Shown here: positions 1 through 64,000 of the stretch, one piece after another | How positions within the stretch are numbered: the stretch's first letter is position 1 | How the letters are laid out: the number at the start of each line of letters is the position of its first letter | Assembly: GCA_016125355.1 (NCBI GenBank) | Contig: WGLX01000011.1 | Location: 60,264-124,263 of the forward strand | Direction of reading: 5' to 3' | Origin: Actinomycetales bacterium | Lineage (GTDB): Bacteria > Actinomycetota > Actinomycetes > S36-B12 | DNA: 64,000 bases | Translations under genes and position numbers: made by a program | The notes under the pieces: model-generated | What the model was told of the DNA's origin: nothing | The model's database searches: none | Seen by the model: only the letters and a program-made list of their open reading frames with translations

Positions 1-2
1 AC

Positions 3-542
3 CTGATCCTGCTCGATCTCATGCTGCCCGAGGTGCCCGGACTCGAGGTCTGCCGCCAGATCCGCGCGAAGTCGACGGTGCCGATCATCATGCTGACCGC
101 CAAGGACGGGGAGATCGACAAGGTTGTCGGCCTGGAGATCGGTGCCGACGACTACGTCACGAAGCCGTTCTCCTCACGCGAGCTCCTCGCCCGGGTCCGG
201 TCGGTGCTGAGGCGCCACGGCGAGCCGGAGGAGCTGGTCGCGGCCACGGTCGAGGCCGGGCCGGTGCGGATGGATGTCGACCGGCACGTGGTGACAGTGC
301 GCGGCGACACCGTGGCTATGCCGTTGAAGGAGTTCGACCTGCTCGAGTTGCTCGTGCGCAACGCGGGACGGGTACTGACCCGCTCGCAGCTGATCGACCG
401 GGTCTGGGGCGCGGACTACGTGGGCGACACCAAGACCCTCGACGTGCACATCAAGCGCCTGCGCGCGAAGGTCGAGGAGAACCCGAGTGAGCCGACGCAC
501 CTGGTGACGGTGCGGGGTCTGGGCTACAAGTTCGAGCCCTGA
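3..542 (+). CDS. OmpR/PhoB-family response regulator, 5'-truncated by window edge
   Basis: ORF 21..542 stays open in frame to the window start. It shows the end of a receiver domain (IIMLTAKDGEIDKVVGLEIGADDYVTKPF) and a winged-helix C-terminus (TLDVHIKRLRAKVE...LVTVRGLGYKFEP). The context next to lipoprotein-carD-ispDF resembles the Streptomyces phoP neighbourhood. Confidence 0.9.
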   Translation: MILLDLMLPEVPGLEVCRQIRAKSTVPIIMLTAKDGEIDKVVGLEIGADDYVTKPFSSRELLARVRSVLRRHGEPEELVAATVEAGPVRMDVDRHVVTVRGDTVAMPLKEFDLLELLVRNAGRVLTRSQLIDRVWGADYVGDTKTLDVHIKRLRAKVEENPSEPTHLVTVRGLGYKFEP

Positions 543-630
543 CGAGAAGCCGTGACGTACCTCGCATGCTGCGTCAGTCGTTGAGGTCAGCTGTCCGAAT
601 TGTCCGGCAACAACTGCCGCAGCATCCGGG

Positions 631-1134
631 CTACGGGGCGGGAGTGATGCCCTCGTAGATGCCGACCGGCGGGACGGTGAGGACCTGCATGGTGGCCAGG
701 CCGGCCTCACGGAAGCCGAGCTCGACCGGGACGTAGTTGGAGACCGGAACATCGAAGCCGGAGGTCAGGCTGATGCGGTTGTCGCTGTCGTAGCCGAACC
801 CGGTGGTGGATCCGGGGGCGAGATCGCTGCTTGCACCGCCGGCGAAGACGATGTCCGCGGGCTTGCCGTCGATCGTGGCGTAGGTGAGCGCATCGGTGGC
901 CGGCCCGGTGTTGACCAGTCGCACCACGAGCGTCACCGAGCCGGACCCCTCCGGCCCCATCACGAGGGTGGCGTTCTCGATGTGCATGGCGCCCTTCTGG
1001 GTCGCGACGCCGTTGCCGGAGTTCATCGTGGCCTGCGTCGTCGTGGTCGCGCGCGGGCCGTTGAAGCACCCGGTCAGAGCGGGCGTGGCAAGCAGGACGA
1101 GGGCGGCCAGAGCGGCGACGTGGGTGCGCTTCAC
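631..1134 (-). CDS. LpqE-like secreted lipoprotein (DUF461/PCuAC-like fold suspected)
   Basis: Signal peptide with lipobox ([10 protein letters not shown]). 167 aa. It sits next to carD, as lpqE does in mycobacteria. Confidence 0.7.
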
Positions 1135-1236
1135 GCGGCACAGAGTAGCGAAGCAGGGTGGGCTGTTTCAGGCGGGCCGGAAAGAGGGTCGGCCCCGCGT
1201 GTTACCCTTGTATGCCTGCGAAAGGGGTCCCTCTCC

Positions 1237-1719
1237 ATGACGTTCAACGTCGGCGACACGGTTGTCTATCCGCACCACGGAGCAGCCGTTATCGAAGCGG
1301 TAGAGATTCGGACGATCAAGGGCGAGGAGCGCGAGTACCTCGTCCTTCGTGTCGCTCAGGGCGACCTGACCGTCCGGGTGCCTGCCGACAACATCGATCT
1401 GGTCGGCGTCCGGGACGTGGTGAACCAGGAGGGCCTGGATCGCGTGTTCAACGTGCTTCGCCAGCCCTACACCGAGGAGCCGACCAACTGGTCGCGTCGG
1501 TACAAGGCCAATCTCGAGAAGCTGGCTTCCGGGGATGTCATCAAGGTCGCCGAGGTCGTTCGTGACCTGTGGCGGCGTGAGCGTGAGCGCGGGCTGTCGG
1601 CCGGCGAGAAGCGCATGCTGGCGAAGGCCCGGCAGATCCTCGTCAGCGAGCTTGCGCTCGCCGAGAAGACGAACGAGGACAAGGCCGAGGCGATCCTCGA
1701 CGAAGTCCTCGCCTCGTAG
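1237..1719 (+). CDS. carD: CarD-family RNA polymerase-binding transcription regulator
   Basis: Internal ATG at 1237 of ORF 982..1719. The N-terminus [20 protein letters not shown]... and overall length (160 aa) are typical of CarD. Conserved carD-ispD-ispF synteny. Confidence 0.93.
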
Positions 1720-1724
1720 TCACG

Positions 1725-2435
1725 GTGACCGCGGGTCGAACCGCCGCCCTCGTTCCGGCGGCCGGTCGGGGTGAGCGACTCGGTCCCGGCGCCCCGAAGG
1801 CACTACGCGCACTCGCCGGGGTTCCCATGCTGGTCCATGCCGTGCGCGCCCTCGCGGCGTCGCGAACGGTCGACGTCGTGGTGGTCGCTGCCCCGGAGGA
1901 CGCTCGGGAGAGCGTCAGCTCACTGCTGGCCGAGGCCTCCCTGGGGGCGGATGTGGTCGTCGTCGGCGGCGGAGACACCCGTCAGGACTCCGTGGCCCGC
2001 GGCCTGCTCGCCCTCCCCGAGGATGTCGACGTCGTCCTCGTCCATGACGCCGCCCGGCCGTTGGTGCCCGAGGAGCTGGTCACGGCCGTGGCGGCCGCGG
2101 TCCGGGCCGGTCATTCCGCCGTGGTCCCCGGTCTGCCGGTCGTGGACACCATCAAGCAGGTCGACGACGCGTCGAACGTGGTCACGACCGTGGACCGCAC
2201 TCCGCTCCGGGCCATCCAGACTCCCCAGGGCTTCACCCGGGAGGTGCTGCAACGTGCCCACGCCGCGGCCGACCTCGGGGCCCCGGCCACCGACGATGCC
2301 GGCCTCGTCGAGCGTCTCGGCGTGCCGGTGCACGTCATCCCAGGGCACGAGGAGGCGTTCAAGGTGACGCGCCCCTTCGACGTCACCATGGCCGAGGCAG
2401 TACTCGCCCGACGGAGGGCTGCCGGTGCCCGCTGA
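1725..2435 (+). CDS. ispD: 2-C-methyl-D-erythritol 4-phosphate cytidylyltransferase
   Basis: N-terminal [14 protein letters not shown]...PKAL motif. 236 aa. It overlaps the following ispF. Confidence 0.92.
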
Positions 2436-2904
2436 CCTCCCGCTGGTCGGCGTGGGCACGGACGTGCACGCCTTCGAAGAGGGGCGGCCACTCTGGCTCG
2501 CGGGGCTGCTGTGGCCCGGCGAGACCGGCCTGGCGGGCCACTCGGATGCGGACGTGGCCGCCCACGCCATCTGCGACGCACTGCTGTCTGCCGCAGGCCT
2601 GGGTGATCTCGGTGCGGTCTTCGGGACGAGTGACCCGCAGTGGGCCCAGGCGTCGGGGGTGTCCCTCCTGAGCCACACGGCGCACCTGGTGCGCGAGGCA
2701 GGCTTCGTCATCGGCAACGCCAGCGTGCAGATCGTCGGCAACCGTCCCAAGGTCGGACCTCGCCGGGAGGAGGCGCAGGACGTGCTCAGCGCAGCCATCG
2801 GGGCGCCGGTCCGGGTTTCCGGGACGACCACCGACGGCCTGGCGATGACTGGCCGTGGAGAGGGCGTTGCCGCCATTGCGGTAGCGTCGGTGGGACGGGC
2901 ATGA
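2425..2904 (+). CDS. ispF: 2-C-methyl-D-erythritol 2,4-cyclodiphosphate synthase
   Basis: [21 protein letters not shown]...[17 protein letters not shown] motif. 159 aa. Confidence 0.93.
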
Positions 2905-3647
2905 CGCCCTCGAGGGGAGCGACGGCGATGACGGTCCGAAGGATCCTTGTGGGTGCGGTGGCCGTAGCGGCCGGTGTGGGGCTGGCGACCGCCTCGCCGG
3001 CGAGTGCCTATGACACCGGCGCCTACGAGTACGCGGCCGGCCACATGATCGAGCGCACGGACATCCCCAAGTCCCTCGGCGCCTACAAGCCAGGACTCAG
3101 CTTCGGTGCGAATCCCGGGTTGAAGTCCCTGTGGATCTGCAATGTTCCGCAGGCCGACCCCAACGCACCCGACGTCACCGTGAAGGTGCCCGGCCCGAAG
3201 TACTCCTTCTCCGCGAGCTACAACGGTCGCGGCGCGCAGACGCCGTTCCTCAATGTCAACGTCAACCAGTACGCCAATGCCACGAAGGCGGAGGCCGCGT
3301 TCCGGCTGATCCAGTCCCGCGTGAAGGCCTGCTCCGGGACCGGCTCCGACACCTACACGGACGACGACGGCACCACCACCACCTACTCGTCGGCCGTGTC
3401 CCACGGGGTCGTGCCCTCGGTAACCACGGCGGGCGTCCAGTCCATCTTCGTGAGCATGAACAATCTCTCCGAGACGCTGCCCAAGGGCGGGATCTCGATC
3501 AGCGACTCCTACAACGTTCTCTCGCTCTTCGACGACACGATCATCGAGACGCAGTACTACTCGGGCGGTACCAAGAACCTGACGACCGCGCAGCGCCGGG
3601 CCGTCAACAAGGTCGCGTTCAACGCAGAGACAAGGTGGGTGGGCTGA
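2901..3647 (+). CDS. secreted protein of unknown function (signal peptide, two Cys; possible extracellular sensor-type domain)
   Basis: The ATG at 2901 overlaps the ispF stop (ATGA); an alternative ATG lies at 2928. Signal peptide [24 protein letters not shown]. No catalytic motif recognised. Confidence 0.6.
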
Positions 3648-3649
3648 CG

Positions 3650-4048
3650 ATGACGACATTGCCGGACGAGGCCAAGGCCTGGATCGACGCGAACGAGTTC
3701 GCCACGATCGGCACGCTCCTCCCCAGCGGGGGACCGCATTTGTCGGTGGTCTGGGTCGCCCGCGACGGCGATGACCTCCTGGTCTCGACGGTCAAGGGCC
3801 GACGCAAGCACATGAACATGGAGCGGGACCCGCGGGTCTCCGTTCTGGTCTACCCGCGCGCCGCCCCCTACAACTACGTCGAGGTGCGCGGCACGGCCAC
3901 CATGACGGAGGAGGGCGGCCGGGAGCTCATCGACCGGCTCTGCCAGCTCTACACCGGTGCCGACCGCTACACGGCTGACGATGGCACGGACAACGTGCGG
4001 GTCGTCGTGCGGATCACCCCGGAGAAGGTCGTCCTCCGCAACCGCTAG
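3650..4048 (+). CDS. PPOX-class (pyridoxamine 5'-phosphate oxidase-like, probably F420/FMN-binding) protein
   Basis: 132 aa from the internal ATG at 3650 of ORF 3131..4048. The FATIGTLLPSGGPHLSVVWVARDGDDLLVST...VVVRITPEKV pattern is typical of split-barrel PPOX proteins. Confidence 0.75.
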   Translation: MTTLPDEAKAWIDANEFATIGTLLPSGGPHLSVVWVARDGDDLLVSTVKGRRKHMNMERDPRVSVLVYPRAAPYNYVEVRGTATMTEEGGRELIDRLCQLYTGADRYTADDGTDNVRVVVRITPEKVVLRNR

Positions 4049-4084
4049 TCGGAACGAGCCCTTCTCCTCGGTAGGGTTTCCGAC

Positions 4085-5488
4085 GTGCCACTTCGCCTGT
4101 ACGACACCGCGACCCGCTCCGTGCGGGACTTCGTCCCGCTCGTCGAGGGCAAGGCGAGCATCTACCTCTGCGGTGCGACCGTTCAGGCCCCGCCGCATGT
4201 CGGGCACATCCGCAGCGGCATCGCCTTCGACGTGGTGCAACGGTGGCTGACGGCCAGGGGCTACGAGGTCACCTTCGTCCGGAACGTCACGGACATCGAC
4301 GACAAGATCATCGCCCGGGCCGCTGACGAGGACGTGCCGTTCTGGACGATCGCCATCCGCAACGAGCGGGCATTCACGCGCGCCTACGACGTGCTCGGGT
4401 GCCTGCCGCCCAGCTACGAGCCACGGGCGACAGGTCATGTCCCCGAGATCGTCGGGATGATGCAGCGGCTCATCGACGCGGGTCACGGGTACGTCTCGGG
4501 CGGCGATGTGTACTTCGACGTCCGCTCCTTCCCGGAGTACGGCGCCCTCAGCGGACAGCGCCTCGACGAGATGATGGCGGCCACGGATGCGGAGCCGCTC
4601 GCCAAGCGCGATCCGCGGGACTTCGCGATGTGGAAGGCCGCCAAGCCCGGCGAGCCGTCATGGGATACCCGCTGGGGACCCGGGCGGCCTGGCTGGCACA
4701 TCGAGTGCTCGGCGATGGCCGAGAAGTACCTCGGCGGCGCGTTCGACATCCACGGTGGTGGTCTCGACCTGGTCTTCCCGCACCATGAGAACGAGATCGC
4801 GCAGAGCAGGGCGGCCGGTGACGGCTTCGCCCAGTACTGGATGCACAACGCCTGGGTGACGACGGCCGGCGAGAAGATGAGCAAGTCGCTCGGCAACTCC
4901 CTGCTCGTCGACGAGGTCATCCAGCGTGTCCGGCCCGTGGAGCTGCGGTACTACCTCGCCGGAGCGCACTACCGCTCCATGCTGGAGTACTCGGACGCGA
5001 ACGTGGCCGAGGCCGGCCAGGGCTACCGCCGGATCGAGGGCTTCCTCGCCCGCGTGCGCGAGGCGCTGGGGCTCACCGGGGCACCGGAGATCCACTGCGA
5101 GGCTCGCCCTCAGGCTTTCGACGATGCCATGGACGATGACATCGGCGTACCGCAGGCGCTCGCCGTGGTGCACGAGCGAGTCCGCGCGGGGAACGCTGCG
5201 CTCGCGGCCGACGACCATGAGGCGGCGCGTGGGGAGATGGATGCGGTCCTGGCCATGCTCGACATCCTGGGCCTGAACCCCTATTCGGAGCCCTGGGCGG
5301 GCGCCGTCTCGGCGGGTGGGCGCGAGACCGAGGTGATCGACGCCTTGGTCCAGGTGGTGCTCGCCCAACGGCAGGAGGCCCGGGCGCGCAAGGACTTCGC
5401 CGCCGCCGATGCCATCCGCGACGGGCTGGACCAGATCGGTATCAAGGTCGAGGACACCGCACACGGCGTGCGCTGGTCGCTGGACTAG
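4085..5488 (+). CDS. cysS: cysteine--tRNA ligase
   Basis: Class I HIGH-type motif ([10 protein letters not shown]) and KMSKS motif. 467 aa. Confidence 0.95.
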
Positions 5489-5500
5489 GCGGGAGAGACC

Positions 5501-6448
5501 ATGGCAGGGAACTCGCAGCGACGCGGCGCGATGCGCAAGTCGGGAACCAAGAAGGGCGCCACGGTGGGCAGCGGCGGACAGCGCCGGGCGAAGCTGCAGG
5601 GACGCGGTCCCACGCCGAAGGCCGTCGATCGGCCGCATCATCCGGCGGCCCGCCGCGAGCGTGCGGCGCAGAAGCGCGGCGCGTCGACCCAGCGTCGGTC
5701 CACGTCCGGCGGGGGGCGCAAGACCCAGGGCAGCATGCTCATGGGCCGCAATCCGATCGTCGAGGCCCTCCGCGTCGGCATCCCCGCCACGGCGCTGTAC
5801 GTGCAGGCGCGTGCCGAGGCGGACGACCGCTGGCGCGAGGCCATGCGTGCCGCCGTGGCGCAGGGCATCCCGCTCATGGAGGTCACCAAGGCGGAGCTCG
5901 ACCGGATGACCGATGGCGGTGTGCACCAGGGACTGGTGCTGACCGTGCCCGAGTACGACTACGCCGACCTGCACGACCTGACCACGGGGACGCTGCTGGT
6001 GGCGCTCGACGGTGTCACGGACCCCAGGAACCTCGGCGCCATCGCCCGCTCCGCGGCGGCGTTCGGCGCCGATGGGATCGTCATCCCGACCCGGCGCTCG
6101 GTCGGCGTCACGGCGGCAGCGTGGAAGACGTCGGCGGGAGCGCTCGCCCGGATCCCGGTGGCCCAGGTGACCAACATGACCCGCGCTCTCCAGGACCTGC
6201 AGAAGGAGGGGTTCACCGTCGTCGGCCTGTCCGCTGACGCAGATGCCGACCTTGCCACCCTGGCTGCCGACGTCCTGTCCGACCCCGTGGTTCTCGTGGT
6301 GGGTGCCGAGGGCGCCGGCCTGTCCCGGCTGGTTGGCGAGACCTGCGACTGGCGGGTCGCCATCCCCATGACCGACCAGATCGAGTCGCTGAACGCCTCA
6401 GTGGCGGCCAGCATCGTGCTTCACGCGGCGTTCGCAGCGCGCTCCTGA
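5501..6448 (+). CDS. rlmB: 23S rRNA (guanosine-2'-O-)-methyltransferase, SpoU/TrmH family (RlmB-like)
   Basis: Basic N-terminal extension plus SpoU core (DGVTDPRNLGAIARSA...VVGAEGAGLSRL...IPMTDQIESLNASVAASI). Conserved position after cysS. Confidence 0.88.
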   Translation: MAGNSQRRGAMRKSGTKKGATVGSGGQRRAKLQGRGPTPKAVDRPHHPAARRERAAQKRGASTQRRSTSGGGRKTQGSMLMGRNPIVEALRVGIPATALYVQARAEADDRWREAMRAAVAQGIPLMEVTKAELDRMTDGGVHQGLVLTVPEYDYADLHDLTTGTLLVALDGVTDPRNLGAIARSAAAFGADGIVIPTRRSVGVTAAAWKTSAGALARIPVAQVTNMTRALQDLQKEGFTVVGLSADADADLATLAADVLSDPVVLVVGAEGAGLSRLVGETCDWRVAIPMTDQIESLNASVAASIVLHAAFAARS

Positions 6449-7608
6449 TCGGGTGCGGACGGGGCCTTGACGAGGGCGTTGCCCATCAGCGGGAAGAAGA
6501 GCACCGTCAACGCTCCCGCCCCTACAAGGGCAGCGGCGTCCGTCGACGACATCGCGCCTGCACTCACCTCGACGGCCGTGACGGCCACGATGATCGGCAG
6601 GCCGGTCGCCACGTAGAGCGAGAAGCGGGCGCGTTCCCGGCGGTCCGGTATCGCCCGCCGGTAGAGCAGGTACTGCGTGAGGCCGCGAGCGACCGCGATG
6701 TAGAGGAAGAAGCGGATCATCGGCAGCGGGTCCTCGATGATCGAGCGGATGTCCAGCGTCGCCCCCGAGACGACGAAGAACAGCGGGATCAGGAACCCGA
6801 AGCCGATCGCCTCGATGCGTGTCTGCAGCGCGGACTCTCCGCCGGCCGGGGCGAAGCGGCGCACGATGACGCCCGCGATGAAGGCGCCGAGCACGACGTC
6901 GAGGCCGAACAGTCCCGCCATCGACAGCAGCAGGACGAGCAGCAGCATCGTGAAACGCAGCGCCGTCTGGGAGCTGGTGTTCTGCCCACGGGCGATGACC
7001 TCCCGGACGCGATCACCAGCGAACCGGGCGGGCAGAGTGGCCATGACGAAGGCGAGGACAGCGAAGGCCGCGAGGCTGAGGATCGCCGCGAACGAGGACT
7101 TCGTGCCCAGCAGGACGGAGATCGCGATGATCGGACCGAACTCGCCCCACGCGCCGGCGCCCATGAAGAAGGTGCCGAAGCGTGTGCCAAGCTCGCCGCG
7201 GTCCCTGATGATGGGCAGCAGCGTGCCCAACGCGGTCGACGTGAGGGCGATCGCGACGCCGATCGTGTCGTCGATCCGCCCCCGGTAGGACATGAGCAGG
7301 GCCGCGGCGATGGCGACGATGAGGGAGATCAGCCACCCGACTGCCGCGAGCTTGCCGCTCTGCCCGCGGATGGCCCGCTGCTCGAGTTCCATGCCGGCGA
7401 GGAAGAACAGCAGGCCGAGGCCGAGCTCGGAGAGCAGGGAGATGGAGTCGTCGATGACGATCCAGCCGAGGAGCTCGGGCCCGAAGAGGATGCCGGCGCC
7501 GAGTAGCAGGACCACCTCGGCGACCTTGATGCGGAACAGGCCGACGATGAGGGGGGTGAACGCGGCGATAGCCGTGATCACCAGCAGGGATCGGAACTCG
7601 TCGTGCAT
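6421..7608 (-). CDS. cation:proton antiporter (CPA-type), paralog 2
   Basis: 395-aa polytopic protein. ATG at 7608 with AGGAG 6 nt upstream. It aligns end to end with the neighbouring 395-aa paralog (shared SELGLG..FF.AG.EL, GAGAWGEFGPI, EAIGFGFLIP.FFVVSGA). The longer ORF start at 7803 was rejected. Confidence 0.85.
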   Translation of the reverse strand: MHDEFRSLLVITAIAAFTPLIVGLFRIKVAEVVLLLGAGILFGPELLGWIVIDDSISLLSELGLGLLFFLAGMELEQRAIRGQSGKLAAVGWLISLIVAIAAALLMSYRGRIDDTIGVAIALTSTALGTLLPIIRDRGELGTRFGTFFMGAGAWGEFGPIIAISVLLGTKSSFAAILSLAAFAVLAFVMATLPARFAGDRVREVIARGQNTSSQTALRFTMLLLVLLLSMAGLFGLDVVLGAFIAGVIVRRFAPAGGESALQTRIEAIGFGFLIPLFFVVSGATLDIRSIIEDPLPMIRFFLYIAVARGLTQYLLYRRAIPDRRERARFSLYVATGLPIIVAVTAVEVSAGAMSSTDAAALVGAGALTVLFFPLMGNALVKAPSAPDQERAANAA

Positions 7609-7640
7609 GACTGCTCCTAGGGTCGGCGCGAGGATCGTAG

Positions 7641-7772
7641 CGTCGAGACCGTCAGGTATCGGCGTTCGAGAGTCTGCGTCGAGACCGTCAGGTATCGGCG
7701 TTCGAGAGTCTGCGTCGAGACCGTCAGGTATCGGCGTTCGAGAGTCTGCGTCGAGACCGTCAGGTATCGGCG
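7641..7772. repeat. perfect 36-bp tandem repeat, 3 full copies plus a 24-bp partial copy
   Basis: The unit cgtcgagaccgtcaggtatcggcgttcgagagtctg occurs at 7641, 7677 and 7713, with a partial copy at 7749..7772. The partial copy is the true 3' end (GADT-stop) of CDS 7760..8947. Confidence 0.97.
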
Positions 7773-8947
7773 CCCGCAGCTTTCGCCGACACGGTGCGGC
7801 CACGGGTACGGAGGGCCTCGCCGAGCGCCGGGAACACGAGCACGGAGACCATGCCGGCTCCGACGAGCGCGGCGGCGGTCGACGGCAGCATCACGCCCGC
7901 CTCCACCTCGAGATTCGTGACCGCGACGATGATCGGCAGCCCGGTGGCGACCAGGAGCGAGAACCGCGCTCTCTCCCGGGGCTGGGGGAGTGCCCGCCAG
8001 TACAGGAAGAACTGGGGGAGGCCGCGCGCGGCGACGAGCACCAGCGTGAACGCGACCAGTCGCAGGGGGTTCTCCGCAATGGACGTGATGTTGAGCCTGG
8101 CGCCGGACACGACAAAGAACACCGGGATCAGGAAGCCGAAGCCGATGGCCTCGACCTTGCGCTCGAGGACCACCTCCCCGCCGGCGGGGAGGTATCGGCG
8201 AACGACCATGCCCGCGACGAAGGCCCCGAGGATGATGTCGAGGTCGAGCACCGCAGCGAGGACGAGCATCCCCACGATGAACGCGAGCGTGAGGCGGACG
8301 GGCGTCTGCGAGCTCGTGCCGTGGCCACGCACCCAGAGGCGTCGCATCGTCCGTGACATGAGGCGGCTCGGCAGGACAGCGATGATCAGCACGATGATGC
8401 CGAACATGACCAGCGTCAGGGCGGCGGCTGCTGACGACCGGGTGGTGAGGAGCAGCGCCATGGCGAAGATGGGGCCGAACTCGCCCCACGCGCCGGCGCC
8501 GACGAAGAGTCGCCCGAATCGGGTGCCCAGCTCGCCGTGGTCGCGGAGCCCGGGCAGGAGGGTGCCGAGCGCGGTGGAGCTGAGGGCGATCGCCATGGCG
8601 ATGCCGGCCACCACCCGGCCGGTGAGGACGAAGGCAGTGGACAGCGCCACGGCGACCGCGATCGAGATGGCCCACCCGGCCGCGGCGAGCCGTCCGGCCG
8701 GCCCCCGTAGGACGCGGAAGTCGAGTTCGAGACCGGCGATGAAGAAGAGCATCCCGAGGCCGAGCTCGGAGAGCAGCTCGATCGGCTCGTCGATGTGGAT
8801 CCAGTCCAGGACATAGGGCCCGCAGAGGATGCCTCCCAGCAGGAGGAAGACGACTCCCGTGACGCGGATGTTGAGCAGGCCGACGGCGATCGGAACGAGC
8901 GCCGAGATGACGAGGATGACGAACAGGGACCCCAGGCCGTCGATCAT
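7760..8947 (-). CDS. cation:proton antiporter (CPA-type), paralog 1
   Basis: 395-aa polytopic membrane protein. Its start overlaps the stop of the upstream DUF4032 gene (ATGA at 8944..8947). Confidence 0.85.
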   Translation of the reverse strand: MIDGLGSLFVILVISALVPIAVGLLNIRVTGVVFLLLGGILCGPYVLDWIHIDEPIELLSELGLGMLFFIAGLELDFRVLRGPAGRLAAAGWAISIAVAVALSTAFVLTGRVVAGIAMAIALSSTALGTLLPGLRDHGELGTRFGRLFVGAGAWGEFGPIFAMALLLTTRSSAAAALTLVMFGIIVLIIAVLPSRLMSRTMRRLWVRGHGTSSQTPVRLTLAFIVGMLVLAAVLDLDIILGAFVAGMVVRRYLPAGGEVVLERKVEAIGFGFLIPVFFVVSGARLNITSIAENPLRLVAFTLVLVAARGLPQFFLYWRALPQPRERARFSLLVATGLPIIVAVTNLEVEAGVMLPSTAAALVGAGMVSVLVFPALGEALRTRGRTVSAKAAGADT

Positions 8948-10239
8948 CCGTCATCCCCGCCCGGCTCACCCGGCTGCGTGGGCTCAGGCGGCAGGACGAT
9001 GCGCAGTTCCGCCGTCTCATCGGAGGGCTGGCCGATCCGCGCGCCCAGGACGGACTGCTCGTCGGGCTTGCCGGACAGGATGGAGTCGACGTAGTCGCGG
9101 ATGGCCTCCTCGAAGGGGACGCTGGCACCTGCCCGCTCGGACATGAACCACCGGTGCTCCAGCACCTCGTGGAAGATCTCTGCCGGCTCGAGTTTTCCGC
9201 GGAGGGCTGGCGGCACCTCGGACATGACCCGCTCGAAACGGTCGGTCACCCAGCGGTGCGCCGAGAGCTCCTCGTCCTCCTGTCCGATCCCGATCTTCAG
9301 GCGGTAGGAGTCCAGGTCATTCAGGAGGCGTCGCGCCTGGTTCTCCTCGACGTCGAGTCCGGTCAGCCGGATCAGCCGTCGGGAGTGATGGCCCGCGTCG
9401 ACCACCTTCGGGCTGACGGTGATGTGCTCGCCGTCGCTCTGCGTGCTCACCTGGAGCTCGGCCACGTCGAAGCCCAGCTCGTTGAGCCGGCGAACGCGCG
9501 CCTCCAGAAGGTAGCGGTCGTCGCGGGTGATGACGATCGGCCCGGTGACCTCCTCCCACAGTGCGTCGTACTTCGTGCGGATCCCGACGCCGGTGACGAT
9601 GGGGTCGATGCCGTCCTGGAGTCGTCCGCCGGCCTGAAGGTCCATGAGCTCGCCGGCCACGTTGGTCGCGGCGGTCTCCAGGTCGTACTCCCGTTGGCCG
9701 ATCGACAGCGACGGGTGCAGCTCCCCGGTCTCGGCGTCGACGAGGTACGCGGCGAAGGCGCCGGCGTCACGGCGGAAGAGGGTATTCGACAGCGAGCAGT
9801 CGTTCCACGAGAAGCCGGCGAGGTGCAGCTGGACGAGCAGCACGGCCAGGGCGTCGAGAAGCCGGTTCGCCGTCTCCTGCCGGAGGCTCGACGAGAACAG
9901 CGCTCGATACGGCAGGGAGAACTGCAGGTGCTGCGTGATCAGCGCTGCGGGCAGCACGTCGCCACCCCTGTCGTGTCGATCGAGGACGACGCCGACGGGT
10001 TCCACGACCGGGAGGTCGCGACGGCCCAGGTCGAAGAGCAGCTCGTACTCGCGCTGGGCGAGGGGGGCCTCGACCTCCTTGATGGCATAGACCACGCCGT
10101 TGAGGCGGACGAAGCGCACGATGTGGCGGGAGATGCCGCGAGGCAGGGCCACCACGAGATCCTCCGGCCACTCCTCGAGTGGCAGGTGCCATGGGAGGAA
10201 GGCGAGTTCGGGCTCCTGCGGTCTGCCGGTCATGCGCAC
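8944..10239 (-). CDS. DUF4032-type protein with an N-terminal protein-kinase-like (LPS kinase/RIO-like) region
   Basis: 431 aa. The N-terminal half resembles small kinase-like folds (IKEVEAPLAQREYELL...HLAGFSWNDCSLSNTLF...YLVDAETGE). The acidic C-terminal half is conserved. Translationally coupled to the antiporter. Confidence 0.6.
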   Translation of the reverse strand: MRMTGRPQEPELAFLPWHLPLEEWPEDLVVALPRGISRHIVRFVRLNGVVYAIKEVEAPLAQREYELLFDLGRRDLPVVEPVGVVLDRHDRGGDVLPAALITQHLQFSLPYRALFSSSLRQETANRLLDALAVLLVQLHLAGFSWNDCSLSNTLFRRDAGAFAAYLVDAETGELHPSLSIGQREYDLETAATNVAGELMDLQAGGRLQDGIDPIVTGVGIRTKYDALWEEVTGPIVITRDDRYLLEARVRRLNELGFDVAELQVSTQSDGEHITVSPKVVDAGHHSRRLIRLTGLDVEENQARRLLNDLDSYRLKIGIGQEDEELSAHRWVTDRFERVMSEVPPALRGKLEPAEIFHEVLEHRWFMSERAGASVPFEEAIRDYVDSILSGKPDEQSVLGARIGQPSDETAELRIVLPPEPTQPGEPGGDDG

Positions 10240-10289
10240 GTAGGAAGCCTCGCACGAACCCGGGGGCTCCGGGCCCTAGGCTGGCCGAC

Positions 10290-11324
10290 GTGAGCGAGAA
10301 CGCACGCGCCCGGCTCGCGGATATCGCGGAGCAGGCAGGGGTGAGCGAGGCGACCGTGTCGCGCGTCCTCAACGACCGTCCCGGTGTCTCCACGGCGACG
10401 CGTCAGGCGGTGCTCACGGCACTCGACGTGCTGGGCTACGAGCGACCGCTCCGCCTGCGCAGCCGGACAGGGCTCGTGGGCCTGATCGTCCCGGAGCTGG
10501 AGAACCCGATCTTCCCGGTGTTCGCGCAGGTGATGGAGACGCTGCTCGCCCAGCACGGCTATACGCCGGTCCTGTGCACGCAGACCCCCGGCGGCGTCAC
10601 CGAGGAGGAGTACGTCGACCTGCTGCTCGACCGCGGCGTCGCGGGAATCATCTTCGTGTCGGGCCTCCATGCGGACGCGACGGCCGACCACGCCCGTTAC
10701 CGGGACCTGCTGGAGCGCGGACTGCCGATCGTGCTCGTCAACGGGTACGCCGAGGGCATCGAGGCACCGTTCATCTCCGACGATGATGCTGCGGCCATGG
10801 ACCTCGCGGTCGCGCACCTGACCTCGATGGGGCACACGCGCATCGGTCTCGCCGTCGGGCCGCCGCGCTTCGTGCCGGTCGTGCGCAAGCGAGCCGCGTT
10901 CGTCGACGCGATGGTGCGGATGGCGGGCACGACCCCGGAGGAGGCGGCTGGACTCGTGTCCCACTCGCTGTTCGCCGTGGAGGGCGGGCAGGCGGCGGCG
11001 CACCACCTGCTGGGCATGGACGTCACGGCCATCGTGTGCGGGTCGGACCTGATGGCGCTCGGCGCGATCCGGACCATCCGGCAGCGCGGACTCCGGGTGC
11101 CGGAGGACGTGTCGGTGGTCGGCTACGACGACTCGCGTCTGATCGCGTTCACGGATCCGCCGCTGACGACGGTCCGGCAGGCGGTTCCGGCGATGGCCAC
11201 CGCTGCGGTGCAGGCGCTTCTGGACGGGATCAACGGCAGGCCGGCCCCGAGGGACGAGTTCGTGTTCCGGCCGGAACTGGTGGTCCGCGGCAGCACCGGC
11301 CCGGTCCGTGGAGCGGGCGAATGA
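10290..11324 (+). CDS. LacI-family transcriptional regulator
   Basis: GTG at 10290. HTH motif LADIAEQAGVSEATVSRVLNDRPGVS followed by a periplasmic-binding-fold core (VVGYDD). Confidence 0.9.
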   Translation: MSENARARLADIAEQAGVSEATVSRVLNDRPGVSTATRQAVLTALDVLGYERPLRLRSRTGLVGLIVPELENPIFPVFAQVMETLLAQHGYTPVLCTQTPGGVTEEEYVDLLLDRGVAGIIFVSGLHADATADHARYRDLLERGLPIVLVNGYAEGIEAPFISDDDAAAMDLAVAHLTSMGHTRIGLAVGPPRFVPVVRKRAAFVDAMVRMAGTTPEEAAGLVSHSLFAVEGGQAAAHHLLGMDVTAIVCGSDLMALGAIRTIRQRGLRVPEDVSVVGYDDSRLIAFTDPPLTTVRQAVPAMATAAVQALLDGINGRPAPRDEFVFRPELVVRGSTGPVRGAGE

Positions 11325-12046
11325 GCTCGTCGACGCCCGTCATCGGCCTGACCTCCTACCTGGAGCCGGCCAGGTGGGGCGCCTGGGAGCTGCCGGCGGC
11401 GCTGGTGCCTGAGTGGTACGTCGAGCTCTTCCGTGCTGGTGGCGCCGACATCGTCCTGCTGCCTCCCGGGACGCGGGCGGATGTCATCGACCGGCTGGAC
11501 GGCCTCGCCATGGCCGGGGGCGCGGATCTCGACTCCACGCTGTACGGCCAGCAGCCGCACGAGACGGCCGACGTGCCCCGCACGTCGCGCGACGCGTCGG
11601 AACTCGCGCTCTACCGGCGGGCACGGAAGCTGGGCGTACCCGTGCTGGGCATCTGCCGGGGCCTGCAGGTGATGGCGGTGGCCCATGGCGGGTCGCTCAC
11701 GCAGCACCTTCCCGAGGTGTCGGACCTCGTGCATCGGGAGCGGCCGGGGACGTTCAGCGATCACGAGGCCACCTTCGAGCCGGGCTCCCGGCTCGAGGAG
11801 GTCTACGGGACGGGGCCGACCATCGTGAACTCCTCGCACCATCAGGCGGTCGAGTCGGCCGGGGATCTCCGGGTCACCGGGTGGGCCGCCGACGGCACGA
11901 TCGAGGCCTGCGAGGACGCGGCGGCCGACTTCTGCGTGGGGGTGCAGTGGCATCCCGAGCATCCGGAGCGACGCTCTGCCGACCTGCCCCTGGTCGCCGC
12001 CTTCGTGGCAGCGGCCCAGCGCTACCGCAGCGAGCACCATTCCTGA
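11321..12046 (+). CDS. class I glutamine amidotransferase-like gamma-glutamyl hydrolase (PuuD / peptidase C26 family)
   Basis: The ATG overlaps the LacI stop (ATGA). Nucleophile elbow GICRGLQ and VQWHPE motif. 241 aa. Confidence 0.85.
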   Translation: MSSSTPVIGLTSYLEPARWGAWELPAALVPEWYVELFRAGGADIVLLPPGTRADVIDRLDGLAMAGGADLDSTLYGQQPHETADVPRTSRDASELALYRRARKLGVPVLGICRGLQVMAVAHGGSLTQHLPEVSDLVHRERPGTFSDHEATFEPGSRLEEVYGTGPTIVNSSHHQAVESAGDLRVTGWAADGTIEACEDAAADFCVGVQWHPEHPERRSADLPLVAAFVAAAQRYRSEHHS

Positions 12047-12060
12047 AGCGAATGTGCGCG

Positions 12061-12094
12061 GGATGACCGATGGACGGCGTTCACACGGTCATCC
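12061..12094. terminator. hairpin between convergent genes (9-bp stem ggatgaccg/cggtcatcc)
   Basis: Inverted repeat read directly from the sequence. No T-tract, so the terminator function is only inferred from position. Confidence 0.35.
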
Positions 12095-12133
12095 AGCGCA
12101 CAATCGCGAGGGTTGGGGGCGGGGGCGGCTGCG

Positions 12134-12622
12134 TCAGGGCGCGGAGTTCTCGGACTTCTCGAACTCCCAGAAGTCGAGGTCGTCCAGGACGATGCTGGGG
12201 AATCCCGAGGCCTCCAGCGCGCAGGACACCTGAGCCCGGTGCTCGGCGGCGTGCAGGCAGGCCTGGCTCAGCAGGGTCGAGCGCAGGGCCGTGAACGTGC
12301 CGTCGTCCTCCTGGATGGTCAGCAGTTCGTCGGGCAGGGCGGCCTGCTCCAGCAGGACTGCGTCGATCTCGAGCAGCTGCGGGAGCATCCCGCCGAGATC
12401 GGCCGGCGTACGCACCCACTCCGTGTCCAGACCCGGCGCACCGGTGAGGCAGTACCGGTACCAGCCCGCGCTAGCCATCATGTGCGCGGCGAGGTGCCCC
12501 GCCGGCCAATGATCGGTCGCGTAGCGAGCGCCCATGGCCGCCTCGGGCAGGGCCGCGAACTGCGTGTAGAACTGCTCGTCCGCCCACGCCAGATGACGAA
12601 GTGCTCGGGTCATGTCCACCAT
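12134..12622 (-). CDS. DinB-family (four-helix-bundle, metal-dependent) protein
   Basis: 162 aa. The pattern LRHLAWADEQF...HLAAHMM...LHAAEHRAQ is typical of DinB/YfiT-like proteins. Confidence 0.6.
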   Translation of the reverse strand: MVDMTRALRHLAWADEQFYTQFAALPEAAMGARYATDHWPAGHLAAHMMASAGWYRYCLTGAPGLDTEWVRTPADLGGMLPQLLEIDAVLLEQAALPDELLTIQEDDGTFTALRSTLLSQACLHAAEHRAQVSCALEASGFPSIVLDDLDFWEFEKSENSAP

Positions 12623-12634
12623 GGCCGCAGTGTC

Positions 12635-13414
12635 CTACAGGGGGGTGACGTATGCCCCCGAGATACCGCCATCCACGAGGAAGTTCGACGCCGTGATGAA
12701 GGACGAGTCGTCGCTGGCGAGGAACGCGACGGCTGCCGCGAGCTCCTCCGCGTCGCCGAACCGCCCCATCGGGATGTGGACGAGCCGCCGGGCGGCTCGC
12801 TCCGGATCCTTGGCGAACAGCTCCATCAGGAGAGGCGTGGCCACCGGTCCCGGGGACAGCGCGTTGACGCGGATCCCGGACCGCGCGAACTGCACGCCGA
12901 GCTCCCGGGACATCGCCAGGACGCCGCCCTTGGACGCCGTGTACGAGATCTGCGAGGTGGCGGCGGCCATGGTCGCCACGAAGGAGGCCGTGTTGATGAT
13001 GCTGCCCTTGCCCTGCTCGAGCATGTAGGGCAGCACCTCCTTGCAGCACAGGTACACGCTGGTGAGGTTGACCTCCTGCACCCGCCGCCACGCCTCGATG
13101 CCGGTCTCCAGGATCGAGTCGTCGTCGGGCGGCGAGATCCCCGCGTTGTTGAAGGCGACATCGATGCTGCCGTAGGTGTCCTTGGCGGCCTTGAACATCG
13201 CGGCGACGTCGTCGGCGCTGGTCACGTTGGTCTGCACGAACAGGCCGTCGACCTCGTCCGCAGCTGCCTGTCCGGCGGACGCGTCCATGTCGCCCACGAC
13301 CACCTTCGCGCCCTCGTCCGCGAGGCGCCGCACGGAGGCCAATCCGATCCCGCTGCCTCCACCGGTGACGACGGCGACCCGGCCCTCGAGCCGCCGACAC
13401 TTGCTGTCTGCCAT
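12635..13414 (-). CDS. short-chain dehydrogenase/reductase (SDR)
   Basis: Internal ATG at 13414 of ORF 12635..13690. TGGGSGIG cofactor motif, NNAG, and catalytic YTASK. Confidence 0.9.
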   Translation of the reverse strand: MADSKCRRLEGRVAVVTGGGSGIGLASVRRLADEGAKVVVGDMDASAGQAAADEVDGLFVQTNVTSADDVAAMFKAAKDTYGSIDVAFNNAGISPPDDDSILETGIEAWRRVQEVNLTSVYLCCKEVLPYMLEQGKGSIINTASFVATMAAATSQISYTASKGGVLAMSRELGVQFARSGIRVNALSPGPVATPLLMELFAKDPERAARRLVHIPMGRFGDAEELAAAVAFLASDDSSFITASNFLVDGGISGAYVTPL

Positions 13415-13439
13415 GCCTACTCCTCGCTCACGAGTGGGA

Positions 13440-14798
13440 TCAGTCTTCTGTACTGAAGAACACGTTCTTGGTCTCGGTGAACGCCTCGAGGGCATCCGGT
13501 CCGAGCTCCCGGCCGAGCCCCGAGCGCTTGTAGCCGCCGAACGGGGTCCAGTAGCGGACCGAGGAGTGCGAGTTGACCGACAGGTTGCCGCTCTCCACCC
13601 CGCGGGCCACCCGCATCGCGCGTCCGAGGTCACGCGTCCAGATGGACCCGGACAGTCCGTACTCGGAGTTGTTGGCCAGCCGGATCGCATCCGCCTCGTC
13701 CTCGAACGGAGTGACGACGACGACCGGTCCGAAGATCTCCTCCTGGAAGACCTGCGCCTCCGGGGAGACCGGGGCGAGCACCGTCGGTGGGAACCAGTAG
13801 CCGGGGCCGGTGGGGCAGCTGCCGCGGAAGGCCACGGGGGCGTCGTCCGTGACGAACCCGGCGACCGACTCCCAGTGGCTGCGGGTGATCAGCGGCCCCA
13901 TCTCCGTCGTGTCGAGGGTCGGGTCGCCCACCTGCACGCCCTGCACGGCCGGCTCGAACAGCTCCATGAAGCGGTCGAACACCGTGCGCTCGACGAGGAT
14001 CCGCGAGCGTGCGCAGCAGTCCTGGCCGGCGTTGTCGAACACGCCGTACGGCGCGGTCGCCGCCGCCCTCTCCAGGTCCGAGTCGGCAAAGACGATGTTC
14101 GCGCTCTTGCCGCCGAGCTCGAGGGTGAGCCGCTTCATCTGCGGTGCCACGCCGGCCATGATCCGCTCGCCGACCTCGGTGCTGCCGGTGAAGACGATCT
14201 TGCGCACCTTCGGGTTCTCGACGAACCGCTGGCCGACGACGGAACCCTTGCCCGGGACGACCGTGAACACGTGCTCGGGGAGGCCGGCCTCGAGTGCCAG
14301 CTCTCCGAGGCGGATCGCCGTGAGCGGGGTGATCTCCGCGGGCTTGAGCACGACAGTGCAGCCGGCGGCGAGCGCCGGACTAAAGCCCCAGCCTGCGATC
14401 GGCATCGGGAAGTTCCAGGGCACGATGATGCCGACGACGCCGACCGGCTCCTGGAAGGTGATGTCGACGCCACCCGGCACCGGGATCTGCTTGCCGAAGA
14501 GCCGCTCCGGCGCTCCGGCGTAGTAGTTGAGCACGTTGGCGACGTTGTTCGCCTCCCACCGGGCGTTGCCGATGGTGTGGCCGGAGTTGGCCACCTCGAG
14601 CTGCGCCAGCTCCTCCACGTGGTCGCGCACCACCGTCGAGAAACGCCGCAGAAGGTCGGCGCGGTCGCCCGGCGCCACAGCGCGCCACGCCGTAAGTGCC
14701 TCGTGGGCGCGGGCGATGGCCTCGTCGGTGCCCTCCTCGTCGGTGGACGGTACCCGGGCGATGACCTGCTCGGTGGCAGGGTTGATCACGTCATGCAT
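13440..14798 (-). CDS. NAD(P)-dependent aldehyde dehydrogenase
   Basis: 452 aa with ALDH motifs (FTGSTEVG, LELGGKSA, EEIFGPV). Confidence 0.92.
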   Translation of the reverse strand: MHDVINPATEQVIARVPSTDEEGTDEAIARAHEALTAWRAVAPGDRADLLRRFSTVVRDHVEELAQLEVANSGHTIGNARWEANNVANVLNYYAGAPERLFGKQIPVPGGVDITFQEPVGVVGIIVPWNFPMPIAGWGFSPALAAGCTVVLKPAEITPLTAIRLGELALEAGLPEHVFTVVPGKGSVVGQRFVENPKVRKIVFTGSTEVGERIMAGVAPQMKRLTLELGGKSANIVFADSDLERAAATAPYGVFDNAGQDCCARSRILVERTVFDRFMELFEPAVQGVQVGDPTLDTTEMGPLITRSHWESVAGFVTDDAPVAFRGSCPTGPGYWFPPTVLAPVSPEAQVFQEEIFGPVVVVTPFEDEADAIRLANNSEYGLSGSIWTRDLGRAMRVARGVESGNLSVNSHSSVRYWTPFGGYKRSGLGRELGPDALEAFTETKNVFFSTED

Positions 14799-14828
14799 GT
14801 CTTCTCCTGAAGGAGGGATGGGGCTCCA

Positions 14829-16193
14829 TCACAGCCGTTCGAAGCCGCGGAAGCGCTCCCAGTTGGTGACGGTGCTGCCGAACGCAGCCAGTTCCACCCG
14901 GGCCATGTTGGCGTAGTGCTCCTGGACCTCGGCGCCGAACGTATCGCGGACCCACTCCGACGACTCCCACAGACCCAGCGCCTCGGCCATCGACGTGGGG
15001 ACGCGCGTCGAATCACTGTGGTACGCGTTGCCCACGAACGGGTCCTCGAGGGCCAGGTCGCGCTCGATGCCGTCAATGCCCGCGGCCACCATGCCGGCCA
15101 CCGCCAGATACGGGTTGACGTCGCCACCGGGCACGCGGTTCTCCACGCGCAAGGACGGCCCGTGGCCGACCAGGCGGAAGGCGCAGGTGCGGTTGTCCTG
15201 TCCCCAGCGGATCGCCGTCGGGGCGAAGGAGCCCTCCACGTAGCGCTTGTAGGAGTTGATCTGGGGAGCGAACATCAAGGTCAGCTCGCGGGCGTGGGCC
15301 AACTGGCCGGCAATGAAGGCCCGGCCGAGGGGAGACAGGCCGTAGTCACCGTGATGGTCGGCCATGACGGTGCTGCCGTCCCGTCCTCGCACCGACAGGT
15401 GGATGTGGCAGGAGTTGCCCTCGCGCTCGTTGTACTTGGCCATGAAGGTGAGGGACATGTCCTCCTGTGCAGCGATCTCCTTGGCGCCGTTCTTGTAGAT
15501 GCTGTGGTTGTCGCAGGTGCGCAGCGCGTCCTGGTACTTGAAGGCGATCTCGTGCTGGCCGAAGTTGCACTCGCCCTTGGCGCTCTCGACCGTCATGCCG
15601 GCGCCTGCCATCGAGCGGCGGATCCTGCGGAGCAGTGGCTCGACGCGGGCGGTTCCGAGCATCGAGTAGTCGACGTTGTAGAGGTTGGCCGGGGTGAGGT
15701 TGTGGTAGCCGGCGAGCCACGCCTCCTCATAGGTGTCCTGGAAGACGATGAACTCCAGCTCGGTCCCGACGTACGCCTCCATGTCGGCGGCGTGCAGGCG
15801 CTCCAACTGCGCCTTGAGCACCTGTCGGGGTGAGGGCTTGACGGGCTCGCCCTGCTCCGTGACGAGATCGCACAGCACGCCGGCGGTGCCCGGCTGCCAG
15901 GGCACGCGATGCAACGTGGACAGGTCGGGCCGCATGACCATGTCGCCGTAGCCGGTGTCCCACGACGACATGGCGTACCCGTCGACGGTGTTCATGTCGA
16001 CGTCGACGGCGAGGAGGTAGTTGCAGCCCTCAGTGTGATGCCCCATGACGTCCTCGAGGAAGAAGTCGGCGTCGATGCGCTTCCCCTGGAGGCGTCCTTG
16101 CATGTCGGTGAGCGCCACGGCGACCGTGTCGATCGCTCCGTCCTCCACGGCGGCGCGCAGGCTGTCGGGCGTCAGCGGCTGGGGGCGGGTCAT
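14829..16193 (-). CDS. glutamine synthetase-family gamma-glutamyl-amine synthetase (GlnA3/GlnA4/PuuA-like)
   Basis: 454 aa with a GS catalytic-domain pattern (NSCHIHLS, NSYKR, VENRVPGGDVNPYL). Clustered with ALDH, SDR and a gamma-glutamyl hydrolase. Confidence 0.85.
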   Translation of the reverse strand: MTRPQPLTPDSLRAAVEDGAIDTVAVALTDMQGRLQGKRIDADFFLEDVMGHHTEGCNYLLAVDVDMNTVDGYAMSSWDTGYGDMVMRPDLSTLHRVPWQPGTAGVLCDLVTEQGEPVKPSPRQVLKAQLERLHAADMEAYVGTELEFIVFQDTYEEAWLAGYHNLTPANLYNVDYSMLGTARVEPLLRRIRRSMAGAGMTVESAKGECNFGQHEIAFKYQDALRTCDNHSIYKNGAKEIAAQEDMSLTFMAKYNEREGNSCHIHLSVRGRDGSTVMADHHGDYGLSPLGRAFIAGQLAHARELTLMFAPQINSYKRYVEGSFAPTAIRWGQDNRTCAFRLVGHGPSLRVENRVPGGDVNPYLAVAGMVAAGIDGIERDLALEDPFVGNAYHSDSTRVPTSMAEALGLWESSEWVRDTFGAEVQEHYANMARVELAAFGSTVTNWERFRGFERL

Positions 16194-16299
16194 GGGCGCT
16201 CCTTAGGACGACTACGCGCATTCAACTGCACGTCGGCAGGTGATGTGGGCCCAAACGGTCAGGTCGACCCCGTCGCGTACCCGCGGACTCAGGGCCGCC

Positions 16300-17622
16300 T
16301 CAGGTCAGTGCGGCGAGGGCGATGGGGTCGCGGAGCGCGATATGCGCGTGGAGGAGGGCGAACACCAGGTACCCGAGAACTGCCAGGGCCGCCAGGCCGA
16401 ACGGTGCGTAGAGAACGACCACCGTCAGGGCCACGGAACGGGACAGTGTGCCGAGGGCCGAGGCGACCGGGGCCGGCTGCGAGCGGAAGGAGTTGAAGTC
16501 CGTCGGGGTGGCGCGGCGGACCGACGGGACGAGCCCTGCAGCTGCGGCTCCGATGGAGACGAGGACGAGTTGCGGGAGCAGGGCTGCGCTCACCGGCGCC
16601 CCGGCCAGGGCAGCCACGACGGCGGCAATCACGGAGAGGAGGAGGGCCCACAGCGCCGTGGTGATGAGCCGCCCAGTGAGCAGGTACCAGCGGGGTGCCT
16701 TGCCCAGCAGCCAGACCGCCGCTCCGCCGTCGTACGCGTAGCCGTTGGCACCGAGGACCGCTGCCGCGGCGGCGGTGACGAAGAAGGCGATGGAGCCGGT
16801 GACCTCGGCGCCCGCGCTGGCGACGAGGAGGGGCGTCAGCACTGCCGTCACGATCGTGCTGCGGGCCATGACGGAGCGGCTGACGCCCACGAGCATGGTC
16901 ACGACGACGGCCGCGAGGTCGCCCCGCGGGATGCGCACCGGGCGGGCGGGTCGCACGATGAGCTCGGCCGGCCGGTTGAGGGCCCACGCGCCGGCGAGCG
17001 CGAGCAGGCCGGACCCGACCAGCAGGAGGTTGTAGGCGGGCTGGGCCGTGGCCGACAGCCACCACGCACCGGGCCCAACGCCGGACGCCGCGAGAACGGT
17101 GGCGGACAGCAGGACGATCGCAGCGACGACGATGAGCGCCAGGGTCGGGCCGATGCGGGTCACGAGGATGGCGGAAGCCACCCCGCTGAGCTGGCCGCTG
17201 GCCAGGCCGTTCCACGCCAGGGCCAGGCCGGCCAGCCACCCGGGCCAGCCCGCGACGGCGGCGCCCACCAGCGCGAGAGCCGGGATGAACAGCCCGGGTC
17301 CCGCGTCGGTCAGCGAGCTGGCGAACCGTGCCCCGAAGCGGAACGACCGACCCGCCCCGGCGGCCGTCAAGGCCATCGGGTCGTCGCTCTCCCCACCGCC
17401 GAGGGCGGGCAGCAGGGCAAGGGCGCTCCACAGGCCCGCCGCCAGGGGGAGGACGGCCTCCACGGTGACGGTGTCCGTGGGGATCACCGCGTGCATGGCC
17501 GCCACCAGGATGGCCAGTCCGTGCATGAGGAGCGTCATGACGATGGCGCCGATGGCGAAGGCGCGGGAGAGCCGCCAGCTGTTGCGCAGCTGGTGCCGCA
17601 GGCCGAGGGTGATGTCGCCCAT
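16300..17622 (-). CDS. polytopic membrane protein, putative permease partner of the adjacent ABC ATPase
   Basis: 441 aa from ATG 17622, 8 nt after the ATPase stop. Very hydrophobic with many predicted TM segments. No recognisable family motif. Confidence 0.6.
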   Translation of the reverse strand: MGDITLGLRHQLRNSWRLSRAFAIGAIVMTLLMHGLAILVAAMHAVIPTDTVTVEAVLPLAAGLWSALALLPALGGGESDDPMALTAAGAGRSFRFGARFASSLTDAGPGLFIPALALVGAAVAGWPGWLAGLALAWNGLASGQLSGVASAILVTRIGPTLALIVVAAIVLLSATVLAASGVGPGAWWLSATAQPAYNLLLVGSGLLALAGAWALNRPAELIVRPARPVRIPRGDLAAVVVTMLVGVSRSVMARSTIVTAVLTPLLVASAGAEVTGSIAFFVTAAAAAVLGANGYAYDGGAAVWLLGKAPRWYLLTGRLITTALWALLLSVIAAVVAALAGAPVSAALLPQLVLVSIGAAAAGLVPSVRRATPTDFNSFRSQPAPVASALGTLSRSVALTVVVLYAPFGLAALAVLGYLVFALLHAHIALRDPIALAALT

Positions 17623-17632
17623 CACGTCGCTC

Positions 17633-18328
17633 TCATGTAGCCGAGAGGTGCTTCCAGGCCTGCTGGAGGCTGCCGTGCTCCGCCAGAAGGGCGTCGGTCG
17701 GGTGGGGTCCGTCGAGGGTGTGGCCGCGGAAGACGGCCACCTCGTCGGCCACGACAGCCGCGTCGAGGAGGTGAGTCGTAAGGACGATGGCGGCGCCATC
17801 CGAGCGCGCCTCCGCGAGCAGTTCGGTGATGGTGTCGACTCCCTCGAGATCGACGCCGTCGAACGGCTCGTCGACGAGCAGGAGGGGAGCCCGGGACACC
17901 AGGGCCATCGCCATGGACAGCCGTCGCGACTGGCCGTGCGAGTAGGCGGCGGCGGGCAGGTCGACCACCTCGTCGAGGGCGAGGCGGTCGATGAGCTCGT
18001 CGGCGCGGGCCTGCCAGTCGCTCGTGTGGTGCAGGCGGGCGGCGAGCTCGAGGTGCTCCCCACCGGTCAGACGGGGGAACACCCCGCGGGTGTCGGGCAC
18101 GTATCCGGTCGCTCGTCGCGCGGTGTCGCTGCCCGCGGCAGCGCCGTCGATGGTGAATGTCCCCGAGGTGGGGGCGATGGCTCCGGAGAGCACCTTCAAG
18201 GTGGTGGACTTCCCGCAGCCGTTGGGGCCCAGGAGGGCCAGCATGCGTCCCCGCTCGACGGAGAAGGTGACCTCGCTGACCACGAGGTGACGGCCGTAGG
18301 CACGGCTGAGGCCCCGGACGTCCAGCAT
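17633..18328 (-). CDS. ABC transporter ATP-binding protein
   Basis: Walker A GPNGCGKST, signature-like SHGQSRRL, Walker B LLLVDEP. Start taken at the internal ATG 18328. Confidence 0.9.
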   Translation of the reverse strand: MLDVRGLSRAYGRHLVVSEVTFSVERGRMLALLGPNGCGKSTTLKVLSGAIAPTSGTFTIDGAAAGSDTARRATGYVPDTRGVFPRLTGGEHLELAARLHHTSDWQARADELIDRLALDEVVDLPAAAYSHGQSRRLSMAMALVSRAPLLLVDEPFDGVDLEGVDTITELLAEARSDGAAIVLTTHLLDAAVVADEVAVFRGHTLDGPHPTDALLAEHGSLQQAWKHLSAT

Positions 18329-18409
18329 GCGCCTACCGTACGCATCCGAGCCGGAACGGCAGCGACCCCGCACGCGACGGGGTGTCGAGTGCGGGGTCGC
18401 TGATGGCCG

Positions 18410-19972
18410 CTACTTCTGGCCGGGGAAGAACTCCTGGGATCCCGACTCCTCGAGTCGCTCGGTGACGTCGTAGCCCTCGGTCTCCGGATGCCCGTGCTGG
18501 CCTCCGGTGATGGCGTACTCCTCCTCGGGGGAGAGCACCAGGCGATGCCGCCCGAAGACGGCGAACAGGATCAGGCCGATCACGTACACCGCCGCCACCC
18601 AGAGGACCACGGAGCGGTAGTCGGAGTTGAACGGCATGAGGATCAGCGTCACGAAGGCGATGAGGCCCGCGATGAACGCTCCCCAGATGCCCACCGGGCT
18701 GCGGTACGGGCGGTCGACGGTGGCCAGCTTCTGGCGCAGGCGCAGGAAGGCGGCCATCTGCATGACGTAGGCGATGACGGCGCCGAACACCGCGATGAGC
18801 AGCAGGGCGTTCGCCGCGCTCACCGATGGGTCCTCCGCATCGGCGTAGGCCACGCTGCCGAGCCCGAAGACGAGGACGACGCCGATGATCGCGCTCGCGA
18901 GAAGGGCCACCCACGGCGTCTTCCGCTCGCCCGTGAGCGAGAGGAACTTCGGGTAGTAACCCGCTCGGGAGAGCGAGTACACGTTGCGGCCGGCGGCGAA
19001 CATGATTCCCTGGAAGGACGCGATGAGGCCCGTGAGAGCGGCCAGTGACAGCAGCGCGGCGATGTTGCTGTTCGGGAAGATCGCCCGGAAGCCGTCGAGG
19101 ATGGGCTCGCCGCTCGTCGACGTCGCATTCGCGCCGAGGACCGCCGGGTTCAGGATCAGCACGAGGAAGGCGGAGGCCAGCAGCGTGAACATGCCGGCGA
19201 TCGACCCCCTGGGGATGTCCTTGGCCGGTGTGTGCGTCTCCTCCGCCGCCAGCGGGAGTTCTTCGATGCCGAGGAAGAACCAGATGGCGAAGGGGAAGGC
19301 GAGGAAGATGCCCAATACGCCGAAGGGCAGGAATGTCGACTGGCCGGGATCGGGCGTGATGTCGCTGAGGGTGCTGAAGTCGACCTTGCCCGAGAAGAGC
19401 GCCGAGACGAAGAAGATGACGAGCACGGCCAGCGAGATGATGGCGATCACGAACGCGAACCGGAACGAGGCCGCCGCCCCGGCCGCGTTCAGCGTGACGA
19501 AGATCGCGTAGAAGATGATGACCCACAGCCACAGCGGCCAGGACACGTCGAAGAGGTCCTGGATGATGGCGTCGGCATACAGGCCGGCGAATGTGCCGAC
19601 CACCGCCGTCGTGATGACGTACTCGATCGTCTCCGCGAAGCCGGTGAAGAAGCCGCCCCACGGCCCGAACGCCGAGCGGGCGAAGGAATAGGCACCGCCG
19701 GTATGCGGCATGGCGGCCGACATCTCAGCGATGCTGTAGATCATCAGCAGGTACATCAGGCCGATGACGATGGTGGCGATGAGCATGCCGCCCCAGCCGG
19801 CCTGCCCGATCCCGAAGTTCCACCCCGAGAAGTCGCCGGAGATGACGGCCGCGACTCCGAGGCCCCACAGGGCAGCAGCCCCCGCGTGGCGCTTCAGTCC
19901 GCGCTTCTCGAAGTACTCCTGTCCAGCGTGGGTATAGGTGACACCACCACCGGCTGACATCTTTTCGTTCAT
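18410..19972 (-). CDS. APC-superfamily amino acid/ethanolamine permease (Eat-like)
   Basis: ATG at 19972 with GAGGAGG upstream. The N-terminus ...YFEKRGLKRHAGAAALWGLGVAAVISGDFSGWNFG is typical of ethanolamine permeases. The long 745-aa ORF start was rejected. Confidence 0.8.
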   Translation of the reverse strand: MNEKMSAGGGVTYTHAGQEYFEKRGLKRHAGAAALWGLGVAAVISGDFSGWNFGIGQAGWGGMLIATIVIGLMYLLMIYSIAEMSAAMPHTGGAYSFARSAFGPWGGFFTGFAETIEYVITTAVVGTFAGLYADAIIQDLFDVSWPLWLWVIIFYAIFVTLNAAGAAASFRFAFVIAIISLAVLVIFFVSALFSGKVDFSTLSDITPDPGQSTFLPFGVLGIFLAFPFAIWFFLGIEELPLAAEETHTPAKDIPRGSIAGMFTLLASAFLVLILNPAVLGANATSTSGEPILDGFRAIFPNSNIAALLSLAALTGLIASFQGIMFAAGRNVYSLSRAGYYPKFLSLTGERKTPWVALLASAIIGVVLVFGLGSVAYADAEDPSVSAANALLLIAVFGAVIAYVMQMAAFLRLRQKLATVDRPYRSPVGIWGAFIAGLIAFVTLILMPFNSDYRSVVLWVAAVYVIGLILFAVFGRHRLVLSPEEEYAITGGQHGHPETEGYDVTERLEESGSQEFFPGQK

Positions 19973-20130
19973 CAACCCCTCCTCTGGGTCGAGCACGGAT
20001 GCCCCTGATAGGGGCGAGGGTAGGGGTTCCTTGTGCCTTTGTGAGGGACATTCGCTGGGAATGACGACGTCGATCTGGCGGCCTACCCTTGGGGTGGAGG
20101 CCCTTGGTGGTCTCCCTGGAGGTGGTCGAG

Positions 20131-20508
20131 ATGACAGGTCACACCTCAATCTCTGAGGATCGAGCCCTTCGAGCCCTGGCGGCGTGGCAGGAACTGGATC
20201 ACGGCGGTCGCGCTCAGGGGGTCCTGCACGTGCAGTGCGTCCACGGCCATCACCTGGCGGTCGTGTACGAGACCGCGGAGGGGCTGGTGGTCCGGGCTCC
20301 CCTGCGTGGACATGCCCACGGGTCCCGTGATCGCGTCGATGTGGAGCACGGAGCGGCCGAGCCGCAGTTCGTCGTCGACTTCCTCGATGCCGGCCCCGGA
20401 CGGGATGATGCGCTGCCTGCATGGTGCGACTGTGGCCCGCGGACGCTGTCCCGAGCGGCGATTGCCGAGTGGGTCGCTGCCCACGAGGGACGCGTCGTCG
20501 TCGACTAG
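20131..20508 (+). CDS. hypothetical Cys/His-containing small protein
   Basis: 125 aa from the internal ATG of ORF 20089..20508. Contains VQCVHGHH and WCDCGP. No family recognised. Coding status is supported only by ORF length and amino-acid composition. Confidence 0.45.
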   Translation: MTGHTSISEDRALRALAAWQELDHGGRAQGVLHVQCVHGHHLAVVYETAEGLVVRAPLRGHAHGSRDRVDVEHGAAEPQFVVDFLDAGPGRDDALPAWCDCGPRTLSRAAIAEWVAAHEGRVVVD

Positions 20509-20534
20509 GGGGTCGCGACGCCCGGGCGACGTCG

Positions 20535-22268
20535 TCAGGTGCGGGGCAGCAGGTCGACGAGGTCCTCGTACTGTCCGATGAGGTAGACGATGTCGCCCGG
20601 GCGGAAGGTGAGGTCGCCCGGCGGCGGGCACTGGAGGCGGCCGTCATCGTCCGCCCGTCGCACGCCGATGACGCGCACGTGATCCTCGAGCCGTCGGACG
20701 GTGCGGCCCTCGAAGCGGCCGCCGCTGTGCACGCTGACGCGGACGGCGATGAAGGGCATCTCGCCCACGTAGAAAGTGCCCATGGTCTCCAGGCCTAGGG
20801 CCGCGCCGACGAACCACGGTGCCGCGAGTTCGGCGATCGAACGCGGGATGCCGATCTCGAGGTTCTCCTTCACCACGCGGGCCAGGTTCTTCCCGAACAG
20901 GCGCAGGACGATGGGGACGGACGGGTCGCGCACGACCTCGCGAACGGACAGGCCGGTGTCGAGGTTGGTGAGGTCCGAACTGGTGAGGATGGCGATGCCG
21001 GCCGCACGGTGGACGCCCGCGTCCGCCTGCGTCTCGGGCAGCGTCGCGTCGCCGATGAGCACCGGCATCCCGAGACTGCGCATCTCCGGGATGAACCGCT
21101 GCCCCTCGCCTCCGTCGATGATGGCCACGTCGTGTCCGAGGTCGTGCAGGTCGCGTGCGACCTTGATGCCGACGGTGCCCAGTCCGATCACGACGATGTG
21201 GTCGCGCATGCCGGTGAGGCGCTGACGACCCAGCGACTGGGCCAGGCTGCGGGTGACGAGGGCGTTGGTCAACAGGGCCGTGGAGACGGCGATGAGGGTC
21301 GCGCCGAGCAGGATGAGGGCGGCCGCCCAGATGCGCAGCCAGTCGGGCTGGTCGCGGAAGTAGAAGTCGCCGAAGCCGACGGTGGCGATCGTCTCGGAGG
21401 TGAAGTAGATCGCGTCCAGCAGGCTCATCCGGGTGCCGTCCGGCTCGGTGTAGCCGAACCGGAGGATGACGACCGACACGAACGCGAGGCCGGCGAGGAT
21501 CCCGAAGGCGATGCGGAAGGGCCGGTCGACCACGCCGCCGATGGCGGCCAGGGATTCGCGGACCCGGCTGCGCAGGGGGCGACGCTGGCGGGTGCGTTGC
21601 TCGACGCTGACGTCGAGGCCGACGTCCCGGAACTGCTCGGGCGTGCCCACGAGAGTCACGCGATCGCCCTCCTCCGCCTCTTCGGATCGGCCCGGGCAGG
21701 CTACGCTGCGACCGCGTGAACCGGACTCGAGGGCGAGGGGCGACAGCGCGGGCCAGAGCTCGTCCAGGGCTCCCGTCCGGCGGCAGGCTTCGGTGGCGAC
21801 GATGAACTCGCGCCCGTCGAGGTCGAGGGAATGGGTGGTGCGGTTGATAGCTGCCTCGACGAAGGACAGCGAGGCCAGCTCGGCCACGTTGAGAACGGCC
21901 CCGGGCTGGGTGACGGTCTGGAGTGCGCGTCCCACGGCGGCGTTGGCCATCTGGACCACGATGCGGATCCGGGAGGAGCGCTCCCGGACGAGGAGCGCGA
22001 TCTCGATGTTGAGCAGGTCGTCGTCGGTCACGCAGATCGCGGCGCTGGCCTCGGCGACGTTGGCGGCGTCGAGGCTCTCCGAGCTCTGCCCGAACCCGGG
22101 CAGGTAGGTCACCTGGTAGCGCTGCATGGCCAGGATCTCGGCCGGGGTGGCGTCCGGCTGCAGGACGACGACGGGGACGCCGGTCTTGGCCATCTGCTTG
22201 ACGACGCGTCGTCCGACGCCGCGGAAGCCGTACACGACGACGTGGCCCCGGAGCGTGACCTCGGTCAT
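20535..22268 (-). CDS. potassium channel with two RCK/TrkA-N domains and a TrkA-C-like C-terminus
   Basis: K+ selectivity filter TVGFGD flanked by TM helices. Rossmann-like VVVYGFRGVGRRV at the N-terminus and IVVIGLGTVGIKVA after the pore. Confidence 0.85.
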   Translation of the reverse strand: MTEVTLRGHVVVYGFRGVGRRVVKQMAKTGVPVVVLQPDATPAEILAMQRYQVTYLPGFGQSSESLDAANVAEASAAICVTDDDLLNIEIALLVRERSSRIRIVVQMANAAVGRALQTVTQPGAVLNVAELASLSFVEAAINRTTHSLDLDGREFIVATEACRRTGALDELWPALSPLALESGSRGRSVACPGRSEEAEEGDRVTLVGTPEQFRDVGLDVSVEQRTRQRRPLRSRVRESLAAIGGVVDRPFRIAFGILAGLAFVSVVILRFGYTEPDGTRMSLLDAIYFTSETIATVGFGDFYFRDQPDWLRIWAAALILLGATLIAVSTALLTNALVTRSLAQSLGRQRLTGMRDHIVVIGLGTVGIKVARDLHDLGHDVAIIDGGEGQRFIPEMRSLGMPVLIGDATLPETQADAGVHRAAGIAILTSSDLTNLDTGLSVREVVRDPSVPIVLRLFGKNLARVVKENLEIGIPRSIAELAAPWFVGAALGLETMGTFYVGEMPFIAVRVSVHSGGRFEGRTVRRLEDHVRVIGVRRADDDGRLQCPPPGDLTFRPGDIVYLIGQYEDLVDLLPRT

Positions 22269-22306
22269 CCTGCCCCCTGTCGCCGTAGCCTGACGCGTCC
22301 GTGCAG

Positions 22307-22378
22307 AGCCCCCGGTCAGGTTTGAACTGACGACCTACCGCTTACAAGGCGGTTGCTCTACCACTGAGCTACAGGGGC
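22307..22378 (-). tRNA. tRNA-Thr (anticodon UGU)
   Basis: Manual cloverleaf: acceptor GCCCCTG/CGGGGGC, D arm GCTC-AGTGGTA-GAGC, anticodon arm ACCGC-CTTGTAA-GCGGT, T arm GTCAG-TTCAAAC-CTGAC, discriminator T. No encoded CCA. Confidence 0.9.
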
Positions 22379-22413
22379 GGAGGCCCCACGATACCGAGCA
22401 GCCTCGCCCGCAC

Positions 22414-22498
22414 CCCCCGCGAGTTGAACCGCTTCCCGGTTCAGTTCTGCAGAACTGAACCGGGTTCGCGGATAATCCGACGAATTGGGCCGCTTCCC
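22414..22498 (+). repeat. palindromic repeat element, family E, copy 1
   Basis: ccccccgcGAGTTGAACCGCTTCCCGG-ttcagttCTGCAGaactgaa-CCGGGttcGCGG, followed by a second GAATTGGGCCGCTTCCC motif. The perfect 30-bp palindrome spans 22435..22464. Confidence 0.9.
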
Positions 22499-22577
22499 CT
22501 CGAGCCGTGGCGTGGAGCCGACACCGATCCGGCACGGTCGACCCCGTGTCGATCAGGCGGTCCAAATCCCCAGTTCC

Positions 22578-22637
22578 CCCGCGAAACCGGCTCAAATCTG
22601 CAGATTTGAGCCGGGAAGCGGTTCAACTCGTGGGGAG
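22578..22637 (-). repeat. palindromic repeat element, family E, copy 2 (inverted relative to copy 1)
   Basis: The reverse complement reads ctccccacGAGTTGAACCGCTTCCCGG-ctcaaatCTGCAGatttgag-CCGGtttcGCGGG. Its outer motif supplies the last codons and the TGA of CDS 22623..23615. Confidence 0.9.
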
Positions 22638-23615
22638 GGCGAGGAAGGTCTGGGCGTTGGTGGTCAGCAGTCGGGTGGTCAGCTCCTCGTCGAGGTCGGC
22701 GGAGCGGATGACGGCCCCGGCCGGCCGTTCGCCGAGCGGATAGGGGTAATCGCTGCCGAGCAGGACCCGGTCGGTGCCGTGAACGTCGAGGAGCACCCGC
22801 AGCGACGTCGGGCTGAACACCACGGAATCCACGTAGACCCGCGAGGCGTAGGCGCTCGGCGGCCGTTCGCTGTCCGCGCCGACGAGGTCCCGGCGCTGCT
22901 CCCAGGCGTTGTCGGCCCGCCCGGTCCAGTAGGCGTACGAGCCGCCACCGTGGGCGAATCCGATGCGCAGTGACTCCGGCAGCCGGTCGAAGGCGCCGGA
23001 GAGGGCCAGCGACAGCAGGCTGAGCTGCGTCTCGGCCGGCATCCCCACGAGCCACTGCAGCATCCAGCGGTCGAGGCGCTCGCTGGTGGCCATGTCCCAC
23101 GGATGGACGAACACCGGGACGCCGCGGTCCGCGCAATGCTGGAGGAAGTCGACGATGGCGCCACTGTCGAGGTCGCGGTCGCCGACGTGGTTGCCGATCT
23201 CGACTCCGCGATGCCCGTTCTCGATGCACCGATCCAGCTCACGGCAGGCCGCATACGTGTCCTGCAAGGGCACCTGGCAGAACGGGATCAGCCGATCCGG
23301 CGCCTGCTCCGTCACGCTGAGCGCCAGGTCGTTGAAGATGCCGGCGACGCGCGCGCCGTCCGCCGGCGAGCGGTCGTACCCGAAGAACACCGGCGTTGGC
23401 AGGACCACCTGCTGGTCGATGCCGTCGGCATCCATGTCCGCGAGCCTCGTGTCCGCGTTCCAGCAGGCATCCGTGATGCGGCGGAACTCGCGGTCGCCCA
23501 GCATGATCGTGGCACCCGTCTCGGAGTCCATGCGCAGCCACGGATCCTCGGGCGAGCCGAGGTCGGGCCAGCCGGGCGGCACGACGTGCGTGTGCACGTC
23601 GACGACGGGGGACAC
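22623..23615 (-). CDS. nbaD: 2-amino-3-carboxymuconate-6-semialdehyde decarboxylase (amidohydrolase superfamily, ACMSD)
   Basis: N-terminal metal motif VDVHTHVVPP. 330 aa. The amidohydrolase_2 pattern and its position after the 3-hydroxyanthranilate dioxygenase gene fit ACMSD. Confidence 0.8.
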   Translation of the reverse strand: MSPVVDVHTHVVPPGWPDLGSPEDPWLRMDSETGATIMLGDREFRRITDACWNADTRLADMDADGIDQQVVLPTPVFFGYDRSPADGARVAGIFNDLALSVTEQAPDRLIPFCQVPLQDTYAACRELDRCIENGHRGVEIGNHVGDRDLDSGAIVDFLQHCADRGVPVFVHPWDMATSERLDRWMLQWLVGMPAETQLSLLSLALSGAFDRLPESLRIGFAHGGGSYAYWTGRADNAWEQRRDLVGADSERPPSAYASRVYVDSVVFSPTSLRVLLDVHGTDRVLLGSDYPYPLGERPAGAVIRSADLDEELTTRLLTTNAQTFLALPTS

Positions 23616-23618
23616 GAC

Positions 23619-24152
23619 TCAGGCCCGCCCGGGGTGCACGGTCCCGCACGCGTGGCAGGTTCGCGCCGACTCGTCACCGTAGAACGCATCGAACACCGGA
23701 GGCAGGTCCGCCACGATGTCACTCACCTGCAGCTCGACGTCGTGAATGAGCGCGTTGCACTGCGGGCAGTACCACTGGAAGCGCTCCAGCACGCCGGGCT
23801 CCCGCGGCCGCTCGAACACCAGACCCAGCGAGCCCGCCTCCGGACGCTGCGGGGAGTGCGGGACATTGCGCGGCAGCACCCACATCTCACCGGGACCGAT
23901 GGTCACCGAACGGCGGCCGTCCGGGGTCTGTACATCGACGTGCATCGTCCCCCTGAGCTGGTAGAAGACCTCTTCGTACGGGTCCACGTGGAAGTCGGTG
24001 CGCTGGTTGGGACCCCCCACCACCATGACGATGAAGTCTTGCTGCCCGGGGAACACCTCCTTGTTGCCCACCGGCGGCTTCAGGTGCGGACCGTGCTGGG
24101 CGAGCCACTCGTCGAAGTCGAGCGTCTCCAGGGGGACCTCAGGCTGGGTCAT
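23619..24152 (-). CDS. nbaC: 3-hydroxyanthranilate 3,4-dioxygenase
   Basis: Cupin core ([29 protein letters not shown]) plus a C-terminal rubredoxin-like CPQC...CHAC site, typical of bacterial HAAO. Confidence 0.88.
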
Positions 24153-24571
24153 GGCGTGCTCCTCGGCAGGTAGGCGACGGCCTGCATCTCGATCAGCAGG
24201 TCGGGGTGGGGCAGCTCCCGGACGGCCACGGTCGTGCGTGTCGGGCCCTCCTCCGTGAAGAACTCCGCATAGGTCTCGTTGTAGGCGGCGAAGTCCGCCA
24301 TGTCCACGAGGTAGGACGTGACCTGGACCAGGTCGCCGAGGTCGGCGCCCGCGGCGAGGAGGATGTCCCGGATGTTCTGGATCACCGCTCGCGTCTGGGC
24401 GCGGACGTCGAGCACCTTCTGACCGTCCACGAGGTCGACGCCGACGAACGTGTCGTCCGGACGTCGGCTCGAGGTGCCCGACACGTAGATGAAATCGCCG
24501 GCCCGCTTGGCGTGCGGGAAGCGGCCCCGAGGCTTGGCCTTGCCGGCCAGCAGGTGGCTCTCGCTGCTCAT
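24149..24571 (-). CDS. RidA/YjgF-family deaminase (candidate 2-aminomuconate deaminase)
   Basis: 140 aa from the internal ATG 24571 of ORF 24149..25213. RidA pattern (DFIYVSGT...[16 protein letters not shown]...PTRTTVAV). Confidence 0.75.
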
Positions 24572-25911
24572 CAGTCCTCCGTTCCGGCGATGCGCCTCAG
24601 GACCGCCACGCCCACCACTGCGGCGCCGATGGCCAGGCTGCCGATCGCGGCGGCCACGATGCGCTGCTGGCGACGTGACCGGGTCACGACGTCGGCGTAG
24701 GGCATGGTCGTGAAGGAGACGAGCTCGTACCGGGACTGGTAGACGTCCGGCAGCATCCGCTCCAACCCGTGCTCCAGGCGCTTGGCCCACCGGAAGGTGG
24801 GCGAGCCGACCTTGTCGCGCATCTCGACGAAGTTCTCCTTGGCCAGCCCGGCGATCGCCTCCGCATGGGGCAACCGGCGGTCCTGGTACCGCGGCAGTGC
24901 CAGGGCCCAGTCGCCGGACACCTCGTGCAGGCAGCGGTCCAGCTCGACGACGTCCTCGAATCCGCAGTTGGCGCCCTGCCCGAAGAACGGCAGGATGGCG
25001 TGCGCCGCATCCCCGAGCAGCGCGACGCGACCGTCGGCCTGCCACGGGTCGGCATGCACAGTGGCCAACGGCCCGACCGGGTTGTCCTGGAAGTCCGGCA
25101 CGAGGGTCGGCATGAGCGGCACCGCATCGGGATAGTGCGCCCGGAAATGCGCCTCGACCTGCTCGGGCGTGGTCAGGGAGTCGAACTCCTCCCTCGGCCA
25201 GAAGAGCGTGCACGTGAACGAGCGGTCGGGGTTGGGGAGGGCGATCATCATCGACGAGCCGCGCGGCCAGATGTGCAGGGCATCAGGCTCCATCGCGAAC
25301 TCACCGTCGACGGCGGGGATGGTCAGCTCCTTGTAGCCGTAGTCCTCCTGGTCCGTGACGACGCGGACCCGCCCGGCCTCCTCGAGGGCCTGCCGCACCA
25401 CGCTGCCGAACCCGTCGGTGGCGAGCACGACGTCGGGGGTAAGGAGCTCGCGCCCGCCCGCGTGCTCGACGGTGAGCGCGTTCGTGCCCACGTCGTACGC
25501 GGAGCACCGGGTCTGGAAGTGAAGGGTGACGCCCGGCGTCGCCTCGGCGGCGTCGAGCAGCGTCTCATTGAGGGCCGATCGGCTGATCGAGTTGATGGCC
25601 CGCCGACCGTCGGCGGAGTACGACTGGAAGGCCAGCGAGCCGTCGGTGCCGTGCATCATGCGGCCGTGCATCGGCAGGGCCGGGGCCATCACCGAGTCGA
25701 CGAGGTCGATGCGCCGCAGGGCGTCGATCCCTCGCTCGGAGAGCGCGAGGTTGATCGAGCGGCCGCGCTCGGCGTCCCCGGACCGCGGGTCGGGCCGGCG
25801 CTCATAGACGTCGACGCGGTAGCCGCGACGGCCGAGGTAGCAGGCGAGCAGGGACCCCACGAGTCCCGCACCGCACACGGCGATCGAGGTCCGGCCGTCC
25901 GGAGCCGTCAC
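24571..25911 (-). CDS. kmo: kynurenine 3-monooxygenase (FAD-dependent)
   Basis: FAD motif [12 protein letters not shown], the [10 protein letters not shown] pattern typical of KMO, and [18 protein letters not shown]. Confidence 0.88.
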
Positions 25912-27206
25912 AGCGCCTCCCCCTTCAGCTCCCAGCTGAGCGCCTCCGCGGCGCGCCAGCAGTCGTGGTACGTGCAGTACAGCGGAGCCGGCGCCAGCCG
26001 GACGATGTCGGGCTGGCGGTCGTCAGCGACCACACCCCAGTTGCTGCTGAGGCGCTCGACGAGGTCCGCCGCGTCGACGGGGACGCGGACCGAGAGCTGC
26101 GCGCCGTGGTGGTCGTCATCGGCCGGTGTCACGATCGCGATGTCCGCCCGTTGCGCGAGTGCGTCCAGCAGCTCGCGGAGGTACGCCGTCAGTCGGAGGC
26201 TGCGGGCGCGCAGCGCGTCCATGCCGACCTCGTCGAAGATCTGCAGCGAGGTCCGCACGGGGCCCATGGCGAAGATCGGCGGATTCGAGAGCGACCATGC
26301 GTCCGCGCTGTGCTGTGGCTCACTGACGGGTCGCATCTCGAACCGGCTGGCGGGATCGGTGCTCCACCAGCCCTCGAGCCGCGGTGTCGAGGGCTCCGCG
26401 AGATGGCGCTCGTGGATGAAGGCTCCGGCCACGGCACCCGGCCCGGAGTTGAGGTACTTGTAGGTGCACCAGGCGGCGAAGTCGACGTCCCAGTCGTGCA
26501 GGTGCAGCGGGATGTTCCCTGCCGCATGCGCGAGGTCCCAGCCGACGAGGGCGCCCACCTCATGCCCGGCTGCGGTGATCTCGGCCATGTCCATCACCTC
26601 GCCGGTCAGGTAGTTCACCCCACCCATGAGCACGGTGGCGATGGAGTGCGCATGGTCGTGCAGTGTCTTGGCGACATCCTCAGTGCGCAGGACGTCCTCG
26701 CCAGGGCGCGGCCGCAGGCGGAGCACCGCGGTCTCCGGATCGTGCCCGCGGAGGGCGACGTGGCTGCGCACCGCGTAGGAGTCCGACGAGAAGGCGCGAT
26801 CCTCGATGACGATGCGGTGCCGGATGGATGTCGGGCGGTAGAACGAGGCGAGCAGCAGGTGCAGGTTCACGGTCAGGGTGTTCATGACGACGACCTCATC
26901 CGGCCGGGCGCCCACCAATCGGGCGCTGGGCTCCCGGAGGGCTTCGTGGTACGAGACCCAGGGTCGATCGGCCTCGGTGTGTCCGCGGACTCCGTACTCC
27001 TCCCACGCGTCGAGGTCGGCCATGAGCTCGGCGCGGGTGGCACGGGGCTGCAGCCCGAGTGAGTTCCCGGCGAGATAGGCGGTGAGGGGGAACGCGCCCC
27101 CGACGGCCGGTGGGATGAGGAAGTCGGAGCGCCGGGAGGCCGGATCATCGGTCGCATCGAGTGCGAGGGCGCGCTCCTCTCCCGTGTCGGTGCTCACGTC
27201 AGCCAT
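25908..27206 (-). CDS. kynU: kynureninase (PLP-dependent)
   Basis: 432 aa. YLAGNSLGLQP start of the fold, class V aminotransferase-like core, CTYKYLNSGPG lysine region. Confidence 0.9.
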   Translation of the reverse strand: MADVSTDTGEERALALDATDDPASRRSDFLIPPAVGGAFPLTAYLAGNSLGLQPRATRAELMADLDAWEEYGVRGHTEADRPWVSYHEALREPSARLVGARPDEVVVMNTLTVNLHLLLASFYRPTSIRHRIVIEDRAFSSDSYAVRSHVALRGHDPETAVLRLRPRPGEDVLRTEDVAKTLHDHAHSIATVLMGGVNYLTGEVMDMAEITAAGHEVGALVGWDLAHAAGNIPLHLHDWDVDFAAWCTYKYLNSGPGAVAGAFIHERHLAEPSTPRLEGWWSTDPASRFEMRPVSEPQHSADAWSLSNPPIFAMGPVRTSLQIFDEVGMDALRARSLRLTAYLRELLDALAQRADIAIVTPADDDHHGAQLSVRVPVDAADLVERLSSNWGVVADDRQPDIVRLAPAPLYCTYHDCWRAAEALSWELKGEAL

Positions 27207-27960
27207 TCAATACCCGCGGGCCGCCGAGCGCCGCGAGTTCGGCGAGGACCGTCGGCCACGCGGGGGCGAGCGGATCGATGAGCTCGAAGTGCCCGCACTC
27301 CGGCGTGACGAGTCGGGCGCCCGTGGCAGCCGCGTAGTCCTCGGAGTAGCGCACGGGTACGAGGGAGTCGCGGCGACCGTGGACAAGGGTGGTCGGCATG
27401 CCCGGGGCGGGCAGGCGTGCGGGGTCGAGGTCGGCGCGGTCGGCTGCGGCGCCGCCGAGGAAGGCGCGGACCGCGTCGCCGTCGAGGTGGTCGCGTTCGG
27501 CCGACTGGAGGTCCGCCACGGCAGCCAGGGCGAGGCAGCCGCCGGCTCCGATGGCGGGATCGGCGGCCAGCGAGAGGGCGAGATGACCGCCGGCCGAGTG
27601 GCCGACGAGGACCGGCGCCGACCTGCCGAGCGGCCCCTCCGCCGCACGGACGGCCGCACGCACGTCGGCCATCGTGCGGTCGGGGGCGCCGGGCACCCGC
27701 GCGTACTCGATGAGGAGGGTGGAATGCCCCCCGGCCGCGAGCGCCGCCGCCATGGGCCGCAGGTGCGTCCGGTCGTACTCGGGTCGCCAGAAGCCCCCGT
27801 GGATGAGGAGCACCGGCACTGAGGGGCGTGCCTGGGTGGCCAGGTACAGGTCGGCCACCTGATCCGGTCCGGGGCCGTAGCGCCAGGCCCGATCTGGCTT
27901 CCGCGCCGGTCGGCCGAGCACGGATCGGTCCTCGCCGCCCACGTCTGCATCTTCCGCCAC
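27199..27960 (-). CDS. alpha/beta hydrolase, candidate kynurenine formamidase (arylformamidase type)
   Basis: HGGFW oxyanion motif and GHSAGG nucleophile elbow. It overlaps the kynU start by 8 nt and is the first gene of the operon. Confidence 0.65.
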   Translation of the reverse strand: MAEDADVGGEDRSVLGRPARKPDRAWRYGPGPDQVADLYLATQARPSVPVLLIHGGFWRPEYDRTHLRPMAAALAAGGHSTLLIEYARVPGAPDRTMADVRAAVRAAEGPLGRSAPVLVGHSAGGHLALSLAADPAIGAGGCLALAAVADLQSAERDHLDGDAVRAFLGGAAADRADLDPARLPAPGMPTTLVHGRRDSLVPVRYSEDYAAATGARLVTPECGHFELIDPLAPAWPTVLAELAALGGPRVLNG

Positions 27961-27996
27961 GCCTTGAGTATGGCGGCGGACCTAGACTGACCGTCG

Positions 27997-28833
27997 ATGT
28001 TCGAGATCGTGGCACCGGCGCAGGAGTCGGGCCTCGCCTGGTGGCCCGTGGCGGTCGTCATCGCCTTCCTCGTGGTGCTCAACATCGTCAACAACCGGGT
28101 GGCGCCGCAGACGCACTACCTGCTGTGGGCGTTCGGCGGGTCGGTGCTGCTGCTGGCCTTCGGCCTCCTGGACGGGAACACCTGGACCGACATGGGCCTT
28201 GGGTGGGGGTACCTGCTCCCGGGCCTGCTGTGGGCGGTCGTGTGCATCGGCGGCGTGACCGCCGTCTACCTCATCGGGTCGGCCTTCCGGAAGACCCGCA
28301 CCGCCTTCCACGACGAGCGGATGACCGAGCTCAGTGGCGGCCGCATCATGTTCCAGGCACTCATCGAGGTGCCCTTCGGCACGGTCCTCCTGGAGGAGAT
28401 CGCCTTCCGGGCGGTGCTGCTGTCCATGCTGGTGCGCCGCCTAGGACTGGGCTGGGGGCTGGCGGTCTCCGCCGTGCTCTTCGGGCTGTGGCACATCCTG
28501 CCGAGCATCGGGACCCATGAGGCCAACCCCGCCCTCGGCTCCGTGGTGGGGGAGGGGCGGCGCGGCAACATCCTCGCCGTGGCGCTGAGCGTGCTCACCA
28601 CGTCGGTGGCGGGCGTCGTCTTCGCCGGCCTGCGCCTGTTCTCCGGCAGTGTCCTCGCCCCGATGGGCTTCCACTGGGCGACCAACGGACTGGGGTACGC
28701 CTTCTCCTGGCTGCTCATCCGCGAGCGCAATCGACGCCTCGCGCGGCACCGCGCGGAGGTGCGCGCCCGGCTGGACGAGCGCCGACGGCAGCAGGATCAG
28801 CAGGGGAGCGAACCATCCGGGGGAGTCGAATGA
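27997..28833 (+). CDS. CPBP-family intramembrane glutamic endopeptidase (CAAX protease-like)
   Basis: Polytopic protein with EEIAFR and FGLWH motifs. Confidence 0.85.
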   Translation: MFEIVAPAQESGLAWWPVAVVIAFLVVLNIVNNRVAPQTHYLLWAFGGSVLLLAFGLLDGNTWTDMGLGWGYLLPGLLWAVVCIGGVTAVYLIGSAFRKTRTAFHDERMTELSGGRIMFQALIEVPFGTVLLEEIAFRAVLLSMLVRRLGLGWGLAVSAVLFGLWHILPSIGTHEANPALGSVVGEGRRGNILAVALSVLTTSVAGVVFAGLRLFSGSVLAPMGFHWATNGLGYAFSWLLIRERNRRLARHRAEVRARLDERRRQQDQQGSEPSGGVE

Positions 28834-28857
28834 CAGCGTTGGGATTCACCCCCTACG

Positions 28858-29208
28858 ATGGCCCGGAGTCGGCCAGCCACTGAGACAGCCAGCACGGTGA
28901 GGGAGCAGGGAATGGATGCAGCGCGTTCGCCACGGGAGCACGAGGCGACCTCGCTCAGCGACCGTGACCGCCGCATCCTGGAGTTCGAGCGCCAGTGGTG
29001 GAAGTACGCCGGAGCCAAGGAGCAGGCGATCCGCGACCTGTTCGACATGAGCGGCACCCGCTACTACCAGATCCTCAACGGCCTCATCGACGCCCCCGAG
29101 GCGCTGGCCTTCGACCCCATGCTTGTTAAGCGGTTGCGTCGCATGCGGGCGACCCGTCAGCGGGCGCGCTCGGCGCGGCGCCTCGGTATCGAGCTGGAGA
29201 GCCGCTAG
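28858..29208 (+). CDS. DUF3263-family small protein
   Basis: LSDRDRRILEFERQWWKYAGAKEQAIRDLFDMSGTRYYQILNGLID is the typical DUF3263 core. An alternative start lies at ATG 28912. Confidence 0.75.
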   Translation: MARSRPATETASTVREQGMDAARSPREHEATSLSDRDRRILEFERQWWKYAGAKEQAIRDLFDMSGTRYYQILNGLIDAPEALAFDPMLVKRLRRMRATRQRARSARRLGIELESR

Positions 29209-29232
29209 CCGGTCGCAAGAACCGCGAAATCA

Positions 29233-29246
29233 CTTGTCTAGACAAG
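29233..29246. promoter_or_regulatory. perfect 14-bp palindrome CTTGTCTAGACAAG, candidate repressor operator upstream of the maltodextrin operon
   Basis: Read directly from the sequence. It lies in the unusually AT-rich 213-bp leader before the binding-protein gene. Confidence 0.45.
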
Positions 29247-29420
29247 CGATTGGGTACTTGGACGTCCTCGATCACGGTTGGATAACGATTCGCTGTAACG
29301 CCCATGTAACCGATTTCATCGGCCATTCATCGGACGTACATTTGCGCCACGATTTCGCCGGGGAGTCCCCGACTCCTCGATTTCCGTGAACGGCCATCTG
29401 GCCGAAGAGAGAGGACCACT

Positions 29421-30659
29421 ATGCGCAGGTCTCTGCGTGCGCTCGTTGCCGCCCCCGTGGTGGCCACGGTCGCCTTTGGTTCGCTGCTCGCCGTTCCTGC
29501 GGCGCATGCAGCGGACAACACGATCACCGTCTGGGTCGACCAGAAGCGGATTGACAACTACCGCGAGGTGTTCTCCAGCGGCACCTACGCCGGCTACAAG
29601 ATCAACCTGGTGCCGAAGGACTTCGGCAAGATCCGCGACGATCTCAAGACGGTCTCGGCCGACTCCGCCCCGGACGTCATCTCCGGCGCCCACGACTGGA
29701 CCGGCGACCTCGCCGCCAGCGGCCTCATCGTCAAGCTGAACGTCCCGTCCAAGACCATCAAGATCCTGTCGCCCTTCGCGCTCAACGGCTTCCGCTACGG
29801 CGCGGGCATCTACGGCATCCCGACCCAGATCGAGAACGTCGCGATGATCACCAACGCCAAGTTGGTGCCCACGCAGCCGAAGACGTGGGACGAGCTCGCC
29901 ACGCAGGCTCTTGCGCTGAAGAAGAAGGGCAAGGCGACCGTTCCGTTCGCCGTGCCCCAGGGCGCCAACGGTGACGCCTACCACATGTACCCGCTGTTCA
30001 GCGGCCTCGGTGGCTACATCTTCGGCACCAACCCGTCGGGTTCGGTCAACGTCAAGGACGTCGGCCTCTACAACAAGACCTTCGCCGGCAACGCCAACAT
30101 GATCAACGACTGGAACAAGACCGGCCTGATCAACTCCAAGGTGGACTACGGCATCGCCAAGACCGCGTTCACAACGGGCAAGTCCCCGTTCTGGATCACC
30201 GGTCCGTGGGAGCTCGACGCCATCAAGGCCCTCCCGTTCAAGTACCGCGTGACCACCGTTCCGCCGATCGTGGCCGGCATCAAGCCGGTGCCGTTCCTCG
30301 GCGCGCAAGGCGCGATGGTCACGAAGTACGCCGCCACGCACGGCGTTCAGGTCGGCGCCAATGCCCTGGTCACCCAGTTCATGGCCAGCGCTCCGTACCA
30401 GGCCAAGCTCGCCGCGGCCGACGGCCGTACCCCGGCCAACCGGCTCGCTGCCGCCAACGTCTCCGATCCGGTCCTGAAGGCGTTCTCGGCTGCCTCCACC
30501 GGTGGCGTGCCGATGCCGAACGTCCCGCAGATGGCCTCCGTCTGGGGCGCGCTCGGCGGCGCGTGGGTCAACTCGACCAAGGGCAAGGGTGCGATCCCGG
30601 CCCAGAAGTCGTTCGCCCAGGCTCAGGCGACCGTCAAGAAGGCGATCGCGGCCGGCTGA
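29421..30659 (+). CDS. maltose/maltodextrin-type ABC transporter substrate-binding protein (MalE-like)
   Basis: Signal peptide then a family-1 solute-binding fold. Followed by MalF/MalG-like permeases and GH13 enzymes. Confidence 0.85.
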   Translation: MRRSLRALVAAPVVATVAFGSLLAVPAAHAADNTITVWVDQKRIDNYREVFSSGTYAGYKINLVPKDFGKIRDDLKTVSADSAPDVISGAHDWTGDLAASGLIVKLNVPSKTIKILSPFALNGFRYGAGIYGIPTQIENVAMITNAKLVPTQPKTWDELATQALALKKKGKATVPFAVPQGANGDAYHMYPLFSGLGGYIFGTNPSGSVNVKDVGLYNKTFAGNANMINDWNKTGLINSKVDYGIAKTAFTTGKSPFWITGPWELDAIKALPFKYRVTTVPPIVAGIKPVPFLGAQGAMVTKYAATHGVQVGANALVTQFMASAPYQAKLAAADGRTPANRLAAANVSDPVLKAFSAASTGGVPMPNVPQMASVWGALGGAWVNSTKGKGAIPAQKSFAQAQATVKKAIAAG

Positions 30660-30678
30660 TCCGGCTCTGAACCGATGC

Positions 30679-30716
30679 GACGCGGGGATCCCCGGAGTGA
30701 TGGGGATCCCCGCGTT
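30679..30716 (+). other. strong intra-operon hairpin between the binding-protein and permease genes
   Basis: cgcggggatcccc-ggagtgat-ggggatccccgcg gives a 13-bp perfect stem, extendable by 1-2 pairs. Confidence 0.7.
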
Positions 30717-30766
30717 CGCGGCTCTAGGGTCCCCCCACCAGTGCTAGCCAAGGAGCGTCGGCAGCG

Positions 30767-32641
30767 ATGCAGGAACTGATCTCCCGCTTCGGCGGGACGC
30801 CCGCATTGATCCTCAAGATCCTGTTCCTCGGCGTCATCAACGCCGCCGCCATCTGGGCGATCCCCGCCCTGATCGGCACCGAGAACTGGGTGATGCTCGG
30901 CATCCTCGTCGTGACGACCGCCGGCATCGACTTCTTCTTGCTGGCCCGTCGTTTCGTGCCGGGCAAGTACGTCGTCATCGGCGCCTCGCTCCTTCTGATC
31001 TTCCAGATCATCCCCATCCTGTACACGGTGGCCATCGCCTTCACCAACTACTCGACCGGACACATCGGCACGAAGGACGAGGCGATCGCGACCATCCAGC
31101 GCGACTCCCTCTCCGAGGGCGACAACGCCATCTCCTACGACATGCTGCCGCTGTACGCGGAGGGCCAGAAGGTGGTGCTGGCTCTCACCGAAGTCCCCAC
31201 GGACACCGGTGACCAGACGGCCGCCGACAACGCGCCCGACCTGGGGCAGTCGGAATCGGGGACACAGACCGAGTTCGGCCCCAGCGATGCGGCGTCGCCC
31301 GAGGCGAGCGTGCAGACGGAGTTCGGCCCCACCGGCGACACGGCGTCCGCCGAGCCGAGTGTTCAGACGGAGTTCGGCCCCGGCACGGACACCGCGTCGG
31401 CGGAGCCGAGCGTGCAGACCGAGTTCGGCCCCGGCGAGGTCAGCAGCACGGCCCCGAGCCCGGACGCCTCCTCCGGAACCGACATGAACGTCGTGACGCC
31501 GGAGCCCCCGGGCGGCTGGCCGCCCACCTACATCGGGACGAACCAGGGCCTTGACCCGGTTCCTCCGGGCGACGTCCAGCGAGACGAGTTCGGCACGGTC
31601 ATCGGAGTCACCGGCTACCAGACCGTTCCCGAGGCCGACTACCCGAACCTCGACACCGCGATCGCGAACATCAAGGTGCCCGGACCGACGGGTGGCTACA
31701 TCACGGCCCAGGGCTTCGACTCCGCCGTCGAGCTGACGCCGACCGTCACCTATGACGCGGCCTCCGACACCTTCACGAACATCCAGACCGGGGCCGTCTA
31801 CGTCGACAACAACAAGGGCTCCTTCGTCAACCAGGACAACCCCGAGGACGAACTGCTCCCGGGCTGGCGGGCGAATATCGGCTGGACCAACTTCGCGTCG
31901 ATCGTGACCAACCCGGACGTCAGCGGGCCGTTCGTCTACGTGTTCCTCTGGACGTTCGCCTATGCGCTGCTCACCGTCCTGCTGACCTTCACGGCCGGGC
32001 TCGGCCTCGCCATCACGCTGAACAAGCCGGGGATGCGCGGCCAGCGGATCTATCGGGCTCTCCTGATCGTCCCCTACGCCGTTCCGGCCTTCCTCAGCGC
32101 GCTCGTGTTCGCGGGCCTGCTGAATGACGACTTCGGGGCCATCAACCAGACGTTCGGCATCAGCATCCCGTGGCTGTTCGACCCGTTCTGGGCCAAGGTG
32201 AGCTGCCTCATGCTGAACTTCTGGCTCGGCGTCCCCTACATGTTCCTCATCTCGACGGGAGCACTCCAGGCAATTCCCAGCGAACTCCAGGAGGCGGCCC
32301 GCATCGACGGGGCCCGCAACTTCCAGGTCTTCCGCCTGGTGAACCTGCCGCTCCTGCTGGTCGCCTTGACCCCGCTTCTGGTCGCGTCCTTCGCATTCAA
32401 CTTCAACAACTTCAACAACATCTACCTGCTCACCGGCGGTGGACCGGCCATCGAGGGCTCGCCCATCGCCGGCGCGACGGACATCCTGATCAGTTACACC
32501 TACAAGATCGCGTTCGCCGCCGGCAAGGGCAATGACTACGGCCTGGCCAGTGCCATCTCGATCATCATCTTCCTGATCGTCGGAGGCATCTCCGCGACCA
32601 TGTTCGCCAGATCGAAGGCCCTACGGGAGGAGCGGTCATGA
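30767..32641 (+). CDS. ABC sugar permease, MalF-like, with a very large extracytoplasmic insert
   Basis: 624 aa. N-terminal TM helices, then an insert of roughly 290 aa, then the MalF-type core with an EAA-like loop (EAARIDGARNFQVFRLVNLP). Confidence 0.88.
   Translation: MQELISRFGGTPALILKILFLGVINAAAIWAIPALIGTENWVMLGILVVTTAGIDFFLLARRFVPGKYVVIGASLLLIFQIIPILYTVAIAFTNYSTGHIGTKDEAIATIQRDSLSEGDNAISYDMLPLYAEGQKVVLALTEVPTDTGDQTAADNAPDLGQSESGTQTEFGPSDAASPEASVQTEFGPTGDTASAEPSVQTEFGPGTDTASAEPSVQTEFGPGEVSSTAPSPDASSGTDMNVVTPEPPGGWPPTYIGTNQGLDPVPPGDVQRDEFGTVIGVTGYQTVPEADYPNLDTAIANIKVPGPTGGYITAQGFDSAVELTPTVTYDAASDTFTNIQTGAVYVDNNKGSFVNQDNPEDELLPGWRANIGWTNFASIVTNPDVSGPFVYVFLWTFAYALLTVLLTFTAGLGLAITLNKPGMRGQRIYRALLIVPYAVPAFLSALVFAGLLNDDFGAINQTFGISIPWLFDPFWAKVSCLMLNFWLGVPYMFLISTGALQAIPSELQEAARIDGARNFQVFRLVNLPLLLVALTPLLVASFAFNFNNFNNIYLLTGGGPAIEGSPIAGATDILISYTYKIAFAAGKGNDYGLASAISIIIFLIVGGISATMFARSKALREERS
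31261..31433 (+). repeat. in-frame imperfect tandem repeat inside the MalF-like insert (TEFGP x4)
   Basis: The peptide reads QTEFGPSDAASPEASVQTEFGPTGDTASAEPSVQTEFGPGTDTASAEPSVQTEFGPG. The DNA copies differ mostly at third codon positions. Confidence 0.9.
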
Positions 32642-33537
32642 GCGCGGTCATCGAGGCGCCTGTCCCGCGCAAGAAGCACCTGACGTTCCGCCAGTGGGTG
32701 GGGCGCAACGGCTGGCGGCACGTCGTCGCCTGGGGAGCGATCGCCCTGGCCCTGTTCCCGGTGCTGTGGATGGTCAGTGCGGCCTTCACGCACGACCCCT
32801 CCATCAGCTCCGGAGCGCTCATCCCGACCCAGCCCACCCTCGAGAACTTCCAGACGCTGTTCTCGAACCCGGACCAGCCGTACGCCAACTGGTACATCAA
32901 CACCATCTTCGTGGCGGCGATCGCGGCCGTGTTCACGGTGATCATCGCGGCGGGGGCCGCCTACGCGTTCAGCCGGTTCCGCTTCAAGGGCCGCAAGGTG
33001 GGCCTGATGTTCCTCCTGCTGGTCCAGATGTTCCCGCAGTTCCTGGCCCTGACAGCCATCTACATCATCATGGTGAACATCGGCGATGTGTTCCCCGCCA
33101 TCGGGCTCGACACCCTGCCCGGCCTGATCCTCGTGTACCTCGGCGGAGCGCTCGGCGTCAACGCGTGGCTGATCAAGGGCTTCTTCGACACCATCCCCAT
33201 CGAGATCGACGAGTCGGCCAAGGTGGACGGCGCTACGCACGGACAGGTCTTCTGGGGCATCATCATGCCGCTGGCCGTCCCGGTCCTCGCGGTCGTGGGC
33301 CTGCTCAGCTTCATCGGAACGATCAACGAGTTCATCATCGCGAGCGCGCTCATCCAGACTCCGTCGACGAAGACCCTGGCCGTCGGCCTCCAGGGCTTCA
33401 TCGCCAACCAGTACTCGGAGAACTGGGGGCCGTTCACCGCCGGCGCGCTGCTTGCCGCCATCCCCGTGGTGATCCTGTTCTTCCTCCTCCAGCGGTTCAT
33501 CGTCAGCGGGCTGACCGCAGGGTCGGTGAAGGGCTAG
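32638..33537 (+). CDS. ABC sugar permease, MalG-like
   Basis: 299 aa with EAA loop ESAKVDGATHGQVFWGIIMPL. It overlaps malF-like by 4 nt. Confidence 0.9.
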   Translation: MSAVIEAPVPRKKHLTFRQWVGRNGWRHVVAWGAIALALFPVLWMVSAAFTHDPSISSGALIPTQPTLENFQTLFSNPDQPYANWYINTIFVAAIAAVFTVIIAAGAAYAFSRFRFKGRKVGLMFLLLVQMFPQFLALTAIYIIMVNIGDVFPAIGLDTLPGLILVYLGGALGVNAWLIKGFFDTIPIEIDESAKVDGATHGQVFWGIIMPLAVPVLAVVGLLSFIGTINEFIIASALIQTPSTKTLAVGLQGFIANQYSENWGPFTAGALLAAIPVVILFFLLQRFIVSGLTAGSVKG

Positions 33538-35390
33538 TGGAACAACTGCCCACGGGAGTGCACCACGATGGCTCGCCCCTGTACGTGTCGAACCTCGCGC
33601 CCGCGCTGGGAGAGGTCCTCACGCTGCGCCTGCGCACGCATCGTGACCACCAGCCCGCGGACGTCCTCCTGCGGACCGTCCGCGACGGTGAGCCGCACAT
33701 CACCGCCGCCGAGAGGGTCGACGAGTCGGGGGTCGACATCTGGTGGCAGGCGCAGATCGAGGTGCGCAACATCGAGACCCACTACCGGTGGCTGCTCGCG
33801 GGCGGCGCCTTCGACTTCGCCTGGCTGACCGCCGGCGGCCTCGTCGAGTACGACGTCCCCGATGCGACGGACTTCGTCGTCAGCGCCACGGAGGACGTGC
33901 CCGCGTGGGTGCACTCGGCGGTCATCTACCAGGTCTTCCCCGATCGGTTCGCGCGGAGCGCCGAGCGCGGCCTGGGGCCGGCCGAGGCGCCGGCCGGTGC
34001 CGAGCTCCCGGACTGGGCAGCGCCCCGCGCGTGGACGGATACCCCCACCGGGCGTGGACCGGCGACGTCGCGTGAGTACTTCGGCGGTGACCTGGATGGC
34101 GTGCGGGAGCACCTCGACCATGTGCGCGCCCTCGGGGCCGACGTCGTCTACCTGACACCGGTCTTCCCGGCACAGTCGACGCACCGCTATGACGCCTCCT
34201 CGTTCAGCCGCGTGGATCCGCTCCTCGGTGGGGACGAGGCGCTGCACAGACTGGTGCATGCCGCGCACGACGAGGGCCTGCGCGTCATCGGCGACATCAC
34301 CCTCAACCACTGCGGCAGGACGCATGAGTGGTTCGTCCACGCTCAGGACCCGGAGGCGCCGGAGCGCGAGTACTTCTACTTCGACGACTCCCTGCCCCAT
34401 GGCTACGAGTGCTGGTTCAACGTGCCGTCACTCCCGAAGTTCGATCACGCGAGCGGGAGGCTGCGGCGCGCCCTCGTGGCCGACGAGGACGCCCCGGTCC
34501 GTACGTGGCTGCGCGGCCCCGACGGACTCGATGGCTGGCGCGTCGACGTCGCGAACATGGCCGGTCGCATGGGCTCCGTGGATGTCACCCATGACTTCGC
34601 GCGGGATGTCCGGATGGCGATGTCACTCGAGCGCGACGATGCCCTCCTCGTGGCCGAGCACGGCCACGATGCGAGCGGCGACCTGCTCGGCGACGGATGG
34701 CACGGGACGATGAACTACGCCGGGTTCACCCGTCAGGTGTGGTGCTGGCTGCGCGGCCCGGAGTTCCGCGAGACCTTCCTCGGCCTGCCCGTCGAGGTCC
34801 CGGTCATCACCGGCCAACAGGCGGTGGCGTCCCTGCGGTCCTTCCACGCGCGCATCCCGTGGCGGTCGCTCATCGCCAGCTGGAACATCCTCAGCAGCCA
34901 CGACACGGCGCGTATCCGGACAGTGGTGGGCTCGGCCGACCGGCAGGAGGCGGCGCTCGCCCTGGCCGTCGGCCTGCCCGGCGTGCCGATGGTCTTCGCC
35001 GGCGACGAAATCGGTGCCATCGGCTGGTGGGGTGAGGACTCCCGCACGCCGTTCCCCTGGCACGACCAGGATGCCTGGGACCACGGGATGCTCGGCGTCT
35101 ACCGCGCACTGCTCGGAATCCGGCGCGACAGCGCGGCCCTCGCCACGGGAGGCCTGCGCTGGCTGCATGTCGCATCCGACGCGCTTGCCTTCGTGCGCGA
35201 GCACCCGCAGGAGTCCATCCTCGTGGTGGTGGCGCGCAACCAGTCCGAGTCCGTGCGGATCCCGCTCACTGATCTGCGCGCGGGCTCCGTAGAGCATCTG
35301 TTCGGCTTCTCCGCGGAGGTCTCTGCCGAGCAGGTCGTCATCGAGGTCCCGTCGGCGGGTGCCGGCGTGTGGCGAGTGGAGGGTAGGTAG
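33537..35390 (+). CDS. GH13 alpha-glucosidase / maltodextrin glucosidase (MalZ-like), cytoplasmic
   Basis: GTG at 33537 overlaps the malG-like stop (TAGTG). GH13 regions are present: DITLNH, GWRVDVANM, AEHGHD, LSSHDTAR. No signal peptide. Confidence 0.85.
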   Translation: MEQLPTGVHHDGSPLYVSNLAPALGEVLTLRLRTHRDHQPADVLLRTVRDGEPHITAAERVDESGVDIWWQAQIEVRNIETHYRWLLAGGAFDFAWLTAGGLVEYDVPDATDFVVSATEDVPAWVHSAVIYQVFPDRFARSAERGLGPAEAPAGAELPDWAAPRAWTDTPTGRGPATSREYFGGDLDGVREHLDHVRALGADVVYLTPVFPAQSTHRYDASSFSRVDPLLGGDEALHRLVHAAHDEGLRVIGDITLNHCGRTHEWFVHAQDPEAPEREYFYFDDSLPHGYECWFNVPSLPKFDHASGRLRRALVADEDAPVRTWLRGPDGLDGWRVDVANMAGRMGSVDVTHDFARDVRMAMSLERDDALLVAEHGHDASGDLLGDGWHGTMNYAGFTRQVWCWLRGPEFRETFLGLPVEVPVITGQQAVASLRSFHARIPWRSLIASWNILSSHDTARIRTVVGSADRQEAALALAVGLPGVPMVFAGDEIGAIGWWGEDSRTPFPWHDQDAWDHGMLGVYRALLGIRRDSAALATGGLRWLHVASDALAFVREHPQESILVVVARNQSESVRIPLTDLRAGSVEHLFGFSAEVSAEQVVIEVPSAGAGVWRVEGR

Positions 35391-35392
35391 TC

Positions 35393-36563
<1,171 letters not shown>

Positions 36564-36577
<14 letters not shown>

Positions 36578-38687
36578 GGCCCTGCTCGCCGCGCTGGCGG
36601 TCGGGGGGCTCCTGGCCGGTCCGCTCGCGTCGGGAGCGTCAGCCGACGGCGGCCTGGTAGGCCTGGCCGCGCCCTCGGTGCGGTCGCCGATCGCGTCCGA
36701 CACGTTCTACTTCGTGATGACCGACCGGTATCGCGACGGGGACCCGTCCAACAACTCGGGCGGCGTGACGGGAGGCGTCGAGCGCACGGGCTACCTCCCG
36801 GAGTCCGAGGCGTACTTCCACGGCGGCGACCTCAAGGGGCTGACGGGTCGATGCGATCCGAACGACCCCTCCGACGAGGGACTCGCCCGTCTGAAGAGGC
36901 TGGGGTTCACAGCAGTGTGGATCACGCCGCCGTTCGTCCAGCGCACCGTGCAAGGCTCGAGTGCTGCCTACCACGGTTACTGGTTCCTCGACATCACCCG
37001 TCCGGACCCGCACCTAGGCGACGAGGCGGACTTCGCCGCCTTCATGAGCTGCGCCAAGTCCCTCGGCATCAAGGTCTTCCTCGACGTCGTGGTCAACCAC
37101 ACGGCCGACGTGATCGCCTATCCGCAGGGCACGGCGTACGTCTCCCTGGCGAGGAAGCCCTACCGCACGGCTGCCGGTCGGGCGTTCGACCCGTGGGACT
37201 TCACGTCAGGCAGGTCGTTCCCGAGACTGTCTCCGACCCGCAGCTTCGCGAAGACCCCGACGGTGCCCGCGGCACTGAAGGACGCCAAGCGGCCCGCGGT
37301 GCTCAACGAGGTCACCCGGTACCACAATCGCGGGGACATCGACTGGGGGAGCTGCGTCGGCCGGTGCGAGACCGATGGTGACTTCAGCGGGCTCGATGAC
37401 CTCATGACCGAGGACTGGACCGTCGTCAAGGCGCTGGCCGACGCGTACGGCGAGTGGATCACGAAGTACGGCGTCGACGGGTTCCGGATCGACACCGCCA
37501 AGCACGTCGACCCCTACTTCTTCGGACGCTGGCTGCCGATGATCCAGGCCACCGCCGCGTCGTCCGGCAAGCCCGCCTTCACGGAGTTCGCCGAGGCGTG
37601 GATGCAGGACTCGGCGCAGCTCGCCGAGTTCCAGCAGACCCGCGGCCTGCCGTCGGTGCTCGACTTCCCGTTCCAGGACGCGGTGCGCCAGTTCGCCACC
37701 GGCCGTGCTGCCGGTGGTCTCATGACCGCGCTGTTCGGCGAGGACGACTACTACACCTCGCCAAGCACGAACGCCTACGGACTGACGACCTTCCTCGGCA
37801 ACCACGACATGGGCCGCATCGGCTTCTTCCTCAGGACCCAGTCCCAGGACCAGGGCACCGACCTCGAGCAGCGGGACCTCCTGGCGCACGACGTGCTCTA
37901 CCTGACGCGCGGGGTCCCGATCGTCTACTACGGCGACGAGGTCGGCATGACCGGCTCCGGCGACGGCACCGACAAGCAGGCCCGCCAGGACATGTTCCCC
38001 ACCAAGGTGACCATGTGGCAGAGCGAGGAGCGCATCGGAGGAGCCCCGATCGGCACCGGCTCGTCCTTCGATCGCAGCACGGCGCTGGAGGCGCACCTGG
38101 CCACCCTGGCTCGGCTGCGCGCCGAGCACCCCGCGCTGGCCACGGGTGCGATGATCCCGCGAGGAAGCAGCGGTCCGGTGTTCGCCGTGAGCCGCATCGA
38201 TGCCGCTCAGCGCAAGGAGTACGTCGTCGCTTTCAACGGGGGTGCCGATGCGGCGTCCATCGACGTGCGGGCATCGACGCCGGGACTCGGCTGGACCCCG
38301 CTGCTCGGCGAGGGTTCGGTGTCGCCGGGTGCAGGTGGCTCGCTCCGCGTGGCCGTTCCGGCCCGTTCGACGGTCGTGCTGGAGGCGGACCAGCCGCTGC
38401 CGCAGCCGGGCGCCCCGCAGGTGAGCCTGCGGACCGGCAAGGACGCGGTCACGGGCCGGTACCGGCTGGCCGCGACGGTTCCCGGCAACGATCCCTCGTC
38501 GGTCACCTTCTTGGTGCGCCGTCCGGGGCGCGCCTGGACCGTCGCCGGCACGGACGATGCGAGGCCGTTCCGCGTCTTCCTGCCGACCGGCAGGGGATCC
38601 GTGCAGGTCGCCGCCGTGGTCGAGGACTCCGCGGGACGGCGGGCGGCCACCGCCCCGCGCACCCTGAGGATCACGCCGTTCCTCTAG
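36564..38687 (+). CDS. secreted GH13 alpha-amylase-family enzyme
   Basis: TTG start at 36564 overlaps the ATPase end. Signal peptide LLAALAVGGLLAGPLASGASA. GH13 regions DVVVNH, GFRIDTAKHV, FAEAW, FLGNHDM. C-terminal beta-rich domains. Confidence 0.88.
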
Positions 38688-38784
38688 CGCGATCGGTGCG
38701 CGACACACGGGACGGTTCGCCCATCGAGGCCGTTCGTGCATAGCATCGGTGGCGGACATGCTGTTCGCAAAGGAAGGTAGACAC

Positions 38785-40041
38785 GTGCGGAAGCTGACCC
38801 GGACCCTGGTGGCCGCCACCGTCCTCGCTCTGGTGAGCACGGGCGTGGTGGTCGCTCCGCCCGCCCAGGCGGCGGACTCGATCGTCATCTGGTCGGATCC
38901 GGCGCACGCCCCCGTGCTCCAGCAGCTGCTGGGTGCCAGCTACGACGGCACGCCCGTCACCGTGGTCACGAAGGACCCGGCGACCGTGCGGAACGACCTC
39001 GCGACGGTCCGGCCGGCCGAGGCGCCGGACGTCGTGTGGGGTGATCTTGCGTGGACGGGGGAGCTCGCGTCGTCGCAGCTGATCGTTCCCATCACCATGA
39101 AGAAGAAGCGGCGTGGCCAGTTCCGTCCCAACGTCCTGGCCGGCTCGAACGTGGGCGGGGATCTCTACGGCCTCCCCGTGCAGATCAGCAACCTGGCCCT
39201 CGTCACGAACACGACCCTGGTCCCGCAGCAGCCGACGACGTTCAAGGCTCTCGAGGACCTCGCGTTGAAGCTGAAGAAGAACAAGAAGGCCCGGGTGCCG
39301 TTCGCCCTCGCCCAGAGCGACGGCACCTCGCCGTGGTCCACCTACCCGCTGTTCAGCGGCCTGGGCGGCTACCTGTTCGGCAAGACGTCGAACGGGAGCC
39401 TGAACGTCAAGGACATCGGCCTGGCGAACAAGAAGTTCCTCGGCAACAGCAGCTGGATCGGCCAGTGGAACAGCAGCGGCCTGATCGACTCCTCGCTCAC
39501 GCAGGACCGGGCGAAGACCGTGTTCAAGAAGGGCAACTCGGCCTTCTTCCTGGCTGGTCCGGAGGATCTCGAGTACCTCATGGGTCTCGGCTTCGCCTAC
39601 CGCATCGGGGCGCTGCCTCCGATCGTCAACGGCATCAAGCCGGTGCCGCTGCTCACGGTGCACGGGCTCATGGTGACGAAGTTCGCGGCGAAGCACGGAG
39701 TTGAGGACAAGGCGCTGGCCCTGGTCGGGAAGCAACTGTCCGGCGCCAAGCCTCAGCAGGCCCTGGCGGGTGCGCAGGGGTGGTTCCCCGCCAACAAGCG
39801 GGCGGCCGGAACCGTGCCGACCGGCGGCGGACGGATCCGCGCCATCGGCAACGCGGGCGTCGACGGGGTACCGATGCCGAACGTGCCAGAGGCCGGCGTG
39901 CTGTGGGGTCCGTACGCGACCGCGTGGACGACATCGACGAGCGGCTCCGGAGCCACCAAGGCCAAGAAGGCCTTCAAGAAGGCCCAGCGGCAGGCCACCA
40001 CGGGGCTGTCCGGCGGGACCAGCCCCTCCACCTCCGGCTGA
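38785..40041 (+). CDS. second MalE-like ABC substrate-binding protein (paralog of 29421..30659)
   Basis: GTG at 38785 is preceded by AAGGAAGG; the ORF-track start is 38749. Signal peptide present. It aligns with the first binding protein (YPLFSGLGGY.FG...GS.NVKD.GL.NK.F). Confidence 0.85.
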   Translation: MRKLTRTLVAATVLALVSTGVVVAPPAQAADSIVIWSDPAHAPVLQQLLGASYDGTPVTVVTKDPATVRNDLATVRPAEAPDVVWGDLAWTGELASSQLIVPITMKKKRRGQFRPNVLAGSNVGGDLYGLPVQISNLALVTNTTLVPQQPTTFKALEDLALKLKKNKKARVPFALAQSDGTSPWSTYPLFSGLGGYLFGKTSNGSLNVKDIGLANKKFLGNSSWIGQWNSSGLIDSSLTQDRAKTVFKKGNSAFFLAGPEDLEYLMGLGFAYRIGALPPIVNGIKPVPLLTVHGLMVTKFAAKHGVEDKALALVGKQLSGAKPQQALAGAQGWFPANKRAAGTVPTGGGRIRAIGNAGVDGVPMPNVPEAGVLWGPYATAWTTSTSGSGATKAKKAFKKAQRQATTGLSGGTSPSTSG

Positions 40042-40045
40042 CCCC

Positions 40046-40131
40046 CTCCCCACGAGTTGAACCGCTTCCCGGCTCACATCTGCAGATGTGAGCCGGGATC
40101 GCGGTGGTTCTGCGGATTTGAGCCGCTTGCC
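40046..40131 (+). repeat. palindromic repeat element, family E, copy 3
   Basis: ctccccacGAGTTGAACCGCTTCCCGG-ctcacatCTGCAGatgtgag-CCGGGatcGCGG, then GGATTTGAGCCGCTTGCC. It starts 5 nt after the binding-protein stop. Confidence 0.9.
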
Positions 40132-40235
40132 AGGGCACTGGCTGCTGCGCGCGGTCGCGACCGGAGGGGCGTCTGACCCGCGGGAAGGGGCGATTCCGGT
40201 CGTCCCGCCCGACGGGAATCGGATCACCCACATGG

Positions 40236-40262
40236 TTTGCACTCGGGGGGCTGGAGTGCTAA
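40236..40262. promoter_or_regulatory. CIRCE (HrcA operator) copy 1, slightly degenerate
   Basis: tTtGCACTC-N9-GAGTGCTAA compared with the consensus TTAGCACTC-N9-GAGTGCTAA. Confidence 0.85.
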
Positions 40263-40270
40263 CTTCGCTG

Positions 40271-41960
<1,690 letters not shown>

Positions 41961-41968
41961 TCCTCAAG

Positions 41969-42010
41969 GAGGGGAGGGCCGGGATCCGACAGGATCCCGG
42001 CCCTCCCCTC
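41969..42010 (+). terminator. groEL terminator hairpin (19-bp perfect stem, GACA loop)
   Basis: gaggggagggccgggatcc-gaca-ggatcccggccctcccctc begins 9 nt after the groEL stop and is followed by atttcg. Confidence 0.8.
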
Positions 42011-42018
42011 ATTTCGTC

Positions 42019-42074
42019 GACTGCTACGCCATTCACGGCATGGATGCCCCCTTGCGACGAATGCCGTAGCAGTC
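42019..42074. repeat. long-stem hairpin repeat, family D, copy 1 (left arm degenerate)
   Basis: gactgctacgccattcacggcatgg-atgccc-ccttgcgacgaatgccgtagcagtc. Its end overlaps the stop codon of CDS 42073..42996. Confidence 0.85.
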
Positions 42075-42996
42075 ACCGGAGCAGGGCCGCGCGCAGTTTC
42101 CGCTCGAGGGTCGGTCCGCCGCGGGCCAGGTCGCTCCAACCCCAACGGATGACGACCAGGCCCAGCGCCCGGAGCCGATCCTCCCGCCGCTTCTCCGCGT
42201 ACAGCGCCTCACGGGTGTCGTACTTCACCTGCCCGTCAGCCTCGCCGACCACGCGCGCGTGCGCCCACCAGAAGTCGACTCGACCGACGAACCCCTCCTG
42301 ATCCCAGAACTCGTGCTGGAGCTCGGGAGCAGGGAGTCCCCACTCGTGGAAGCGGGCGGCCGACCAGGATTCCAGGGCAGTCTCCCGCAGGCCGCTGAGC
42401 AAGGGAAGGGCGGCGGCCGCCCGGCGCCTCCCGCGCACGCCGCCGAGACGGTCGAGGACTGCGGCCGCGTCGACGACGTCAAGGCAGCCGTTGCGAACCG
42501 CGCGATCGCCCGCGGCCAGGGCGTCCCGGAGTGGCAGGGTTCGCGCGACGTCTACCCACGTTCGGGCCGACGTCGTCAGGCGCACTCCGGTGTCGGCCAC
42601 GTCCTCGCCGGCCAGGGTCAACTGGCGATATCGCACACCGTCGCGGATTCCCGTCCAGGCTCCAGGCGGTACGGCCAACTGAACGAGGTCCGGCGGTGGG
42701 CTGACCAGGGGGAGTCCGTCCACGATGGCGGCCGACTCGAACGCGACGACAGCCTGCTCGTGACGCCGGACGGCTGCTGCCGCGCGCAGAGCGTGCTCCA
42801 CGCGTTCAGCGCTATGGAGATCCAGGCCCCGGGGGCCAGCGACCCGGCGCAGGTACATCCCGGTCTGGAGCACCTGCCACTGCCCGCTGCGGACCCGATG
42901 CTGGATCTGGCCGTCGGACAGACCCGCGGACAGGGCCTGCCTCCGGGAGACCAGGAAGCCGAGGATGGGTGGGTCGGGCGCGGTGAGTCGGGGCAT
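42073..42996 (-). CDS. DUF559/endonuclease-like protein with an AbiEi-type N-terminal wHTH domain
   Basis: N-terminus LVSRRQALSAGLSDGQIQHRVRSGQWQVLQTGMY and C-terminus GRVDFWW...GEADGQVKY...REDRLRALGLVVIRWGWSDL are typical of this very common actinobacterial family. A TTG alternative start lies at 43008. Confidence 0.7.
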   Translation of the reverse strand: MPRLTAPDPPILGFLVSRRQALSAGLSDGQIQHRVRSGQWQVLQTGMYLRRVAGPRGLDLHSAERVEHALRAAAAVRRHEQAVVAFESAAIVDGLPLVSPPPDLVQLAVPPGAWTGIRDGVRYRQLTLAGEDVADTGVRLTTSARTWVDVARTLPLRDALAAGDRAVRNGCLDVVDAAAVLDRLGGVRGRRRAAAALPLLSGLRETALESWSAARFHEWGLPAPELQHEFWDQEGFVGRVDFWWAHARVVGEADGQVKYDTREALYAEKRREDRLRALGLVVIRWGWSDLARGGPTLERKLRAALLR

Positions 42997-43063
42997 GCCG
43001 CGACCCAAACCGGTAGACGGTCCCTCGGCAACCGCCCATCCACAGCTTCCCCGCCAGGCATCT

Positions 43064-43119
43064 CACTGCTACGGCATTCGTCGCAAGGCGGGGCCGTTGC
43101 GACGAATGCCGTAGCAGTC
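43064..43119. repeat. long-stem hairpin repeat, family D, copy 2 (perfect 22-bp stem)
   Basis: actgctacggcattcgtcgcaa-ggcggggccg-ttgcgacgaatgccgtagcagt, 12 nt downstream of the msiK-like stop on the minus strand. Confidence 0.9.
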
Positions 43120-43131
43120 GGGGGTGGGGGG

Positions 43132-44202
<1,071 letters not shown>

Positions 44203-44556
44203 GCTGACTCCTTCTACCGGCAGGAACGTGCCGGACGATCCGAAGTGGAAGGTGCGCCCGGGCGGGCGCTGGCACCACCGTAGCGAAGACCGGGCGTGGA
44301 GGGGAGCGGCTCGGCCCGTTCCGATGTCCGGTCGGCACGGTGGGACGGGTGCCTCCCGTGCAACTCGTTTACATGAATCCCATCAGCGCCGGTATATCAA
44401 ATCGTGATGTATTTGTTGCTTTTCGGGCGCCTGCAGGGGTTGCGACAGGCAACGGGGGCGCGAAAGGATGACAGCGTTTACGTCGCCCCGGAACATGGGC
44501 AGACGCAGCATCGACGGGGACCTTCCCCGTCGAATCCGATCAGGCAAGGAGAATCC

Positions 44557-45969
44557 ATGACCGCAACCATGCGGCGTCGTGGAGCAGCGCTGGTGATGGG
44601 CGGTGTGGCAGCAACCATGCTGCTCGCGGCCTGCGGCGGCAGCAGCTCCTCAAGCGAAGCAAGCAGCGCGCCCGCTGCGTCCACGGGAGCCAGCGCAGCC
44701 GCGAGCGGCGGCGCCGTAGCCGCGGGCTGCGAGGCCTACGCGGACTACATGGGCCACGAGGGCACGAAGGTGACCCTGTTCACCTCGGTCCTGCCGCCCG
44801 AGCAGCAGCGCTACGAGGATGCCTGGAAGCCCTTCGAGGACTGCACCGGCATCGACATCGTCTACGAGGGCAGCGACCAGTTCGAGGCGCAGCTGCCGAC
44901 CCGCATCGCGGGCGGCAACGCCCCCGACCTCGCGTGGATCCCGCAGCCGGGCCTGCTCCAGAAGCTCGTCCAGCAGGGCGGCCCCGTGGCGGCACCCCAG
45001 GCGGTCGCGGACAACGTCGACAAGTACTGGAACCCGGCGTGGAAGACCTACGGCACGGTCGACGGCACCTTCTACGGCGCGCCGAACAGCTCGAACATGA
45101 AGTCCCTCGTGTGGTACTCGCCGAAGGTCTTCGCGGAGAAGGGCTACACCGTCCCGACCACGTGGGATGAGCTCTTCGCCCTCAGCGACCAGATGGTCAA
45201 GGACGGCATCAAGCCGTGGTGCGGCGGCATCGAGTCCGGCGGCGCCACCGGTTGGCCGGCCACCGACTGGCTCGAGCAGATCGTCCTGCGTCAGCAGGGT
45301 GGCGACGTGTACGACCAGTGGGTCAGCCACCAGGTCCTCTTCAACTCGCCCGAGATCAACCAGGCGATGGACACCCTCGCTGGCTGGATGAAGAACCCCG
45401 ACTACGTCAACGGTGGCTTCGGCAATGTCCAGACCATCGCGACGACCGCCTTCCAGGATGCGGGCAAGCCGATCCTCGACGGCAAGTGCGGGATGCTCCA
45501 GCAGGCGTCCTTCTACGCCGCCCAGTGGGCGTCGTTCAAGGCTGACGCCACGGTGGCCGAGGACGGCGACGTGTTCGCCTTCTTCCTGCCGCAGATCAGC
45601 GACCAGTTCCCGAACCCGGTCGTCGGCGGTGGCGAGTTCACCACGGCGTTCTCGGATCGTCCTGAGGTCCAGGCTGTCCAGACCTACCTGTCCTCCCCGG
45701 AGTACGCGACCGCTCGTGCGGCGCAGCCCGGCGGCTGGGTGTCTGCCAACAGCGGCGTGCCGATCGACACCTACACGGATCCGATCTCGAAGCTGTCCGC
45801 TCAGTTCCTCACGGACCCGAACGGCATCTTCCGGTTCGACGCTTCTGACCTGATGCCGGCCGCGGTCGGTGCCGGTGCGGAGTGGACGCAGATGACGGCG
45901 TGGTTCGCCGAGGACAAGCCCACCAAGGACGTCCTCCAGGCGATCGACGACGCGTGGCCCGCGTCCTGA
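44557..45969 (+). CDS. sugar ABC transporter substrate-binding lipoprotein (CebE-like, cellobiose/beta-glucoside type suspected)
   Basis: ATG 44557 is preceded by AAGGAG. Lipobox MLLAAC followed by a Ser/Ala-rich linker. Followed by two permeases and a GH1 beta-glucosidase. Confidence 0.8.
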   Translation: MTATMRRRGAALVMGGVAATMLLAACGGSSSSSEASSAPAASTGASAAASGGAVAAGCEAYADYMGHEGTKVTLFTSVLPPEQQRYEDAWKPFEDCTGIDIVYEGSDQFEAQLPTRIAGGNAPDLAWIPQPGLLQKLVQQGGPVAAPQAVADNVDKYWNPAWKTYGTVDGTFYGAPNSSNMKSLVWYSPKVFAEKGYTVPTTWDELFALSDQMVKDGIKPWCGGIESGGATGWPATDWLEQIVLRQQGGDVYDQWVSHQVLFNSPEINQAMDTLAGWMKNPDYVNGGFGNVQTIATTAFQDAGKPILDGKCGMLQQASFYAAQWASFKADATVAEDGDVFAFFLPQISDQFPNPVVGGGEFTTAFSDRPEVQAVQTYLSSPEYATARAAQPGGWVSANSGVPIDTYTDPISKLSAQFLTDPNGIFRFDASDLMPAAVGAGAEWTQMTAWFAEDKPTKDVLQAIDDAWPAS

Positions 45970-45999
45970 TCCAGTCACTAGGCCAGATGCAGTAAACGA

Positions 46000-46052
46000 C
46001 TGAGGGCCGGGGCTCCGAGGGTGTAGACACACTCTTGGATCCCGGCCCTCAG
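46000..46052 (+). other. intra-operon hairpin between the binding-protein and permease genes
   Basis: ctgagggccggg ... cccggccctcag forms a 12-bp stem enclosing a 29-nt loop. Confidence 0.6.
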
Positions 46053-46121
46053 CCGTGACAGGTGCGGGCAGGACCGGCGGAGCCGCTACTAGACCGCGAA
46101 GTGCGAGACGAGGGAGGTTTG

Positions 46122-47102
46122 GTGGAGCAACTCACCAGCGGACTGGCAAAGGTCGGCACGGCGCTGGGAGCAGTGGCGATCGTCCTCGGACTGCTGCTCA
46201 TCATCTTCTTCGTGGGTGCCCGGGCGAAGGGCAAGCTGCAGTTCCCCGCGGCGATCATCGTCTTCCTCGGGCCGGCGATCCTGCTGCTCGCCTACGGCCT
46301 CATCGCCCCGGCCTTCCTCACCACCGTCGGCAGCTTCAAGGGCCCCAACGGCCAGGACTTCGTGGGCCTGCAGAACTACGGGTGGATCTTCACCGTCGAG
46401 GCCAATCGCACCTTCCTCATCAACACGGTCCTGTGGATCGTGATCGCACCCCTGTTCTCCACGGGCATCGGCCTCATGCTTGCCCTGCTCCTGGACCGGA
46501 TGCGTCGGGAGTCGATTTCCAAGTCGCTGATCTTCATGCCGATGGCCATCTCGTTCGTGGGCGCGGGCATCATCTGGGGCTTGGTCTACGAGTACCGCGA
46601 CCCGTCGCAGGAGCAGGTGGGACTGCTGAGCCAGATCGTCATGTGGCTGGGCGTGAAGGAGCCGCCCAACTGGCTGCTCTTCCAGCCCTGGAACAACTTC
46701 TTCCTGATGGTCATCATGATCTGGATCCAGGTCGGCTTCGCGATGGTCGTCCTGTCAGCGGCCATCAAGGCGATTCCCGGCGACGTCGTCGAGGCCGCTG
46801 AGCTCGACGGCGCCACCGGCTGGAAGCTGTTCAGCCGCGTGACCATTCCCATGGTCCGCAGCACCCTGATCGTGGTCCTGACGACGATCATCATCGCGGT
46901 CCTGAAGGTCTTCGACATCGTCCGTGTCATGACCAACGGCAACTTCGGAACCCAGGTCGTGGCCAATGAGATGTATGCGCAGGCGTTCGTGCAGTTCGAC
47001 GTCGGCCGCGGCAGCGCACTCGCAGTCGTTCTCTTCGTGGCGATCATCCCGCTGATCGCCTACAACGTCATCCAGCTGCGGAAGGAGCGGACGATCCGAT
47101 GA
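46122..47102 (+). CDS. ABC sugar permease (CebF-like)
   Basis: GTG 46122 follows GGGAGG; the ORF-track start is 46062. Six TM helices and EAA loop EAAELDGATGWKLFSRVTIPM. Confidence 0.85.
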   Translation: MEQLTSGLAKVGTALGAVAIVLGLLLIIFFVGARAKGKLQFPAAIIVFLGPAILLLAYGLIAPAFLTTVGSFKGPNGQDFVGLQNYGWIFTVEANRTFLINTVLWIVIAPLFSTGIGLMLALLLDRMRRESISKSLIFMPMAISFVGAGIIWGLVYEYRDPSQEQVGLLSQIVMWLGVKEPPNWLLFQPWNNFFLMVIMIWIQVGFAMVVLSAAIKAIPGDVVEAAELDGATGWKLFSRVTIPMVRSTLIVVLTTIIIAVLKVFDIVRVMTNGNFGTQVVANEMYAQAFVQFDVGRGSALAVVLFVAIIPLIAYNVIQLRKERTIR

Positions 47103-48076
47103 GCGTCGAAGCACACGAGGTCGTCCCGATCCCCGTACCCCGCGAGGAGTCCATCCCCGAGGCGGCCCGCCGCAAGCTCAGCAGTCCCTGGGCGTCCGGG
47201 TTGGTCATCCTGATCACCATCCTGTGGACCATCCCGACCTTCGGGCTGCTGGTCACCTCGTTGCGGCCCGCCGAGGACGCGACCAGCAGCGGCTGGTGGA
47301 CGATCTTCACCAACCCGACCCTGACGCTGCACAACTACAGCGAGGTCATCACCGGCGGCAACGTCATCCCCAACGGCATCGCCCCGTACTTCTTCAACTC
47401 CTTCGCCATCGCCATTCCGGCTGCGATCTTCCCGCTCGTGATCGCCTCGATGGCCGCGTACGCCATCGCCTGGATCCCGTTCCGTGGAGCGACGATCATC
47501 TTCTTCGTGATCTTCGCGCTCCAGGTGATCCCGCTGCAGATGTCGCTGCTGCCGCTGCTGAAGATGTTCAACACGGGATGGAGCCTGGGGCCGATTCCGC
47601 TGTTCCCGGACTTGAACAAACCCGGCTCCGAGCAATCCATCTTCGTCGGGACCTACATCCCGTTGTGGGTGGCGCACACGATGTTCGCACTCCCGCTGGC
47701 GATCTTCCTTCTGCACAACTTCGTCAGCCAGCTGCCGCGTGAGTTGTTCGAGGCGGCCCGCGTGGATGGCGCCAGCCACTTCCTGATCTTCCGGAAGCTG
47801 GTCCTGCCGCTCACGGTCCCGGCCATCGCCTCGTTCGCGATCTTCCAGTTCCTCTGGGTGTGGAACGACCTGCTCGTCGCCCTCACCTTCGCAGGCGGCA
47901 CGCCCGACGTGGCACCGATCACGGCCTATCTGGCGAATATCAAGGGCTCCTATGGAGCCCAACTGCACCTGATCACGGCAGGTGCGTTCGTCGCCATCAT
48001 CGTGCCGCTGATCGTGTTCTTCTCGCTGCAGAGGTTCTTCGTCCGCGGCCTGCTCGCCGGCTCCGTCAAGGGATAG
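47099..48076 (+). CDS. ABC sugar permease (CebG-like)
   Basis: 325 aa with EAA loop EAARVDGASHFLIFRKLVLPL. 4-nt overlap with the previous gene. Confidence 0.88.
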   Translation: MSVEAHEVVPIPVPREESIPEAARRKLSSPWASGLVILITILWTIPTFGLLVTSLRPAEDATSSGWWTIFTNPTLTLHNYSEVITGGNVIPNGIAPYFFNSFAIAIPAAIFPLVIASMAAYAIAWIPFRGATIIFFVIFALQVIPLQMSLLPLLKMFNTGWSLGPIPLFPDLNKPGSEQSIFVGTYIPLWVAHTMFALPLAIFLLHNFVSQLPRELFEAARVDGASHFLIFRKLVLPLTVPAIASFAIFQFLWVWNDLLVALTFAGGTPDVAPITAYLANIKGSYGAQLHLITAGAFVAIIVPLIVFFSLQRFFVRGLLAGSVKG

Positions 48077-48078
48077 CC

Positions 48079-49425
48079 ATGGCGATCGACTTCCCACCCG
48101 GGTTCGAACTCGGCGTGGCCACCTCGGCGTGGCAGATCGAGGGCGACGTAGCGGGCCGCGGCCGCTGCAACTGGGACGACTTCTCGGAGCGCCCCGGTGC
48201 CGTCGTCGACGGGGCCACCGGGGAGCCGGCGTGCGATCACGTGCACCGGCTCGAGGAGGACCTCGACCTGCTGATGTGGATGGGCGTGGACGCCTACCGA
48301 TTCTCCATCTCGTGGCCGAGGGCCATGGACGGTGATCGCCTGCGGCCGGAGGGCATCGACTTCTACGACCGCCTCATCGACGGGCTCCTGGCCCGCGGGA
48401 TCCGGCCCGTGGCGACGCTGTTCCACTGGGACCTGCCGAGCGAGCTCGAGGCCGCTGGCGGGTGGCCCAACCGCGACACGGCGCTCCGGTTCGCCGATTA
48501 CGCGGCGGCCATGGGGGAGCGCTACGCGGATCGCGTGGACCGCTGGGCCACGCTCAACGAGCCATGGTGCTCGGCCTTCCTGGGCTACTGCTCCGGCTAC
48601 TTCGCCCCCGGCCGCAAGGAGCCGGGTGCATCCCTCGCCGCCGCCTACCACCTGATCCTCGGGCACGGCCTGGCGATCGAGCGGCTGCGCTCGGCCGGGG
48701 CCCGCAACCTCGGGATCGTGCTGAACGTGATCCCGGTGATCAGCGAGACCGAGTCGATGGACGACGCCACCCGGCACGTCGACGCCGTCCAGAACCGGAT
48801 CTTCCTCGACCTGCTGGCCGGCAGGGGCGTTCCTGCGGACCTGAGGCAGTCTGCGTCCTCGGTGACGGACTGGTCCTTCGTCCGGGAGGACGACAACGCC
48901 GTCCTCTCCGCCCCCATCGACTGGATCGGCGAGAACTACTACTCGGTGATGCGCGTGGCCGAGCCCGACCTGGACAACACCGCGGCGATCGGGCAGGACA
49001 CTGCGGCCTTCCCGGCATGTCCACCCCTGCGCTTCGCTCCGCGCCCGCCGTTCACGGACATGGGCTGGGAGATCCTGCCGGAGGGCATCGAGCTGGCCCT
49101 GCGCGAGATCACCGACCACCTTCCCGGCGTGCCGATCTGGATCTGCGAGAACGGCGCCGCCGTGGAGGAGGTCACCGATGCGGACGGCATCCACGATGCG
49201 GTCCGGATCGAGTACATCGACGACCACCTGCGTGCCCTGACCCGTGCGGTCGAAAGGGGTTTCGACGTGCGCGGGTACTACGCGTGGAGCCTGATGGACA
49301 ACCTCGAGTGGGCGTCGGGCTGGACGAAGAAGTTCGGCATGATCCGCGTGGACCCGGAGACGGGAACCCGCACGCCCAAGGACAGCGCCCGCTGGTACCG
49401 GGACGTGCTGGCCGCGCGCCCCTGA
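48079..49425 (+). CDS. GH1 beta-glucosidase (BglC-like)
   Basis: ATG 48079. GH1 motifs FELGVATSAWQIEG, TLNEPW (acid/base Glu) and ICENGAA (nucleophile Glu). Confidence 0.92.
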   Translation: MAIDFPPGFELGVATSAWQIEGDVAGRGRCNWDDFSERPGAVVDGATGEPACDHVHRLEEDLDLLMWMGVDAYRFSISWPRAMDGDRLRPEGIDFYDRLIDGLLARGIRPVATLFHWDLPSELEAAGGWPNRDTALRFADYAAAMGERYADRVDRWATLNEPWCSAFLGYCSGYFAPGRKEPGASLAAAYHLILGHGLAIERLRSAGARNLGIVLNVIPVISETESMDDATRHVDAVQNRIFLDLLAGRGVPADLRQSASSVTDWSFVREDDNAVLSAPIDWIGENYYSVMRVAEPDLDNTAAIGQDTAAFPACPPLRFAPRPPFTDMGWEILPEGIELALREITDHLPGVPIWICENGAAVEEVTDADGIHDAVRIEYIDDHLRALTRAVERGFDVRGYYAWSLMDNLEWASGWTKKFGMIRVDPETGTRTPKDSARWYRDVLAARP

Positions 49426-49426
49426 C

Positions 49427-50386
49427 GTGCTCCACCTGCCCGACGCCTGGGTCTGGGACTCGTGGTACTTCGACGACGGTGAGCGCTTCCACGCCTTCTA
49501 CCTGAAGGCCTCGCGTGCGCTGCATGATCCCGATGCGCGTCATCATCGGGCCGCGATCGGCCACGCCGTCTCGACGGACCTCCGGGCCTGGCAGGAGCTG
49601 CCGGACGCCCTCGTCCACTCGGACGGACCGGCCTTCGACGACCTGGCCACGTGGACGGGATCGACCATCGTTGGCCCCGACGGCCGTTTCCACCTCTTCT
49701 ACACGGGCGTCGACCGCGCGCACTCCGATCGCGTCCAGCGCATCGGGCATGCGGTGTCGGCCGACCTCCTGTCGTGGAACCGGGTGCCGGCTCCGCCGAT
49801 CGAGGCCGACCCGCGCTACTACGAGGCGCTCGGCTCCGGCAGCCGGTACTCGCCGTGGCGTGATCCCTGGGTGTTCCGTGACGAGGGAGCGGGCACCTGG
49901 CGGATGCTGGTGACGGCCTCGTTGGCGGAACCGATTCGCGGTGCGCGGGGGTGCATCGGGACGGCGGTCTCGGATGACATGGTGACCTGGAGGGTCGAGC
50001 CACCCCTGTCCGAGCCCGCAGGATTCAGCATGCTCGAGGTGCCCCAGACGCTGGCGGTGGACGGCTCCTTCGTCCTCGTGTGGTGCATGCGGGACATCGA
50101 CCACGGTGACCAGGCGGTGCCGCCAGCGGACGGTGGCCCGCCGATCACGGGGACGTGGTCGGCGCCGGCGGACTCCCCGGCCGGGCCCTTCCACCTCGAC
50201 CGTGCGGAGCCGATCCGGCTGCCCGGCCTGTACGCCGGTCGGGTGATGCGGGATCGAGCGGGCGGGCTCCAGTTCATCGCCTTCGTCGACCGCGAACCCG
50301 ACGGGCGCTTCGGCGGATACCTGACCGATCCCGTGCCCCTCGTGGTGACCGAGCGGGGAACTCTGCAACCGGCCCCGCACTCCTGA
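49427..50386 (+). CDS. GH-J clan (GH32/GH68-like) five-bladed beta-propeller glycoside hydrolase, no signal peptide
   Basis: N-terminal WVWDSW (nucleophile-Asp motif of the clan) and RDPWVF (RDP motif). 319 aa. GTG start 1 nt after the bglC-like stop. Confidence 0.65.
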   Translation: MLHLPDAWVWDSWYFDDGERFHAFYLKASRALHDPDARHHRAAIGHAVSTDLRAWQELPDALVHSDGPAFDDLATWTGSTIVGPDGRFHLFYTGVDRAHSDRVQRIGHAVSADLLSWNRVPAPPIEADPRYYEALGSGSRYSPWRDPWVFRDEGAGTWRMLVTASLAEPIRGARGCIGTAVSDDMVTWRVEPPLSEPAGFSMLEVPQTLAVDGSFVLVWCMRDIDHGDQAVPPADGGPPITGTWSAPADSPAGPFHLDRAEPIRLPGLYAGRVMRDRAGGLQFIAFVDREPDGRFGGYLTDPVPLVVTERGTLQPAPHS

Positions 50387-50407
50387 TCATTGGTCCAGAC
50401 TGGCGGT

Positions 50408-51091
50408 ATGCGAAACACCACGATCAGCATCGACGGTCAGGACGTCCCCGGCGTCATCGCGATCCCCGAGTCCGGGACCGGGCCGGGCGTCATCGTCATC
50501 CAGGAGTGGTGGGGGCTGGTCCCGCACATCGTCGACCTGGTGCAGCGGTTCGCCGCCGCCGGCTACGTCGCCCTCGCCGTCGACCACTACCGGGGAGTCG
50601 AGACGACCGAGCCGGATGAGGCGCAGAAGCTCATGATGGGCCTCAACATCGATCAGGTGGCGGCTGATCTCGCGGCCGCGGCGACCGATCTGCTGAGCAG
50701 GCCGGAGGTCGCCGGCTCCAAGATCGGCGTGGTCGGCTTCTGCATGGGTGGCGGCCTCGCGCTGCTCGCTCCCACGGTCTCAGACGACATCGACTGCGCC
50801 GTGGCGTTCTACCCGGCGATGCCCTGGCCGCACTACGCGCCCGACTGGTCCCGCTACACGGGCAAGGCGGCAGTGGTGAACAAGGCCGAGTCGGACGAGG
50901 CGAGCAACGGACCGGCCATCGCCGAGTACACGGCTGCCATCGCGGAGGCGGGCGGAGACGTCGCGGTGTTCGACTATCCCGGCAGCGTGCACGCCTTCTT
51001 CAACGATGCCCGACCGGAGGTGTTCCAGCCGGAGAACTCCGAGGCGGCCTGGCAGGTGACCCTCGAGTTCCTGAATGCCCGACTCGGGTAG
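50408..51091 (+). CDS. dienelactone hydrolase-family alpha/beta hydrolase
   Basis: GVIVIQEWWGL and the nucleophile motif GFCMGG are typical of the DLH family. An alternative start lies at 50390. Confidence 0.85.
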   Translation: MRNTTISIDGQDVPGVIAIPESGTGPGVIVIQEWWGLVPHIVDLVQRFAAAGYVALAVDHYRGVETTEPDEAQKLMMGLNIDQVAADLAAAATDLLSRPEVAGSKIGVVGFCMGGGLALLAPTVSDDIDCAVAFYPAMPWPHYAPDWSRYTGKAAVVNKAESDEASNGPAIAEYTAAIAEAGGDVAVFDYPGSVHAFFNDARPEVFQPENSEAAWQVTLEFLNARLG

Positions 51092-51782
51092 CCCGCGCTC
51101 CCTCGCCTCCCTGGACCGGGCCATCGCCACCTGCCGACGCTGCCCGCGCCTGGTGGCGTGGCGCGAGGAGGTGGCGGTCACCAAGCGGGCCGCGTTCGCC
51201 GACGAGGAGTACTGGGGCCGACCCGTCCCGGGGTTCGGCGCGTCCCGTCCGGTGATCTGGATCGTGGGTCTGGCCCCAGCGGCGCATGGCGCGAACCGCA
51301 CGGGACGCATGTTCACGGGGGACCGCAGCGGCGACTGGCTGTTCGCCTCGCTGCACCGCGTCGGACTGGCCGGCCAGCCCACGTCCACCTCGCGGTCCGA
51401 TGGCCAGCGGCTGAACGGAGTCCGGATCACCGCCGCCGTCCACTGCGCCCCACCGGCCAACAAGCCGACCAAGGAGGAGGAACGCACCTGCTCGACCTGG
51501 CTGGACGACGAGCTCCGCATCATCGAACCGTCTGTGCGGGTCACGGTGGCCCTCGGCGGCATTGCCTGGCAGGCCGCTCGACGGGTCATGGAGCGGGCGG
51601 GGTGGCAGGTGCCGCGCGTGCCTTTCGGGCACGGCGCGGAGGCCGAGGTCCATACCGGCCGGACGACCATCACACTGCTCGGTTCGTACCACCCCAGCCA
51701 GCAGAACACCTTCACCGGGCGCCTCACCGAGCCGATGCTCGACGCGGTGATGACGCGGGCCCGCGACCTCGGCTCGGCCTAG
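51075..51782 (+). CDS. uracil-DNA glycosylase, family 5 (UdgB-like, Fe-S)
   Basis: CRRCPRL cysteine cluster, GLAPAAHGANRTGRMFTGD motif, and HPSQQN near the C-terminus. Confidence 0.85.
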   Translation: MPDSGSPRSLASLDRAIATCRRCPRLVAWREEVAVTKRAAFADEEYWGRPVPGFGASRPVIWIVGLAPAAHGANRTGRMFTGDRSGDWLFASLHRVGLAGQPTSTSRSDGQRLNGVRITAAVHCAPPANKPTKEEERTCSTWLDDELRIIEPSVRVTVALGGIAWQAARRVMERAGWQVPRVPFGHGAEAEVHTGRTTITLLGSYHPSQQNTFTGRLTEPMLDAVMTRARDLGSA

Positions 51783-51794
51783 GCTGGGGAACCG

Positions 51795-51868
51795 GCCCCT
51801 GTAGTCCAATTGGCAGAGACACCCGGCTTAAACCCGGCACAGTGTGGGTTCAACTCCCACCGGGGGCA
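51795..51868 (+). tRNA. atypical class-I-shaped tRNA with anticodon UAA (formally Leu/UUA); identity uncertain
   Basis: Manual fold: acceptor GCCCCTG/CGGGGGC, D stem GTC/GAC with an AATTGGCA-type loop, anticodon stem CCGG/CCGG plus a C27:C43 mismatch, loop CTTAAAC, 5-nt variable loop ACAGT, T arm GTGGG-TTCAACT-CCCAC, discriminator A. Confidence 0.65.
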
Positions 51869-51907
51869 CGGAGTGGCCCCGCATGGGACCGGGGGCACGG
51901 AGTGGCC
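51859..51907 (+). repeat. 20-nt direct repeat duplicating the tRNA 3' end (period 29 nt)
   Basis: accgggggcacggagtggcc occurs at 51859..51878 (last 10 nt of the tRNA plus 10 nt of flank) and again at 51888..51907. Confidence 0.95.
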
Positions 51908-51950
51908 ATGCGTTTATGCGGAAACCAGCCCGGTCGGTTACCGTGTTTCT

Positions 51951-52784
51951 ATGCAATCAAACAACCCTGTGCTGTCGCGCTATGAGAAGTCGGACAAGTC
52001 CGGTTTCGCCTACCAGGAGGGCGTGGACGCCTACTCCCAGGCGGCGGCCGGAGGGGCCGGCGCCGCGGATGTCAACACGGCCTTCCAGACGGTCACGGCG
52101 GCCGGCGGAGCCCGCCTGACGATCAACGACGTCATCGTCAAGACCCTCGGCGTCTTCGCCGTGGTCGTCGTCTTCGCGGTGATCGGCTGGAACACCGTCG
52201 AGTCGATGCCGTGGATGCTGTGGGTCGGCCTGATCGGCGGCATGATCCTGGGCTTCGTCAACGCGCTCAAGAAGCAGCCGTCGCCCCCGCTGATCCTGCT
52301 CTACGCGGTGTTCCAGGGCGTCCTGCTGGGCGCCATCAGCAACTTCTACAACACCCTGGCGATCAGCAACCAGTACGAGGGCATCGTCCTGCAGGCCGTG
52401 ATCGCCACGATGACGACGTTCGGCGTGATGCTGGCGCTGTACCTCACGGGCGTCATCAAGGTGACGAAGAAGTTCCAGAGCATCCTCATGGTCGCCGCGG
52501 TGTCCTACCTGCTCATCGGGCTGGCCTCGCTGGTGGCGGCGCTGTTCGGCGTCGGCGGCGGCTGGGGCTTCTACGGTGTCGGCGGCCTAGGCATCCTCAT
52601 CGCCGTGGCCGGCGTGCTGATCGCCTCCTTCTTCCTGCTGCTCGACTTCGAGGCGATCAACCACGGCATCCGCATGGGTGCCCCGGAGCGCGAGTCGTGG
52701 CGTATGGCCTTCGGGCTGCTCGTCACGCTCATCTGGATCTACCTGGAGTTCCTGCGCCTGCTGGCCCTGCTGAATCGCAACTAG
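51951..52784 (+). CDS. Bax inhibitor-1/YccA-family membrane protein
   Basis: ATG 51951 (MQSNNPVLSRYEK...). Seven hydrophobic segments. The longer ORF start at 51810 runs through the tRNA and was rejected. Confidence 0.85.
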   Translation: MQSNNPVLSRYEKSDKSGFAYQEGVDAYSQAAAGGAGAADVNTAFQTVTAAGGARLTINDVIVKTLGVFAVVVVFAVIGWNTVESMPWMLWVGLIGGMILGFVNALKKQPSPPLILLYAVFQGVLLGAISNFYNTLAISNQYEGIVLQAVIATMTTFGVMLALYLTGVIKVTKKFQSILMVAAVSYLLIGLASLVAALFGVGGGWGFYGVGGLGILIAVAGVLIASFFLLLDFEAINHGIRMGAPERESWRMAFGLLVTLIWIYLEFLRLLALLNRN

Positions 52785-52787
52785 GCG

Positions 52788-53108
52788 TCAGGGCAGCGCA
52801 CGCCGCAACGCGACGAGGGCGTCCAGCACCGGATCGAGGTCCGGTTGGCTGGACGCCCTCATCGCATCCAGGCAGTCCCGCCCGAGGACGGCCATCAGGG
52901 CGCCGAGTCCCTGCGGGCCGAGGCGGGGGAGGGTGGCATCGGCCGGAACATCCGACGACAGCATCCGGGTGTGGGCCAGCAGGACCTCGGCCGCCAGCTG
53001 CACGTCGTCCGACGCCGACTCTGCCTTCGCCAGGGGCATGGAGGTGAGGCGGTCCACGACTCGGTGCAGTTCCCGTTCGACGTCGTCCAGTGATGCGGGT
53101 GACGTCAC
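52788..53108 (-). CDS. hypothetical small helical protein, translationally coupled to the MBL hydrolase
   Basis: GTG 53108 overlaps the MBL-gene stop (GTGA). 106 aa. No recognised motif. Confidence 0.45.
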   Translation of the reverse strand: MTSPASLDDVERELHRVVDRLTSMPLAKAESASDDVQLAAEVLLAHTRMLSSDVPADATLPRLGPQGLGALMAVLGRDCLDAMRASSQPDLDPVLDALVALRRALP

Positions 53109-53815
53109 CGGGAGCCCCGCATGAGGAAGCCTCGGATCCGTTCCCGGGCGTCGTCGCGGATCTCCGGGCCATGGGTGAAGGCCGCCACCGAGTACTCCAC
53201 CTCGCCGAGGACGTGAGCAGAGCGCTGGTTCAGGTGCGCCGAGGTGCACACGGCAGCGAGCGGCCAGCGCATGCGGGCACCCATGTTGAAGATCGCATCA
53301 CCGGTGATGAGCACGCCCGACTCCTCGTGCAGGAGCGACACGTGGCCCGGAGTGTGGCCGGGGGTGTGCAGGACGCGCAGGCCGCCGGCAACGTCGATCA
53401 CCTGTCCGTCGTGGAGCTCGGTCACCACGGGGGTCGCCGTGAACCTCGCCGTGGGCCCTCGGCCGAGCAGGCGGCCGGCGGTGGGGTTGCCCCAGGGCGC
53501 CGACGTGCCGGCACGGATGTAGGGAGCATCATCGGCATGGACATCCACCCCCTCGGTGCCGGCTCGTGTCACGAGCTCGTGGGCCCCGCCGGCGTGGTCG
53601 CCGTGGGCGTGGGTGAGGATGATCCGCGTCACGTCGGACGGCCGCTTCCCGATGCCGGCCAGCGCCGCCACGATGCGCCGCGGCGCGCGTGCCAGGCCGC
53701 AGTCCACCAGGGTGACCTGGCCGTCCGCGTCGACGAAGGCGAACGCGTTGATGTAGTCACCCAATGTCGGGATCCGGTACACGCCGGGCGCGAGCAGGAC
53801 GATCGGGGCAGCCAC
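53105..53815 (-). CDS. MBL-fold metallo-hydrolase
   Basis: THAHGDHAGG zinc motif. 236 aa. Confidence 0.88.
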   Translation of the reverse strand: MAAPIVLLAPGVYRIPTLGDYINAFAFVDADGQVTLVDCGLARAPRRIVAALAGIGKRPSDVTRIILTHAHGDHAGGAHELVTRAGTEGVDVHADDAPYIRAGTSAPWGNPTAGRLLGRGPTARFTATPVVTELHDGQVIDVAGGLRVLHTPGHTPGHVSLLHEESGVLITGDAIFNMGARMRWPLAAVCTSAHLNQRSAHVLGEVEYSVAAFTHGPEIRDDARERIRGFLMRGSR

Positions 53816-53867
53816 GCTGGCAGCCTACGGTGCCGAACCGGTGACCGTGGCTGCCTGCCTGATGCTC

Positions 53868-54521
53868 CTACGCGAGAGCTGGCAGCGCCAGGCCGGTGTT
53901 GGCGTGGCAGCGGTAGCCGTGGGGGTTCTTGTAGAGGTACTGCTGGTGGTAGTCCTCGGCCAGGAAGTAGGTGAAGTCGCTCGCGGGAGCGATCACGGTC
54001 GTGATGTCGCCGTAGCCGCGCTCCGCGATCACGTCCGCGTACGCGTCCCGGGTGCGCTCGGCCAGCTCGCGCTGCTCGTCGGTCGTGTAGAAGACGGCGC
54101 TGCGGTACTGGGTGCCGATGTCGTTGCCCTGGCGGTACCCCTGGGTGGGGTCGTGGTTCTCCCAGAACACCTTGAGCACGTCGTAGGTCGGCAGGGTCGC
54201 GGGGTCGTACGCGAGGAGCGCGGTCTCGGTGTGCCCAGTCCGGCCGGTGCAGACCTCCTCGTAGGTGGGATTCGGGGTCATCCCGCCCATGTAGCCGACG
54301 CTCGTGCTCACCACGCCGGGGAGGCGCCAGTAGATCTCCTCGATGCCCCAGAAGCAGCCGGCAGCGAGGTAGATCACCTCGGTCCCCTCGGGCCACGGTC
54401 CGGTGAGGGAACTGCCGAGCACGGTGTGCGGCGCCGGCTGCGGGAGCACGGGTGCGGTACGGCCGGGCAGGGCTTCGTCCGCGGTGACCATGCGCGACTT
54501 CACGCGTCCGAACAGATCCAT
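53868..54521 (-). CDS. msrA: peptide-methionine (S)-S-oxide reductase
   Basis: Catalytic GCFWG motif. 217 aa. Confidence 0.95.
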   Translation of the reverse strand: MDLFGRVKSRMVTADEALPGRTAPVLPQPAPHTVLGSSLTGPWPEGTEVIYLAAGCFWGIEEIYWRLPGVVSTSVGYMGGMTPNPTYEEVCTGRTGHTETALLAYDPATLPTYDVLKVFWENHDPTQGYRQGNDIGTQYRSAVFYTTDEQRELAERTRDAYADVIAERGYGDITTVIAPASDFTYFLAEDYHQQYLYKNPHGYRCHANTGLALPALA

Positions 54522-54566
54522 ACCGGAAGACTACGTCTGCCCTTCCGGTCCGGCGAGCCGTGAGCG

Positions 54567-55553
54567 TTACCGCTTCCTTACAAGGTCGAAGTGCTGGTAG
54601 TCGCGCGGTGCCAGCCACGACCAGCCGAGGGACTTCAGCAGGAGCACGGCCGGATGGTGCGGCGTGAGGACGAGCGGGGAGAGCGGCCGTGAGGGGCCGG
54701 GCAGGTACGTGGCATTCGGCACCGGCCCTCGTCGGGATCGGTACGGGTTCTCCCACGGGTTGAGATCGAGCGCGCGGCCCCCGGCGTGCGGGCTGCGGAC
54801 CCGCTCGTGCTCGCGCCCGACGATGTAGCGGCAGTTGAACATGGACGTGTTGCCGGAGGCCATCGAGGCGTAGTCGTTGGCTCCTGTTCCCACCGGTGAC
54901 GGTCCGTAGACGTCCACCGGGTGCATGGACCAGATGCGGTACTGCAGGTCGTAGAGCCGGGAGAAGGTCTCGGCCACCCGCTCCGCCGCATTGGCCCGGG
55001 TGATGACCACACCCCGGTGCCGGTAGCCGTCCGGGGCGATGTAGTTGACCTGCACCTCTCGGAGGAGGCGGAAGGGCAGGCAGCCCGGGCGCCACGACAC
55101 CCCGGTCATCGAGGCCCGGCGCTCGGGGCTGATGGGGAGCACGGCGGGATTCGGCCCCTCCCCGAGCGCTGGCGGATCAGCGATGACGCCGTCCGGGGTG
55201 GGATCGACGCGGACATCCGCATACGCCGCGGCCACGGGGACGGTCGTGGTCACGCTGGCATCGCCGGCCGTCACCGTCGCGTCGAAGGGCTGCCACGCGA
55301 GGATCGACAGGGCGACCGACCCGCTGGCGTCAGCGATACCCGACACCGTGACCTCGCCGGCCGTGAGGATCACGTCGCTTCCGGGGGTGGCGCCGGACAC
55401 CTGAACGATGCCCGGCACCTCGGACACGAGGGCGCTGGTCACCACCAGCAGGCTCGGCGCCGAAGGGGCGTCGTCTGCGGCTGCGGCGCCTGCCGACCCC
55501 AGGACGAGGGTCGCGCTGACCACGCCAACGGCGGCGGTGACGAGCAGGCGCAT
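54567..55553 (-). CDS. secreted M15-family (VanY/D-Ala-D-Ala carboxypeptidase-like) metallopeptidase
   Basis: Signal peptide from ATG 55553 (ORF-track start 55598). Zinc ligand pattern SPHAGGRALDLNP ... DYQHFD. Confidence 0.75.
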   Translation of the reverse strand: MRLLVTAAVGVVSATLVLGSAGAAAADDAPSAPSLLVVTSALVSEVPGIVQVSGATPGSDVILTAGEVTVSGIADASGSVALSILAWQPFDATVTAGDASVTTTVPVAAAYADVRVDPTPDGVIADPPALGEGPNPAVLPISPERRASMTGVSWRPGCLPFRLLREVQVNYIAPDGYRHRGVVITRANAAERVAETFSRLYDLQYRIWSMHPVDVYGPSPVGTGANDYASMASGNTSMFNCRYIVGREHERVRSPHAGGRALDLNPWENPYRSRRGPVPNATYLPGPSRPLSPLVLTPHHPAVLLLKSLGWSWLAPRDYQHFDLVRKR

Positions 55554-55614
55554 CCCTCGAGTATGGGTCACGCGTGCCGCGCGTGGGTAAGTCGCCACCG
55601 CCTAGGGTGCCCCC

Positions 55615-56289
55615 ATGAGCCATGCTGGGGGAGTCAGCCAGGGATCGGACACGTGGCGGGGAGAGCATCGCTGGCCCATGGCGGTCGCCGTGCTCGCCGT
55701 GGCGACGATGCACGCGCTGCTGCCTCCCGAACTGCGCCTGGTGACGTCGAGCTGGCTGCCGTGGGCATCGGCCGTGATCCTCGCCGTACTGGTGTTCGGC
55801 GATCCCGGCCGCGTCAACAGCCTGAAGACGTGGGTCCGCCTGCTGACCGATGTGCTCATCGCGATCCTCACCCTGTCCAATGCCTACGCGGCCGTCATGC
55901 TCGTCGTGGGCATCGTCCAGAACGCCTCCTTCGAGACGCCGGCGGAGCTGCTGTTCGCCGGCGCGGTGGTGTGGCTGTCCAACGTCATCTGCTTCGCGCT
56001 CTGGTTCTGGGACCTGGATCGGGGAGGCCCGGCTGAGCGCGCGGCGGGCACGGGACGCGCCCCTGCCTTCGTGTTCCCCGAGATGACGCACACGTCGCAT
56101 GTCGGGCCGAACGGGCAGCCGACTTTCGTCGACTACCTCACCTACTCCTTCAGCACCGCGACGGCGTTCAGCCCGACGGACGTCTCCGCGGTCAAGCCCT
56201 GGGCAAAGCTCCTCGTGGTGCTGGAGTCGCTCGTGTCGCTGGCGCTGGCGATGCTGGTGATCGCCCGTGCGGTGAACATCCTCAACTGA
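55615..56289 (+). CDS. integral membrane protein (DUF1345-like)
   Basis: 224 aa with four to six hydrophobic segments. The N-terminal EHRWPMAVAVL pattern resembles DUF1345. Confidence 0.55.
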   Translation: MSHAGGVSQGSDTWRGEHRWPMAVAVLAVATMHALLPPELRLVTSSWLPWASAVILAVLVFGDPGRVNSLKTWVRLLTDVLIAILTLSNAYAAVMLVVGIVQNASFETPAELLFAGAVVWLSNVICFALWFWDLDRGGPAERAAGTGRAPAFVFPEMTHTSHVGPNGQPTFVDYLTYSFSTATAFSPTDVSAVKPWAKLLVVLESLVSLALAMLVIARAVNILN

Positions 56290-56298
56290 CCAGAGCGC

Positions 56299-57582
56299 TC
56301 ACGCCGCGGCCACCTGGCGCGCCCGGTGCAGCGTCTCGGGCATCGCAACAACGAATGCCACGGCCACGAGCGTGAGCAGGGCTCCCGCGGCGAACGCCCA
56401 GTCGAAGTCGAGTGCGTCGATGAGGAATCCGGCGAGCAGTGGGCCCGTGATCGCGCCAACGTCGGACATCATCTGGAAGGCCGCGACGACGATGCCGCCT
56501 CGTCGGCCGCCCATCACATCGCCGACGACAGCCGCGGGTGCCGAGCCGAGGAAGGCGCCAGCGGCCCCCTGGATCGCCATGGCGACGAAGAACAGGGCAG
56601 TGCCGGCAATTGCGTGGGTGCTCCAGCCGTTCACGGCGACGTCGGCGATCGTCAGGGTCAGCATTCCGATCCCGGTGCCGATGGTGCCGATCAGCAGGGC
56701 CTTGCGTCGGCCCTGCGTGTCCGCCATCCGTCCGGCGGGCAGGAGGAGCAGGGCCTGCAGCCCGGCCGCGATGAGGAAACCGATGCCGGTGAGGCTGGCG
56801 CTCTGACTCAGGCCCTCGGTGACGAACAGCGGGACTGCCGAGGCCCGCAGCCCGAACACCACGAAACCGGTGACGAGGTTCACCACGATGGCCGCCCGGT
56901 AGGCCCCGTCACGCAGAGCGGCCCGCAGCTGCTCCAGCCGGTTCTCGTTGCCCGCCGCCACCTGGTGCTCGAGCTCCTGCAGGCGGGCTCGCGCGAGGAA
57001 CGTCACGGCGACGAGCGCGGCCAGGAGCAGCGTTCCCGCGTAGACGAAGAACGGCGCGCGGATGGACCAGGCCACCACCAGTCCGCCGACCGCCGGTCCC
57101 GCGACGCCGCCGAGGAGGAAGCCGCCCTGGAACGCACCGCTGGCGCGCCCGCGCTGCTCGGTGCCGACGACGCGCAGCAGCAACGCCATGGCCGAGACCG
57201 TGAACATGCTCGAGCCCAGGCCACCCGCTCCGCGGAGCACGAGGAGCTGGGCGTAGGTCTGCGAGAAGCCGGCTGCGGCGCTCGAGACGGCGACGATGAG
57301 CAGGCCGGATGTCATGACGATGCGCTCGCCGAGTCGATCCACCAGCCCGCCGGAGATCGGCGAGGTGACGAACCGCACCAGCGCGAACACCGAGATGACG
57401 AGGCTCGCCTCGAGGGCGTTCACGTCGAAGGACCGGGCGAACACCGGGATGACCGGGATGAGGATGCCGAACCCGAGCGCGACGCAGAAGGCCACGCCGG
57501 TGAGCACGGCGACCTCGCGCGGCAGGCCAGCGAGAAGGGGGGTCCGGCGCAGCGCCCGCCCGATCCGGCGGTGCGGGGTCAC
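56299..57582 (-). CDS. MFS transporter
   Basis: 427 aa, 12 predicted TM helices, MFS loop motif GGLVDRLGER. GTG start. Confidence 0.88.
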   Translation of the reverse strand: MTPHRRIGRALRRTPLLAGLPREVAVLTGVAFCVALGFGILIPVIPVFARSFDVNALEASLVISVFALVRFVTSPISGGLVDRLGERIVMTSGLLIVAVSSAAAGFSQTYAQLLVLRGAGGLGSSMFTVSAMALLLRVVGTEQRGRASGAFQGGFLLGGVAGPAVGGLVVAWSIRAPFFVYAGTLLLAALVAVTFLARARLQELEHQVAAGNENRLEQLRAALRDGAYRAAIVVNLVTGFVVFGLRASAVPLFVTEGLSQSASLTGIGFLIAAGLQALLLLPAGRMADTQGRRKALLIGTIGTGIGMLTLTIADVAVNGWSTHAIAGTALFFVAMAIQGAAGAFLGSAPAAVVGDVMGGRRGGIVVAAFQMMSDVGAITGPLLAGFLIDALDFDWAFAAGALLTLVAVAFVVAMPETLHRARQVAAA

Positions 57583-57744
57583 GCGATCGACCGGAGGGTC
57601 ACGCGATCGGCCGCAGACAGCATGGCGAAAGCCTATCCAGCGCGTTTCGGAAACTGCCCCGCGGAGTTGGCCAATGGGACCTGACGACGAGTCCGCCGCG
57701 AGTACAGTCAGCGCCGCCTCAAGGCCTGCATCAGGGAGGACATC

Positions 57745-59451
57745 ATGTCCGTGGGTTTGGCGTCCGTGGTTCCGCCGTGGCTGCGGAGCTACCAGGGATC
57801 GTGGCTCGGTCGGGACATCATCGCGGGGGCCACTCTGGCGGCGGTGGCCATCCCCGAGTGCATGGGCTACACGTCCATCGCGCAGACACCGATCGTGACC
57901 GGCCTCTACACGATCATCTTCCCGACGATCCTGTTCGCGCTGCTGGGGTCGTCACGGCTCCTCGTCGTGGGAGCGGACTCGGCCACCGCAGCGCTGCTCG
58001 CGGCCGGCCTGGGCGCAGCGGCGATCACAGGGGCCACACCTGGCTCCCAGGAGTGGCTCGCCTACACCAGCGTCATCGCGCTCATGGCCGGTGTCCTGCT
58101 CATCATCGCCCGGGTCTTCAAGCTCGGGTTCCTGGGCGACTTCCTCAGCGCCTCGGTCCTGATCGGCTTCCTCACCGGTGTCGGCGTGCAGGTGGCCACG
58201 GGGCAGATCCCCGACCTGCTGGGCATCCCGAAGGGCTCGGGCAACTGGTTCCAGCAGCAGTGGTCGTGGATCACTCACCTCGCGGACACGCATGGGCCCA
58301 CGCTCCTCTACGGCCTTGCGACGATCCTGATCATCAAGGGCTTCGAGCGGTTCCTGCCGAAGGTCCCCGGCGCCGTCGTCGCCGTGCTGCTGCTCATCGG
58401 CGTGTCCACCGTGCTGGACTCCTCGGCAAACGGCGTGGCGGTGGTCGGCTCGGTGCAGGGGGGCCTGCCCCCGATCGGCCTTCCCGAGGGGATGACGCTT
58501 ACCGACATCACGGACAACTTCGCCGTGCTGCTCGGGATCGCCTTCTCGTGCTTCATCCTCATCATCGCGCAGAGCGCCGCGACCTCTCGAAGCTTCGCGA
58601 TGAAGCACGGCCAGGGGGTCGACGTGAACCGCGACATCGTCGGCCTGTCCGGGGCGAACGTCGCCGCCGGGCTCAGCGGCACCTTCGTCGTCAACGGCAG
58701 CCCGACCAAGACGCAGATCCTCGATGGCCAGGGTGGTCGCACGCAGCTGGCCAATCTGACGATGTCGGGCATCACGCTGCTCGTCGTGCTCTTCTTCACC
58801 GCGCTGCTGACCAACATGCCCAAGTCGGTCCTGGCGGGCATCGTGTTCCTGATCGGCGTGAGCCTCATCGACGTCAAGGGGCTGCGGATCATCGCCCGCA
58901 TGCGGCGCTCGGAGTTCGTCATCGCGGTCATCACCGCCGTCGTCGTCTGTGCCGTCGGTGTCGAGCAGGGCATCATCCTGGCGATCGTCGTGTCCATCCT
59001 CGACCTGGTCCGCCGTCAGTACCGTCCGAAGGACTTCGTCGTCGCCATCGACGAGCAGGGAAAGCCCGAGTACGAGCCGGCCACCCCGGGCACCGTCAGC
59101 GTGCCCGGTCTGGTCATCTTCCGCTACGACGCAGAGCTCTTCTACGCCAATGCGAACCGGTTCGTCGATGACGTCGAGGCCCTGATCGAGGCGGCTCCGA
59201 GTCCGGTGGAGTGGCTGGTCCTCGATGCCTCATCGGTGAGTGACGTCGACTACTCGGCCGCCCGCGCGCTCAAGGGCCTCGCGGACTTCCTGGCGGCGCG
59301 GGGCATCGTGCTGGCTGTTGCGCGTGGGGACGGGAGCCTGCTGCCGTCGATGGAGGCCTACGGACTGGCCGAGAAGGTGGCACCCGAGCGCAGGTTCGCC
59401 AACCTCGACGAGGCGTACCAGGCGTTCCTCGCGCGGGCAGACCAGCACTGA
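57745..59451 (+). CDS. SulP-family anion transporter with C-terminal STAS domain
   Basis: N-terminus YQGSWLGRDIIAGATLAAVAIPECMGY. 568 aa. STAS-like tail (VLDASSVSDVDYSAARAL). Confidence 0.9.
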   Translation: MSVGLASVVPPWLRSYQGSWLGRDIIAGATLAAVAIPECMGYTSIAQTPIVTGLYTIIFPTILFALLGSSRLLVVGADSATAALLAAGLGAAAITGATPGSQEWLAYTSVIALMAGVLLIIARVFKLGFLGDFLSASVLIGFLTGVGVQVATGQIPDLLGIPKGSGNWFQQQWSWITHLADTHGPTLLYGLATILIIKGFERFLPKVPGAVVAVLLLIGVSTVLDSSANGVAVVGSVQGGLPPIGLPEGMTLTDITDNFAVLLGIAFSCFILIIAQSAATSRSFAMKHGQGVDVNRDIVGLSGANVAAGLSGTFVVNGSPTKTQILDGQGGRTQLANLTMSGITLLVVLFFTALLTNMPKSVLAGIVFLIGVSLIDVKGLRIIARMRRSEFVIAVITAVVVCAVGVEQGIILAIVVSILDLVRRQYRPKDFVVAIDEQGKPEYEPATPGTVSVPGLVIFRYDAELFYANANRFVDDVEALIEAAPSPVEWLVLDASSVSDVDYSAARALKGLADFLAARGIVLAVARGDGSLLPSMEAYGLAEKVAPERRFANLDEAYQAFLARADQH

Positions 59452-59580
59452 CCGGCGTCAGCGGCGGGCCTGAACGCGTCTCGACGTCCGTCGCGGCGGG
59501 TTATCCACAGGCGCACGCCGAGGTCCCCAGGGCCACCGGGCCGACTGACGGGAGTCGGCCGGTGCTGACACGATGGCGGC

Positions 59581-60063
59581 ATGCCAGCAGTCGCCGTGTA
59601 CGCCGCCGAGGACCAGTGGTCGGCCGCGCTCGATCGAGGAGGCGTCGTCGACTTCTTCGGTTCCCGGATGGACCTGCCCACGCAGAGGCGGTTCGCCGAC
59701 GTGTCCTCGGTGCAGGCCTACGTCGATGGGGTGCTGGCGCGGTCGGCCGTGGTGGGCTCCTACCCGGACGCCGGCCCGGTCCGCGTCCGGCCGCGGGCGG
59801 GCGGGCGCCGGGCGCACTACGAGCCGCAATCCGCCACCATCGCGCTGCCCGGCGAGCTGTGGGCGGGCCGCGAGTCCGTGATCCTGCATGAGCTCGCCCA
59901 TCACCTGTCGTGCAGCATCGGGGTCCCGCGGGAGAGCTCGGGACTTCGCTGGCACGGTCGGGAGTACCGGGAGACGATGCTGCGCCTCGTGGCGGAGGTC
60001 CTCGGCGAGCCGGCGGCCCTGCTGCTGCGTGCCGGTTACGACGCAGCCGGAGTCGCGTCATGA
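59581..60063 (+). CDS. HExxH putative metallohydrolase (TIGR04338 / Rv0185-like family)
   Basis: 160 aa with ESVILHELAHHL zinc motif. Translationally coupled to the following DUF2786 gene. Confidence 0.7.
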   Translation: MPAVAVYAAEDQWSAALDRGGVVDFFGSRMDLPTQRRFADVSSVQAYVDGVLARSAVVGSYPDAGPVRVRPRAGGRRAHYEPQSATIALPGELWAGRESVILHELAHHLSCSIGVPRESSGLRWHGREYRETMLRLVAEVLGEPAALLLRAGYDAAGVAS

Positions 60064-60869
60064 GCGCGACCTTGGATCGCATCGGGGCCCTGCTCGCGAA
60101 AGCGGAGCGAACCGACAACGATGCCGAGGCGGAGGCCTATCTCGTCAAGGCCCAGCAGCTGGCCACCCTCGCCAGTGTCGACCTGGCGGTCGCGCGTGCC
60201 CGGGTGGCGCGTCGGGAGGCGCGGCAGCAGCCCGAGTCGCGGACGACCACCATCGGCGAGAAGGGCCGCCGAGCCAACCCGCACCTGATCGCGCTGTTCG
60301 TGGCCATCGCCCATGCCAACGACGCGCAGGTCGACGTGGCCTCGAACTCGACGTACGTCATCGGATACGGCATGCCGGCGGACCTCGACGTGGTCGAGAC
60401 GATCTTCGCCTCCCTCTCCGTGCACATGGTCCATGCGTCGCAGGCCTACGTCACCGGCCGTTCCTGGGTGGGGGAGAGCTACGTCGCGACCGTCGGACGA
60501 CCGCGGAGGAGGGTGCGCAAGCCGCACACGGCGCAGACCGCGCGGACGGCCTTCTACCGCGCCTACGTGGGCCGCATCTCCGAACGGCTGGAGGAGGCAC
60601 GAGCCTCGGCGCTCGCCACCGTTCCCGCCACCTCACCCGCCCACGACGGCGCTGCTGGCTCGACCGCGCTGGTGCTGCGCGAGAAGGCCTCGGAGGTGCG
60701 GGCCTTCCATCGCCGCCAGTCCAACGCTCGAGGCTCCTGGGGCGGCTACTCCGGTGGCGTCCGATCGGCTTCCGGCACCGCCGCGTCGGCGGGCCGCTCG
60801 GCGGCGTCGCGTGCTCGACTGACCGCCCAGCAGGCGCTTCCCGGCAAGGGTCCGGGCCTGCCCGGCTGA
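60060..60869 (+). CDS. DUF2786-family protein
   Basis: The ATG at 60060 overlaps the previous stop (ATGA). The N-terminal IGALLAKAERTDNDAEAEAYLVKAQQLA helix is typical of DUF2786. The C-terminal tail is Arg/Ser/Gly-rich. Confidence 0.7.
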   Translation: MSATLDRIGALLAKAERTDNDAEAEAYLVKAQQLATLASVDLAVARARVARREARQQPESRTTTIGEKGRRANPHLIALFVAIAHANDAQVDVASNSTYVIGYGMPADLDVVETIFASLSVHMVHASQAYVTGRSWVGESYVATVGRPRRRVRKPHTAQTARTAFYRAYVGRISERLEEARASALATVPATSPAHDGAAGSTALVLREKASEVRAFHRRQSNARGSWGGYSGGVRSASGTAASAGRSAASRARLTAQQALPGKGPGLPG

Positions 60870-60892
60870 CCGTGCCCTGCCCCTACCCCCCG

Positions 60893-60949
60893 TGCTGCGT
60901 CACTTGTTGAGGTCCGGCGGCGACGGAATGCTCAACAACTGACGCAGCA
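60893..60949 (+). promoter_or_regulatory. 19-bp-stem inverted repeat (one central mismatch) between the DUF2786 gene and ilvA
   Basis: tgctgcgtcacttgttgag-N19-ctcaacaactgacgcagca ends 30 nt before the ilvA ATG. It could be a terminator or a leader structure. Confidence 0.5.
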
Positions 60950-60978
60950 TCGCGGGAGGGAGGGAGCAGAATGCCCGC

Positions 60979-62193
60979 ATGAGCAACGCGGTGACGCTGG
61001 CCGACATCGAGGCGGCAGCCAAGCGGCTGGCCGACGTGGCCAAGGACCTCCCCCTGGTGACCGCGCGTTGGCTGGAGGAGGCCGTCGGGGGCGAGGTGCG
61101 CCTGGTCACCGAGAACCTCCAGCGGGCCGGCTCGTTCAAGATCCGTGGCGCATACAACCGCATCGCCCAGCTCAGCGATGAGGAGAAGGCCCTCGGTGTC
61201 GTGGCCGCCAGTGCGGGCAACCATGCCCAGGGCGTTGCTCTCGCGGCGCAGCGACTCGGGGTCCGCGCCACCGTCTTCATGCCGGAGGCCGCCAGCATCC
61301 CGAAGGTCACCGCGACGCGCGGGTACGGCGCGGAGGTCGTGCTCACCGGAACGACGGTCGACGAGGCGATCGAGGCAGCACTGGCCTTCGCCGACGAGAC
61401 GGGGGCGATCGTCATCCACCCCTTCGACAACGAGGACGTCGTCGCGGGGCAGGGCACCGTCGGTCTCGAGATCCTCGCCAAGATGCCCGAGGTGCGCACG
61501 GTCGTCGTGTGCACCGGTGGTGGCGGGCTGCTGGCCGGGGTGGCCCTCGCGGTGAAGTCCCTCCGGCCGGACGTGCGCGTCGTCGGCGTGCAGGCGCGCG
61601 AGGCCGCCGCCTATCCGGAGTCGCTGCGCGCGGGGCGTCCCACGCGGCTGCCGAGCATGGCCACCATGGCCGACGGCATCGCGGTGGGCATGCCGGGCGA
61701 CATCCCGTTCGTCATCGTGGAGAGGCACGTCGACGAGATCCGCACCGTTACCGAGGACCAGCTGTCCTCGGCGGTTCTCCGACTGCTGGAGCGGTCGAAG
61801 CTGCTCGTCGAGCCGGCCGGAGCCGCAGCGGTGGCCGGACTGCTGGCCGATCCGGCAGCGTTCGAGCCGCCGGTGGCCGTCATCCTGTCGGGCGGCAACG
61901 TCGACCCCCTCGTGCTGCTGCGGATCATCCGGCACGGACTCGTGCTCGCGGGGCGGTACCTGACGATCGCGATCCGGATGACGGATCGACCGGGATCGCT
62001 GGCCCGGCTGCTGCAGGACATCAGCGCTCGGCAGGCGAACGTCGTCGACATCGAGCATCACCGCGACGATGCGGGGCTGGGCTTCGACGAGGTCGAGATC
62101 GTGGTGCACGTCGAGACGCGCGGTCCCGATCACTGCGACGCGCTCCTCGCGCATCTGCGCGGACTCGGCTACGAGGTCCGCCCCAACCGCTGA
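60979..62193 (+). CDS. ilvA: threonine ammonia-lyase (short form, single regulatory domain)
   Basis: PLP lysine motif ENLQRAGSFKIRGA, GGGGL loop, C-terminal ACT-like domain. 404 aa. Confidence 0.9.
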   Translation: MSNAVTLADIEAAAKRLADVAKDLPLVTARWLEEAVGGEVRLVTENLQRAGSFKIRGAYNRIAQLSDEEKALGVVAASAGNHAQGVALAAQRLGVRATVFMPEAASIPKVTATRGYGAEVVLTGTTVDEAIEAALAFADETGAIVIHPFDNEDVVAGQGTVGLEILAKMPEVRTVVVCTGGGGLLAGVALAVKSLRPDVRVVGVQAREAAAYPESLRAGRPTRLPSMATMADGIAVGMPGDIPFVIVERHVDEIRTVTEDQLSSAVLRLLERSKLLVEPAGAAAVAGLLADPAAFEPPVAVILSGGNVDPLVLLRIIRHGLVLAGRYLTIAIRMTDRPGSLARLLQDISARQANVVDIEHHRDDAGLGFDEVEIVVHVETRGPDHCDALLAHLRGLGYEVRPNR

Positions 62194-62237
62194 GCGGCAG
62201 GCACGTCCACCCGCGGAGGGTGGGGCGCTGTCGCTCA
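62191..62237. terminator. putative bidirectional terminator between convergent ilvA and greA
   Basis: Nested inverted repeats: tgagcg...cgctca around ccaccc-gcgga-gggtgg. Confidence 0.35.
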
Positions 62238-62726
62238 GCCGCCGTAGGTGTCGACCTTGAGGATCTCCACCGTCATCTCCTTGCCGTTGGCCAGGGTGTA
62301 CGTCGCGGAGTCGCCGACGCGCTGCCCGAGCACCGCCGCGCCGAGGGGCGACGTTGGGGAGTAGACCTCGATGGAGGCGTGCGCGGCCTCCTCGCGGGAA
62401 CCGAGCAGGAAGGTCTCCTCCTCGTCCCAGGCCGGGAACCTGACCGTGACGACCTTGCCGGGCGCGACCTCATCGTGGTCGGCCTCGGGGGCACCGATCT
62501 GCGAGTGCTCGAGCAGGTGCTTGAGCTGCTTCACCCGTGCCTCGTTCTTGCCCTGCTCCTCGCGAGCGGCGTGGTACCCGCCGTTCTCCTTGAGGTCCCC
62601 CTCCTCGCGGGCTGCCGCGATGCGCTTCTTGATCTCCTCGCGCCGCGGTCCCTCCCGGTCGGCGAGTTCGTCCTGCAGCCGGTCGTAGGCCTCCTGCGTC
62701 AGCCAGGTGATCGCGTTCTCGGTCAT
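62235..62726 (-). CDS. greA: transcription elongation factor GreA
   Basis: ITWLTQEAYDRLQDEL...EEGDLKENGGYHAAREEQ coiled coil plus a C-terminal FKBP-like domain. Start taken at ATG 62726; the ORF-track start is 62735. Confidence 0.93.
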   Translation of the reverse strand: MTENAITWLTQEAYDRLQDELADREGPRREEIKKRIAAAREEGDLKENGGYHAAREEQGKNEARVKQLKHLLEHSQIGAPEADHDEVAPGKVVTVRFPAWDEEETFLLGSREEAAHASIEVYSPTSPLGAAVLGQRVGDSATYTLANGKEMTVEILKVDTYGG

Positions 62727-62751
62727 AACGGGCAAGGCTACCCAACACGCC

Positions 62752-62807
62752 GACTGCTACCGCATTCGTCACAAGGTTGGTCCCTTGTGACGAATCACGT
62801 AGCAGTC
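62752..62807. repeat. long-stem hairpin repeat, family D, copy 3
   Basis: gactgctaccgcattcgtcacaagg-ttggtc-ccttgtgacgaatcacgtagcagtc. Its end overlaps the stop codon of the vWA gene. Confidence 0.88.
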
Positions 62808-63999
62808 AGCGGCGACGGGAGCGCACGTAGTCGGTGACGACGTACTCGCCGAGCCGTTCGCCGGACACCGCCAGCACCCGGCCGCCGTTGCGTCGCGCCA
62901 GGCCATCGAGGAAGCGGGCCAGCCCCGGCTCGTCTCCTAGTCGGAACCACGAGATCGGCACCCGGCGCCGCGTCATCCGATCCACCTGGGCGACGGTCTC
63001 CTCGATCGTCTCCATGGACGGCGGCCACGAGAACCAGCCCTCGCCCGACGGGAGCAGGTGGGCTGTCGGCTCGCCGTCCGTGACCACCATGACGATCCGC
63101 TGGGCACCCGGGTGCCGGTCGAGGAACTGGCCGGCCAGCATGAGCGCGTGCTGGAGGTTCGTGCCCTGCACGTGGCTGGCCTCGAGGTTCGGCAGCTCAT
63201 GCGGATGGACGATCCGCGCGACGTTGGCGAACGCGATCACCTGGAGGGCATCGAGCGGGTAGGCCGTGGACGCCAGTGAGTGCAGGGCGAGCGCCATCGT
63301 CTTGGCGTCGCGCCACGTGTCGTTCATGACCATGGAAAACGACTGGTCGATGAGCAGCGCCACCGCCGCCCGCGTGACCGTCTCGGTCTCGTGCACCTCG
63401 AAGTCGTCTGCGCGCAGCCGGGCGTCGTCGGCCGGATCCACGAGCCGCCGCGTCACGGCGTTGCGCAAGGTGCGGACGACGTCGACGGGCTGCTCGTCGC
63501 CGAACTCCCACGGCCGACTGGTGCCCGTCGTCTCGCCCGAGGCGCCAGACCGGTGGATCTCGTGGTTGCCCTGAGTGGCCCCGTCGAGGGAGTCGAACAC
63601 CTCGCGCAGGGCCGTGCGCCCGATGCGCCGGATCGCCTTGGGAGACAGCTGCAGCGTCTCGCCGTCGTTGAGGAGGTACCCCTGGCGTTCCAGCTCGCGC
63701 TGCAGCTCGCGCAAGGCCTCCAGGTCGTCGCGCGCCCCCCGGCCCAGTGCCCGCTCGACGGCCTGCTCGTCGATGGTCTCCAGGTCCGTCCGCGCGAAGC
63801 CCTCGCCGAGCTCGTCCGAGAGTTGCTCCAGTTCCGCCAGCTCGGCCAGGGCTTCAGTCGCGTCCGGCAGGCCGAGCCGCTGCTCTCCGGACATCGACTG
63901 CTGCCCACTCCAGCTGAACTCGGGCCGGAGGGCCTGGAGGTTCTCCTGGAGGGCCGACATCTCCGACTGGAGGTCCAGATCCGACAGTGCCTGCTCCAT
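62806..63999 (-). CDS. vWA-domain protein (MoxR-partner type), probably 5'-truncated by the window edge
   Basis: MIDAS-like DQSFSM ... VMVVTDGEPT pattern in the C-terminal half. The ORF stays open to the last full codon of the window. Confidence 0.75.
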   Translation of the reverse strand: MEQALSDLDLQSEMSALQENLQALRPEFSWSGQQSMSGEQRLGLPDATEALAELAELEQLSDELGEGFARTDLETIDEQAVERALGRGARDDLEALRELQRELERQGYLLNDGETLQLSPKAIRRIGRTALREVFDSLDGATQGNHEIHRSGASGETTGTSRPWEFGDEQPVDVVRTLRNAVTRRLVDPADDARLRADDFEVHETETVTRAAVALLIDQSFSMVMNDTWRDAKTMALALHSLASTAYPLDALQVIAFANVARIVHPHELPNLEASHVQGTNLQHALMLAGQFLDRHPGAQRIVMVVTDGEPTAHLLPSGEGWFSWPPSMETIEETVAQVDRMTRRRVPISWFRLGDEPGLARFLDGLARRNGGRVLAVSGERLGEYVVTDYVRSRRR

Positions 64000-64000
64000 G

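Follow-up and report, generated by a model that had tools for sequence, protein, structure and literature searches.

An ORF-less, REPIN-like hairpin doublet behind an ACMSD gene in an actinomycete genome and its possible partnership with AbiEi/DUF559-type nuclease cassettes

Anatomy of the module between tRNA-Thr and the kynurenine-pathway operon

The window analysed in this study is a 64,000-nucleotide stretch of contig WGLX01000011.1 from an Actinomycetales bacterium, in which a short module (22411-22639) lies between a tRNA gene and the last gene of a kynurenine-pathway operon. The features of this locus, together with a third unit found elsewhere in the window, are listed below, where W1 to W3 denote repeat units and M1 and M4 their outer and inner boxes.

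22306-22378, minus strand: tRNA-Thr(UGU), downstream neighbour of the insertion (ARAGORN; Rfam tRNA, 72 bits)
22388-22393, minus strand: TATCGT, fitting a TANNNT -10 pattern, in block CGGTATCGTGG (comparison of the window, L018/L019 and L025)
22402-22414, strand not assigned: outer C-rich inverted-repeat extension CCTCGCCCGCACC, pairing with GGGGAGGGCGAGG at 22632-22644; empty-site comparison places the outer boundary of the insertion towards the tRNA roughly here
22411-22498, plus strand: unit W1, tRNA-proximal (covariance model 89.4 bits, exact 19-mer, perfect palindrome, motif positions)
22421-22431, plus strand: W1 outer box M1, GAGTTGAACCG, followed by CTTC
22436-22463, plus strand: W1 28-bp hairpin, within the 30-bp perfect palindrome 22435-22464 and followed by an 18-nt spacer
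22482-22493, plus strand: W1 inner box M4, GAATTGGGCCGC (motif positions)
22499-22551, strand not assigned: unique doublet centre, without similarity to other units or to nuclease-cassette interiors
22552-22639, minus strand: unit W2, ACMSD-proximal (covariance model 88.3 bits, 19-mer, palindrome, motif positions)
22629-22619, 22587-22614 and 22568-22557, minus strand: W2 outer box M1, hairpin and inner box M4, respectively (motif positions)
22623-23615, minus strand: ACMSD-like amidohydrolase gene, last of the kynurenine-pathway operon (PF04909; operon Pfam matches)
40044-40131, plus strand: unit W3, solo (covariance model 92.7 bits)

The 19-mer GAGTTGAACCGCTTCCCGG has exact matches at 22421-22439 (plus), 22611-22629 (minus) and 40054-40072 (plus), three occurrences in the window where 0.01 would be expected. 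Perfect palindromes centred on CTGCAG accompany them at 22435-22464 (30 bp), 22587-22614 (28 bp) and 40069-40096, and the inner motif GTTCGCGG / TTTCGCGG is found in both copies of the module, the inverted-repeat arms of which span 92 nt (22402-22493 and 22557-22648) at 76% identity. A covariance model built from 76 family members, matching 88 nt per unit, recovered W1, W2 and W3 with 88-93 bits; the next-best match in the window scored 15 bits and lies within a CDS. A borderline match at 49127-49219, inside a CDS, was rejected as chance. The general anatomy of a unit is an outer box GA(T/G)TTGAACCG followed by CTTC, a hairpin with a 12-bp stem (CCGG-nnCAnnTC-loop-GAnnTGnn-CCGG), an 18-nt spacer and an inner box GAnnTGnnCCG.

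A preliminary description of the module had reported two inverted copies sharing an outer motif, palindromes and an inner motif, with one copy forming the end of the ACMSD gene, and this description held. Its claim of 106 bp of unique sequence between the copies failed, since with units of 88 nt the truly unique centre is only about 53-63 nt. The covariance-model search that it had suggested yielded three units rather than two; W3 and the inner box had been missed, as had, at 42018-43120, a related cassette in which a putative nuclease gene has hairpin inverted repeats of its own (see below).

Insertion behind the ACMSD gene and at the W3 locus

In the closest relatives the site is empty: the ACMSD stop lies 24 nt from tRNA-Thr, the protein (86% identical) ends in ..FLGRR, and block CGGTATCGTGG is conserved immediately before tRNA-Thr whether or not a relative has the module. 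This TATCGT block, just outside the insertion, is inferred to be the likely tRNA-Thr promoter. One relative (L025; ACMSD 88% identical, ending in ..FLG) has the same doublet at ACMSD, with a centre that cannot be aligned with that of the window doublet. An ancestor shared by this genome and L025 acquired the doublet between the ACMSD stop and the probable tRNA-Thr promoter, by an insertion that left no target-site duplication. The ACMSD gene of the window reads into the element and stops at the TGA of the outer box (22623-22625, minus strand, within M1 of W2), so that W2 supplies the last codons (...ALPTS) and the stop; the protein ends in ..FLALPTS because the reading frame runs into the element.

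The M1 box of W3 starts 12 nt past the TGA (40039-40041) of a sugar-binding-protein gene, in the same orientation as that gene and upstream of the groEL promoter/CIRCE. W3 is missing from three relatives (L145-L147), which have an empty site. A sequence in L147 that might have been an excision scar (GTTTCGCGG) was discounted as probably fortuitous, since its match came down to about 7 unique nt.

Several other identities for the module were considered. A tRNA T-arm remnant or integrase att site was rejected: the 3' part of tRNA-Thr has no match, and the module lies 5' of the tRNA. By inspection, the outer box and its complement do not fit the RYYYAAC / GTTRRRY core sites of integron attC, and a Pfam scan of the approximately 57 ORFs of the window found no integrase. 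The idea of a DNA-uptake sequence was also rejected, as GAnYTGnnCCGS is confined to units: 10 of its 13 matches in the window fall in the three units, with 5 expected by chance.

Dispersal and genomic setting of the repeat family

Real units were found at four loci in two MAGs of the genome collection, and a metagenome scan matched at least 120 stretches, from which at least 89 distinct real units were obtained. Several contigs carry at least five copies per 115-165 kb. The family resides in uncultured high-GC Actinomycetota (Nanopelagicales-type and related MAGs), and it also takes the form of an 88-nt doublet whose spacer is just 2 nt and of compact palindromes arranged as box-hairpin-box. 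No match to the units was found in viral contigs (scan) or in plasmid and phage collections (BLAST). The neighbours of units are core housekeeping genes, with no recurrent transposase among 103 flanking ORFs. In the open-access literature searched, there was no report of this sequence, nor of MITEs or REP/RAYT in Actinobacteria or Nanopelagicales.

The units are placed non-randomly with respect to genes, as judged with a crude GC3-based gene caller. The outer box is directed at a gene 3' end in 65 of 84 units, 50 of these 65 lying at -7 to +56 nt from the stop codon. By type of intergenic region, 20 modules are convergent, 23 tandem and 1 divergent (44 classified), compared to a background of 54/179/33. 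Solo units in tandem contexts have the same orientation as the genes (10/10); doublets also occur there with one unit facing a gene start. The adjacent stops are TGA (34), TAG (6) and TAA (6), compared to background frequencies of 69/26/5%; on these counts a target preference for TGA was rejected, and the stop is not always supplied by the element. Target-site duplications were absent at all 45 inverted-repeat-bounded elements and at three empty/filled comparisons, comprising both unit loci of the window and the cassette site described below.

Units can persist for long periods. Five genomes with only 64-77% identity at third codon positions retain them behind era, and the stems of these units differ yet stay complementary. 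It is possible that this retention, like the co-orientation of solo units with genes, reflects host function and not mobility. The units also have practical consequences, in that they break short-read assemblies and alter annotated C-termini, such as that of ACMSD here; Logan contigs of near-identical strains break off 13 and 32 nt beyond the stop codon, within the outer box or the hairpin.

The preliminary description had called the element MITE-like or REP-doublet-like, had proposed that it remodelled the ACMSD terminus, had noted the lack of a transposase in the window, and had suggested a search for empty sites, with an ordinary locus-specific conserved terminator as the outcome that would refute it. 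Empty sites were found at both window loci, the remodelling of the terminus was borne out by the relatives, and the locus-specific terminator failed, given a dispersed family and empty sites in relatives. The lack of a transposase held for canonical families (neither RAYT nor DDE in the Pfam scan). The dispersed-element reading is supported, with REP-doublet-like the better fit because target-site duplications are lacking. The 224-bp module is thus very probably a dispersed REP-like insertion, namely an ORF-less inverted doublet of a REP/REPIN-like palindromic repeat family.

Hairpin structure and RNA-level comparisons

The hairpins of the units are very stable, and covariation was observed at all six free stem pairs, with 94 double-sided cells compared to 34 +/- 5 in shuffles (0 of 500 shuffles reached this value). 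The GA..T...CCG of the inner box is invariant or nearly so, although it lies outside the search pattern. Among stem mismatches on the sense strand, G-U and A-C are about equally frequent (27 versus 28 overall; 16 versus 14 near stops), and selection on the hairpin at the RNA level only was rejected for want of a G-U excess. The hairpin, with a tail of GTTCGCGG, TTTCGCGG or GATCGCGG, lacks the U-tract of an intrinsic terminator, and a promoter/terminator scan of 22250-22700 gave no consensus match. An Rfam search with E up to 10 returned only the tRNA and chance-level matches. In an alternative, attenuator-like fold the outer box would pair with the left hairpin arm; this fits W1 and consensus copies and has 2-3 mismatches in W2 and W3.

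Putative nuclease-gene cassettes bounded by hairpin repeats

In at least two distinct genomic contexts, two inverted units flank a gene for a protein of about 330 aa, forming a cassette of about 1.2 kb. The first context is the AI-2E permease/era region (L051, L081, L150 and others) and the second the ROK..TPP region (L149 and L153, which differ in their immediate neighbours). These last two could go back to a single old insertion, which would leave only 2-3 independent contexts for this unit type. Across the 21 kb each of L149 and L150, the only significant model matches are the two units flanking the ORF; with no additional copies there, amplification is not universal.

The AlphaFold2 (AF2) model of the cassette protein has a pLDDT of 93.6. 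In Foldseek comparisons, its N-terminal and middle parts resemble AbiEi (6y8q, E 2e-5) and Rv2827c, and its C-terminal domain resembles I-Bth0305I (3r3p, TM 0.73), DUF559 (3hrl) and Vsr (1cw0). Residues D258, E269, D271 and K275 are invariant in an alignment of 32 homologues. Pfam matches to DUF559 and AbiEi_4 are marginal (for the L051 ORF, DUF559 at 22.7 bits against a cut-off of 20.6). The protein is therefore a putative one, predicted by the model to combine an AbiEi-like winged-helix DNA-binding part with a PD-(D/E)xK nuclease domain of the Vsr/DUF559/homing-endonuclease type; both catalysis and DNA binding are inferred.

The window holds a related cassette with a different type of hairpin, here called family 2.

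42018-43120, minus strand: family-2 cassette with 56-nt arms (42018-42073 and 43065-43120), each arm a hairpin
42073-43008, minus strand: 311-aa AbiEi_4/DUF559-like ORF of this cassette, preceded by GCTGTGGATGG
62751-62808, strand not assigned: solo family-2 hairpin, GACTGCTACCGCATTCGTCACAA-N10-TTGTGACGAATCACGTAGCAGTC, 20 kb from the cassette

The ORF of this cassette is 35% identical to the L051 ORF (tblastn), with weak Pfam matches to AbiEi_4 and DUF559, and its protein is included in the alignment of homologues. The whole cassette is missing in L147, where the empty site has no family-2 doublet and only an ordinary terminator hairpin. The solo hairpin differs from the cassette arms by a compensatory G:C to A:T change, and a VWA-domain gene obtains the GA of its TGA stop (62806-62808, minus strand) from the outer end of this hairpin. 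No cassette with the unit type of W1-W3 was found in the 64-kb window; since the hairpins of the window cassette are of another type, any enzyme serving W1-W3 remains unseen.

Other homologues vary in their surroundings. A distant paralogue (L151) has a different hairpin inverted repeat of 63 nt, a homologue in Paenarthrobacter sp. DKR-5 (35% identity) has palindromes upstream only, without a flanking inverted repeat, and a truncated homologue in L154 has no flanking inverted repeat. A candidate at 59500-59510 (CTGTGGATAAC) was rejected in the absence of nearby cassette-like repeats. The doublet centres show no similarity to cassette interiors, and descent of doublets from cassettes by internal deletion is for this reason not shown. 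Nothing on DUF559/AbiEi cassettes with inverted repeats was found in the literature searched.

Comparison to known systems

The closest parallels are the REP/BIME/REPIN-RAYT systems of Enterobacteria and Pseudomonas, for which REPIN doublets and double-foot REP palindromes have been described (PMC3337134, PMC6006769). As in the present family, the unit is a short arrangement of flank, palindrome and flank, extragenic and mostly behind genes; inverted doublets can fold into one long hairpin, and compact double-foot palindromes occur; there is no target-site duplication and vertical persistence is long; and there is one repeat-flanked gene, each paralogue with its own repeat type. In contrast to REP/REPIN-RAYT, the hairpin foot here is CTTC|CCGG on one strand and GATA/GAAA/GATC|CCGG on the other, without GT[AG]G; the flanked gene encodes a predicted AbiEi-like binder with a Vsr/DUF559-type domain rather than an HUH-Y1 enzyme; the stems vary by compensatory change, with the flanking boxes most conserved; and the hosts are high-GC Actinomycetota, for which no REP/RAYT report was found in the literature searched.

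Other systems share fewer features. IS200/IS605 elements likewise have subterminal hairpins at their ends and insert without target-site duplication, but they have asymmetric ends and a Y1 HUH transposase, neither of which was seen here. The Correia/NEMIS repeats of Neisseria are small intergenic repeats bounded by inverted repeats that can supply stops and terminator-like hairpins, as here. MITEs of the Correia/NEMIS type make target-site duplications and derive from DDE-transposase insertion sequences; neither a duplication nor a DDE partner was found here. At the protein level, the catalytic domain of I-Bth0305I superposes on the C-terminal domain of the cassette protein, and the AbiEi antitoxin, which is reported to bind inverted repeats (PMC7319586), superposes with Rv2827c on its N-terminal/middle part. 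Unlike homing endonucleases and AbiEi, the cassette gene is associated with neither an intron or intein nor an AbiEii toxin partner, and the long hairpin inverted repeats at its two ends are found as ORF-less copies as well.

Proposed explanation and alternatives

In the preferred reading, the dispersed REP/REPIN-like family to which this ORF-less doublet belongs is partnered with the AbiEi/DUF559-type cassette of about 1.2 kb. As a whole this statement is given a probability of roughly 0.55; the partnership taken alone is inferred, not shown, and could equally well prove right or wrong. In this view, the cassette protein would recognise the repeated boxes or hairpins as binding sites and cut or nick the DNA there; the cassette, and in trans the short units without an ORF, would then be copied by repair or strand transfer to positions immediately downstream of stop codons. 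This would parallel the role of RAYT for REPINs, performed by an unrelated enzyme. Once placed, the hairpins would likely serve as mRNA 3'-end structures (terminator or stabiliser), and this inferred role would account for their tolerance and orientation. A bolder reading, held to be somewhat less likely than not, is a RAYT-independent 'REPtron', a previously undescribed class of small bacterial mobile element. Its joint claim is that the cassette protein spreads its own cassette and ORF-less REPIN-like units behind stops without target-site duplication, each protein lineage co-evolving with its own hairpin type.

There are several potential alternatives to the partnership. The units may be classical REP/REPIN sequences moved by a single-copy RAYT (HUH-Y1) elsewhere in the genome, with the AbiEi-DUF559 gene merely residing in intergenic spaces that hold units. 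The REPIN-like architecture, doublets, double-foot palindromes, lack of target-site duplication, extragenic location and long vertical persistence all suit this explanation (PMC3337134, PMC6006769), and only a tiny part of any host genome was examined, so that a RAYT could easily be missed. However, the canonical 5' GT[AG]G is absent from the hairpin foot on either strand, none of the approximately 57 window ORFs has an HUH or Y1_Tnp match (Pfam), and 1.08 Mb around units gave no tblastn match to E. coli RAYT (a weak test). Moreover, the gene that units do flank is from another family, and its paralogues come with matching hairpin types of their own, the pattern expected of a partner enzyme; the RAYT explanation is considered unlikely. 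Similarly unlikely is a homing-type explanation, in which doublets are targets and not products of a free-standing homing-endonuclease-like gene that enters the doublet centre, 22411-22639 being an empty target and the repeats having spread otherwise. In its favour, the fold of the nuclease domain is closest to the I-Bth0305I homing endonuclease, the Vsr/DUF559 clade includes a group I intron homing endonuclease (PMC3424549), the window has the cassette that L147 lacks, and doublet centres are unrelated to cassette interiors. Against it, many occupied doublets would be expected per genome, whereas a cassette with this unit type was found at one syntenic locus only among about 120 unit-bearing loci; the empty site of L147 holds just an ordinary terminator hairpin and no family-2 doublet; and the dispersal of the repeats is left unexplained.

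It is also possible that the units are chiefly gene 3'-end signals (terminators, mRNA stabilisers or sites for a host protein at GAnnTGnnCCG), selected and spread by recombination with mobility only incidental. The adjacency to stop codons of all three types, the gene co-orientation of solo units (10/10), the avoidance of divergent intergenic regions, the persistence behind era with different but complementary stems, the invariant boxes and the very stable hairpins are consistent with such a function. As the main explanation it nevertheless appears improbable: an identical 19-mer at unrelated loci needs copying and not convergence, there is neither a U-tract nor a terminator-consensus match, the lack of a G-U over A-C excess in stems argues against RNA-level selection alone, close relatives fare well without units at both window loci, and some doublets in tandem contexts have one unit facing a gene start. 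Host function is compatible with the preferred reading as a secondary role. The least likely alternative, an ordinary MITE in which the module is a deletion derivative of a DDE-transposase insertion sequence, draws support from terminal inverted repeats of 19-27 nt, the short and ORF-less form, multiple copies and presence/absence variation. It is very hard to maintain with no target-site duplication at 45 elements or three empty/filled comparisons, no transposase beside any unit or in the window, and no match in plasmid or phage collections or viral contigs; the only ORF-bearing relative encodes an AbiEi/DUF559-type protein and not a DDE transposase.

Implications

Most REP/REPIN populations known so far are from Proteobacteria, and they are linked to a single enzyme family, RAYT. 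The family described here is a comparable repeat population in uncultured Actinomycetota, which differs in its sequence grammar and in its candidate partner enzyme. Should the inferred partnership hold, a lifestyle of 'domesticated nuclease plus hairpin repeat' would have arisen a second time, independently, and the widespread, uncharacterised AbiEi_4-DUF559 proteins of Actinobacteria would gain a role in mobilisation. The partnership would also offer a handle on how genes gain new 3' ends, stop codons and terminator-like hairpins.

Repeat units in the window

The module between tRNA-Thr and the ACMSD gene contains no ORF and is formed by an inverted pair (doublet) of units from a dispersed REP/REPIN-like hairpin family. 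The features that a preliminary description had attributed to it from the sequence alone were all found, and its repeat length proved too short: the inverted-repeat arms measure 92 nt (22402-22493 / 22557-22648). The 19-mer GAGTTGAACCGCTTCCCGG, reported there in two copies, has three exact matches in the window (22421-22439, +; 22611-22629, -; and the unreported 40054-40072, +), versus 0.01 expected. Each is followed by a perfect palindrome with a CTGCAG centre, and the stems (TTCAGTT/AACTGAA, CTCAAAT/ATTTGAG, CTCACAT/ATGTGAG) differ on both arms. A second, inner box resembling the outer one (GAATTGGGCCGC, GATTTGGACCGC, GATTTGAGCCGC) lies 18 nt past the hairpin, the same spacing in 3/3 units. 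A covariance model of the unit (76 family members, 88 nt per unit) located exactly three units in the 64 kb, at 88-93 bits, the third being 17.5 kb from the doublet; the next-best match (15 bits) lies within a CDS. The whole doublet is predicted to fold into a single hairpin (-169 kcal/mol, z = -10.6).

Repeat units and neighbouring genes in the window (units from the covariance model)
22306-22378, minus strand: tRNA-Thr(UGU), neighbour of the doublet
22411-22498, plus strand: unit W1
22552-22639, minus strand: unit W2
22623-23615, minus strand: ACMSD-like ORF, ending ...ALPTS-stop, its TGA inside the outer box
40044-40131, plus strand: unit W3

Insertion and empty sites

The doublet was inserted behind the stop codon of ACMSD, the last gene of a kynurenine-pathway operon (kynureninase, KMO-like monooxygenase, RidA, 3-HAO, ACMSD). 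In the closest relatives (contigs L018-L020; ACMSD 86-87% identical), which share the TrkA-type channel gene beyond tRNA-Thr, the gene ends ..FLGRR-TAG, tRNA-Thr starts 24 nt on, and the entire ~235-nt module is absent. The window C-terminus, ..FLALPTS-stop, arises because the reading frame runs on into the element, and the earlier claim of a remodelled ACMSD terminus held. A further relative, L025 (ACMSD 88% identical, same tRNA), has an inverted doublet at the corresponding position, so the insertion predates its split from the window genome; its ACMSD ends ..FLG-TGA, 13 nt ahead of the outer box. Boxes and hairpin framework are conserved between the two doublets, while their centres cannot be aligned. 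Directly upstream of the tRNA and just outside the insertion, the block CGGTATCGTGG, with a TANNNT hexamer, is conserved in all three lineages, from which it is inferred that tRNA-Thr has probably kept its own promoter.

The outer box (M1) of W3 starts 12 nt past the TGA of the sugar-binding-protein gene, with groEL further downstream. Relatives L147 and L145/L146 lack W3: their sugar-binding-protein genes terminate in ..GGCTGA, with the groEL promoter/CIRCE region 11-36 nt downstream, whereas the window has ~190 nt extra, starting exactly past GGCTGACCCCC. The empty sites at both window loci rule out a conserved locus-specific terminator, the case that would have refuted the preliminary description. 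The CIRCE-type inverted repeat upstream of groEL (GAGTGCTAA-N8-TTAGCACTC, window 40254-40279) is conserved in the relatives, and W3 plus ~100 nt of additional sequence is inserted just upstream of the groEL promoter region. This additional stretch (window 40132-40240), likewise missing in relatives, includes a hairpin formed by GATTCCGGTCG...CGACGGGAATC as well as a run of GGGAAGGGGCGATTC that could be a decayed inverted partner of W3.

Contig ends inside an element are typical of repeats. Logan short-read contigs of near-identical strains, L024 (SRR10063242) and L148 (DRR438470), end 13 and 32 nt past stop codons, within the outer box or hairpin, and it is likely that the units interrupt short-read assemblies.

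A dispersed and covarying family

The exact 19-mer with the same hairpin architecture was found in two further MAGs, MFD00032.bin.3.338 (three loci) and a Candidatus Nanopelagicales MAG (one locus). A metagenome scan, in which the pattern constrained just the hairpin framework and the outer box's right half, returned at least 120 matching stretches; after removal of chance-like matches at least 118 units remained, at least 89 of them distinct, and five or more copies lie on each of two contigs (115 and 165 kb). The proposal that the element is dispersed was thus upheld. The family consensus is c-GATTTGAACCG-CTTC-CCGG-ttCAatTC-tGcA-GAatTGaa-CCGG-.atCgg-N12-GAttTGaaCCGc; several positions not set by the search pattern are yet (nearly) invariant, including the inner-box GA..T...CCG at a fixed distance.

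Stem hexamers come in 44 variants across the 89 units, the arms being perfectly complementary in 44/89, and all six free stem pairs show two-sided changes in the 76-sequence alignment. Double-sided cells numbered 94, compared to 34 +/- 5 in shuffles (reached in 0/500), and slid-partner controls collapsed; this result is not a probability, because the aligned sequences are related. The same picture emerges at a single orthologous site, that behind era: units in five genomes with merely 64-77% identity at third codon positions have five different stems, four of them perfectly paired.

Genomic placement and forms

Gene contexts rest on a simple, crude GC3-based gene caller. In 65/84 units the outer box points towards the 3' end of a gene; for 50 of these 65, its distance from the stop is -7 to +56 nt. 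The box-to-stop distance is bimodal, at -7 (TGA within GAnTTGAACC) and +1 (stop codon, c, GATTTG), and all three stop-codon types occur beside units. Modules occupy 20 convergent, 23 tandem and 1 divergent intergenic regions (background, 54/179/33), and solo units in tandem contexts have the orientation of the genes in 10/10 cases. The family takes the form of solo units, wide doublets like that of the window, a compact 88-nt doublet (box, hairpin A, NN, hairpin B, box) and box-hairpin-box palindromes; in solo units, a second hairpin has decayed, and its right arm corresponds to the inner box. The inverted repeat commonly extends 1-25 nt past the outer box into copy-specific sequence. In L004 2565-2745 (Ca. 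Nanopelagicales MAG) it reaches GGCTGAGTCTGGGGAGTTGAACC on both sides, and therefore takes in the ends of both convergent genes, final codons and stops alike.

C-rich, G-poor linkers of ~12 nt (CCCCCTCCCCAC, CCCCCCACCCCC, CCGCCCCCCCCCA; window 40042-40053, window 43121-43132 on the minus strand, and L025 6255-6267) lie between stop codon and element on the gene side. They precede elements of both hairpin families, the second being described below, and could be either part of the element or a target preference.

Comparison with known elements

No counterpart of the repeat was found in Rfam, in phage, plasmid and viral collections or in the literature searched. As in REP/REPIN elements, the unit is flank-palindrome-flank, inverted doublets occur, location is extragenic and there is no target-site duplication (PMC3337134, PMC6006769). 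Long or 'double-foot' palindromes, attributed in REPs to central deletion of a doublet (PMC3337134, PMC6006769), also occur. The earlier REP-doublet-like label therefore fits the architecture, except that the defining GT[AG]G foot is missing; no RAYT was found in the parts searched, namely the window and 1.08 Mb around units. The MITE-like label failed: no flanking direct repeat was seen at the 45 inverted-repeat-bounded elements examined, and no DDE parent was found in the window or next to units. The module did not qualify as an intrinsic terminator or an integron attC site, and a consensus scan detected no terminator or promoter at it.

Putative nuclease-gene cassettes

Some unit pairs lie ~1.1 kb apart and enclose one ~330-aa ORF preceded by CTGTGGA(T/C)AAC. 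The first such cassette (AI-2E permease, unit, ORF, inverted unit, era) initially looked like a single syntenic locus. More distant homologues at L149 (57% identity; beside a hypothetical and a TPP-enzyme gene) and L153 (54% identity; beside YkuD and a histidine kinase) are flanked by covariance-model matches at the same relative positions, and in L149 and L150 (21 kb each) the two units around the ORF are the sole significant matches. Given their common wider neighbourhood, L149 and L153 may represent one old insertion. The paralogue at L151 (40% identity), whose neighbours are dapD and citrate synthase, has a different, 63-nt inverted repeat containing GTTTGCGCCGG-TTA-CCGGCGCAAAT, and the window contains a further paralogue with a second hairpin family.

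Cassette features in the window
42018-43120, ORF on minus strand: ~1.1-kb cassette with 311-aa AbiEi_4/DUF559-like ORF
42073-43008, minus strand: cassette ORF, paralogue, 35% identity
42018-42073 and 43065-43120: cassette arms, a 56-nt inverted repeat, each arm a hairpin
62751-62808: solo family-2 hairpin of the cassette repeat type, with greA and a VWA-domain gene as neighbours

The window cassette, with GCTGTGGATGG upstream of its ORF, is flanked by the groEL terminator on one side and by the stop codon of an ABC-ATPase gene on the other; in L147 it is wholly absent and only an ordinary terminator hairpin separates the two genes. Compared with the cassette arms, the solo hairpin has undergone a compensatory change, and its outer GA completes the TGA of the VWA-domain gene. 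ORF-less copies of a lineage's hairpin type thus occur elsewhere and, considering the different hairpins of distant paralogues, each protein lineage has its own type, as has been reported for RAYT proteins and their REPs. The hairpin following groEL (window 41966-42013) is GC-rich, bidirectional and terminator-like, with a counterpart at the L147 empty site; conventional hairpins are thus in use in this genome side by side with the repeat families.

Every cassette ORF has CTGTGGA(T/C)(A/G)(A/T)C ~25-50 nt upstream of its start codon (window 43036-43046, minus strand; locus L051 1767-1783; also L149, L150, L151). The motif resembles a DnaA box (TTATCCACA) and may act as a promoter, as an operator or in some other way.

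Pfam gave only marginal DUF559 and AbiEi_4 matches to the cassette protein. A confident AlphaFold model from 32 homologues (pLDDT 93.6) matches AbiEi antitoxin (6y8q, E 2e-5) and Rv2827c in its N-terminal and middle parts. Over its final ~100 residues it resembles the I-Bth0305I homing endonuclease in the catalytic domain (3r3p, TM 0.73, rmsd 3.1), as well as Vsr and the DUF559 protein NGO0050; I-Bth0305I, DUF559 and Vsr are members of one PD-(D/E)xK clade (PMC3424549). D258, E269, D271 and K275, among others, are invariant across the 32 homologues. From these fold similarities it is inferred that the protein joins a sequence-specific DNA binder to a nicking or cleaving domain, and such a fusion would plausibly act on hairpin-ended DNA.

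Inferred cassette partnership and rival explanations

It is inferred, with a probability of roughly 0.5, that the repeat family is partnered with the AbiEi-DUF559 cassette, which may mobilise it. This reading is limited by the lack of a cassette with the W1-W3 unit type in the window, the few independent cassette contexts, the absence of any relationship between doublet centres and cassette interiors, and the crude gene calling. A hidden RAYT could instead stand behind the family, as the REP-like architecture might suggest; none was found in the window or in 1.08 Mb around units, the latter a weak test. The cassette ORF could also be a homing gene with the doublets as its targets. The endonuclease-like domain is compatible with homing. 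Finally, the units may be mainly host-functional 3'-end elements, in keeping with their position behind stop codons. Stem mismatches are symmetric (G-T 27 versus A-C 28) and therefore lend no support to selection on sense RNA alone; such a function is compatible with the cassette partnership as a secondary role.

The cultured Paenarthrobacter sp. DKR-5 (L152 2698-3000) has a homologue of the cassette protein (35% identical). Upstream of it lie a palindrome of 64 nt and repeated copies of GTTAGCAACCTGGAC; the homologue has no flanking inverted repeat. This homologue may provide a cultivable starting point for experiments.

Follow-up and report, generated by a model that had tools for sequence, protein, structure and literature searches.

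The palindromic element that separates a solute-binding-protein gene from groEL in an actinomycete contig, at positions 40,046 to 40,131 of the 64,000-nt stretch analyzed here (the window), is probably a member of an interspersed repeat family of the REP/REPIN or MITE type that encodes no mobilizing enzyme of its own. The family is present in several genomes, and its units have been gained and lost at orthologous sites, which shows that the element is an insertion and not a conserved regulatory site. The arms of its hairpin covary, and the evidence partly supports a constraint on structure, or a process that restores the palindrome, acting within a dispersed repeat that comes and goes and that bears no RNA-strand signal.

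Three copies of the element in the window

The pattern CCGG-N7-CTGCAG-N7-CCGG occurs exactly three times in the 64 kb (22436-22463 on the plus strand, 22587-22614, and 40069-40096), against 0.00 occurrences in dinucleotide shuffles. The heptads flanking CTGCAG are ttcagtt/aactgaa in copy 1, ctcaaat/atttgag in copy 2, and ctcacat/atgtgag in copy 3, and every palindrome is perfect, just as a preliminary description of this DNA had reported. An identical 19-mer, GAGTTGAACCGCTTCCCGG, precedes the palindrome in all three copies, and the window holds only these three matches to it even when up to three mismatches are tolerated (expected, 0.01).

Copies 1 and 2 face each other. Copy 1 occupies 22415-22498 on the plus strand, with the 19-mer that carries the first motif copy (M1) at 22421-22439, the palindrome at 22436-22463, and a second motif copy (M2) at 22482-22498; copy 2 occupies 22554-22639 on the minus strand, with the corresponding parts at 22629-22611, 22614-22587, and 22568-22557. 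A covariance model scored them at 89.7 and 88.9 bits, respectively. Together they make up an inverted doublet (22405-22645), a quasi-palindrome of ~230-240 nt whose 92-nt arms are 76% complementary and which, folded as DNA, adopts a single long hairpin (−84.1 kcal/mol, z = −10.4). The doublet adjoins a tRNA-Thr(TGT) gene (22306-22378, minus strand). Copy 3 matches copy 1 at 79% of positions across 84 nt in direct orientation, and copy 2 at 87% across 86 nt in inverted orientation.

Copy 3 lies on the plus strand behind the solute-binding-protein gene (38749-40041, plus strand; PF13416 and PF01547). The stop codon of this gene at 40039-40041 is closely followed by a C-rich prefix, CCCTCCCCAC (40044-40053), identical to that of copy 2, and then by the 19-mer (40054-40072), the last four bases of which form the foot of the hairpin. 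From 40046 to 40131 the region thus reads ...TGAccCCCTCCCCAC, GAGTTGAACCGCTTCCCGG, CTCACAT, CTGCAG, ATGTGAG, CCGG, GATCGCGGTGGTTCTGCG, and GATTTGAGCCGCTTGCC. Folding and pattern matching agree on a hairpin at 40061-40105 with the loop TGCA. Its 14-bp upper stem (40067-40080 with 40085-40098) includes the variable arms CTCACAT/ATGTGAG, and the fold adds a 5-bp lower stem, ACCGC/GCGGT (40061-40065 with 40101-40105). The predicted energy of this structure is −50.7 kcal/mol (z = −5.1), and the opposite strand folds equally well. The family alignment places M2, GATTTGAGCCGCTTGCC, at 40115-40131 as the direct motif copy that closes the unit. Two CIRCE operators and a promoter-like site of groEL follow at 40236-40297 (plus strand), the first operator starting 104 nt beyond the end of the element, so that the position initially assigned to copy 3, right after the stop codon and about 100 nt ahead of the operators, was accurate.

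A unit built from copies of one 12-nt motif

Family members, designated below by L numbers where they need to be told apart, display a common order of parts: the C-rich prefix, the 19-mer (hereafter the handle), a 13-14-bp hairpin, and M2. A 12-nt motif, GAnnTGnnCCG(C/G), recurs through this unit in both orientations, four to five times per element and ~30 nt apart. M1 is the first 12 nt of the handle, and the hairpin arms are themselves one inverted and one direct copy of the motif. The direct copies in copy 3 (M1, right arm, and M2) are spaced by 31 and 30 nt, that is, approximately three helical turns. The degenerate second copy of the outer motif noticed at the outset, M2, is real: it corresponds to columns 65-76 of the 26-unit family alignment, where CCG is invariant. 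A CCCC tract stands 2-8 nt ahead of M1 in most members. This arrangement of motif copies permits alternative pairings: the left arm can pair with M1 or with the right arm, and the terminal motif with M2.

Units occur in two forms. Solo units end in a direct M2 (copy 3, L006, L030, L037, L050, and L052). Double-ended elements have an inverted 19-mer at the far end and measure 88 bp (L002, L007, L027, L032, L043, L044, L048, L051, and L058), 149 bp (L004, L033, and L031), or ~210 bp (window positions 22421-22629); their inverted ends reach beyond the 19-mer into the CCCC-containing flanks.

The motif looks like a T-arm read in reverse complement, and the covariance model gave a 16-bit match on a tRNA-Leu. 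An origin from a tRNA or from an integrase att site is nonetheless unsupported, since L002, L004, L006, and L007 have no tRNA and the doublet lies on the 5' side of tRNA-Thr. Two further identities were rejected. The GTTGAAC/GTTCAAC ends, compared by eye, are opposite in order to the R''/R' core sites of an integron attC, and one L004 hairpin, TTGAGT-N8-ACTCAA, has the wrong spacing for a HAIR operator of HspR, from which the arms of the other units differ as well.

Relatives in uncultured Actinomycetota

Public collections were scanned with the 19-mer alone, so that the hairpin was free to vary. The scan returned 17 genome and 38 metagenome stretches, and the true relatives among them reside in two GTDB MAGs (four contigs) and ~16 metagenome contigs. 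About 12 of the 17 genome matches and about 20 of the 38 metagenome matches were discarded as chance occurrences, since they lie in coding or low-GC DNA and lack a hairpin; the sole match in a viral contig, also located in low-GC DNA, was discarded likewise. The two MAGs are 'uncultured bacterium MFD00032.bin.3.338' (L002, L006, and L007) and a Ca. Nanopelagicales MAG (L004). Several metagenomes, including Ga0316576 and Ga0209254, contain relatives, and the contigs of one of them hold at least 13 exact 19-mers. A fuzzy search around the seed units recovered additional copies through proximity and not through an exact 19-mer. The handles of these copies differ at only 1-2 of 19 positions, which indicates that conservation of the 19-mer is not an artifact of the search; their arms vary at 5 of 7 positions. 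The resulting set comprised 24 units beyond the window, from MAGs and metagenomes, and the full alignment of 26 units extends over 88 columns with zero gaps.

Homologue searches identified Nanopelagicales-type MAGs as the closest GroEL relatives of the source MAG. The hosts are uncultured, high-G+C Actinomycetota from freshwater and soil that are related to Ca. Nanopelagicales. Copy density differs among them: the 64 kb of the window hold three copies and the 21.6 kb of L058 a single one, and L057 (15.6 kb) and L059 (21.3 kb) have none.

A search of the whole window against Rfam at gathering thresholds retrieved no family matching the element, and relaxing the limit to E ≤ 10 over both element regions brought up nothing beyond generic hairpin (miRNA) models, whose scores of 15-25 bits fall below their cut-offs of 74-90. 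A literature search on the motif, on palindromes of Nanopelagicales, and on REP/RAYT sequences and MITEs in Actinobacteria found nothing relevant. With no matching Rfam family and none found in the literature, the element belongs to a family of familiar type that has not been described before, and the match to a known family that would have counted against the preliminary description did not turn up.

Filled and empty orthologous sites

Orthologous sites with and without an element were found at two loci. At the first, between the binding-protein gene and groEL, the window carries one solo unit, copy 3. In L057, whose GroEL is 99% identical, the spacer is 107 nt long and retains both CIRCE operators without the element; it also holds the 9-mer GTTTCGCGG, identical to the element consensus directly after the stem, which may be a deletion scar. 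The element is likewise missing from L064 (GroEL 96%), where there is a small native hairpin that is still recognizable in the window downstream of copy 3. In L060-62 (GroEL 97%) the site is occupied by an unrelated hairpin whose stem is 20 bp long. On the other hand, L058 (GroEL 97%) has an 88-bp double-ended element where copy 3 sits, with the prefix TGACCCCTCC in common, the handle GATTTGCACCGCTTCCCGG, and perfect arms, CTCAACT/AGTTGAG, that depart from those of the window by two adjacent changes per arm, all of them compensated. Because both CIRCE operators persist in its absence, the element is not tied to groEL control. The groEL gene is itself followed by strong hairpins of differing sequence.

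The second locus lies between an amidohydrolase gene and tRNA-Thr. In L065 and L066, which have the genes in the same order and 86% protein identity, the site is empty: the amidohydrolase gene stops at a TAG, and TTCCTCGGCCGACGGTAG is followed by 22 nt and the tRNA gene. The window reads TTCCTCGCCCTCCCCAC, then the doublet, running from GAGTTGA to TCAACTC, then GCGGGGGGTG and, after an interval, TCGGTATCGTGG ahead of the tRNA. The 230-bp doublet has here replaced the last codons of the amidohydrolase gene, including its stop, so that the C-terminus changes from GRR* to ALPTS* and translation ends at a TGA inside M1 of copy 2 (22625-22623). The product has 330 residues, with a Pfam match that spans residues 5-325, and the public annotation of the source MAG calls an identical 330-aa product (P0121).

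No direct target-site duplication was seen in either comparison of filled and empty sites, at flanks whose divergence (78-86% protein identity) leaves the boundaries imprecise, so that a very short duplication may have escaped notice. The flanks do carry on the inverted symmetry of the element, as in CCA|...|TGG around the L058 insertion and CCCCAC|...|GCGGGG in the window.

Placement at gene ends

When the coding frames next to elements were judged by a GC3 test, 24 of 37 element ends abutted a coding-like frame, with the stop codon −34 to +4 nt from M1. To these are added the two binding-protein genes, scored as doubtful only on account of their Pro/Gly-rich tails. The TGA inside M1 serves as the stop codon of four genes. 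All copies lie outside genes or at their very end, the solo units in the same orientation as the upstream gene and the double-ended elements typically spanning the entire gap between convergent genes (L004, L044, L048, L051, and others). The adjacent genes are functionally unrelated and include those of the kynurenine pathway, sugar uptake, a chaperonin, and a kinase, among others. In 2015, Liang, Rudd and Deutscher reportedly observed an influence on translation termination by E. coli REPs located no more than ~15 nt from a stop codon. By analogy, the copies that overlap stop codons could do the same; this would not apply to copy 3, the stem of which begins 26 nt past the binding-protein stop.

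Several assemblies break at the element. L070, a Logan contig with an identical amidohydrolase gene, stops one base past the 19-mer, where copies 2 and 3 soon diverge, and contigs L020, L041, and L050 also end inside an element. Assemblers break in this way at repeats, so these ends point to multi-copy behavior. No mobilizing enzyme was found among the ~50 ORFs of the window, all of which are housekeeping genes (kynurenine pathway, sugar ABC systems, glycosidases, GroEL, and GreA among them) with no transposase. In the loci examined, none of the inverted 19-mer pairs encloses a transposase gene, and the 19-mer pairs ~1 kb apart in L006 and L030 are separate solo units around ordinary genes. 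Neither a transposition intermediate nor a very recent polymorphism inside one population was observed.

Such placement raises the alternative that the element is a host-selected RNA structure, a U-tract-poor terminator or 3'-end stabilizer that insulates neighboring genes, and that its spread in copies is incidental. This is consistent with units sitting 0-34 nt past stop codons and oriented with their genes, with doublets between convergent genes, and with the presence of some hairpin, of differing families, behind the binding-protein gene of several relatives and likewise behind groEL. Moreover, a short T-rich TTTC follows the stem in many units. Nevertheless, L057 and L064 dispense with the element at the same site (L064 keeping its small native hairpin), and copy 1 has no gene directly upstream. 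A canonical intrinsic terminator was rejected for a GC-rich stem-loop devoid of a T-run; indeed, neither element region gave a terminator-like or promoter-like call for the element, the stem being followed only by TTTC or GATC. Mismatches in the arms were of the G.U type on the motif strand in 12 cases and of the A.C type, that is, G.U on the other strand, in another 12, so that nothing points to selection on RNA of one polarity. Nor does a structure of this kind account for the sequence conservation of the 19-mer and M2 across distant hosts. We therefore regard this explanation as unlikely.

Covariation of the hairpin arms

Arm changes are correlated in the larger alignment, as the preliminary description had anticipated from three copies. 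Over the whole 17-pair structure, the 26 units yielded 23 double-change cells as compared with 8.6 ± 2.2 in shuffled alignments, and none of 500 shuffles reached the observed value; the 13-bp stem was paired in 85% of cells. With the window left out, the remaining 24 units still gave 86% pairing over the arms and closing pair, and 18 double-change cells against 6.6 ± 2.1 (0 of 500 shuffles). Both measures collapsed in either alignment when the partner column was slid by 1-3 positions. Most double changes fall in four arm pairs, and perfect stems are formed by at least 13 different arm sequences. The same description had also regarded the lower stem CCGC/GCGG as conserved, which is the case in the three window copies but not family-wide, where it is paired in only 56% of cells among 26 members; since its left side sits inside the 19-mer used for the search, this stem has no scope for covariation.

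The stronger proposal, that selection clearly acts on the structure and not on the arm sequence, was upheld insofar as the arms covary and was otherwise overstated. Non-Watson-Crick pairs, one to five per unit, affect the arms or the loop-closing pair in 14 of 26 units, and the conserved 19-mer is constrained in its sequence beyond what structure alone would impose. Furthermore, template switching between arms can produce the same covariation without selection on each substitution (PMC8794818), and compensatory stem changes are common in REPINs (PMC3116915). With template switching as a possibility, there is less reason to hold that every substitution was selected on its own.

It is thus conceivable that the palindromes are kept perfect by a mutational process, either intrastrand template switching or gene conversion, and not by selection. 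Perfect stems and multi-base 'compensatory' changes of this origin are documented (PMC8794818), and the two adjacent bases that differ between the window and L058, with an exact mirror image in the opposite arm, would fit a single event. The lack of strand asymmetry in mismatch types and the tendency of stems to be either perfect or burdened with several mismatches agree with this as well. However, loops are often non-palindromic (CTGAAG, CGGCAG, and CTGAGG), so conversion would have to halt at the loop each time, and the process covers the upkeep of palindromy but not the existence of the family, its spread, or its fixed 19-mer. As the principal explanation we deem it improbable. It rather complements the interspersed-repeat reading, within which template switching between arms may be part of what keeps the palindromes perfect.

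Discussion

The combination of a fixed handle, a stem free in sequence and yet complementary, doublets, sites 3' of genes, no visible target-site duplication, and gain and loss at orthologous sites leads to the REP/REPIN-like reading of copy 3 and its relatives. We infer that the units are copied by an enzyme acting in trans that recognizes both the conserved handle and the hairpin, with single-stranded DNA as the probable substrate, in the manner of IS200/IS605- or RAYT-type systems. Recognition of handle and hairpin in this form would explain why the handle is fixed, why the stem is free in sequence, and why target-site duplications are absent. The hairpin is probably needed for propagation. 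Once inserted behind a gene, the GC-rich hairpin would probably behave as a terminator-like or 3'-end-protecting RNA structure, which would account for the survival of insertions at gene 3' ends alone in these compact genomes. Judging from position alone, the hairpin is probably also a terminator-like 3' structure.

A more far-reaching version of this reading would make the family the visible half of a REPIN-like replicator that persists vertically in streamlined Actinomycetota. Such a replicator would be served by an enzyme other than a known RAYT and would have acquired a host role through its modular motif, as a source of stop codons and of terminators that work in both directions between closely packed genes. 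We put this forward as a speculation that is itself rather doubtful.

The repetition of the motif also brings to mind an array of sites for a DNA-binding protein, either nucleoid-associated or a global regulator, with the palindrome as the site of a dimer. Indeed, GA, TG, and CCG are fixed alike in M1, both arms, and M2, the direct repeats follow the helical spacing noted above, and both copy 3 and its L058 counterpart are found a short distance ahead of the groEL promoter. A dimer that reads sequence would not need complementarity at the free positions, yet this complementarity is kept. In addition, the neighboring genes have no common function, close relatives lack the element in the same promoter region, and placement follows stop codons and not promoters, all of which makes a protein-binding array very unlikely. 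Finally, the site of copy 3 between the binding-protein stop and the CIRCE operators and its stable fold might suggest a locus-specific cis-regulatory RNA or small RNA of the binding-protein operon or of the groEL heat-shock response. Empty orthologous sites in genomes that keep both CIRCE operators and whose GroEL is 96-99% identical largely refute this; the occurrence of the same element behind unrelated genes and the failure of any Rfam family to match speak against it too, and it scarcely merits further consideration.

We thus return to the interspersed repeat as the reading to be carried forward. As an insertion with empty sites in close relatives, the element displays the covariation of a REP/REPIN-like repeat and not that of a locus-specific regulator, which cautions against inferring a locus-specific regulatory RNA from covarying stems in dispersed repeats. 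If confirmed, the family would add a REP/REPIN-like repeat to Nanopelagicales-related Actinomycetota, which are known almost only from metagenomes. The element breaks assemblies and alters gene ends (one gene has taken its stop codon from it), and the conserved 19-mer could act as bait for the enzyme that copies the element. What is known about the regulation of groEL or of sugar transport is left unchanged.

Relation to known systems

U-tract-poor ('I-shaped') intrinsic terminators have been proposed for Actinobacteria, and the element resembles them in its GC-rich, perfect stem right after a stop codon with a weak or absent U-tract. Such terminators, however, do not normally form a dispersed family in which different loci and genomes have a 19-mer and an 88-nt architecture in common, nor do they appear and disappear as insertions of 88-230 bp. 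Bacterial MITEs with structured cores, such as the Correia elements of Neisseria, ERIC/IRU, and RUP, provide a second comparison. The element is comparable to these in its size (88-240 bp), its perfect terminal inverted repeats of at least 19 nt (the inverted 19-mers), its insertion polymorphism in related genomes, and its gene-end sites, with possible effects on termination and mRNA processing. It differs from them in having no visible target-site duplication, in solo units that end in a direct and not an inverted motif copy, and in the covariation of its internal stem, which plain MITE models do not require.

The REP sequences of Proteobacteria, which form hairpins as doublets (REPINs) and are mobilized by RAYT (TnpA_REP) transposases, offer a further comparison. 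The differences from these are several. No RAYT or other Y1/HUH transposase was found among the ~50 ORFs of the window, and the hosts are Actinomycetota MAGs, a group for which our literature search found no REPIN or RAYT report. In enterobacterial and pseudomonad REPs the stem carries a conserved GTAG-type tetranucleotide at its 5' foot, whereas the stem foot of the element is TTCCCGG, with no GTAG in the conserved region; its conserved part is instead the 19-mer, and the 12-nt motif occurs four to five times per element. On the other hand, the element is, like REPs, a short extragenic palindrome with a conserved block (the 19-mer) beside the stem (the 28-nt palindrome), in which compensatory changes keep the hairpin. 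Like them, too, it occurs both singly and in inverted doublets whose fold is one long hairpin, occupies sites 3' of genes and between convergent genes without target-site duplication, and preserves a conserved sequence common to MAGs of differing taxonomic labels.

Origin of copy 1 and occupancy of the binding-protein/groEL spacer

The doublet, that is, the inverted pair of element copies 1 and 2 between the amidohydrolase gene and tRNA-Thr, displays an inverted symmetry that reaches outward on both sides to CCTCGCCC (window 22405-22420 and 22630-22660). The left-hand CCTCGCCC stretch overlaps native amidohydrolase coding sequence, in which TTCCTCG is kept in relatives. This suggests that copy 1 may derive from copy 2, duplicated in inverted orientation along with part of its flank, rather than from a separate insertion.

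Among the relatives, three loci (L060-L062) carry a hairpin not related to the element after the binding-protein stop (about 2830-2900), at the same site as copy 3 in the window; its stem, GCTGCGTCACTTGTTGGGGT...ACCCCAACAAATGACGCAGC, is 20 bp long. The empty binding-protein/groEL spacer of the relative L057 contains GTTTCGCGG (9893-9912), which equals the element consensus immediately 3' of the stem. The probability of this match by chance is about 1% by a rough estimate, and the stretch may be a scar left by deletion of the element.

Hairpins at gene ends

A perfect hairpin with a 19-bp stem lies 3' of groEL in the window (41969-42010), and perfect hairpins with stems of ~15-21 bp were evident just 3' of the groEL stop codon in every relative examined (L057, L058, L064, and L060). 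The stem sequence is not the same from genome to genome; this hairpin looks like a native terminator whose sequence turns over while its structure stays.

Gene ends also house a second repeat family of long hairpins, whose outer arms (GACTGCTACG...CGTAGCAGTC) are conserved and whose inner stem varies in sequence while keeping complementarity. Its copies map to window positions 42015-42086, 43060-43131, and 62748-62819, and to about 11690-11750 in the element-bearing relative L058; they follow groEL or the MsiK-like ATPase gene, or lie beside greA. Both the window and L058 have the post-groEL copy and L057 lacks it, indicating that this family is also gained and lost.

Other repeats and RNA in the window

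A 36-nt unit (GCGTCGAGACCGTCAGGTATCGGCGTTCGAGAGTCT) is repeated four times in tandem at 7604-7772, with three identical copies, where two paralogous Na+/H+ exchanger genes on the minus strand (6421-7803 and 7760-8947) meet. An ABC permease gene (30767-32641) contains three 51-nt tandem repeats (31281-31433; 78-82% identical) within its long N-terminal portion; these are probably a coding repeat. An msiK RNA (Rfam RF01747, 56 bits; 44202-44260, minus strand) sits immediately upstream of the MsiK-like ABC ATPase gene (43132-44202). The ATPase gene at 35393-36577 is a paralogue of the latter, which accounts for the long stretch of inverted similarity that links 35446-36122 with 43467-44143.

Assembly breaks and resemblance to a tRNA arm

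Public contigs L070 (1262-1275), L020, L041, and L050 terminate within the element, the first of them one base beyond the 19-mer. The element repeat breaks short-read assemblies, and it may be under-represented in MAGs.

In the window, the element covariance model also yielded a weak 16-bit match (51811-51859, minus strand) overlapping tRNA-Leu (51795-51869), its target being the T-arm of that tRNA in reverse complement (GGGAGTTGAA). This similarity of the element motif to a reverse-complemented T-arm could be fortuitous or a hint of the element's origin.

Follow-up and report, generated by a model that had tools for sequence, protein, structure and literature searches.

The locus analysed here raises the question of what kind of tRNA combines the anticodon UAA, that of a reader of the leucine codon UUA, with the shape of a class I molecule, in an actinomycete whose G+C content is 69%. 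The initial annotation of the window (i.e., the whole stretch of 64,000 nucleotides that was analysed) considered the short variable arm notable on the premise that bacterial tRNA-Leu are of class II, and offered three options: an unusual short-arm leucine isoacceptor, a tRNA of another identity that acquired a UAA anticodon and recodes or mistranslates TTA, or a decaying pseudogene.

That a 74-nt cloverleaf with a UAA anticodon is encoded there, as was claimed, is borne out by three readings of the DNA. ARAGORN calls a tRNA-Leu(taa) at 51795-51869 on the forward strand, the Rfam model RF00005 covers 51795-51868 from end to end (model positions 1-71 of 71) with 53.6 bits and an E-value of 1e-8, the gathering score of this model being 29, and the cloverleaf is the MFE fold of 51795-51868. 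The molecule reads GCCCCUG-UA-GUC-CAAUUGGCAGA-GAC-A-CCCGG-CUUAAAC-CCGGC-ACAGU-GUGGG-UUCAACU-CCCAC-CGGGGGC-A, and its parts are as follows.

51795..51868, + strand: type I (short variable loop) tRNA-Leu(UAA) gene, 74 nt to A73, very probable from ARAGORN, Rfam, the MFE fold, conservation and covariation
51804..51820, + strand: D arm, with a 3-bp stem GUC/GAC and an 11-nt loop CAAUUGGCAGA; A14, A15, G18 and G19 invariant
51822..51838, + strand: anticodon arm CCCGG-CUUAAAC-CCGGC, topped by a C27·C43 mismatch
51839..51843, + strand: variable loop of 5 nt, ACAGU, with an invariant U48, the partner of A15
51844..51860, + strand: T arm GUGGG-UUCAACU-CCCAC

The acceptor stem GCCCCUG/CGGGGGC has 7 bp and a single G·U pair (U6·G67), the anticodon UAA occupies 51829-51831 and the discriminator A73 lies at 51868; CCA is not encoded, the bases after A73 being CGG. 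All the structural details listed in the initial annotation (acceptor stem with its G·U pair, 3-bp D stem, C27·C43, 5-nt variable loop, T arm and A73) are seen in the sequence, and the same holds for the identity of the acceptor stem to that of the other tRNA of the window, a tRNA-Thr(UGU) at 22307-22378 on the reverse strand with an Rfam score of 72.3 bits.

Two protein genes on the same strand enclose the tRNA gene.

51075..51782, + strand: uracil-DNA glycosylase (UDG) family gene (PF03167), the upstream neighbour, ending 12 nt before the tRNA
51951..52784, + strand: Bax inhibitor-1 (BI-1)/YccA family membrane protein gene (PF12811, PF01027), the downstream neighbour, starting 82 nt after the tRNA

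The BI-1 protein is identical to GC156_07750 of NCBI, and the flanking genes altogether are GH1, GH32, DLH, UDG, BI-1 and a metallo-beta-lactamase-fold protein, with no extra aminoacyl-tRNA synthetase gene among them. The gene for the leucyl-tRNA synthetase (LeuRS) lies outside the 64-kb window, in which there is no long ORF with a KMSKS motif. A search around the tRNA revealed neither a sigma-70-like promoter nor an intrinsic terminator, a result that is uninformative for actinomycetes, and since no such site was found the tRNA may share a transcript with its neighbours, UDG and BI-1.

The neighbourhood offers a way of following the gene through related genomes. GTDB species genomes were scanned with BI-1, which yielded 80 loci with a BI-1 identity of 53-78%, nearly all of them in MAGs that bear the label Nanopelagicales, Actinomycetes or Actinomycetota; at each side of BI-1, about 3 kb were examined. 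This comparison of orthologous loci, proposed by the initial annotation, reveals the same tRNA(UAA) upstream of BI-1 and no Lys, Asn or Thr gene. The short form is present in 70 of the 80 loci (ARAGORN calls of 75-77 nt, i.e., 74 nt to A73), whilst in one locus, L068, ARAGORN calls a long-arm tRNA-Leu(taa) of 86 nt instead. The remaining nine loci are without a tRNA, but in seven of them the sequence available before BI-1 is no longer than 331 nt, so that the tRNA is missing from a full 3-kb flank in L005 and L052 only. In 52 loci it precedes BI-1 on the same strand by no more than 200 nt (median gap 78 nt). Of the 22 loci that include a UDG homolog, 17 have the end of that gene no more than 150 nt before the tRNA, and in L077 the order DLH-UDG-tRNA-BI-1 is kept with the tRNA inverted. 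There are 29 distinct tRNA sequences, which hardly differ between U8 and U48, the variable parts being the acceptor and T stems. Conservation in 70 of 80 loci, with 29 variants, rules out a lone decaying pseudogene. CCA is encoded in 18 of the 71 genes, and the position after A73 is a C in 71 of 71, also where CCA is not encoded; C74, an identity element for ScoLeuRS, is thus found throughout, although CCA addition would supply it anyway.

If the gene encodes a folded RNA, variation should spare base pairing rather than individual bases. Aligning the 28 distinct sequences of the clade with seven reference short tRNA-Leu (the TAA and CAA tRNAs of Mycobacterium tuberculosis and of M. smegmatis, the TAA tRNAs of Nocardia and Arthrobacter, and the CAA tRNA of Tsukamurella) gives 35 sequences in 74 columns without a gap. 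Across these 35, standard pairs fill 95.7% of the cells and 14 of the 20 pairs change on both sides; the observed pairing values are reached by none of 500 column shuffles, and pairing falls to 30-61% when the 3′ partners are slid by 1-3 columns as a register control. Compensatory changes are seen in the D-stem pairs 10:25 and 11:24, and both-side changes across homologs in four of the five T-stem pairs. The sole systematic non-pair is 27:43, which is C·C (or C·U) in the clade. The mismatch occurs in 27 of the 35 aligned sequences, all from the freshwater clade, whilst the homologs from mycobacteria, Nocardia and Arthrobacter, and L006 too, have a pair at this position. The C27:C43 mismatch pointed out by the initial annotation is therefore real, and conserved in the clade rather than random; fixed as it is, it is the one clade-specific oddity of this tRNA-Leu(UAA). 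It weakens the anticodon stem, a point against a functional tRNA.

Whether the cloverleaf belongs to a leucine tRNA can be judged from its identity nucleotides. The E. coli-type tRNA-Leu set, taken as listed by Fan et al. (2019, NAR 47:6369, PMC6614811), consists of A73, A14, A15-U48, G18G19-U55C56 and U54-A58. The window tRNA has A73, U8-A14 together with A15-U48, and the elbow made by G18G19-U55C56 and U54-A58, and each of U8, A14, A15, G18, G19, U48, U54, U55, C56, A58 and A73 is invariant in 35 of 35 sequences. The long variable arm of class II (more than 10 nt, with position 47n) is absent, the loop being the 5-nt ACAGU. What is found is the type I arrangement, i.e., a 5-nt loop on a tRNA-Leu body with a 3-bp D stem and an 11-nt D loop, aligning without gaps with the reference short tRNA-Leu. 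Among all 45 tRNAs of M. tuberculosis (supplement of PMC11541572), the best matches to the molecule are Leu-TAA (59/75, score 41) and Leu-CAA (58/75, score 39), both of them 74-nt short-arm tRNAs; Asn follows (53/76, score 26), with Thr, Lys and Glu lower still.

What we have is thus a conserved, covarying cloverleaf with all the sequence-level leucine identity elements and with tRNA-Leu as its closest relatives. The option of a short-arm leucine isoacceptor gains its support from the covariation, the invariant leucine nucleotides and the fact that both nearest M. tuberculosis neighbours are short tRNA-Leu, and the gene is very probably a functional type I tRNA-Leu(UAA), homologous to the mycobacterial short UAA and CAA tRNAs and to the type I tRNA-Leu(CAA) of Streptomyces coelicolor.

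The long-arm tRNA of L068 helps in separating what is peculiar to the short form from what is common to leucine tRNAs. The anticodon is the same as that of canonical class II tRNA-Leu(UAA) such as L068, bldA and E. coli leuZ. L068 also shares with the window tRNA the loop CUUAAAC, the architecture of the D arm (3-bp stem, loop AAUCGGCAGA), a near-identical T arm, A73 and the slot by BI-1, whereas it differs in its 15-nt variable arm GACCGGCAACGGUGU, in having G9 instead of A9 and in its acceptor stem. Over the shared positions its identity to the window tRNA is about that of the M. tuberculosis type I genes; A9 and the GCCCC acceptor stem, however, group the window tRNA with the type I family. 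The D-arm architecture, found alike in L068 and in the short tRNA-Leu of both mycobacteria, is typical of tRNA-Leu. Two of the features that the initial annotation took for deviations accordingly lose that status. The 3-bp D stem is part of the same D arm in the long-arm tRNA-Leu(UAA) and is a normal tRNA-Leu feature, and, as for A37/C38 in place of the usual purine-37 context, A37 is a purine and the loop CUUAAAC recurs unchanged in L068. A Glu-like or Lys-like body, considered on account of the 3-bp D stem and A37/C38, was dropped: the leucine tRNA of L068 has the same D arm and loop, and Glu and Lys rank far below Leu in the M. tuberculosis set.

The class to which we assign the gene is already known and biochemically validated, and its UAA version is present, though little discussed, in standard annotated genomes. 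For M. tuberculosis H37Rv and M. smegmatis a single tRNA-Leu(TAA) is listed per genome, short-armed and 74 nt long, with tRNAscan-SE scores of 63.1 and 63.8 (PMC11541572). The mycobacterial tRNA-Leu(CAA) is also short, whilst those with CAG, GAG and TAG are long-armed (tables of the MenT3 paper, PMC11541572), and the mycobacterial short tRNA-Leu as a group score low in tRNAscan-SE (53-64), which tempers the objection that the Rfam score of the window tRNA is below that of the tRNA-Thr. The two TAA tRNAs (trna12 in M. tuberculosis and trna34 in M. smegmatis, 'Leu-4' in PMC11541572) resemble the window tRNA in their 74 nt, UAA anticodon, 5-nt loop, 3-bp D stem with a AAUUGGCAGA loop, A73 and GCCCC start, and align with it without gaps. 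They differ from it in having a fully paired anticodon stem (G27·U43 or G27-C43) and the loop CUUAAAA, as opposed to C27·C43 and CUUAAAC, in the D-stem pair 11:24 (C-G, against U-A in the window) and in genomic context. The Leu-TAA tRNA of M. tuberculosis has been seen in vivo as full-length CCA-ended reads, at 1-25 per library (PMC11541572). BLAST against plasmid and chromid records adds further short tRNA-Leu, with the anticodon UAA in Nocardia farcinica and Arthrobacter sp. and with CAA in Tsukamurella; the UDG/BI-1 synteny is not seen around the Nocardia and Arthrobacter genes, the neighbours of which are different. A short-arm tRNA-Leu(UAA) is, in other words, ordinary for actinomycetes. 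This corrects the textbook view that all bacterial tRNA-Leu are of class II, the UUR readers of actinomycetes being often short-armed, and the present locus extends the pattern to an uncultured freshwater clade with a G+C content of about 52-72%.

The premise behind the initial annotation's interest in the short arm fails on the side of the mycobacterial 74-nt tRNA-Leu(TAA), and equally on that of Streptomyces, where a type I tRNA-Leu is documented and leucylated. The S. coelicolor tRNA-Leu(CAA), with the variable loop A44C45A46G47C48, is charged by the single LeuRS of this species (Fan et al. 2019, NAR 47:6369, PMC6614811), at a kcat/Km of 6.25 s-1 uM-1 compared with 14.2 s-1 uM-1 for the long-arm bldA tRNA (PMC6614811). 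The features important in the type I molecule are U8-A14, the elbow, C74 and the 5-nt length of the loop, and the leucine-specific domain of LeuRS is required (PMC6614811). E. coli LeuRS, which charges class II tRNA-Leu, does not charge the S. coelicolor type I tRNA-Leu(CAA) (PMC6614811), so charging depends on the lineage of the LeuRS. The S. coelicolor molecule has a 5-nt loop like that of the window tRNA (ACAGC, compared to ACAGU here). Its anticodon CAA, however, reads UUG only, and the UUA reader of this species is the long-arm bldA, whereas the window tRNA carries UAA. Homology between the two is deduced through the tRNA-Leu(CAA) of mycobacteria and Tsukamurella. According to the account of Pettersson & Kirsebom 2011 given in PMC6614811, tRNA-Leu(CAA) equipped with a UAA anticodon was the only isoacceptor able to replace bldA; that CAA-to-UAA variant is an engineered counterpart of the natural window tRNA. 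In a search of the full-text literature, the term 'type I tRNALeu' occurred in Fan et al. only.

Short leucine tRNAs are also found further afield. The animal mitochondrial tRNA-Leu(UUR) shares the class I shape, a UAA-type anticodon and A73, but is organellar and structurally relaxed, unlike the window tRNA. Human mitochondrial LeuRS charges both types of S. coelicolor tRNA-Leu, whilst S. coelicolor LeuRS does not charge the animal mitochondrial tRNA-Leu(UUR) (PMC6614811). BLAST against phages returned 84 records, mostly annotated as tRNA-Leu, including the tRNA-Leu(taa) of Streptomyces phage CeilingFan. This one and the tRNA-Leu(tag) of Pseudomonas phage vB_PseuGesM_254 resemble the window tRNA in their 74-78 nt, D-arm signature, 5-nt loop and 76-80% identity, the variable loop ACAGU itself recurring in the latter. 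The phage molecules differ from that of the window in being phage-borne, in some cases in Gram-negative hosts, and in anticodons that include UAG and CAA.

As a type I tRNA-Leu(UAA), the window tRNA would be transcribed, possibly together with UDG and BI-1, and processed, with CCA then added post-transcriptionally. The single actinobacterial LeuRS would charge it with leucine, no long arm being needed, and the charged tRNA would decode UUA as leucine and, if U34 is modified, probably UUG as well. In principle, the 29 natural variants and the conserved 27:43 mismatch could inform the study of type I recognition by actinobacterial LeuRS.

How much decoding there is for this tRNA to do can be estimated from codon usage. 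The rarity of TTA that the initial annotation expected in a high-GC actinomycete is confirmed by the window, which has no real TTA among about 18,600 codons (high-GC3 ORFs) and 65 TTG; going by this count, UUA is almost unused in this organism and the demand for its tRNA is low, and no need to decode UUA emerges from the window. The lone TTA of the raw count is the anticodon of the tRNA itself, included in a spurious ORF extension. The 16 TTA codons found in BI-1 orthologs fall in alignment columns that are 62% Leu, the corresponding values being 64% for TTG and 49% for CTG. Being Leu-rich like those of TTG and CTG, the TTA columns suggest that TTA is read as an ordinary leucine codon. The same tRNA is found in relatives with a G+C content of 52-57%, in whose BI-1 genes TTA does occur.

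It is hard to refrain from speculating further on the role of the short form. It might be the sole decoder of both UUA and UUG in the clade, having taken the place of any tRNA-Leu(CAA) and of the long-arm form with UAA that L068 still has at this locus, with the mismatch tuning wobble or making a bldA-like gate in the high-GC members; as a whole, this scenario seems to us rather unlikely.

A narrower proposal is that of a regulatory tRNA gating a few TTA-containing genes in the way of bldA, which would overlap with a functional type I tRNA-Leu(UAA) rather than exclude it. Within the window we do find the bldA-type combination of a UAA anticodon with a very rare TTA, the absence of real TTA codons against 65 TTG being comparable to the 145 TTA codons of the whole S. 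coelicolor genome (PMC6614811), and the scarcity of in vivo reads from the M. tuberculosis short tRNA-Leu(TAA), cited above, would agree with such a role. Yet relatives with a G+C content as low as about 52% keep the same tRNA and have TTA codons in an ordinary housekeeping gene, the window revealed no regulator with a TTA codon, the lineages concerned are non-sporulating freshwater plankton and the bldA tRNA of Streptomyces is itself long-armed, all of which makes a bldA-like function improbable.

Deliberately mistranslating tRNAs do exist in some actinomycetes, e.g., in the tRNAProX/ProRSx system, and the class I shape, together with the acceptor stem shared with the tRNA-Thr(UGU) of the window, could be taken for signs of a molecule of another identity (Lys, Asn, Thr or Glu) whose anticodon has become UAA, so that TTA would be mistranslated or recoded. 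The resemblance to the latter ends with this stem: the tRNA-Thr has U73 as opposed to A73, and overall identity is 52/75. An anticodon-shifted tRNA should have a body at odds with its anticodon, whereas here the body, the identity nucleotides and the nearest neighbours are all those of leucine, matching UAA. The two tRNA-Leu of M. tuberculosis are nearest by a wide margin, the leucine nucleotides are invariant, TTA aligns with Leu columns and the flanks hold no extra synthetase gene. These findings contradict the recoding option of the initial annotation, which we hold to be very improbable.

That the gene is a decaying pseudogene, or the mere remnant of an attachment site of an integrative element, is hardly credible: the Rfam score below that of the tRNA-Thr, the C27·C43 mismatch, the duplication of the 3′ end 29 nt downstream and the use of the gene as an integration site in relatives might all suggest it, but there are 29 variants in loci where BI-1 has diverged to 53-58% identity, stem pairs are kept by compensatory change with the loops nearly invariant, the mismatch is conserved and not random, and use as an attachment site is normal for functional tRNA genes. 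The pseudogene option of the initial annotation is thus contradicted by the conservation in 70 of 80 loci and the covariation of the stems. The correct annotation is tRNA-Leu(UAA), not pseudogene or recoding tRNA, and the locus has little importance beyond that.

The end of the gene deserves a separate remark, as it is part of a direct repeat.

51859..51878, + strand: 20-nt direct repeat ACCGGGGGCACGGAGTGGCC, copy 1, made of the last 10 nt of the tRNA and 10 nt downstream
51888..51907, + strand: identical copy 2 of the 20-nt direct repeat, 29 nt downstream of copy 1

A Logan contig (L001) is along all of its length 100% identical to the window, so that the repeat in it is not an independent confirmation. 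The repeat, which is not present in the related loci, is probably the scar of an integration or excision at the 3′ end of the tRNA, or else a local tandem duplication. Among the loci with gaps of more than 200 nt, a repeat of the tRNA 3′ end near BI-1 is clear in L073 only; L005 has a remnant, and the other 18 have none. In related genomes the tRNA evidently serves as a site of integration, and may be flagged as an integration hotspot: in L073, 34-nt repeats of the 3′ half of the tRNA flank an insert of 1.58 kb, and in L005 a 14-nt remnant of the tRNA adjoins BI-1.

Several short tRNA-Leu loci carry possible signs of integration, listed here together with the other features of the window and of the compared loci (L-numbers) considered below.

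Repeats, motifs and tRNA features
L073, 1304-1337 and 2886-2919: 34-nt exact repeat matching the 3′ half of the short tRNA-Leu(UAA)
Window, 51859-51878 and 51888-51907: 20-nt exact direct repeat ACCGGGGGCACGGAGTGGCC
Window, 51869-51907, also at L019 and L020: short motif GAGTGGCC, just 3′ of the tRNA in all three
L068, 2731-2816 (-): canonical long-arm tRNA-Leu(UAA), 86 nt, in the slot adjoining BI-1
Window, 51822/51838 (columns 28:44 of the alignment): anticodon stem topped by a C27·C43 (or C·U) mismatch
L085, L086 and L087 (PV165877.1, NC_041971.1 and OR575930.1): phage records examined

The clearest case is L073, where the 34-nt repeats enclose an insert of 1.58 kb that separates the tRNA from BI-1 and contains two small ORFs and no integrase. 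Such an arrangement is the att-like signature left when an element integrates into the tRNA. At L005 the tRNA is absent within 3 kb, and a 14-nt remnant, CCCCCACCGGGGGC, corresponding to the 3′ strands of the T-stem and acceptor, lies at about 2897-2912, some 90 nt before the start of BI-1. Directly 3′ of the short tRNA-Leu(CAA) of Tsukamurella stands a gene for a site-specific integrase (L084, 3090-4280). These two loci suggest that short tRNA-Leu genes serve as hotspots of integration.

The tRNA of the window has a repeat of its own, in which the final 10 nt of the gene and the next 10 nt downstream form ACCGGGGGCACGGAGTGGCC, with a second copy 29 nt further on. Among the loci compared this duplication is seen in the window genome only, and it may have arisen by slippage or be the scar of an integration or excision event at the tRNA. 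The motif GAGTGGCC, which at L019 not only recurs downstream of the tRNA but is locally duplicated there, may represent a conserved element, for processing or for regulation, in the stretch that separates the tRNA from BI-1.

At the more distant relative L068, whose BI-1 is 53% identical, the slot in which the clade carries the short tRNA holds instead the long-arm tRNA-Leu(UAA), on the opposite strand; L077 has a short tRNA in this same inverted orientation. Within the freshwater clade the 27:43 mismatch is fixed (27/35 aligned sequences), whereas the two positions form a normal pair in L006 and in the homologs from mycobacteria, Nocardia and Arthrobacter. As to the codon read, no genuine TTA was found in the about 18,600 codons of all high-GC3 ORFs of the window, where the other leucine codons include TTG (65), CTG (861) and CTC (809). 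The single apparent TTA is the anticodon of the tRNA itself, read where the BI-1 ORF is spuriously extended (51783-52784).

Short tRNA-Leu-like genes (74-78 nt) are also commonly carried by phages, with anticodons UAA, UAG or CAA, and 84 phage records were matched by BLAST. Phages of Gram-negative hosts are among them (Pseudomonas, Erwinia, Salmonella and cyanophages); the Pseudomonas phage carries a tRNA-Leu(tag) that shares 80% identity with the tRNA of the window, and both tRNAs have the variable loop ACAGU. The type I tRNA-Leu(CAA) of S. coelicolor is reportedly not chargeable by E. coli LeuRS (PMC6614811).

Two other RNA calls were made. ARAGORN reported a 92-nt 'tRNA-Val(gac)' at L002 (1249-1340), within a protein-coding region homologous to the dienelactone hydrolase gene; the call is almost certainly a false positive. 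In the window, the msiK RNA motif (Rfam RF01747), a cis-regulatory motif known from sugar-ABC ATPase genes of actinobacteria, was found at 44202-44260 (-), scoring 56.2 bits (gathering score 33).
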